From contig NC_088799.1 of assembly GCF_011386835.1 (NCBI RefSeq), positions 65,782,001 to 65,846,000 of the forward strand: a DNA stretch of 64,000 nt, in the 5' to 3' direction. The stretch's first letter is position 1. Every line of letters starts with the position of its first letter. Position numbers and translations under genes: made by a program. This document shows positions 1 to 64,000 of this stretch, piece after piece. Under the pieces are notes generated by a model, which saw only the letters and a list, made by a program, of their open reading frames with translations, was not told the origin of the DNA and did not search any database. Source of the stretch: Chrysemys picta bellii (Eukaryota).

Positions 1-2544
1 ATCTTCAGTTGCTTCCAGGGTGTCAGTGCTCATTGAGAGCAAACCTGGCTCCAGTTAAAGCAGCATGTTTGACTGCAGAGCCTTGATGGCTGGGTTATGC
101 AAATCCCCACAGTGGCACAGATGAGTGAGCTGGGCAGGTTCCTCTCAGGGGGGCTGAGGGCTGTAGCTCAGCTCAGCCACGTGTGTCTCACTTTCAGCAT
201 AGGGACAAGATGATCAGGGAGGAGGGGCAGTCGATGAAATCACAAAGCAGGACACTGGCACAGCTGTGTACTGCAGGATTCCTCTGGGGTTCCTGAACCA
301 AAGCTTAGCATCTATTAAACTTAGAAACAAACTTATATTGCCAGGAACACGTAATCCAAAAAGCAGCCTCAGCATTTTAACAGCTGCCACATTTTCCTGT
401 GATCAGCCTCTTCGAAACGGCTCTTCTGCTTAGCTCTGTCTCCACACTAATTGCACACAGATGCAGACTAGAACATTAGTTGAAACAATATATTGGGCCA
501 AATTCCACATTGCAGCGCCCCTTGATTTCAGCTACAGTTAAAAACAGCATCCTGGTCTACCATCTTTTGCTTTTTCACCCAGGCCCTGCTAGGCAAGAGG
601 AACCCAGCCATTGACATGGACCCCACATTCCTACTTTTGCATATACCGCAAAAGAAGTAACCCTTTAGTTGCTGTGTTGACTATTATACACTGCTCCTCT
701 GTCCCAGGCTCCAGCTATCATTCAACCTCTCCTCTTCCCCATGGCTACACTGATGACCAGGAGTTACCCATTCAGTTATAGTGGCCTCATTGGGACACAC
801 TTTTACACCCGGGCTGTTCTTTGCCCTTTACATCACAGACAGTAACAGCAGAGGGTCCCTGCCAGTAAGAATACAGCTGCGGGAGGGAGGGGTTCCCATT
901 CTTTTTCACCACAGAGCTGTGGGGAGGGGATATTCCTGCTGTAGGATGGACAGATGCAAGGAAGTGGAGTGAGAGGACAGAAAGATGGACACGGATTGCA
1001 GAAGTTTGGGGGAAGGAGGTGGCTGATCGATATCTCTCTCTCTGTCTCTGCTGTAGGGCTTCAGGGGAATTCCCCAGGAAGCCTCAGGACTTGGGGACCC
1101 CCTCTTTTTATCCCCCAATCAATGACAGATTAAGCACAGATCTCATTGGTTCCTGGCGGGCAGGGACCCAGGATGCAATGTACATGCATAGAATAGATCC
1201 ATCTGTAGGACCCCACTGCTTGAGGGGAGTGGGGCCAAGAGGCACAGGAACTGTGAGCTCAGGGTGCCCTCCCTGTTGTTTCTTGGGTTTAGATTTCCAG
1301 CACCTCCCTGAGGTGTGCATCCAGACAGCCCAGAATGCACTGCATAGCGGCATTCTAAATTCAGACACAAGAAGCATCCGGTGGATAGCTCATGTGACCG
1401 GCCAAGCACACACACAGTTGGGGGCATCAGAGAATCACACAGAGCCACTTCCATCCCCCTTATCTGAAGGGAGAAAAGACCACCCCTGTCTCTTTGGGCC
1501 CTAGCTTAGAGATCCCATGAGCCACCACTGCCCACCCTCCTCTTCTCTCCTCCCCCGCACCCAACCTGGTGCTGCCTATAGACCCATATCTGAGCCACAT
1601 GACGCACCCTCACTGAGCTCTGGGGTTTGACACTTTGTATGTACAAATGCAGCTGTCCCACATTTGTCAGAGCACAATTGACCAAAGTGTCATATCTACA
1701 GGAAGTAACATTAGCCAGGCAGAGGGGGAGCCATCCTCTCACTCCCACTCCTGTGCTTTCACTTCGATAGAAATGGACAGCTTACTGCGAGGTATGTGGC
1801 GAATGGCGCTGGGGAGTCACCCAGTGGCAGTGGCTGGCCCTTTAGAAGCAGAGATGGGAATGTGGGCTGGGAGCAGAGCCCCTGGGTGGTGACCTGGGTT
1901 CAATTGAGGTACTGCCTAGAGGGTCCCAATCAAGGTTGGTGCCTGTTGTGCTGGCCGGGTGCTGCCCAGATATAGGTTAGAAGACACACCCTGGTCTGAG
2001 CTGGGTGTTATTTCAGTGAGGATGAAGGAGGCTGGACTGTCTGTGGGGCCATAGGAATAGAGTGCAAGGGACCTGGTCCTCCCTTGGTATTTATCTTCCT
2101 TTCCTTTGTCACTGGGCTCTACCTGGAAGACACTCTGAGGAGCTGTCCTGCCTGCACGTGGATGCTAGCCATTGCTCGGGTGCTACGTGGCAAGGTAATG
2201 CCTTTTTCACTCTTGTCAGTAGAGTGGGGTAACTAGTTTGACAACTCTGTTTGGGGCAGACGCGGCAGATCCAGCTCAGCGTGACTCCTAAGGTCAGATC
2301 ACTGGCGATTAGTGAGGGTCCGGAGATCTGGGGACATGGCTGAAAATCCCAAGCCTTCTGGGCATTGGAGTACTAATGGTTATTCCTATGAAAAGTCATT
2401 ATCACCAGAATTAACTGTGTGATTCAGCAGTCCCTGGTTGTTATTCAGTCACCTACCCAGGGAGCAGAAATAATGCTGTGGGAGTCAGATAACCGGTCCC
2501 ACGCCACAAAGACCATACAGCCAAGGCAAACAGCTTGCTAACAG

Positions 2545-2752
2545 TAATAATATAATACCTACCTCTTCTATAGTGCTTGTCACCAGTAGATCTCAAAGCA
2601 CTTTACAAAGACGGTATCATTATCCTCAGTTTACACATGGGGAAGCTGAGGCAGGGGGCAGGAACAACTTGCCCAAGATCACCCAGTAGACCAGAACCAG
2701 GAATTGAACCTAAGTCTTACTCCAGCGCCCTTTCCATTAGGTCATCCTGCCT
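2545..2752. mobile_element. MIR-like CORE-SINE fragment
   Basis: cattatcctcagtttacacatggggaagctgaggcag...acttgcccaagatcacccag resembles the MIR core. Confidence 0.7.
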
Positions 2753-3220
2753 CCATTGCCATAGGAAATGGCAGCTAGTTTCCCTAGGCCACTCCCCTGC
2801 CCCCCCCCCCCCCATTCAGATCCATAAGACTCCCTTGTGTCATGATGCCCGCAAGGTGCGAGTCAATCAAATCGTACAAATTTTCACCCATTTTTCAGAG
2901 ATATTTTTAAACAAAACTGTACAGAAAAATAATTGTTCAGTGAAGCTGTGCGTGGGCCACTGCTCAGAAGAACATACCTAATTACCGCAAGCCCTCTCTG
3001 TGCTCCCCAGCTCAGTTGGTTTGCCTCTCGTCTGAAACTGCAAAATTCAGCTACTCCGGCATAGGGGCCATACAAATATCAGACAGACAGAATCTTCAAG
3101 GTGGGGACTGTGCCAGTTTATTTGAACTACCAGGCATCACAGCATGCTTACGAGCACAGCAAAACATAACTAACGACTGCTTGGCTGGCTGGTTCTTGCT
3201 CACAAGCTATAGGTCTAACT

Positions 3221-3845
3221 CAGGAGTGGGCAAACTTTTTGGCCCGAAGGCCACATCGCGAAATAGAAATTGTATGGCGGGCCATGAATGGTCACAAAAT
3301 TGGGGTTGGGGTACAGGAGGGGGTGAGGACTCTGGTGGGGGATGCGGGCTTTGGGGTGGAGCTGGGGATGAGGAGTTTGGGGTGCAGGAGGGTGCTCTGG
3401 GCTGGGATCGAGGGGTTTGGAGGGTGGGAGGGGGGATCAGGGCTGGGGCAGGGGGTTGGGGCGCAGGAGGGGCTCAGGGGTGCAGGCTCCAAGCGGCGCA
3501 TACCTCAAGCAGCTCCCAGAAGCAGTGGCATGTCCCTTCTCTGGCTCCTACACAGAGGCGCAGCCAGGCAGCTCTGCACGCTGCCCCATCCGCAGGCACT
3601 GCCCCTGCAGCTCCCATTGGAGTACCGGATGGGGCCACTGGAACATGTAGGAGCCAGATTGGGGCCAAGCCGCGCCCTCCGGGAGGCGCATGATGTGGCC
3701 CCCAACCCAGCAGCCAGGGCAGGGCTCGACCCAGGGCCCTGACTGGAGCAGGGCCGAGCCCAGTCCCCAGCAGGAGCTCGCGGGGCTGGCTTACAACAGC
3801 TCGCGGGCCAGATGCAGCCCCTGGGCTGTAGTTTGCCCACCCCTG
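3221..3845. mobile_element. Non-autonomous hAT DNA transposon
   Basis: TIRs CAGGAGTGGGCAAACT / AGTTTGCCCACCCCTG (15 of 16 match); 8-bp TSD GTCTAACT / GTTTAACT (7 of 8). Confidence 0.9.
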
Positions 3846-3853
3846 GTTTAACT

Positions 3854-4185
3854 GATCACCATATGTGGGAGTCGGGAAGGAATTTCTCCCCAGGTCAGAT
3901 TGGCAGTGTCCTTGAGGGTTTTCACCTTCCTGTGCAGCATGTGGGTGCAGGTCACTTGCCAGGATTATCTGGGCATATCTCACTTCATCAGGGCTCGGGC
4001 ACTGGTGTACTTCAGTCCCTCCCGTTCTCTGCCTGGGGCATGTCATAGCCTAGTCTCTCATGGGCTGCAATACTTTGGTCTAATTTTGGTTGTGGGGTGT
4101 AGTGTGTGGGTGCTGGTGGCCTGGGCGATACAGGAGGTCAGCCTGAGTGATCTGGGGGGGTCCCGTCTGCCCCTAAATCTGTGAC
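3854..4185 (+). mobile_element. CR1-related retroposon 3' fragment (copy 1)
   Basis: Ends in caggaggtcagcctgagtgatctgggggggtcccgtctgcccctaaatctgtga, a degenerate CR1-type 3' terminus; clearly homologous to 59210-59524. Confidence 0.6.
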
Positions 4186-5501
4186 GTTAATTAACAACAA
4201 CTTGCAGCCTGAGCATTTTGTGGATGCTTCTGAACAATGAAATCAAGATCGAGTTGTGAATGATTCTGGAGTCAGGAGAAGGGGAAGAGGGATGGTTTTT
4301 TATAACAACTACTCTTGCTGCTAATGCACGACCAGCTCTACTCTTTGATAATTGGAATGTAGAAAGTGCCTCAACAGAGCAGGCAAATTGTAGAGGTACT
4401 GGATCCTGTCTCTGGCAGTGTCCTCTGCATGATGTTTCAGATAAAGGCAACCTCCCCCACTTTGAATGTATCTGTGTGCTCAGTTGTGCAATGCTGTATG
4501 TGGGAAGAAAAATTCCTTCTGGACAACTTTTGACCAGCCTATACACCAAGGACTAGACTCCGCTGTACCATTGATTTTGATGGGGTTATTGTCATTGACT
4601 TCAGTGGCAGCAGGACTAAGCCGTAAAGCATGAGGACTGGTAAGCCTGTAACTTCAGAACACCTAGTGGAACTGCAAATGTTACTCCTGTGCATCATAAA
4701 TTGTGGTTTTGAATTTTACTGAATTAGTTTTATAATACCCTGCAGCAATGAGTTTCACAGGTTAATGCTTCCCTTGTGTAAAAAAGTCTGCCCTTGTATC
4801 TGTATGAAATGTGTTGCCTTCCTTGCCCTTATAGGAGGGGGAAGGGAAGGGGAGTTCTCCGCTGGCCTTCTCTGAACCATTCATTATTGCTTGTTTCTCC
4901 AGCAAATCACTTCTGGCTCTTCTTCCTCCAAATTAATAGGCCATGACCCTGCCTATAAGAGGGCTGCTTGTAATAGTGGCTTAAAACAATTTTATTCTAT
5001 TTTTGGATCACAGCTTTTCTCCCTTGCCATTAGCATCTCTCCTTTCATTATTATGTATCTCTGTAATTACTGAGCCCTGCAAAGCGCTCTGGGATACAGT
5101 TTGCACCCCAGGAAAGGCATTAGACAAAATAAAGCTGTATCCTTTTTTTAAAAAAGGATTATTTAGAGCATTCTCATGCTATCGTTAGTTAGGAGCATTC
5201 TGCAAGAGGGAAAACAGAAGTGATTTTAACATCGAGTGAAATGGACATCACATGTGACTCACAGGCATACAGTGCTAATGATGTTAAACTGGCTAAGTCT
5301 TGGGCATGTTGAAATGGGCATAGCCAAGCAGCATTTTAGAGTAACTAACTGAGATTTCCATATATGACTGTCCAGGCCGTCAGCTAGACTTAGCCAGATT
5401 TTGGGGTCATTTTGGGAGCCTTCCATATTAGGGTAAAAGTCACTCAAATATTAGAGCTTCTAGGCTGCAAACTATTCCATATGTGGGAAGTATGTAGTTA
5501 T

Positions 5502-7109
5502 TAGGGCTGTCGATTAATCGCAGTTAACTCATGCGATTAACTCAAAAAAATTAATTGCGATAAAAAAATTAATCATGATTAATTGCAGATTTAACTGCAT
5601 TGTTAAACAATAGAATACCAACTGAAATTTATTAAATATTTTGGATGTTTTTCTACATTTTCATATATATTGTATTCTGTGTTGTAATTGAAATCAAAGT
5701 GTATATTATTCTTGATTACAAATATTTGCACTGTGAAAGATGAACAAAAGAAATAGTATTTTTCAATTCACTTCATACAAGTACTGTAATGCAATCTTGG
5801 TGTGGTGAAAGTGCAATTTACAAGTGTAGATTTTTGTTACATAACTGCACTCAAAAACAAAACAATGTAAAACTTCAGAGCCTACAAGTCCACTCAGTCC
5901 TACTTCTTATTCAGCCAATCGCTAAGACAAACAAGTTTGTTTACAGTTACAGGCGATAATGCTGCCCTCTTCTTATTTACAATGTCATCAGAAAGTGAGA
6001 ACAGGCATTTGCATGGCACTTTGTAAGCCAGCATTACAAGGTATTTACGTGCCAGATATGCTAAACATTCATCTGCCCCTTCATGCTTTGGCCACCATTC
6101 CAGAGGACATGCTTCCATGCTGATGACGCTTGTTAAAAAAATAATGCGCTGTTTTACCCCCATTCTGCCATATATTTCATGTTATAGCAGTCTCGAATGA
6201 TGACCCAGCACATATTGTTCATTTTAAGAACACTATCACTGCAGATTTGACAAAACGCAAAGAAGGTACCAATGTGAGATTTCAAAAGATAGCTACAGCA
6301 CTCAACCCAGGGTTTAGGAATCTGAAGTGCCTGCCAAAATCTGAGAGCGACGAGGTATGGAGCATGCTTTCAAAAGTCTTAAAAGAACAACACTTTGATG
6401 AGGAAACTACAGAACCCAAACCACCCAAAAAGAAAATCAACCTTCTGCTGGTGGCATCTGACTCAGATGATGAAAATGAACATGCATTGGTCCACTCTAC
6501 TTTGGATCCTTATCAAGCAGAACCCATCATCAGCATGGACGCATATAGTCCAGAATGATGGTTGAAGCATGAAGGGACATATGAATCTTTAGCGTATCCG
6601 GCACGTAAATATCTTCCAATGCCAGCTACAACAGTGCCATGTGAACGCCTGTTCTCACTTTCAGGTGACATTCTAAACAAGAAGAGGGCAGCATTATCTC
6701 CTGCAAATGTAAACAAACTTGTTTGTCTGAGCGATTGGCTGAACAAGAAGTAGGACTGAGTGGACTTACAGGCTCTAAAGCTTTACATTGTTTTGTTTTT
6801 GGATGCAGTTATTTTTTGTACATAATTCTACATTTGTAAATTCAACTTTCATGATAAAGAGATTGCACTACAATACTTGTATTAGGTGAATTGAAAAATA
6901 CTATTTCTTTTGTTTTTTTTACAGTGCAAGTACTTGTAATCAAAAATAAATATAGTGAGCACTGTACACTTTGTATTCTGTGTTGTAATTGAAACCAATA
7001 TATTTGAAAATGTAGAAAACATCCAAAAATATTTAAATAAATGGTATTCTATTATTGTTTAATAGTGCAATTAATTGCAATTAATTTTTTTAATTGCTTG
7101 ATAGCCCTA
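5502..7109. mobile_element. Foldback non-autonomous hAT element with transposase (hATC dimerisation domain) remnants in both arms
   Basis: Termini TAGGGCTGTC / ATAGCCCTA; perfect 8-bp TSD GTAGTTAT (5494-5501 and 7110-7117); about 600-bp inverted arms. ORF remnants ...PCERLFSLSGDILNKKRAALSPANVNKLVCLSDWLNKK (+, 6562-6753), the mirror copy (-, 5900-6163), and ATALNPGFRNLKCL (6247-6558). Confidence 0.92.
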
Positions 7110-9014
7110 GTAGTTATATAGTTTTATTTCCAAAATATGACCATGTAGAGCATGATTTGCAAACCCATGAGCACACGATTAATGTGTATCGCCAGGGAGA
7201 GCCCCTGGATGCATGCTGCAAAGTTCAGGTCCATGTTTGGATTTCCAGGACTTACAAATGCAGCAAGAGGTTTGAATCTAGAGCTTTGATTTGGGCCCAT
7301 TTCTACCTGGATCTGTTCACCAGGACACTAAAGAGAATTGCTCTGCTGCTGTTGTGGATGGATGGAGTGGATGACGCAATGTAAAGTGCTTCGGATGCTT
7401 ATTTGAACCAAAGTTCTGAGCCTCAGATCCAGCTAAGCTGTGGTCAGAAAAGGGCCTGCACTAACGGTGGCTTCATAGGCCTGCACACAGCCAGTACACC
7501 TGCCTCAGTTTCCCTTCCGTTTGCCCATAGCTAGGAATATCGTCTCTCTCAATGTCCAATTCAAAGGCCTGTCTCTGGGCATAATGTATGCATGTACAGT
7601 AATCCTGACAAAACCATTCTCCCCAAACCCCAAAGCACAGCAGGTACAAACACAGCAGTTTTCCCATTCCCCCTTCCAGGGTCATCACTTCCAGGTCACC
7701 CACCTGAGAGTCCAGTCTGTTCCCAGTTCCTTTGCCCTTGTTCCAGGGCCCCACTCGCCAGGCCATCAGGTCATTCTGTCCCATGACTCTGCTATCACAG
7801 CCAAGTCTATTCTCCCACAAGAGAGCTCCCTCCAGGGCGCCACTCAGATCTCTCTACTTCTCTCCCCTTCTCCTGGGATCTGCCCTCCAGCATCAAACCT
7901 CTCAATTTGGGATCAGCTTGCCCTGACCAAGCTCTGCCCAGGGGCCTCTGCAGGAAGAATCTGGGCCAGTCCTCCTCCACAGCTCCCTGGGCCGGCTCGC
8001 CTCACCTGTCGCTCTGTCTCCCAGGTCTCCTGTAGCTCTCTCCCAGTAACACTTGCCACTGCTCCTCTCTGTGTCTGGCAGTTCTCCCCTACTACTTCCT
8101 GCCTCCTTCACAGGCCGCTCACTCCAGCTCTTCCTGTCTCCTTCCCTAGGGCCCGGCTGCCCTCTTTTAAGCTCAGTTGGGAGGCATTTGACCAACGAGT
8201 CACACAGATGCACTAACCTCTTCCCTCATAAGGGGGCAGGGCCAACGGACAATCACTTCTGCATTCCTCCAGGCCCCAGGGCTGTCAGGAACCAGGTCTG
8301 TTGTAAATTACAGCAGCCTCGGGGCTGTTCTAACTCCCAGCTGGTAACAGATCCCAAGTTAGGTCAACTGGAAGCAGCAGAGTGCTCCAGCCTTGCCCAC
8401 TTCCCCAGGCACATGCCTACGGCATCCCCTATACTGAGGATAGTGGGGGAGGATGGGATTAAGCTACTCAGTTAGGGTAGCTTTATGGCCTCTGTTCAGG
8501 AGCCAGATGCTAGCTGCAAACCTCTAAGATATCATCCCATGGCAATCAGCCATGTAACTCTCCAGAAATATCACCCACATTTGAATCATGAAGAAACAGT
8601 ACAAATGAATCCCCCCCGCCAACATTCACTCACGCACATACACACACACTTTTTGAGGTTTCTTGTATGTCACTGATAAGAGTCAGCTATGTCTCCATTG
8701 GCTGATTTCAGATGGGAGATGTTCCCAGCATCAGCATTAGGGATCTGACCGTAGCTGAAACCTACTTAGATACTATCATATCTTTCTTGGTCATTCTTGG
8801 GACTCAGCAATAAAAAAAAATAATAATTCAGCAGAAAAACAGGGAACTGAAAGATAAAGATCAAGTATGTAAATTACTCCCCCTTCCCTTTGCGTCTTTG
8901 TGACCATGTATCCAGCTATTAACATCTTCAGCTCGCTTAGATCCCAGTCCAAGTTGGTGCAAGATGTCAGTCTGGGATCTCGCTCTGCCTTCCCCAGGTG
9001 ACCGTGTGAGCTGA

Positions 9015-25299
<16,285 letters not shown>

Positions 25300-26415
25300 A
25301 CTGCTACTTGAACCAAGCTGTCATTTATTAGTGTTTATTTTTGCCATTTAATCTTTTCTGTGACTAACAAACCTGCCCTAACAGGCACTGGAAGAGTCCT
25401 AAAAGAGCCTGCCATACCCAGAAAGGCAGAAGATATCTGGATTCACCAAACAGCATCAGACCCTAGCTTCTCCCACAATCCAACAACTCACTTGTGTTGG
25501 AGCCCTCCTGGTACTAAAGAGAATAGCAACCTACTTGCTATAGTTACAGATCAGGAACCTCCCTGGAGAAAGGATCCTTGAAAGCAGCACTTCACTGCTG
25601 CACTGGGCTCTTGCTACAGCCCAGAGACTGAAGGCATTATAAATGGCAATAGCCAGGTACTAATGGCCTGTGCAGGAACTACGAGCAGAGATTGATCAAA
25701 GAGACATAGAAACTAGGGATTTTTGTAAAATAAAACAGTACAAATTGAGAGGAATTGGGTCACTGAGATCCAATAGCTCCTGTCTACTCCAGGCAAGAGC
25801 CTGTCTAGTGTGCAGCTCTGGTATGGTTGGCTAGGCAGTGGCCCACAACAAGAGAGTGCTACTAGGTGTGCTTGCTACACTGGACAATCAAGAAAAAGCA
25901 TTTCCAAAATACTGGGATGGCTTCCAATCTCCATGGTCCGTCAGTGGTGGTCACAATTGTGACCAAAGTGGTCCCTGTCGCAGGCAATAAGGCAGACAGC
26001 TGTTGGAGGACTGGTAGGATTGACAGAGGTTGCACAGTATCTGCACCTTCACAGCATCATCCCCAGTAGGACCACATGGCTCCCTGTCAGTCAGGGAGGT
26101 GGTTTTGCTGCATTGCCGTAAGGGTGTGTGTGTGTTGGCCAAAGACAAATCGGAGCATGGACACATGCACACGGAGGCTGAGACGAGGCGACTTATGCCA
26201 ACCCGCTGTGCGGTGCAATTTGGTCTGAGTGACCTGCCTGGCAGGATGACACAGGTGTCTCCTTGCAGCCCAGCACCTGCCCAGCCAGCCCCCAACCCTG
26301 CAGATGTGGACTGGCTGGGACACATCTCCCCAGGAGCTGAGCCTAGCCCTCCTCATCCCCAGCCACACAGGCATGGGCTGGCTGAGGCATGTCTCCCTGG
26401 GGCCCACCACCCAGG

Positions 26416-26980
26416 CAGGGCGCCCAGAGGGGGGTGGCAAGTTGGGCAATTTGCCCCAGACCCTGGGCCCCATGAGCCCTGGCTAAGAATCCCTTTCCTC
26501 ACCCTGCGGCGGTCCGGGTCTTCGGCAGCATTTCGGCGGCGGGTCCTTCAGTGCTGCTGAAGACACGGAGCGACTGAAGGGTCCCCGCCCCCCGCCGAAA
26601 TGCCGCTGCCGCAGACTCGGAGCATGTACAAGCTTCGGTGAGTACAAACTCCCCCGCTTTGCCCCAGGCCCCCTGCATACTCTGGGTGGCCCTGCACCCA
26701 GGCCCCCAACCCCAGAGGCACAGGCTGGCTGGGGTGTTTCCCCCGGGTAGGGTGACCAGACAGCATGTGTGAAAAATCGGGAGGCAGGGGGTAATAGACC
26801 TCTATTAGGGTTGCCCACTCTGACTAAAACTATTCCAGGAGATTTTTCCCCCCAACCTGACATGATGTCATTTTCTTAAAATATCCTATTAAAATCTCCC
26901 GGATTGCTGTCAATAGTCCCTGGGAGATCGATGCCGATCCTGGGAAACTCCAGAACAATCCTGGAGGGTTGGCAACTCTA
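26416..26980. mobile_element. Cluster of hAT-derived fragments between BTK and TIMM8A
   Basis: cagggcgcccagaggggggtggcaag at 26416; TAGGGTGACCAGA at ~26748; element TAGGGTTGCC...GGCAACTCTA at 26806-26980. Confidence 0.7.
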
Positions 26981-26999
26981 ACGCCACAAATATTGGGAC

Positions 27000-29435
<2,436 letters not shown>

Positions 29436-30247
29436 GCAGGGCATGGACTTCTTTGTTCCTTTAATAAAGAGAACTGCACATCAAATGGGAGAGAGAGAGG
29501 AAAAGGAGAGCGGCTGATGGGACAGCTATAGAAGACAAGCTGTGGGGAAGTTGGCTCCTTCCTCGGTCAGATTCTAGAGTGTCCTGTCATCTGAATGAGC
29601 TGAGATCAGCTTTTTGTTTTGTCCTTTAAAATGCCAATTTTGTGAAAATTACAGCTAGACAAGAGAGCCTGTAACAGATGCACATTTACTACTCTACTTG
29701 GCGGTGTACTGTTCTCATTCCCACTGACTACCTTTCATATACTGGCTTCACACTGGGATTGTGTGGACAGAATTTCTTATGTCAAGCGCACTAACTCCAA
29801 AATGTTTAACTGGGGGGAGCACACCAAGATATCTAGGATCTTATCTACTTCAAGTACTGGAGCCAGTAGGGAATGAAACACTCAGTGAAGCTTAGGAAGG
29901 GGACCACTACGTTAAACGGTCTTGTATTCAGAATCAGTTTTTATGATTAACCCTCCCCTAAGAGAAAGACTAGTGAATCTTGGTCTTAGAACCAGACTGC
30001 AGCTGAGTTGATCTGTGCCTTCCATGTGCCTAGGGGAGGACAACAGCTTGGGTTGCAGGACTGCACCAGTCTAGCTTACTGTCCTCGGAGAGAAGAACTT
30101 GCCCAAGGATGTAGCTACGGGAAGAGATTTTAAGCCTCACTTAAGATATAAAGTCAGTCATGTGGCCAAGTAACAGTTGTTTCAGTTAGAAGTGCAACAT
30201 TGTTAAAAATTGATTTGTTCCATAAACTGCTTTCTCCTGATCATTGG

Positions 30248-30253
30248 AATAAA
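30248..30253 (+). terminator. Candidate polyadenylation signal of TIMM8A
   Basis: AATAAA about 810 nt after the stop with T-rich downstream sequence; a proximal AATAAA also lies at 29463-29468. Confidence 0.4.
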
Positions 30254-32456
30254 TATTAATTGGATCAATTTTTTAAATTAGCTTGTGTTTAGGAAGGAGG
30301 GCTGGTGGGGATGTCAGACCTACCTTTCACCTCTTCCATGGGGTGCAGCCTCTCTGCACATTCCTTGTCACCTCCATTTTGTTCACCATAAAATAATTTT
30401 TGGGCAGGGAGAGAATATGCAGGCTAGTTCTTACAGTTAAACACAATGGATCTGTTCTGACTAGAAAGCCTGTATATCATATTGTGAACTCTGATTTCCT
30501 GTTCAGTGGTCTATTTCATGGCCTCCATGACTGGATCAGCCACTTAGTAAATCTACTGTTTGTGAAAAGGGATTAAGTCCACTTCATCCACAAAGCAGAT
30601 AAAACGGTGCAGATTTCCTTAGGCAAAAACTTCTTATCTAACCAGACTACCTCTCATAAGAAGGTAATTTGTTCTCATGACCATTTGATCCTCTGTGCCT
30701 TTGTAGAGACTCACCCAATAAGAGGAGTGATTCTAGTTGGGTGAGTCTCTACAGGAAATAGACCTTCCATCTCCTCTTACACAAGTTGCTGAAAAGCTTA
30801 ATTGTGCTATTACTCTTCCCTGGAAACCCCAAATAAATTATTGAAATCATGTTCCTGCCTGTTTCCTGAGCATGGTTGTGACTGCTACTTCTGAGTTCTA
30901 CAGTGGAAGCTAATAAAGCACTACTTTTAATATGCCTCATCAGGTGACAGTGCTTACTGATGTAAGTTGTCTGTGTGTTACCTTCACAGGGGAGAAGTGC
31001 CATAGCTGGCCTTCACCTTTTGTAGCAGTTGTCTACAGTGATTATTTTTCTGAGCCATTGCTTGGATATATGGGCTGGTTCATAGGCTAGTTTCCATGGC
31101 AGTCTCCCACAACTGGTATCTTCCAGAGAACAAGTGACTGACTGGACCAATGAGACAAGTCAACTCTCTTAATCCGTCCAACCAATCCTAGGGCAGGGCT
31201 AACCTCTAAATAACAGCTTTCTGATTCTTGTATGTCTACACTGCAAAGAAAAACCCAAGGCACTGAGTCAAGCTCCAGGGCTAAAAATAGCATTATGAAA
31301 ATTCCCAGCTGGGCTCAAAGACTCCCCCACTCCTGCCAGATTTCAGAGCCCCTGCTCCAGCACAAGCAGGAGTATCTATTCTGTGCAGGGTAGACATACC
31401 CTTAGAATAACAGTGGGACTTCTCTGAGGGCAAATGCAAAGATGAGAGAACAGAATATACTCATCTTTCAGGCATTAAAACCAGTAGCTAAGTCACAACC
31501 ATCCTTGCAATAAGCAATCTATGAGAAACTTGAACTCTCCTTCCGGTTACAGTTTCAGGCTTTCATACCTGTCCCTATTGTTAATCTCGCAAAGCAGTAC
31601 TCATTTTGTGCACTACACTGCTTCCGTGGCAATCAGCTGTAATGCTTTATGGGGCACTCTTGGTAACTGAAGAAATGGATTTTAGGTGATTACCAAAAAC
31701 AGGTTTATAGTCCCTCCCACCCAACAAGGTAAGTGCCGGGGTGAAGGAATCACTCGCCACAATAAAATCTGATCCAAAAAACCACATCATTTAGTGGCAG
31801 CAACTACATTAAAGAGTCATCAGTTTTGGAAATCTAGTTCTGCTTTTAGCTTTGGGTCAGTAACCTCAGTGAGCAGAGCTGGCACCTGACAGAGAGCAAA
31901 GTTCAGATGAGGTTATAAAATAACATGCTATGCACGTCATCTTAAAACACATTACCCCTTGTTGCTGTAGGGGCAGTGACAACATACAAGGATCTCAGCA
32001 CATGGCTAGAATGTTTTGTAAACAATCTAAATATTAAAAAATATTTTTAAAAAGCTATGTTTTAAGGCCACCTAAACTGAGTGATCCTTCCATTCAGTAA
32101 GGATTAGTGTGGTGTTACTGCCGGGTCTCTTCCCACATAAGTCTGTGGCCTGATAGCAGTTGCAGCATGTTTTAAAGGAAACTCAAGTTACAGTGTTGGT
32201 AGGGATCTTTTCCAGGTTTTGTTCTTAACAGCTGGAAATTGCAATCAGGTCTCTTCACTTGCCTTTCAGGTCCCCAGCAGTGGAAGCAGAGAACACTCTC
32301 ACAGAATAGACAGTAAATGTTTACTTATTCCCAATAACACAGCTGTAGCTGGTGGAGTCTGATCTAGCAAACTCACCCAGGGGAGCTCAGTAGTGAGACT
32401 TGAAAGCTCTTGGGTAGAAGTTCCAAGGCTTTCCCAGGCAACAGGTTCATGAGTCA

Positions 32457-37350
<4,894 letters not shown>

Positions 37351-37929
37351 CACAGCCCCCTGCATAAGGAAGGAAGAACACTGAGATTCACAGAGAGAAG
37401 ATGGTTGGGCATGTCCACCACACAAACCTAAGGAAAGCTCCAATTGCAGGGTGTTCTCCTGGAACATGAAAGATTGCTGTACATGAAATAAATACTTTAT
37501 AGGGCAGCTTGTGGGGAGCAGGATAGGGTAAGGCTGTTGTATGGGGGGTTGCAAGATCATCTTTTTCCTTGCTTTCAGAGCTGGGCAGCCATAGAATGGT
37601 GGCTGCTGGCCAGGTGCCCAGCTCTGAAGGCAGCACCGCCACCAGCAGCAGTGCAAAAGTAAGAATGGCATGGTGTGGTTACTTAGCTCTGTAGGTATGT
37701 GTACTGGTGCCACAGATGCTATGTTCAGTAGCAGAGGGTGGTGGTGGGGGGAGTCAGTGTCATCACAGTCTGAAATATTTTTAAAAGAAATTTGAGAACC
37801 TCTGTCCTAATGGACATCTACATTGGGGGGGGGGGGGGGGAGAAGGGGGACTTTGCTCCTGAGAAGACAGTGTACCTGCAGTGTCTCAGTAATAATCATA
37901 AACCAGGGCACGACCTAAGACCCCTCAGG

Positions 37930-38900
37930 GTGCATAGGTGCCAGGAGCTGATTCTGCAGCTCCCGCTTGTCCAACTCGCGGGCTGAAACCCTTAGCGCCC
38001 AACTGCAACGACCCCCAAGTGCCGCTCTCCGCTGGGAACCAGGCTCCCCTTTCCGGAGCGAGTGCCGTACCCCGCCCTGCGAGCACCAATCTCCGCGTGC
38101 TGGGCACTGTCCTCGGGGCGGGGGAAGCGCAGGCAGCCCCGTCTGCCAAACGGGCCTCGCCCCTCACCGCAGGAACCCAGGAGCCCGAGTGCCCGGTGCC
38201 CCCCGAGCCCCAGGTTGTACGGGGACAGGAGCCCCGGGCCCTGTCAGCGCAGGGAGGCAACACCCGCCCACGGTACCGCGACCCGGGCAGCAAGCACAGA
38301 GCCCTGCCCCTTCCCCGCCGGAACCTAGCTTAGCTCCCCACACCGCTTCCGCAGCGACAGCCAAACCCTTCCTCCGGACCCAGCACCTCGCTCTTCACTT
38401 CCGCTTCCGGTACGTCAGCCAAACCCTTCCTCCGGAACTAGCGCGGGGAGCGCGTCACTCTTACCTTCCGCCCCTGTTGCTAGGGGCCCTCGCTTGGGGC
38501 CTGGTGAGTAGCGGGGAACGGGGAGAGTAGGCCCGGCCTAGGCCCCCCGGGGTAGCGAGACCCCGCTGCGCGCGCTGGCGGTCGGGTCCCGGGACCGTCT
38601 CAGCCAGTGCCCCCGCCCCTGTCGATCGCTTCGCCTGCCGGGCAGTTGCCCCGGCTGCCCCGGTGCTGGAACAAGGACACCGCCGAGCTCGTGTCCTGGG
38701 ACCCAGCCGCTCGCCCCGCTCTGAGCCCGGGGACGCGCCGCGGTAGATGTCAGATCCGCCCCCAGTCACCGGGCTTCCTCTTTACAGGCTGTGTCTGGTC
38801 CCCGCTCGCCGTGTGAACGGCCCGGGCCCGGCCGCTGCCTTACATGGGGGGTGGGCAGAGGGGTCCGCCCACAGGCTTGCGGGATCCGGGCCTCGTTAGC
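37930..38900. promoter_or_regulatory. CpG island, bidirectional promoter of NIPA2-like (-) and TAF7 (+)
   Basis: CpG-rich stretch between the 5' ends of two divergent genes; tandem ETS/GABP-type sites CACTTCCGCTTCCGG at ~38396-38410 followed by TACGTCA (CRE-like); consensus splice donors on both strands. Boundaries approximate. Confidence 0.8.
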
Positions 38901-39438
38901 CCTGTCAGGGCTACTGAAATAGGGGTGGGGGGACTGGTATTTCCCCTTTCGGCTCTTGCAATAGCCGGTGTTGTTATTTGTGTCAATAACAGGTAATCGC
39001 TTCTCACGCAGAAGTGCGATTTTTAAGTTTATTTTGTCCTTTTTTTAGTCTACCCCATCACTTTTTATTTCATTTATTTTTTAAAAAACTGATTTTCTTT
39101 TCTTTTTTTTCCCTTTGGGCATTTGTATTTGGCTTTTGAATGATACAGATGTTTATAAACATTTGTGTGAAGCAAGAAGAGGCAAGATGACATCTACAAG
39201 TAATGAATTTGTTTGCTTATGTCTCTCTGGTGCTGGGTCTCTCTGTCTCTGCTTCCTCTCTGCGGAAAAAGGATACTTCAAAGTCATAAGTTCACTGTGT
39301 TCCCTCCAACTCTTTGAAAGTATCCAAAAGGAGAACAGCAAGCTGTTGGGGCTGAAATCGAATCTGTAGAACAAACAACATACACTCCATGTATATATGA
39401 CTTCTGAGGCCCCCAAGGAAAATCCTGATGCAGCCATA

Positions 39439-39731
39439 GGCCTTGTCTACACTACGGGGGGAGATTAATCTAAATTATGCAACTTCAGCTATGTGAATAA
39501 CGTAGCTGAAGTCGACATACTTAGATCTACTTCCCGTGGGGTCCGCACTATGCGATGTCGACTGGAGATGCTCTCCCGTCGACTCCCCTTGCGCTTCTCA
39601 TTCAGGTGGAGTACAGGAGTTGACGGGAGAGCAATTGGCGGTCGATTTAGCGGGTCTTCACTAGACCCGCTAAATCAACCACCGATGCGTTGATCGCCAC
39701 CTGTCGAACCCCAGTAAGTGTAGACAAGCCC
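39439..39731. mobile_element. PIF/Harbinger-like MITE
   Basis: TIR GGCCTTGTCTACACT / AGTGTAGACAAGCCC (14 of 15); flanks ATA / TTA fit a TWA target site. Confidence 0.8.
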
Positions 39732-40479
39732 TTAGCTATGGATCCACCATTGGTGCGGTGCTTCCTCAAGGAGATATTCCCATTGTCAAAGACTCCTGAT
39801 ATTTAACCACACAGTTTCTAATGCGGAGTGCAGGAATCCTGTGCTTCTGTGTTAGATTCACAAGCACAGAATGCTGCCTCCCTCAGGTGCCTCTTCCTGG
39901 ACTTCTGCTTGAGAGTTATACACCTGGAATATCCTCCTGTCGGAGAAGTTTTGAGTATAATGAAAACGTATCTTTAGTGCATGTGATAAACTTAATGGAG
40001 CAGAATCAAAAGCATGTCTTTCTCCCTACAAGGCCTCCATTGTCTCTTATTGAGACCTGAAGATGATGTTATTGTTTTAGTGTTATAATGGCATCTTTTA
40101 GCAAGGAGAAGTGGGCAGGATGCCCTTCATGTCAATGGAGCACTTGCGGTTGAATATTGTTACAGGAGGCTTGTGCTGTATGTAGCTGAGCACTCTAAGC
40201 ACCACCATTCTAGGAGCAAGACAGTAGGATAGAAAATAGTACCGAGTTTCTCCCCTAGCAGTGCAGAACTATTAGACTAGTATATCGGATACTTCAGGCA
40301 ATGCACGATTTCACCTCTAATGTAGTCTTCTGTTCACATGTAATTGTAACATCAGATACATAACTGATAGAGATACCCACTCTCTCCCCCTTTGTAATGT
40401 TATATTAAAGTTGCTCTCGTGAAAAAGAATATTGATCATGTAAGTTTTAGGAGCAGAACCTTATTTGATAGAATTTAAG

Positions 40480-40604
40480 GGTGGGATGCTAAAAAGTGCT
40501 AAGTGTTGCCCTAACTCTGTTCCTATTGAAGTAAATGAGAGCTGTACCACTGATGTCAATAGGAGCAGTTAGGTCAACACTGAGTGTTTTAGAAAATTCT
40601 ACCC
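40480..40604. repeat. Short palindromic (hairpin) interspersed element
   Basis: aagtgttgccctaactctgttcctattga ... tcaataggagcagttaggtcaacact form an imperfect inverted repeat. Confidence 0.6.
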
Positions 40605-41062
40605 TAAAAGACTTCATAAATGAATCCCATGTAGTCACAGAAACTGCTCTTTCTCTTTTCAGCTCTTGTCTCTCATGTAAGCTCTTCTTTCCTTTGTGTG
40701 TGTAGGCATAAACTCTTATATCACGTCCCAAATGCATCCTTGTGATCAGGAATATTTTGTATTTTCTTTTGATTCATATAAGGGAGATCCTACAGAAACT
40801 TGGTGACAGAATGTAAACACTGGGGACCAGCAGCAGAAATTCTTTAGCTTTGTCAATTAAGGAGTTTCTGAGTTAAGTGTCTATCCCATCGGTGTCTGTA
40901 TCTCAGCAGCTGGCACATACAGTTCCTAGTAATATAACAGGGAGAATATCCACTTTATTTATAAATGCTGAGTAGCCATCAACTATCAGAGGTCAAAACA
41001 GACTGAACAAACATCTTGGTGACGTTGTGTTTTATCTTGTTTTCTGACTTCAAGAACTAAAG

Positions 41063-44000
41063 ATGAGTAAGAACAAGGACGATGCTCCCCATGAGCTGGA
41101 AAGCCAGTTTATTCTGCGGCTGCCTCCGGTAAGAGACCCTTAGATCTGGGCCAGTCTAAAGAGGACAAAGTGGGAGGAACATTCCCACACAAGGCTACCA
41201 TCACTCTGCAAAAATCACCAAGTTCCCAAGGCACCCATCCAGTCCAGCCCCAGTTTGGAAGGTGCAGGGCAGCAACTCAGGGTAGAGAGGGTTTAAAGAG
41301 ATGGGTGAAAGCAATAGGAATTCTACAGACCCTGTTTGAGATATCAAGACAGATTGGCTATTTGTACTGAACCCCTGCCTGTTTGTAATGTAGCTCCCTT
41401 AAATGACACCTTGTAAACCAGCCTTCTACCCATTCCTGTTCATGTCTATGCCTGTGAGATGCATCCGGGTGCACTGCTGCTTGGAGAAACTATGGTGTTG
41501 TGAAACAGATCAAGGAAAAGTATTTACAAGTGATAGTTCAGTTGGTCCTCATTGCCAGTGATCAGTTCTATCATTCACTCTTGGTGCAGTTAATCTCATT
41601 CAATAAATGCTTAATCTGGGAAGAAGCTTCTTCAAATAACACACTGATGAGGCATCTCCCCTTGACCCTGATGGAGCCCCTCTGGCATTGTAGAGGAGCT
41701 GTAAGAGTGGGCATCTGAGTTCTCCTGAAAGGGTCTGTCACTCAGCTGCCCTATAAATAAAATAGACATGAGCAGTTCATAAAAACATGGGGTAGCTTCT
41801 GTTTTCTACGGGACCTTAAACCAGCGATAGAATCTTTCCCAAATTACATTAGGTTGCTGGCTGTGAAGTACATTGGGAATAGCAAAGCCACGAGGTTAAT
41901 GCACATTGCTAGGAGAAGTGCTCTTTTCTTCCTGTGTTTAATGGCACTTTTCAGTTGAGTTTCTGTGTTTAGACGAAAGTATGGATTAAAATTGGGTTTG
42001 AAAGCAGATTATCTCTTTAGCTGTTCTACCAGCTAACACACACAGATCTAGTCCTGTCTCATTCATCTGCTTTTTCTCAGGAATATGCCTCCACTGTGCG
42101 GAGGGCAGTACAATCTGGAAGCGTCAACCTGAAGGATAGACTTACTATCGAATTACACCGTGAGTAGCCAAGATCAGCTGCCTTTAATCTCTCAGTTCAG
42201 GAGCGAGTACTGTAGGCTTTGAAAGAGTGTGACTTGATTTGCAGAGCCCAGAGTGGGAAGAGACATCTGGGCTTCTCTGGGGATCATGCAGACATGTTGA
42301 GAAGGGTGCACTGAGCAATGTGGGTGTCTGATTTCTGGTGGAAATGTGCCCGGCATCAAACCAAGAACTGGTTTCCCATTGGGAGACCCAGAGGAGAAGT
42401 TCATCTTAGTGCAGTAGATGAAAGCTGCACACACCCCAACTGGACAAGCTTCACATCTTGTGAGAACCTGCTTGGCCAACAACCTCAATAAAGAGGGTAT
42501 GCATAGAACAGCTCCTCTTTAATGTGATTGGCCCGAGCTGTCTGTCGCTTTTCTCCGCACCTCACAAAATGGGCATCTCCCTATTTGCCAGAGATTGGGA
42601 TGTGAATATGTGTAGTTCTGAAGGTAAAATACTATTGATTCATGCAATGCACTAATCACATGGGTAGAGCCATCTTACTAACACGGGTATAAGTCATTGG
42701 CCCTGGAGGAAATCCCAAGAATTTTCTTTCTAGCTCAACTCCATCAGCAAATTCCCAGTCCTGCCCTGGAGGATTCAAAGACAAGAAAGCTCTGCCTCTA
42801 GCTGTTAGAATAGCCATAGCTGTAGAGCATACCCCACTGTTCCGTCCTCTCCTTCAAAGGTATTTTCTGTGAGTCTATCTGTAGTTATCTTGCTGCTAAG
42901 AGCATCACAGATTTCACAGAAAAATGCCACAGTTCTGTGCACCTCCAGTTCACTCAGGAGTTTTAAAGTGTTTGGCCCAGGAATGCAGCATACCGGTTAG
43001 GCATTTACTGGATTAATTTGTCTCTTGGTTTTCTGCAGCGGATGGGCGTCATGGGATTGTCCGTGTAGATCGCGTCCCCTTAGCTGCCAAGCTGGTGGAC
43101 CTGCCCTGCATCACCGAGAGCTTAAAAACCATAGATAAGAAAACATTCTATAAGACAGCGGATATTTGTCAGGTGTGGGCTGCCTATTCTATTCATTCTG
43201 GTGTCCTGTGCTTGCTTCCTTCAGACAAAAGTCTAACCCTTTATATTATGGCAGTGCAACATATGGTACCCCACTGCTAATTTCCACTGCTAATCCTCAG
43301 AATGTGAGTGGAGCAGCTGTGGTGTAAAATTTCCCATCACAGCATAGCAGTTGGCAATTTCTTTCCTGACTTCTGCTCCCTTCTAACTGAAGAGAAGGTT
43401 GGTCATAAACTGATCCATCCACAAAAGGTGATTTTTGTCAGCTATGCCAGTGAATCCCAGAGGCTGACTACATGCTGGAGGGAGTAGCATTTCCTTGTAT
43501 ATGTTGTAAATGTACCAGCCTTTAATTTAATTGAGTAGCTCTGCTCTCACATTATAATCAGCTCCTTTGTGTTCTGGGGCTTCAGATGCTCGTGTGTACT
43601 GTGGACGGTGATCTCTACCCCCCTCTGGAAGAGCCAACTGTGAGTACTGACCCCAAGGCAAACAAGAAAAAGGACAAGGACAGAGAGAAGAAATTCATCT
43701 GGAACCATGGCAGTGAGTAGAGTACAGGGTGCTTTACCTATCTTATCCTGGCATGACCCATAGCTCCCAGTGCTCATCCCCTCCACCCTAGACAATGCAG
43801 GGGTAGTCTGCCAGGGCTCCTTACTCAGCTGTGTAGTTGAGAACCTTGCCCTCAGCCCACCAAAGTGCTGCTGGATCTCTCACATCCTGGAGTGGGAGTT
43901 TCCTGTACTCAGATGCCATGAATCTGTCATGCATGTGACTTTCCCCTGAGATCGGTGCCTGACACACAGCCTGTTTCCTTTGTTCCAGTTACTCTTCCAC

Positions 44001-47000
44001 TGAAGAATGTAAGGAAGAGGCGGTTCAGGAAAACAGCTAAGAAGAAGGTGAGTTGCATCTCCTCATCCATGGTGGCACCTATGGTGTCAGAGGTGTCCAA
44101 AGGTGGGGGACAGAAGAAGACACTAGTACTGTGCGTAGCTGGGTCAGGAGCCTAACAATCTGTCTTTGCACTATGAATTCTTATAACATGGGTTTTATTA
44201 ACTTTGCTTCACACCTCACTCAGACAGAGCACAGGAGAAGGCAATTAGGACATTTTAACATTTTCTTGGCAATCTCCTGGCTGAATTTTGAAAGATGCCG
44301 TGGAGTGGGGAAAGCCCACTGTGCAGGAGTGGATCGAGTCTGTGTGTCCATTTTGCATACAGTGTGTCTCTTCTTTCTGAATTACTAGAAATATCTGCAT
44401 AGAAATAAGAGAGTTTATCTGCTCCTCCTCTTTCCCCACCTGAAATCCCAGTCCTCTGTGTGGGGCCCAATCATTTCCACAGCAACCAGCTATGATGTAG
44501 CACCCAGAATGACTTCAGAAGGGAAATGGGAGCAGAAGAACTCTTCCAATCCTGTCTTTGTGCAGAAGCCCCCAGTAATAAAGCACTCTGAAGGGGAAAT
44601 GAAGCTATACTAAGTGGCTGCCCATTGTGGGACAGGCTGGGAGAATTAATTCCTCTCTGCTTTGCACTTCACTTTCACACAATGGAGCAATATTTCAGTG
44701 CAACATTAGGGAAACCGGACCCTGGAAGCACTGAGACTTTCCCCTAGGAGAAGTGTAGCAACACTTAGCCAGCATTCCCAACAAATTTAATAATCATAAA
44801 AAGTGAAACCTTGTTGTGATTCAGCAGGTGACTTTCAAACCTGGGAGGCCTTTCACTGAGGATTCATAAATGAATTCAGCCTTGGGGAGTTCTCATGTGC
44901 CATACAGTCAGGCCAGCTTTTATTCAGAGGTGGTGTTGGGAGTGTGAGAATGGAGCGGAAGTCAGGATAGTGAGAAGATTCAGCTCATTCAGGAGCTTTG
45001 AGGCAAAGCGGAGGAAGATGGAACACTGTCTTGAAAGGCAGGTAGTGGCAAGGGAGAGTCTTCTGGTGGGATATGGGTGAGCTCAAAGTCTAAAAGAATA
45101 GAGTAAAATAAAAGAGCCTTAAAATAAGGGGCTGGGATGGGTTGAGGTGTGGGAGGCAGCCAACAGCCAAGATACTTCTGAATTGGAGAACTGTCTGTCC
45201 AAGGGTGTTTAACACCGTCTCTTCTCTCTTTCCCCTCTCTGGCCCAGTACATTGAGTCTCCAGACGTGGAAAAGGAGGTGAAGCGTCTGCTGAGTACAGA
45301 TGCTGAAGCTGTCAGTGTCCGTATCCTTTCTTCTGATTAACTCCGCAGAGCAGGAGAGTGGCTGAGGAAGGCTCAGAGGAGAGAGAAGTTAAGTTGATCT
45401 CACAATACACATGGGTAACAGCAGGCAGGACATGAGCATGTGACAGACACTGAAGTTATAGCTTGAGCTTTACCCTGTTCAAAACCTGCTGCTTCTCCTC
45501 AATGACCTCTCTCTGGCATTCGTCACAGCCCTCCTTGTGTATCTGCTACTCCTGACGCTGGGGTAACTGGTTGCATCATCTCCAGAAGACAGGCCTTCAC
45601 AGAAATAGGCCTGCAGGGCCAGATTGGCCACATTTGCGTGACCCTGCCAACACAGTGCAGAATTAGAGAGGGATACCAAGAGAGACTGGAGTCATCCCTG
45701 GGGTACTGTTAGCTGGAGAACCTCTTCTAGCACCTTGCTGTCAGTGGGCTCTTGCTGGTACCACCATCTGTCATTCTTCTGTTTTTTCCTTGACTCTTCT
45801 GTATCTGCTCTCAGGCTGGGAGGTCATTGCTGAAGATGAAACAAAGGAAGCAGACAACCATGGTTCACTCACCGGCTTGGACATCTCCTCTCCTGGGATG
45901 TCTGGCCACAAGCAGGGCCATGGCTCATCGGGTACATTGATGAAGGCTTATGCTTTTAGTAACATCATTTCGCTGCCAGAAGGCAGGGTCACCTGGTTTT
46001 GGTCTCTATGGAGTAGTTACACATGGGAGATGTATTTAATTCTATGAGCAAAATTGGATGCTGAGATTGTGTTCATTGGTATGAGAGAACAGGACAATAA
46101 TAGTTTGGTCAAGCAGATATGCATTTGCCATTCTAGTGAACATGGCAGAAGAGAGAAAATCAGTATTTTCTGTCTTGAATTAGTCTACTTGTAGTCTATT
46201 GGATCCCATAAGGAAGGTTAAGGACAATAGGTGTGTTTAGATAGACACTGGATACAGAAAACTATGCCTGACAGCCATAGGGATGTGCAGTGCCTTTCAG
46301 GGAGAGTTGAGGAGACACCGAAATCTGATGGGAGTTCATCAGCTCATTGTTTTTCTCCTTGTTTCACACCACTAGAACATGATGAACTGCGGGAGATATT
46401 TAATGACATCAGCAGCAGCAGTGAAGACGAAGATGAGAGAGATCATCATGATGATGAAGATTTGAACATCATGGACACGGAAGAAGACTTGGAGAGGCAA
46501 CTGCAGGACAAACTGAATGAATCTGATGGGCAGCAGCAGGAGAACGAGGGAACAAACCAGATAGGTGAGCAGTCTTAGGCAGTGGTAGGTTGGGTGCCGA
46601 GGATGGGCAGTACCCTGGAAGGCTTGGTGCCAGGGGGATTGGCATGTTGCTCTGCTAGTGCTATAATTCAAACTATGGTGTGGATCATTTCTGCTGTCTC
46701 CCTTAGCCATGGGGATCCAAAAGCAGATTGACAACCTGAAGGGTAAACTCCAGGAGACCCAGGAACGGAGAAAGCGCCAGGAAGATCTCATCATGAAAGT
46801 AGAGAATCTAGCCCTCAAGGTGAGTGCTGGTCACCATCTGGTACCTTTCCTTCTAGCCCAAACCATGCATTCTTTACGGGGTCCTGTTCAACTCAGCTGA
46901 TGCAGTGAAGGTTTGGAACCAGAAGGCATCCAAACCTATTGTCCCGGAGTAGCTGATGGCCTTGCCATGTGGAATTTAAGATGAAAGTAGCTATAGGAAT

Positions 47001-48290
47001 ACATTCCAGCCAGTCATCCATGGATGACCTGAGACTGATGCAGAGCAAACCATGGAACTGTGCTGAAGAAGATAAGGGTCCTGCAATCCATGCTATGTTC
47101 CCTTTACTTTGCTGCCTGTCAAATTGCAACTGCAGATTTGTTCTCTTTACATAAATGGCCACTATTGAGACAGCAGTTATGTTCTTGCTTGTGTCTTTCT
47201 TCCAGACCCGTCTCCAGGCTGTGCTGGATGAATTCAAACAGCAGGAAGACCGAGAGAAGCAGCAGGTGAGGAAGCCTCTGTTACTGTCTCCTCTATGTTC
47301 CTGTAGAAGAAAGCAACGAGTGTGCAGTGTTGTGGGGTGATGCTGAGTGATTCTCAGCATTAGGAAGCAACACGTTGCACGCCTGTTCAGTAGTTTAATG
47401 TATAAAGGCCTCTGAGCCCTGCACCACACCACCTCAGGCTGTGATCAACAGCTGCCACAAGCTAAGCAGGGCTGTACCTGATCAGTACCCCCGTGGTAGA
47501 ATGCCTACAAGCAGTGGAGCTGCTGGAAATGGTGATACAGTAGGTGTAGTCTTCTCTCCGGAACACTAGTTAGCCAAGTCACGTTGTTCCAGAGGGTGCT
47601 CTGAAGCTGAGGTTGCCATATTTAGAGTGAGATGTAAAATGAAGACCCTGACGACGTGTGTCCATTAAAGATACAGTAGCACTTTCTGAAGAGTAGGGGT
47701 AGCTCTGGTCACTTGGCAAATTACCAAGCTGGGTAACTATATTCTGCTGCTTTACATCTCTCCTTGCAGTTTCAGTTGAATACTATAGTTTTTCCCCCCA
47801 CACTTACTGGCTTGCGTAATGTTGTTTGCTGTAGACAGCTGCAGCATTCCACCCAAGAAGTGGCTGCATTTCAGTTGCAAACAAACCAGTTTTTACATCT
47901 GAGCCTGATTTTTAAAAACATGCTCAGAATATGTGCACACAGCTACTCCAGTTGTGTAAGCAAATCAGATGTTTGTGCATGTAACTGGTTATTTAACATG
48001 CCATTTAGGGGCAGAATAAGACTCGTGCTCATTCTGCACCTCATTTAGGCATGGGTATTTCTGTTCAGGCAGTTACATGTAGGTGTCTTCATAGAGACCT
48101 ATAGTTTGTAAAAAGTTTTGGGGATCCCTTTGAAAAGAAAGAAGAGTATTATTACCCCTTTGGTATGAGAGAGAGATCTAAGAAGTTTTAAACATAAAAT
48201 ATCTCTAATGCTTTACTCCTTTCCCTTCCAACCTTCTCCCCATAGCTCACCTCTCTGCAAGAACAACTGGAATCCCTTATGGAGAAGTGA
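41063..48290 (+). CDS. TAF7: TFIID subunit 7 (intron-containing TAF7/TAF7L locus), 11 coding exons, 353 aa
   Basis: join(41063..41128,42081..42159,43039..43172,43586..43712,43989..44047,45248..45320,45815..45931,46376..46564,46707..46819,47206..47265,48246..48290) = 1062 nt. [81 protein letters not shown], acidic Ser stretch and C-terminal coiled coil. Position corresponds to mammalian TAF7L. Confidence 0.95.
45321..45814 (+). other. U12-type (minor spliceosome) GT-AG intron in TAF7
   Basis: 5' splice site GTATCCTTT at 45321; branch point TTCCTTGAC at 45786-45794; acceptor AG ends 45814; splicing restores the frame (C|GC = Arg). Confidence 0.85.
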
Positions 48291-48986
48291 GGAGGGCTTT
48301 TGATCAGGATGGGAGCTATACCCTCCAAGCAGGCATAGTGCTGAGATGGACGCTTCACCCATGGGTTCTGGAGCCATCCTCTGTGCTGAAGACCTGATGT
48401 TACTGGCATGACCTCACTGCCGATAAGCCTACTCCTGTTAATGTTGGCACTCTGTATTCTCCTGGACATTGTTTCTAGAGCTGCTGGCTGATGTTTCTTG
48501 TGCTGGACAGTGCAGCCCAAACCATTAACCTTTGAAGAAAGAAAGGCACTAACCTGCAGTTGGTTCTCTGAGAGCAGCAGAAACACATGGCTAGTGGGTT
48601 AGCTGCACTGCTGGGGGAGATCGTTCCTTGACTAGTTTGACCCATCTTTCTCTCAGTGGAAATCATTCATACCTTGGAACACTCCTTCAAAGGCACTTTG
48701 CTTCCCGACAGGCTAATCCACAGCACTGTCACTCTGGGTCACCTTAGCTCATGGTGCCAGAAAGCCGTGCTGAGCAAAGGGCAGGAATTAACCCCCCATG
48801 CACTGCGCAGGCCTGGAGGAGCAGAGCCAGGTCAGTGCATCACCTGGTTGTTGCTATCATCTGACCCTGCAAAGCAGCATTCCCTGAGTGGGGCATGTGC
48901 TTCCTTAACAGACTTTCTGACGGGTCTGCAGTGTTGGGAGTTTGTGCCCATGCTTGGGGAACATCTGCTTGAACAAAACTGGAATG

Positions 48987-48992
48987 AATAAA
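48987..48992 (+). terminator. Candidate polyadenylation signal of TAF7
   Basis: AATAAA about 700 nt after the stop, followed by a GT-rich tract (gtgtgtgtgttttc). Confidence 0.6.
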
Positions 48993-49296
48993 GTGTGTGT
49001 GTTTTCAACCCTGCTCTGTCCTGTAATGCTCATTTCCTCAGAGCGGTGCTGTGACTGGCACTGTCCCTTTGCCAGCTGGAGACTGATGGCAGCAGAGCTC
49101 CCTGGTGCTTGTAGATGTAAAAGTGGTGGGGTGCTGCAGCAGCTTTGCTTTCTCACTCAGCGAGCAAGCTAGATACAAATGGGACCCTCCCAAGGGAAAA
49201 CTGGGAAGCTGCTATTGTGCTGTCAGTGTGGGGGCGTTCTCTCCTCCCCCCCTCACCCCCCCACGGGGCAGAGCCCTTGTGAGTAGGGAGCTTTCT

Positions 49297-49350
49297 CTAA
49301 TCCCAGATAGATTAGGGAGGCCAATCCTAGATTAACCTGGTAGGGGATTG
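49297..49350. promoter_or_regulatory. Cluster of CRX/OTX2-type (K50 homeodomain) sites upstream of the AIPL-like gene
   Basis: CTAATCCC 49297-49304, AGATTAG ~49309-49315, AGATTAA 49329-49335, GGGATTG ~49344-49350; also TAAGCC at 49619-49624. Confidence 0.55.
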
Positions 49351-49788
49351 GAAAGGCAGTCCAGTCAGCAGTTGTCAGAACGCATCACGGGGTGTTGGGT
49401 GGGAGGTTCTTCCTTACCACAGGGGAGAGAAGAGTGAGGCGAAGACAGAGGGGTAAGAAAATATAACAGATAACAGGGCCACTCTGGCTCCTTAACGTGG
49501 TTACTGTACAGCACAGTTCTCTCTGCTCCTGAATGGGCAAACTCCACCTAGGGGAAGTCCAGGGAGAAAAGGCTTTAGGATGTAGTGCAGTCACAGCCTC
49601 ATTCAGGGTGGGCAGCCTTAAGCCAGATATGCAGTAGCTAAAGACTGTTAGATGAGCCACAGGAGGAAGAAAACTCATCCCAACAGACCGGAATCGAAGA
49701 AACACTCAGCTCCAGGAAGAGTGAGAACAACAGTGGGTGTGACCAGCAACCAAAGAGGTGAGGAGGGAGATCTGCCAACAGCTTCAAC

Positions 49789-52700
49789 ATGGATGAAATG
49801 TACCTGCTTAATGTGGAAGGAGTCAAGAAAAAGATTTTACATGGAGGCCGAGGGGAGCTGCCGCAATTCAAAGATGGGAGCAAGGTAACTACTCTCAGCA
49901 AGCATCTCAAACTGGCTAAGGAGGGATAGAGCAGGTCAGATGTTATCTCATACCCTTGAATGACAGCCTGTATTGGGCAACAGAGGGTCCTGTGGCACCT
50001 TTGAGACTAACAGAAGTACTGGGAGCATAAGCTTTCGTGGGTAAGAACCTCACTTCTTCAGATGCATCTGAAGAAGTGAGGTTCTTACCCACGAAAGCTT
50101 ATGCTCCCAGTACTTCTGTTAGTCTCAAAGGTGCCACAGGACCCTCTGTTGCTTTTTACAGATTCAGACTAACACGGCTACCCCTCTGATACTTGACAGC
50201 CTGTATTGGGTTCCCCAGCAGCTGTCTCCCAGGCTCTCGGGCTGTAGATGGTGACCCAGAGCCCTTATTACTGAAATCCTCTGCACATGTCTCCTTTAAA
50301 AGCACTTGTAGTCAGAAGTGACTCTAAAAATAAAAACAGCTGATTTCTTCTCTCATTGAGTCCAGATCAAATTAGCTGAGTTTACCAGGCGGCAGGTTTT
50401 TCTAACTGCAGGCATTGAGATTCCAGCTGTGCTCTGTTTGCCTCCTTCATCAACTGCACTAATAGGTTCTGCCACTGGAATCCAGTTGACAGCTTTGTAT
50501 GCTGTAATCCAGCTCAGGCTCCTGGAGCCACATTAGCACAGCAAACAGAAGGAACAAAGCTAAGGGATGCATGTAGGGAGCAGATAATGGGAGTGACAGG
50601 GTGCCCCTTGTTTGTGTAGATATAGCCACATTCTAAGCCTCTAGCAGTGGGACCTAATGTTTTTCTTTGTGGTTAGCTTGCAGTAACCCCTGCTATGAAG
50701 TGTGCATGCTATATTTGCAAGGCACTGCTGTGAGGAAGTTCACTCTACTGGAGCCCTGAGTTGGGTTAAAAAGAGGTATTGGCAGAGAGCAGCAGATGGT
50801 GGAGTGCCTCAAAGCCTGTCCCTTCACCCCATGAGAACAGCTGAGTGAACTAACACTAAGCTGGGGTCATGGTCACCCCTTCTCAGTGACCCAAGGGTGG
50901 GATTGAGCCAAGTTTCAGGGTGGAGAGGGGAGGGAGAGAAGGCTACTTACTACTCCAGTGACCTGATCCCAGACTGTCATGCCTGCAGCTGACCCACTCT
51001 GCACTGGTTTCTCTTTGGTGCAGCTCACATTCCACTTTCAGACGCTAAAAGACGACTTTGAGCGCACGGTGATAGATGACAGCCGACAGGCTGGCATCCC
51101 CATGGAGATCATCGTGGGGAAACTGTTCAAAATCGAGGTGTGGGAGACCTTGCTAACCTCCATGAGGATCGGAGAAGTGGCAGAGTTCTGGTGTGATGCT
51201 ATTGTGAGTGACAACCCCCATGGCTGGGAACACCTAGATTACACACACACACACATTGTGCATGATCAATGCGTTGACACCAAAACACACCGGTATCAAC
51301 ACTTACACGTGTGCACAGCCCACAGATACATTCTGGACAGGATCGCACTGGCATACACATCTGTACCTGTCTTATGCATGGTTCTGTGCACCCTGCTGCA
51401 TGTAACTGGGAGCTGGAGCACTGGGCTGCTTGGTCCAGCAGCATGTCTTCCCTCACCAAGTCCTTTTATTCCTGAGATTTGGTGGGTGCAGGTTCTAACT
51501 CTAGGACAGACTGAAAAGCCCCAGCTCAGGCTGCAGTTCAGCCCTCGAGGGAGAGGAGCCATTTATTTCTGCTGTGGCAGACGGCTGCTTTTACAGTATT
51601 CCTGGCCTGCTGTCTGAATACCTGACCCAGATTCCAGGCCCCAGCCCTTAAGCAGGGGGGTTTAACTCCACTTTCCCCCTGCTGAGAGCAGGTGCCTCCC
51701 ATCACCATCTCACCCCACCTGCTCTCACTGGCCCCCGGACTAGGGGGAATGTTTTGTACATGTGCTTGAGCCAAAGTGCCTTTCCCCCTCTCCTCCCCCC
51801 CAATGTTTCAGCACACAGGCATGTACGCGCTGGTCTCCAAGGGCATGAGGAGGATTGCAGAGGGCAAGGACCCCTTGGAGGGGCAGAAGCACCGCTGTGG
51901 GATGGGGAACATGTTCGACTACCACAGCACGGGTTATGTGGACCTGGATGAGCTGCAGAGGGCCCCCCAGCCTCTCATCTTCATCATGGAGCTTTTCAAA
52001 GTAAGGCCTGGGCCAGGGGAGGAAAGGCAAGTGGGGTGAGGGAGAGCAAAGTCGGGACAGACCACACGATGCTCAGCGTGGCACAGCCTGGGCTAGTAGC
52101 TCTTCTGGGGCAGGGGGAGCCCAGCTCTCCTGGGCGTGGTGTGAGGAGCATATGAGGCTAGCAGTGTGAAGGTCTGTTTCCCCCCCCACACACACACACC
52201 AGGTGGACGACCCCTCATCCTATAAACGGGACACATGGGCCATGAACAAAGAGGAGAAACTGTCGGCAGTGCCCGTATTGCACAGCGAGGGCAACCGGCT
52301 GGTCCTGCTCAAGAGGTACCAGGAAGCAGCGGCGAAGTATCAGGAAGCAGTCATCTGCCTGCGGAACGTCCAGGCCAAGGTGAGAGCCACCCCGCTGGAC
52401 ACTGTAAATGGGGAGGGGTGGGCTAGCGTAGCACTGCCGCCCAGGGTGATGGGTCAGCGCTCAGCTGGAGCAGGGACAGCCACCTCCTGCTCTGGCTTCT
52501 TGTGCCCAGCTCCACAGCATTGGTACGTCATGCCTAGCACCACTTCCCTACTCTGCGGAGCCCCTACCGTCTGCACAGGTCCTGCCTGCAGCATGCAGCA
52601 GTGAGCTGGCTGCACTGCCCCCCACCACCAGCTATAGAGCTTCGGGAGGTCCTCGGCAGCCAATACGATTCCTAAGACAATAACAGCCCAGTCTGCCGGT

Positions 52701-54960
52701 CGCTTTGCTCACACCGTGGCTCCCTGCGGCTGGGAGAACCTGTACTCCTAGGCCTTTGCGGTGACGTTTTCAGGGTACAAAGTCCTGCAAACTAAATCAA
52801 AACAAGTCACTGGGAAAGGCCAGGCAGGGCTTGCTGCAAACAGCCACTTCGACCTGTGGCCTCCAGCAAGGAGGGGAGCCAGAAAGCTCCGACAGCGGTT
52901 CTTGGAACGGCATACTCAGCCAGATGGCTGAAGGTCGTGCATGCACTGGGATGCTCCCAGCAAGCACACTCCATGCTGGCTGTTTTACTTCAACGGTAGC
53001 TACTGTCCTCCATTTACCCCAGTTTGCCTGCAAAGCCCCCGCGGGATGCACTATGTATTGTTCCTGGCTACTGGCACTCTGTCCCTTTGCGAGTTCTCTG
53101 CCCAGCCAGAGGGGTCTGGTGTCTTCACGCTGCACGTTGCTGGTTTTGTGAACAGGAGAAGCCCTGGGCTGAAGACTGGCTGAGCCTGGAGAAACTCATC
53201 ACGCCCCTTGTGCTGAATTACTGCCAGTGCCAGCTGGAGCTGGGGGAATACTATGAGGTCTTAGAGCACACCACCGACCTCCTCCAGAAGAACAATGGTA
53301 ATCACCTCACCGGCCTGTCCCAACCTTCCACTCGGCTCCCAGAGAGGGGCTCTTGTTCTCATGGGACTCTGCATCCAGCGCTCCTGTCACGCAGGGGCTT
53401 CCTCTCTGCTACCGATCCCCTGGGAGTTTTTCAGCTGCTCCCTTCCTCCAGCACTTACAATCGTGTAGAGAAGGCATTTCAGGGGCGGGTCTCCTGGCTG
53501 GAGGAGTATTGCCTTCCATGGAATTTAAACCCAGCCGGAGCACAGCTTGAACTAGATCCATAGAAGGCTGAGTCAGTAATGGAAGCTGACATGCTAGTGC
53601 AGAGTGGCAGATACAGGAACAGCTGGTAGCCTTCACTCTGGCTGAGAGGTTGGGTTGGTCACTGGGTGTTTTCCTGTCTCTCAACTGCTGCTTTCCCCTT
53701 GTGACAGGTTTCAGAACTCTGTCCTGGAAAGGGAATATTGTCACACCAGGTGTAACAGCCTGTGGCACTCACTGCCACTAGATCCGCAGGCCCACAGCTT
53801 AGTAAGATTACAGAAGCCAGACTTGGATGATGAGAACATCTCCAGTTAGGATAAGAAACCTTCACGCTTCAGGCCATGAGCAAACTGGTGGTTGACAGGG
53901 GCTACTAAGAAACGTCGCAGGTCGGCAAGCTATGCTTTACTTGTCCCCTCTGAGCTTGCTTGCACCTTCCTGGGAAGCAGCTGTACTGGCCAGACACCGA
54001 TACAGGACTAGATGGGTGCTTGGCAGTTCCTACATTGGAATCCTGCTGCATGGCAGTGAATTAAATGGGAGCCAAGCTGTAGAGCAGTGTAGTGCTACAA
54101 CGCCCTGCTGCGATTGCCATAGGAGTGAGTGGAGCCTAGATCTTTGTTCTGATGCAGCCCCTTTGGGATACTCAGCACCTGCAGCAGGAGGCTCCAGGGA
54201 AAGGAGCTCAGAGGCCCTCTTCTGCAGGCAGGACAGGAGCGTGTGATGGCCAAGCAGGGCGAGAGAGGAAAGGAAATAACCCCATGCTTCTCTGCACTTG
54301 ACAGAGAACGTGAAGGCTTACTTCAAGCGCGCAAAGGCCCATGCTGCCGTCTGGAACGAGAAGGAGGCACGAGAAGACTTCCTGAGGGCGGCTCAACTGG
54401 ACCCGTCACTGGGAGCAGCTGTGAAGAAAGAGCTGAGGCTGTTGGGGGAGAGGATGAGAGAAAAACATGTGGAAGATAGGCAGAGATACCAGGGCCTCTT
54501 CCAGCAGCCTCAGCTCAAAGGGGCAACAGAAGGGAAGGGGCAGTTGGGAGGAGATGGGAATGCTGGAGCTGGCAGGCAGGAGGGAGGAAATTTTGGGGAA
54601 GGTAGGGAGGAGACAGGACTGGGAACAGAGAGCTCCACAGCCAAGGAGGAAGAACAAGACCAAGGAATTGCTAGAGCAGAGTGGGGTATGAGAGAGGCAG
54701 GACTTGGAGAAGAGAACACACATGCAAAGAAGGAACAAGGCCTGGGGGAGTCTGGGGCAGAGACAGGACCTGGGGAAGAGAGTGCCAGAGCAGAGAGGGA
54801 AGAGCCAGGGGAAGGAACAGACCAAGGGAATTCTGGGGTCGATGGAGCAGGGGGAGGACAAGGAAACTCGGAGACAGGCCGTGGAGAAGGATTTTCCAGA
54901 GCAGAGAGGGAACGAGCAAGCCAAGGTGATTGTGCGGCAGAAAGTCATAGGGACCACTAG
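49789..54960 (+). CDS. AIP/AIPL1-family co-chaperone (FKBP-like domain + TPR repeats) with long Gly/Glu-rich C-terminal tail, 6 exons, 479 aa
   Basis: join(49789..49884,51024..51203,51812..52000,52203..52379,53156..53297,54305..54960) = 1440 nt. Exon sizes 96/180/189/177/142 match AIPL1 as recalled. [80 protein letters not shown]. Confidence 0.93.
49978..50193. mobile_element. Penelope-like retroelement insertion with inverted duplication (perfect 176-bp palindrome)
   Basis: 17-bp direct repeat TGACAGCCTGTATTGGG at 49961-49977 and 50194-50210; palindrome 49977-50152; tail cagactaacacggctacccctctgatact is typical of reptile Penelope elements as recalled. Confidence 0.8.
50068..50106 (+). ncRNA. 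Hammerhead ribozyme-like core within the Penelope-like element (mirror copy on - strand at 50023-50061)
   Basis: CUGAAGA-A-[GUG(A)GGU UCUU ACCCAC]-GAA-A-GC UUAU GC-U-C: catalytic boxes, helix II and a short helix III with an NUH (CUC) site. Helix I is not evident. Confidence 0.5.
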
Positions 54961-55714
54961 AGAGAGGACTTGGAGAAGAGAATGCCAGGGAGAGTCATGG
55001 GGCAGGAGCCAGAGAAAGGAGCTCAGAGGCAGATAAAGAACGGGGAGGGGGAGCAGAAGGTTGCTCCAGCACTAAAGCAGCAGAGCAGAGCTTGGGGGAA
55101 GGGGTTGGGCCTGGGGCAGAGCCCAGCAGGACACTTTGAGATGAATGTTGAGAAATACAAGATGCTTCCTTGCTAACACACTGGAGGGAGGTCAGCACTG
55201 AGGGACAATGCTGCCGCTCACTAGGGCTGCCTAGTGAGGCAAAGAGAGATGGGCAAAGGGTCCCAGCCATTACCAGTGTAGTGCAGGACAGCAGAGAGCC
55301 CAGGGAGGGAAATTCAATACAGGGGGCCCAGGGCCAGGCTGAGATAGTGGGGGACTACCAGGTCCAGCTGGGCTGCTCTGTGAGTAGTTAGACTCTGGCC
55401 TGAACAAAGAGCTGTGGCTCAGTGAAAGGTAACTGGGTATTGGCTGGAGCTCTTTGCCATCTGTATGGTGCAGGCTTCCTCCCAAACCCTGTCACTGCTG
55501 AGCCACCAATGAAAGCGGGATCTGACCACATAACCTCACTCAAAAGTGCAGGAGCCAAGGCGGCCAACTTCATCTTCGTGAATCGGACTGACGCCTCATG
55601 CGCCTGCTCTCCCAGCCCGCCCTGTGCTCGGTGCTACAGCCCGCGCTCACCCTGTGCTGGGTCAGCAGTGCTAACCCCTGTACTGCTTCCTACTGCCGAG
55701 CTTGCTCACTGAGA

Positions 55715-55720
55715 AATAAA
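55715..55720 (+). terminator. Candidate polyadenylation signal of the AIPL-like gene
   Basis: AATAAA about 750 nt downstream of the stop codon. Confidence 0.5.
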
Positions 55721-56441
55721 GTGCATCCCTGGCAAGGCTCTGGCAGGATTCTTTCCTGGCTATGATTGGCATCTCCGAGCCAGCAGGCTCCCAGGCTGCC
55801 CCGGAGACCAAGGACACTCCTGGCCCCTGAAAAGCTTTGCTTTCCTTGCATGGATCTTCCCGTTTGTCCCAGCCTCCCAACCAGCCCCAGGAGGAGGTTA
55901 TTTATTAAACGCAGACAGCCCTACCTGAGCTCCCAGGAACAAGGCCGTCTGCCCCCAGAGCTCACTGTCTGAAAGCGGAGGCAGAGGGTGGAGCTTACTG
56001 TTTTCACTTTGTCTTTAGGGCAAAGTTGCGGGAGGGTGTATGGAGAGCAGCAGGCAAGAAGGGAGGAAATTGTCCCCATTTTACTGGTGTAATCCCCGGA
56101 ACCAGAGGCTGGATTCAGAATGGGAGGCGGGATGGGGAAGTTACTAGTGGCCATAGGCTTCTGATCTGCCCAGAGCTCAATCTGCATTGGAATTCAGCAC
56201 CAGGTCAGGACCCAGTTCACCTCCCCCTTTTCCATATGGGGGGAGGGGGCTCCCAAATGCTGTGACTGAACTGACCATGGGAGGAGGCTTGGGGAAGGGA
56301 ACAGGGGAGGCCCCTGTAGAAGAACAAGGCGGGCTCATGCTGTTCCACCATTAGTTGCAGAGACCACTGGCTTCTGCCCCATAAATTAAAAGGGGGAGAG
56401 GGATAGGCTGGGAGTTAGGACTCCTGGATTCTATTCCCAGC

Positions 56442-57429
56442 CAGGGCCGGATTAACCTTTTTGGGCCCCTATGGAGGCAATGAAGCATGGCACGGGGAAG
56501 TCAGTCCCTAGAGCAAGGGGCCAGCCGGAGGCAATGGGGCATGGTATGGCAGGGGCGGCCCCGCTCCGCCCAATGCAAGGGCACTATTTAGAAACCGGCA
56601 GTTGCCAGATGCACAGTGGCCTGCCCGGCCCTGTGCTGCCAGCATGCCCCTTCCCCTTGGGGGCAGGCCCCATGCCACACCACACAGCCCCTCCCCCCGC
56701 CCAACACCCCCCAACTCCCTATGACCAGAAGCCCCCCGGACCCACGCACAAATTCACAGCACCCTGCTCAACACCACCCCTGCCCACAGCCCCACCACAA
56801 CTGCCCAGCACCCCCACCCACAGAACCACCACTCCCTAGTGCCCCAACACACACAGATCCTCCCTGCCCCTTCGCAGCCCAGCACTCCCCTATACTCCCC
56901 ACAGACCCACTCCTCCAAGCCCTGCCTCCCGGCCATATCGGCCCTGCTGGGAGGCGACTGTGTCTGCCGGGCTGGTCCCAGGGCCGGGAATCACTCCAGT
57001 CCCTTGGGAGTGGTGCGATCAGCCAGGCCAGGACCTGCCCCGGCCAGGGTCCCTCAAGACACTTGCCTGGAGGGACCTAGCCAACCCTCTGCACTGTCTC
57101 CCCCACATACACACACACACCTGGCTGAGACTGGCCAGGCTTCTGCACCAGTCCCAGGCGACTCAGCTTCGGGGAGAAGGTGAAGCCCCACAGGTGGTAG
57201 GAAGCAGAGAGTGCCCAGAGCCAGAGGTGCACTGGGGTCCGGCCAGGGGTCAGAGAGGAGGTGGGGGGGGGGCGAGGAGCCAGCAGGCAGGCTGGCTGAG
57301 AGGAGCAAGTTGGGGGTGGGGGGAGACAGAGGGGTCTCAGGGCGCAGTGTAGGCGGAGCTGACCAGGACCCCTTCTGAGCATGGGCCCAGCTCCATGGAG
57401 CCACTGGAGCCATTGTAAACCCAGCACTG
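56442..57429. mobile_element. Degenerate non-autonomous hAT-like element inserted in a MIR-like SINE
   Basis: Ends CAGGGCCGGATTAAC / GTAAACCCAGCACTG (11 of 15); MIR-like sequence on both sides (ggactcctggattctattcccagc ... ccttgggcaagtcc); no intact TSD. Confidence 0.6.
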
Positions 57430-58717
57430 CCTTGGGCAAGTCCTTCAGCTCATCTGTGCCTTAGTTCCCTCATTTGGGGTGTTGAGGCATAATCAGCTTG
57501 TAAAGAATGTTGAGATTCTCAGGACAATATACCTGGACCTGTTAGGCTAAGGGCAGGACACAGACAACTGAAAAGCCAGTCTCCTGGCTAAGAGAGTAGA
57601 AGGCTAGGTAAAACAAGTACCAGCCTAGAGTCACTAGAGCCCAAAGCGTGTCTGGAGCGGGGAGACGGAGAAGGTTTGGCAGGAGGAGGAGAAATCTCTT
57701 TCCAGGGTTTTCTGTCTCATTGTGCACTTGTGATCCACTGTTTGTTTTTCCACATGACAGGGAAAGAAAAATTGTCTAAGAATAGGAATGTGGGACTTTA
57801 CAACCACGGCCATGGGTTTGAGCTGTTTTTAAAAAATTGAGCAGATTTTGTCAACAGAGTTAAGCTATAATCAAAGAAAAGCTTCCTTTACATAATGACC
57901 CCTTTGTGTATCCAGACTCCTAACTACTTGCTGCTAATGACAAACATTCACACCTGCAGAGCCAGCAGTGCCCTGGGAGAGGGAGCTGGATTCTGGTCTG
58001 GCCTAGTTTCAGATACAGAATTGTTAATGAAGTTCCCATTGCAGAGCCATTAGTTCTGGCAACGATGCACGAGCCAAAGAAGAAGCCAGCTCTGCTTCCA
58101 GATCCCAGGGTGAGTTTGTGGCACTGGCAGAGAGGAAAAACACCACCTTACTTGTAAACCAAGCAAATTTGGTCTGGAGTAGGACCATAGCCACCCACAG
58201 GAATCTGAGCAGTGGGTCACTCATCCGAGCCCCCGTGCCAGGTTCTTGCAAGGAAGGGAGCAGAGAAAGGAGGGAATGGATGATTGTGCAGTAACATACT
58301 CATGAGGGAAGTTGCTTCCCATACTCTGGCACTTAGCAGGTGGGATGCAGACAGGGAAGCCCAGAATGGCAGCTTCACAGGGAGAGAGGGAGAGGAAACA
58401 ACAGAAATAACAACAAGGCCAAAGCACCAGCCAAAGTATCAATATAAATACAAATTTATTCTCTTTCCAGAGCAGAAATGGAGAGAAGCCAGTGAGGACA
58501 GCACCACAGCAAACAGTACCCAGAGTTAGCTTCCCAGCTTTAACAGATATCCTGAACTCACTTATGCACAATACAATCTCTGCTTATAAAGAAAATGTCC
58601 TAGAGGTTCGGTCGGTTGGCCTGGGCTGTATCTTTACTTACAGCACAGAGCTAGCTCAGGGAGAGATCTCAGATTCTCTACTGATGCCCTTTCCAAAGCA
58701 AAAGAGGGCGAAGCAAT

Positions 58718-58795
58718 CAGCTCTGATCCTCAAAGGTATTTAGGCACCTAACTCATAGGAATTAAGTGCCCAAATACCTTGGAGGATCTAGGCCT
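58718..58795. repeat. Short palindromic MITE-like hairpin
   Basis: gatcctcaaaggtatttaggcac ... gtgcccaaataccttggaggatc (21 of 23 inverted match). Confidence 0.7.
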
Positions 58796-59209
58796 CAGTG
58801 ATTAAGGGAAGATGCTCAGAGGAGGTACAAGAGAAAATGGAGGCCTGCCATTTTATAGCTAAAAACCCCACTAATTACATTAGTGGATCAGGTGGTTTTA
58901 ATCAGGGCCTAGATTAGCACTCGTAGCAAAGAACTCTGGAGTACCGCAGAGCCGTTGTGAGATGGGGAGCCAAGCATGGATGGGGGAAGAGGGAGAATGC
59001 TGTAGATAGGTCTGAGACTGGGGAATGCCCAGGAACACTTGTATTCAAGGAGGGCAGAGCACAGGGGACTGCAAGGAGCACCAGGGGTTGAAGATCTAGT
59101 AAAGCAGTGGGACACTTCAGCTGCAGGGGGCCCCACTCTCTGGGCTTATTGCACTGTCAATATCGATCAATCATTTCGTGTTCCAATGGAACACTAAGAC
59201 ACTAACCCT

Positions 59210-59524
59210 GGCGCTCAGATTGGCAGTGCCTTGGGGGGTGTTTCCACCGTCCTCTCTAGCATGAGGGCATGGGTCATTTGCCAGGATTATCTAGGGGTTT
59301 TGTTTAATCATTTCCCGGACACTGCAGGGGCCTTGGGCACTGGTGCACCTCAGTCCCTCTGTTCTCTGCCTATGGCATGTCATAATCTAGTGTCCTGTGG
59401 GCTGTGATACTTGGCCTAATTCTGGTTGTTGGGTTTGGTGTGCGTGGTCTAGGGTGTTGGTGGCTTGCGATAAACAGGAGGTCAGACTAGTGGTGGTCCC
59501 TTCTGGCCTTAAGCTCTGTGACTC
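59210..59524 (+). mobile_element. CR1-related retroposon 3' fragment (copy 2)
   Basis: Ends caggaggtcagactagtggtggtcccttctggccttaagctctgtga; homologous to 3854-4185. Confidence 0.6.
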
Positions 59525-60469
59525 AGTCACTGATCATGCTGGCCACCGCTCTCAACTAGATGGGGAGACGAGCGGGCCGTGGCCTCTGCACCCCAGAAGG
59601 GAGATTTCATGCAGGGAAAACCAATGACTCCTGAACATGCTTTTAGAGGTGCTTTTGCCCTAATCTTGCCTTTCTCTCTCATTCTTAGCTACTTCCCAGT
59701 CTCGGCCTTCCACGGGCAAAACCATAGCCCTGCTAGCCCTTCTCCAGTTTGCTAGCAGAGGGAGCCATCTCCTGCCCCATCCCACAGCTGATAATGCGTG
59801 GCTCCAATCATCACTACAGCTGCGCCCTCGGCCTAGGTCTCCATGTGGCAGGCAGCCAAGGAAGCCACAGGCTCTTCCCAGCTCTCCTAGCACTAGGGTT
59901 AAGTGGTTTGTGCCTGTGCTGCATGGTGGTAAAGCAGATGAGGTGAACACCACCTATCTGCACTTGCTCCTCTCCCTTAGGGCCTGACTAGGCTGGAGAG
60001 GGTGCAATTGAGGTTTCCTCTCCTTTTCTCCTGGCCTCTGCCTAGAGGGAAAAGTGCAACAGTTTGATCCGGATGAATCTGAGGCTGCTCCTTCCTGATG
60101 GACTGGAGCCAGGGGGACCAGCATGGAGCTGGACGTGGGTTGGGGAGATTCCCAGTGGGGGGCAAAGCCAGCAGCAATTCCTCTGGGGAGCAACAACCGC
60201 AGAGAGTGCTCTCACTTGTCAGGGTCTGTGTCTCAGGCAGTCCCATCTGTGAGAGTTCTCCCCAGCTTCCGGCAGCAACACCCAGCCTGAGCTTTCTGCA
60301 CTGGTCCCAAACACAGAACTTGCAAGACTGTCTCTGCAGTGAAACGTGCTCCTCCACTAGACTGGCCAATCCCCACACACGAGTGGCTCCAGAGCTCCAC
60401 TAACAACTTTCCTGGCAGAGAATGGGCCACAGCAATTTCCATCGCGGCAGCACCAGAGAGAACATTGTG

Positions 60470-61490
60470 TTGCTCCTCACACACAATCCACAGCCTTCTA
60501 CAGCTGCCCTAATATAGGACAAGTCACCACATTTGGCTACTCAGTACACATTAACCCTACTGCCCTACATGCTACAGTAAGCTTAATACCACAATCCACA
60601 TCACCTCCAGTAAACAGCATGCTATAGCAATCCTAGCAACCTACAGCGCTTTCAATATACCTCACAGGACAGCAATTCACAGGGCTACTAAGAGATACCA
60701 AAATCCACAGGACCTTTTACTACACAACATCACAGATCACAGCAACTCCTATGCACAACGTACAGCGTACTACAGCAAGCCTCATGCCACGTAATCCACA
60801 ACATGCTGCACCAAACAAGTTCCACAACATGACACAATATACCACCACAAAGTCAGTATCACACAGAACCTCCGAGACACAGTGCACTCCCTCAAACCTA
60901 ACACAGCACTAAAGCACCTTATACCCACCACACTGCAGCCACCTTACCAGGCCACAACACACCACCGTCCGCAGTCCTAACAACACAGTCCACAGCACCT
61001 TCAATACACAAGAGCAAACAACAAAGCAAGCCAGAACTTTTCCAGTGCACAGCTGCAGCAGTCAGATCCCCACAACATCGGCAATTTAGACTCTGGAGTT
61101 CTGTGATGAGTTCCCCATATAAAGTGCCAAATGTCATCAGCTTTGAAGAATGTAGCAACCCTAACACCACGCAGTCTGCATACGACATTCCACGTTGTTC
61201 TTCATAAAACTTCCTATTATGCCTCTACTACACTGCAACCTTATTGCCTCTCCCCCCCGAGACAGAACATTCCACCCCATTCCCAGGGGACCTTTCCCCA
61301 CTGGAGAACATGTCGCAGCCCCCCAGCTCTGCAGCCTTCTCAACTATAACACTTTGTCCCAGACAGACAACTTTCCAGAGCCTTCCAGATCCAAGTGTTC
61401 CAGAAAACACGTTGCTATGCTACAAAACACAACGCAATCCTGCATGCTTGCAACACAAGTTTTGTACACCACCCCCCGTGCCAAATAGTT
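60470..61490. repeat. C/A-rich degenerate tandem-like low-complexity region
   Basis: Recurrent aatccaca/ttccaca/cacag words roughly every 40-60 bp; strong strand bias towards A and C. Confidence 0.5.
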
Positions 61491-62392
61491 CCCTCATTTA
61501 AGGAGAGACCCCAATTGTACCCTCTGGGCTCCCAAACCAAACAGCTCCCGGGGTGGCAGCAAATGGTCTAGGGGTCCTAGCTCCAGATGAAGAGAGATTT
61601 TTAGAAGCACGATGGAGCTCACCGGAGCACAGCTCCATCTCCTTCCTCATATTGCTCTGGCTGGTGCCATTGCCTCACAACACCATGTCACAATACAACA
61701 TGATGTCCTGATACATCACAATGGCTCAGTGTCACCAAGAGATGTGAGCTCGCCCATTTCTCTTGCAACACCCTGGAAGAAAAGGAGCACGTTTACCTAT
61801 CAGATGGAGAAATGGAGGAGAGCCTGCTGCATGGGATGGAATTGCTAAATGGGCATCACAAAGTCGGTGAGCAGCTGGGGAACCAGAGCTAAAGTCTCTA
61901 ACGGCCTCAGGAGAGATTAATATGAAGAACCCACTAGACACACGTCTTTGTTACTGGGATAATCCCCCATTGCCAATGTGTCGGGATTCAGCTGATAGAT
62001 CAGGGCCACCTGTTTTATTTAGTTGGATTTTCCATCATGGGAGGAGCTGGGATCCCGTATTATAACTATGGGAGGGGAGGTTGGTCCAGCCCCGACCCCG
62101 GTGTTACGGTGACAGACAGCTCGTAAGGGAAATGAACCCTGGATTCGCATCCTAGTCATCGCCACTAGTAAATCCCACTGCACTGAGGTCACCTAGGGGG
62201 GAGTTTCTAGGCCAGGGACAGCACAAACCATGCCTCTGATGGTGAGTTGTAAGAGTACATGATAGCACAGAAGGTGCTGTCCCCTCAAAAGCAGATGCTA
62301 GAATAGACCCAATGAGTGAGGCAGAAATTAACACTGAACAAGGTATTAAAATTTAATGCGTGAGTGAGTCCACGATAGTACTTAAGTACAGA

Positions 62393-62425
<33 letters not shown>

Positions 62426-62452
62426 TATATATATATATATTATACACACACA
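62393..62452. repeat. Compound (TA)n/(CA)n microsatellite
   Basis: atatatat...acacacac atatat...tacacacacac. Confidence 0.95.
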
Positions 62453-64000
62453 CGGTAAATTAAATGCTACGGCTCTCTGTTCTAAAGCTCCTCTCCAGAT
62501 AAGGCTACTAGCTGGGCTGAAGCTGTATTATTGACTCCTCCCTTCCCCCTTTCGCCCTCCTGCACTGTTCCCACTAGGCAAGCACCCCTGGCCTGGACCT
62601 GGAGATCCTGGGGTACCAGGCAATTGCCAGAGTTCAGTTAGTCAGACTCGCAGCCTTTGGCAGCTAACAAAAAAGGTATTAAAACAGATGCTCGGAGGCT
62701 GTTTACTGTCCAGTTGCTGCGGGAGCATTAGGCTGCCTGGTGCCCAGCAGGAGGCTGTCTGGGAGCAGAAGCAGCCCACACAGCTGAAGTGGGCCAAGGC
62801 TGGGCTCTGCCATCCCCTGTAGGCGATTTCCTTACCTGTCTTACATCAGTCACAAGGAGGGCGACAGTTTGTGACCGGCAAGGGAGGGGGAAGTCTCTGC
62901 CTGTGTTTCATGTTCAACACCATCTCAGAGTTTCAGTTCCTGGGTTTCTTTTGAATGCTTTATAGAGTTCCTTAAATTCAGACCCCAGAACACTTGGTCG
63001 GAACTGGCTGGTCCTCAGGATGACTCCAGCCAGCACTCCAAAGAGCCTTCAGTCACATTCCCACGTGGCCAGTGGGAGTTCCCCTGAGATCTTCTGACGT
63101 TGGTGGACTTCATGAAGGCCATTCCACTGGAGTGCCCCCAGGACCGAGGGAAGCCCATCCCAGGAGGAGTGTGAGAGGTGGGGGAGGAAAGCAGCCAAGA
63201 AGCTGGTTAGACAAAGCCTCTTACCCGCGGGAGGTGTTAGATAAGGGAGGTCACACCTGAAAGAAAAGCCAAGAGGTCACATGAGATGGAATTTGGAAAC
63301 TATCACATTAATAAACTGACTGGAGGGAGATTTGCCAGAAAGTTCTCCCCTGCCGTTCTCCCCAGCACTCACACACAGGAACCCCTGGGTCTGCTGTGCT
63401 GGAGCAGGAAAGGAGGTTCACATGGAGGATTATGGAGCTATAACACTAGATTAAAAAAGCAGCCATGTCCAGTAGCTATTAAAGAGGCATTACTCAAGCA
63501 ATAGCCCAGTGTTAGAAGTGCTAAATCCCAAGCCCTGTCCAAAGACCATGCTGGTGTTGTGAGAAGAGAGTGGGCCATTCAGAGTAACACCAACTACTAA
63601 ACATTCCCAACTGAGAATGGGCTTTTTCTGGGTATCCAGGAGGACGTGAGTGATTTCTTCAGATATGTAAGGGGTCTGGTCTTTGCCGCCTCATTAGAGT
63701 GATGGGTAGTGGCTCCAGGCTGGGCTGGAGAGAGGGGAGTTGGTTTGAGGTGATCAGATCTAGCGATACCAGGAACCGAATGGGGTCAGGTATGTTCCTC
63801 TTCAGCAGCAGTAGAAACCATCTGGAGCACAGGGCTCCCATGACTGATGTCTCTCTCCAAGGCAGAAGGCTGCCCCTATGTCTGGTTGCACTCTCCTGGG
63901 CCAAAGGCTGCCGTTCTTAGCAGTTCTGGAGCTTTTCCACAGTTAGGGGGAATTCCTCCTTCTCCTCCCTGAAATCTATGTCACCGCAAGTCCAAGCAGC

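What the first reader, a model, noticed from the sequence alone, without database searches (positions are those of the whole stretch)
49789..54960. Intact AIP/AIPL1-family paralogue at the BTK-TAF7 locus with mosaic AIP/AIPL1 features
Seen: a clean 6-exon, 479-aa FKBP+TPR gene about 800 bp after the TAF7 polyA signal. It has AIPL1-like features ([24 protein letters not shown], 96-nt first exon) and AIP-like features ([13 protein letters not shown], [17 protein letters not shown]). Known: human AIP and AIPL1 lie on chr11 and chr17, not beside BTK/TAF7L; AIPL1 is the HSP90 co-chaperone for photoreceptor PDE6; teleosts have a second aipl gene. Inference: this is an ancient third family member retained in reptiles and lost in mammals, possibly a cone- or pineal-specific PDE6 chaperone.
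Basis: partly seen in the sequence, partly recalled or inferred. Interest (0 to 1): 0.72.

Follow-up and report, generated by a model that had tools for sequence, protein, structure and literature searches.

The report
Turtle AIPL2, a known AIPL1 paralogue
The gene is real and intact, but it is the already described AIPL2 (zebrafish aipl1b), an ancient sister of the photoreceptor chaperone AIPL1 that sits between TAF7 and DRP2 in most vertebrates and was lost in marsupials and placentals, so this is an ordinary, already annotated gene.

Summary

An ML tree gives three clades: AIP, AIPL1 and AIPL2. The window gene lies in AIPL2 (100/99) with turtles, birds, squamates, platypus, axolotl, lungfish, coelacanth, gar and the teleost aipl2/aipl1b type. 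An AU test rejects orthology with AIPL1 (p = 0.011).

The order TAF7 -> gene <- DRP2 is the same in turkey and platypus, and TAF7 -> gene is the same in a Danio.

This has been published. Bhalla & van Noort (bioRxiv 2022, J Mol Evol 2023) describe AIPL-2 as a 2R ohnologue missing between BTK and DRP2 in therians and frog. Zebrafish aipl1b (the gosh mutant) is a cone and pineal Pde6c chaperone.

- No sauropsid appeared among 120 true AIPL1 hits, so AIPL2 is probably the turtle's only AIPL.
- Platypus has both genes, and axolotl keeps AIPL2.
- The 479-aa length comes from a 16-bp deletion in the assembled individual. RNA-like contigs from other samples carry the 16 nt and encode 544 aa.
- A promoter block with CRX/OTX-type sites is conserved from turtle to turkey and partly to platypus.

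Novelty: already known. Interest: low.

The parts
48987..48992 (+). AATAAA of the upstream gene (TAF7), 802 bp before the ATG
   Evidence: It is the only AATAAA/ATTAAA in 48000-49800. TAF7 collinearity with the turkey TAFII55_N gene ends at 48293.
49287..49360 (+). Conserved proximal promoter block with CRX/OTX-type sites (TAATCC at 49298, TAATCT on the minus strand at 49309 and 49329, GGATTG near 49346)
   Evidence: Three TAATCY sites fall within 37 bp, against 56 in the whole 64 kb. The block aligns with turkey and partly with platypus upstream sequence, and similar site clusters lie upstream of the Danio gene.
49465..49788 (+). 5' UTR, contiguous with exon 1 (minimum extent)
   Evidence: RNA-like contigs reach 49496 (X5 record 24) and 49465 (X2 record 17) with no gap.
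49789..49884 (+). Exon 1, ATG plus 32 codons
   Evidence: It is joined to exon 2 in contig X5 record 25.
49968..50161 (.). Intron 1 palindromic high-copy repeat (two 97-nt arms, 96% complementary). Not part of the gene's function.
   Evidence: Summed contig depth here is about a million, against about 20 elsewhere in the DNA run.
51024..51203 (+). Exon 2, FKBP-like domain (F35, F37, I61, W72, W88, C89 in AIPL1 numbering)
51812..52000 (+). Exon 3, FKBP insert region and last strand
52203..52379 (+). Exon 4, linker and TPR1
53156..53297 (+). Exon 5, EKPW loop and TPR2
54305..54960 (+). Exon 6 coding part in the window allele: TPR3 with the K265-equivalent lysine, helix-7 extension, then a 151-aa Gly/Glu-rich tail and TAG
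54948..54949 (+). Site of a 16-bp deletion in the assembled haplotype. AGCGTTCATGGCCAGA is present here in contigs of X1, X5 and X2.
   Evidence: table 4.
54951..55139 (+). Continuation of the ORF in the long (544-aa) allele, out of frame in the window, ending in TGA at 55137-55139
   Evidence: The tail is identical to the older Chrysemys model P0527.
55715..55720 (+). AATAAA, the likely polyA signal of the gene
   Evidence: RNA-like contigs cover 55140-55349.

Best explanation
This is the painted-turtle orthologue of AIPL2, called aipl1b in zebrafish and 'AIPL-2' by Bhalla & van Noort. NCBI labels it 'AIPL1-like 1'. AIPL2 is the sister ohnologue of AIPL1.

Shown here: gene structure, clade, synteny, fold, conserved residues, and a spliced transcript.

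Inferred by homology:
- The protein acts as an HSP90 co-chaperone. Its TPR domain with the helix-7 extension would dock on the HSP90 MEEVD end through the conserved clamp lysine.
- Its AIPL-type FKBP domain, with a prenyl pocket and no isomerase role, would hold nascent prenylated PDE6 catalytic subunits so that they mature and stay stable.
- Expression would be driven in retinal and pineal photoreceptors by a conserved promoter with CRX/OTX-type sites.

A further inference is less certain. No AIPL1 is found in sauropsids, so in turtles AIPL2 probably serves both cone PDE6C and rod PDE6B rather than cones alone.

The 'mosaic' look arises because AIPL2 kept ancestral, AIP-like states in TPR3 and helix 7 while AIPL1 diverged there. 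The long acidic, Gly-rich tail is disordered. Its last 65 residues are missing in the reference allele because of a 16-bp deletion.
For: - Model: GT-AG at all introns and identity to RefSeq P0522.
- Tree: AIPL1 100/100, AIPL2 100/99, AIPL1+AIPL2 100/100, with the window gene among turtles. The AU test rejects sauropsid genes plus AIPL1 as one clade (p = 0.011, lnL difference 45).
- Synteny: TAF7 -> gene <- DRP2 in turkey and platypus, and TAF7 -> gene in Danio aesculapii at about 43 Mb of a 57-Mb chromosome. This matches the zebrafish gosh/aipl1b map position on chr14. The window itself carries a Tyr kinase, a Tim10/DDP gene and TAF7 upstream.
- Fold: mean pLDDT 84.8. TM 0.73-0.81 to XAP2 in Hsp90 complexes, 0.86-0.88 to the AIPL1 FKBP domain, and 0.94-0.97 to the AIP/AIPL1 TPR domain.
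- Sequence: 470 bits to AIPL1 (8eoa_C) against 419 bits to AIP.
- Residues: F37, I61, W72, W88, C89 and K265 are as in AIPL1, whereas AIP has Y37, L61 and no W88. The helix-7 extension is conserved. The roles of I61, I151, K265 and residues 317-328 are taken from PMC8857470.
- Transcript: an exon 1-exon 2 junction lies in one contig, and coverage is mostly exonic in two studies.
- Promoter.
- Function of the orthologue: aipl1b is expressed in cones and pineal, and Pde6c is lost in the gosh mutant.
- Prior description of AIPL-2 between BTK and DRP2; review.
- No sauropsid among the 120 best true AIPL1 hits.
Against: - No tissue is known for the RNA-like runs. They are only guessed to be RNA and also hold some intronic pieces.
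- No assay of HSP90, prenyl or PDE6 binding exists for any sauropsid AIPL2.
- The absence of AIPL1 in turtles rests on annotated-protein searches that list only 120 hits, and on the literature. The genome itself was not searched.
- At three pocket positions AIPL2 differs from mammalian AIPL1 (I69, M104, M151).
- The last 67 residues group weakly with AIP.
Confidence: 0.88

Rival explanations
1. It is the true AIPL1 orthologue, moved in sauropsids from the canonical locus to the TAF7-DRP2 interval (simple translocation), as the NCBI name suggests.
For: NCBI and B10K name it AIPL1. No other AIPL1 was seen in sauropsids. The FKBP domain scores higher to AIPL1 than to AIP.
Against: It lies in a separate clade with fish aipl2, coelacanth, lungfish and platypus proteins, and these species also have a true AIPL1. 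The AU test gives p = 0.011 against this reading. The same TAF7-linked position is found in a Danio, turkey and platypus. Platypus AIPL1 sits elsewhere, next to an RCS1/PIMREG-type gene.
Confidence: 0.02
2. It is a cone- and pineal-specific PDE6C chaperone in turtles, as in zebrafish, and rods use some other factor.
For: Zebrafish aipl1b is expressed in all cones and in the pineal, but not in rods. Turtle retinas are cone-rich (general knowledge).
Against: In zebrafish, rods use aipl1a, which is AIPL1. No AIPL1 was found in any sauropsid, yet sauropsid rods still need PDE6B to mature. Mammalian AIPL1 alone serves both cell types. Cell type was not measured here.
Confidence: 0.15
3. It works mainly as an AIP-like co-chaperone of the aryl hydrocarbon receptor rather than of PDE6.
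For: TPR3 and helix 7 are closer to AIP than to AIPL1. A killifish study lists aipl2 among the 'aip isoforms' of AHR signalling.
Against: A separate AIP gene exists in turtles (P0100, P0105). The FKBP pocket is of the AIPL type, not the AIP type. The zebrafish orthologue is photoreceptor-restricted and has a PDE6C phenotype. The promoter carries CRX/OTX-type sites.
Confidence: 0.04
4. It is a chimera produced by gene conversion between AIP and AIPL1.
For: Motifs of AIPL1 type and AIP type occur in one protein.
Against: All three groups are monophyletic in the FKBP, TPR and TPR3 partitions. AIPL1+AIPL2 is recovered for the FKBP part (99) and the whole TPR part (94). The AIP-like signal is confined to 67 columns, with a 0.06 stem, where AIPL1 has a 0.48 stem. 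The pattern is shared by every AIPL2 from fish to turtle.
Confidence: 0.01

Closest known systems
AIPL2 / zebrafish Aipl1b (gosh), 'AIPL-2' of Bhalla & van Noort
   Same: Same clade. Same position directly downstream of TAF7. Same FKBP+TPR core followed by a long, non-proline-rich C-terminal tail. The core is 65.5% identical to the Danio protein and 86% to chicken.
   Different: In teleosts it coexists with aipl1a. In turtles it appears to be the only AIPL. The tail sequence is not conserved between lineages. The reference turtle allele lacks the last 65 residues.
AIPL1 (human 17p13, LCA4 gene; HSP90 co-chaperone of PDE6)
   Same: Same six-exon FKBP+TPR architecture. Same AIPL-type pocket residues (F37, I61, W72, W88, C89), clamp lysine and helix-7 extension. 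58-63% identity over 328 residues.
   Different: It is a separate ohnologue at another locus. TPR3 and helix 7 keep AIP-like states. The tail is Gly/Glu-rich rather than the primate proline-rich domain, or no tail at all.
AIP / XAP2 (HSP90 co-chaperone of AHR)
   Same: Same overall fold: TM 0.73-0.81 to 7zub_C and 8h77_F. 53-55% identity. Near-identical [17 protein letters not shown] motif.
   Different: It is a different clade. AIP has Y37, L61 and no W88, and is reported not to bind prenyl lipids. Turtles have their own AIP gene.

Membership tests
AIPL2 (aipl1b / AIPL-2 ohnologue) | Falls in the AIPL2 clade, separate from AIPL1 and AIP | tested here: met
   ML tree of 57 proteins gives AIPL2 support of 100/99. 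The AU test rejects grouping with AIPL1, p = 0.011.
AIPL2 (aipl1b / AIPL-2 ohnologue) | Lies between TAF7(L) and DRP2, beside BTK and TIMM8A | tested here: met
   The window carries a Tyr kinase, a Tim10/DDP gene and TAF7 upstream. Turkey, platypus and Danio orthologues have the same neighbours. DRP2 itself is only weakly touched at the window's end.
AIPL2 (aipl1b / AIPL-2 ohnologue) | Long low-complexity C-terminal tail after TPR helix 7 | tested here: met
   The tail is 151 aa (216 aa in the long allele), 24% Gly and 22% acidic. Listed orthologues that NCBI gives as full-length predictions run from about 425 to about 850 aa.
AIPL2 (aipl1b / AIPL-2 ohnologue) | Expression in retinal and pineal photoreceptors | tested here: inconclusive
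   Spliced RNA-like contigs exist, but their tissue is unknown. A conserved promoter block with CRX/OTX-type sites is present.
AIPL2 (aipl1b / AIPL-2 ohnologue) | Needed for PDE6C stability | not testable with these tools
   Known only from the zebrafish gosh mutant.
AIPL1 orthologue group | Nests within the AIPL1 clade | tested here: not met
AIPL1 orthologue group | Canonical locus next to PIMREG (RCS1 domain) | tested here: not met
   The window locus is TAF7-linked. Platypus AIPL1 (P0420) lies next to an RCS1 gene on another chromosome.
AIP/AIPL FKBP-TPR HSP90 co-chaperones | N-terminal PPIase_AIP FKBP-like domain with insert region | tested here: met
   Pfam PF23322, 70.6 bits. The model has low confidence only in the 117-129 loop of the insert. 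TMt is 0.86-0.88 to the AIPL1 FKBP domain.
AIP/AIPL FKBP-TPR HSP90 co-chaperones | Three TPRs, a helix-7 extension, and the clamp lysine that contacts MEEVD | tested here: met
   Helices 171-327 in the model. TMt is 0.94-0.97 to AIP/AIPL1 TPR structures. The K265 equivalent and the helix-7 extension are conserved. HSP90 binding itself was not tested.
AIPL-type (prenyl-binding) FKBP pocket | AIPL1-type pocket residues as opposed to AIP-type | tested here: met
   F37, I61, W72, W88 and C89 are as in AIPL1, whereas AIP has Y37, L61 and L/R/A/T88. Lipid binding was not tested. Positions 69, 104 and 151 differ conservatively.
AIP (XAP2) orthologue group | Nests within the AIP clade | tested here: not met
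   Turtle AIP is a separate protein (P0105).

The most novel reading that the evidence does not exclude
In sauropsids AIPL2 is the only AIPL chaperone and has taken over rod PDE6 maturation. The sauropsid stem lost both AIPL1 and PDE6A (PMC4906994). This suggests that AIPL1 is tied specifically to the PDE6A-containing rod heterodimer, while AIPL2 suffices for the PDE6C and PDE6B homodimers. No paper found here links the two losses.
Probability: 0.3. Interest if true: 0.5.

Novelty: already known. Interest (0 to 1): 0.17.

Why it matters
There is little new here. The gene is in RefSeq. The AIPL-2 ohnologue and its loss between BTK and DRP2 in therians are published, and its function is known from the zebrafish gosh mutant.

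The practical value is a naming point. What databases call 'AIPL1' in birds and reptiles is AIPL2, so chicken and turtle 'AIPL1' data should not be read as data on the LCA4 gene's orthologue.

The small additions could seed a study of how one chaperone serves rod and cone PDE6. They are that platypus has both genes, that axolotl keeps AIPL2, that a natural tail-truncating allele exists, and that AIPL1 and PDE6A were both lost in sauropsids.

Tried and rejected
- The search of earlier findings by place and by words returned nothing.
- The journal version of Bhalla & van Noort is not held, so the preprint was read instead. A malformed term cost one call.
- The review PMC12733016 cites the AIPL-1/AIPL-2 phylogeny under a reference number that points to a gene-therapy trial. 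The real source is evidently its reference 15.
- Tandem Repeats Finder found no array in the tail-coding DNA, so the 16-bp indel is not explained by a clean repeat.
- The contig look-up for the odd 'panda' protein P0167 found nothing on record.
- The joints table of read laying was swamped by the intron-1 repeat, so splice evidence comes from the pieces table only.
- Gene conversion and translocation were considered and rejected.
- Searches used single exons by reference or database proteins. The joined model was built only inside local scripts, to check the frame, for alignments and for the tree. From then on, the identical database protein P0522 replaced it wherever a full-length protein was handed to a tool or used in new alignments and trees; rebuilt the tree with the script-built model.
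Full report
**1. The observation**

The sequence at 49789-54960 holds six + strand exons: 49789-49884, 51024-51203, 51812-52000, 52203-52379, 53156-53297 and 54305-54960. Each has an AG acceptor and a GT donor. Together they make 1440 nt, which is 479 codons and a TAG.

Searched exon by exon, Pfam finds PPIase_AIP/FKBP_C in exons 2-3 and TPR in exons 4 and 6. Against the PDB, exons 2 and 3 score higher to AIPL1 than to AIP.

The only AATAAA upstream lies at 48987, 802 bp before the ATG and after the last TAF7 homology.

The window also holds a Tyr-kinase exon (about 22 kb), a Tim10/DDP exon (about 27.4 kb) and a NIPA-family gene on the minus strand (32.4-37.7 kb). TAF7 exons are collinear with the turkey TAFII55_N gene.

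[quoted passage not shown] The gene is thus already annotated, and the window is most likely painted-turtle sequence.

**2. What it is**

A word search with the conserved part of exon 6 returned turtle, bird and squamate proteins called 'AIPL1'. [quoted passage not shown]

A search with the FKBP domain of the Pelusios orthologue added platypus, axolotl, lungfish, gar, bichir and many teleost 'aipl2' proteins, all at 73% identity or more.

True AIPL1 proteins were reached through the representative search and the cluster names. They were then listed with a frog AIPL1 FKBP domain as the query.

An ML tree of 57 proteins over 329 columns, rooted on invertebrate AIP-like proteins, gives three groups. 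These are AIP, AIPL1 (100/100) and AIPL2 (100/99), with AIPL1+AIPL2 at 100/100. The window gene sits among turtles, and the AIPL2 subtree follows the species tree. Forcing the sauropsid genes into one clade with AIPL1 costs 45 log-likelihood units and is rejected (p-AU 0.011).

Identity of the 328-residue core:

| Compared with | Identity |
|---|---|
| Chicken AIPL2 | 86% |
| Platypus AIPL2 | 76.5% |
| Danio AIPL2 | 65.5% |
| AIPL1 proteins | 58-63% |
| AIP proteins | 53-55% |

**3. Synteny**

The turkey and platypus orthologues lie between a TAFII55_N gene on the same strand and a Spectrin/WW/EF-hand/ZZ gene (DRP2 type) on the opposite strand.

The Danio aesculapii orthologue lies directly after a TAFII55_N gene at about 43 Mb. 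This matches the 41.7-42.9 Mb interval of zebrafish chr14 to which gosh/aipl1b was mapped.

Platypus also has a true AIPL1 on another chromosome, next to an RCS1 (PIMREG-type) gene. The locus is therefore ancestral and not the result of a translocation.

**4. Literature**

Bhalla & van Noort (bioRxiv 10.1101/2022.07.13.499904; J Mol Evol 2023) describe AIPL-1 and AIPL-2 as 2R ohnologues. They place bird, reptile and platypus homologues in AIPL-2. [quoted passage not shown] A 2025 review repeats this.

Iribarne et al. 2017 (PMC5381001) show that zebrafish aipl1b is expressed in all cones and in pineal photoreceptors. They also show that its loss removes Pde6c and Gc3.

**5. Mechanism**

An AlphaFold model of residues 1-335 has a mean pLDDT of 84.8. 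It matches XAP2 in Hsp90 complexes over its full length (TM 0.73-0.81). It also matches the AIPL1 FKBP domain (TMt 0.86-0.88) and AIP/AIPL1 TPR domains (TMt 0.94-0.97).

At positions where AIPL1 and AIP differ in the FKBP pocket, the turtle protein has the AIPL1 state (F37, I61, W88). W72 and C89 are conserved throughout. The K265 equivalent and the helix-7 extension are present. In mouse AIPL1, K265 and residues 317-328 are needed for HSP90 binding and PDE6C maturation, and I61 and I151 line the prenyl site (PMC8857470).

The most likely mechanism is therefore that of AIPL1. The TPR domain docks on HSP90 and the FKBP pocket holds the prenylated PDE6 C-terminus. This is inferred from homology and was not assayed.

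**6. The 'mosaic' appearance**

Separate trees for the FKBP part and for the whole TPR part both recover AIPL1+AIPL2 (SH-aLRT 99 and 94). Only the last 67 columns group AIPL2 with AIP. That grouping has a stem of 0.06, while the AIPL1 stem there is 0.48.

So AIPL2 kept ancestral states in that stretch and AIPL1 diverged. Nothing points to a chimera.

**7. Is there another AIPL in turtles?**

The 120 best hits to frog AIPL1 run from 100% down to 71% identity. They include frogs, a caecilian, sharks, rays, a chimaera, coelacanth, lungfish, platypus, marsupials, placentals and many ray-finned fishes. They include no bird, turtle, squamate or crocodilian.

This agrees with the preprint. It makes AIPL2 the probable sole AIPL of sauropsids, and therefore unlikely to be cone-only there. 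This step rests on annotated proteins and on a capped list. The genome itself was not searched.

Sauropsids also lack PDE6A (PMC4906994). The coincidence of the two losses is noted as a hypothesis only.

**8. Transcript and promoter**

Runs guessed to be RNA hold 14-23% of the sampled words of the stretch.

When laid on the window, contigs from two studies of the same species and from one related species lie mostly on exons and UTRs, with a few intronic pieces. One contig (X5 record 25) joins 49800-49882 to 51022-51203, which is the exon 1-exon 2 junction. The 5' UTR reaches at least 49465. The tissue of these runs is unknown.

Just upstream, 49287-49360 holds three TAATCY sites within 37 bp, against 56 in the whole 64 kb. 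This block aligns with the turkey upstream region and partly with the platypus one. Clusters of the same sites lie upstream of the Danio gene. This fits a CRX/OTX-driven photoreceptor promoter, but binding was not tested.

**9. The 479-aa length**

Related emydids (Malaclemys, Terrapene, Trachemys, Emys) and sea turtles continue past the window's stop in another frame.

Contigs of X1 and X5 (same species, two studies) and of X2 (a related species) carry AGCGTTCATGGCCAGA after 54948. The contig of the DNA run that matches the window exactly (X15, probably the source animal) does not.

With the 16 nt restored, the ORF is 544 aa and ends at 55139. Its tail is then identical to an older UniProt model of the same species.

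The reference haplotype therefore carries a frameshifting deletion in the last exon. It replaces the final 68 residues of the disordered tail with three residues. The folded core is untouched.

**10. Verdict**

The gene is real, intact and expressed. It is a member of the known AIPL2 group, and it is already annotated and described. Interest is low.

It was used only in local scripts until the identical database protein P0522 was found.

Noticed in passing
window 32457-37713 (minus strand): A NIPA-family magnesium-transporter gene (Pfam Mg_trans_NIPA, E = 6e-55) lies between the TIMM8A-like and TAF7 genes. From memory, human NIPAL1 and NIPAL4 lie near TEC/TXK and ITK, so this may be another paralogon member missing from the therian X..
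   Followed up: no
window 49968-50161: A perfect-hairpin repeat sits in intron 1 (97-nt arms, 96% complementary, no spacer). Summed contig depth is enormous in every run, so it is a very high-copy element of this genome..
   Followed up: partly
L002 and L004 (platypus): Platypus has both AIPL2 (P0170, between TAF7 and DRP2) and a true AIPL1 (P0420, next to an RCS1/PIMREG-type gene). The preprint and the review say platypus homologues occur only in AIPL-2..
   Followed up: yes
P0171 (Ambystoma mexicanum): Axolotl has an AIPL2-clade protein (78% identical to the turtle core). 'Amphibians lost AIPL-2' therefore holds for frogs but not for salamanders. No salamander appeared in the AIPL1 list. Synteny was not checked..
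   Followed up: partly
P0167 (UniProt A0A7N5JWL6, labelled Ailuropoda melanoleuca): A 'giant panda' protein groups as sister to a snake AIPL2 (100/98). It is most likely contamination or a mislabel, not a eutherian AIPL2. No contig is on record for it..
   Followed up: partly
protein lists: No crocodilian protein appeared in either the AIPL2 or the AIPL1 list. This may be an effect of clustering, length limits or annotation.
   Followed up: no
window 55869-55925 and 56842-56961: Ensembl-type models of other turtles (Chelydra P0002, Chelonoidis P0004) end in short exons that match these places downstream of the stop. No read support was examined there..
   Followed up: no
P0070, P0111: A catshark protein and a hagfish protein fall in the AIP clade (the hagfish on a long branch). 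The preprint states that cartilaginous fish are absent from the AIP clade..
   Followed up: partly
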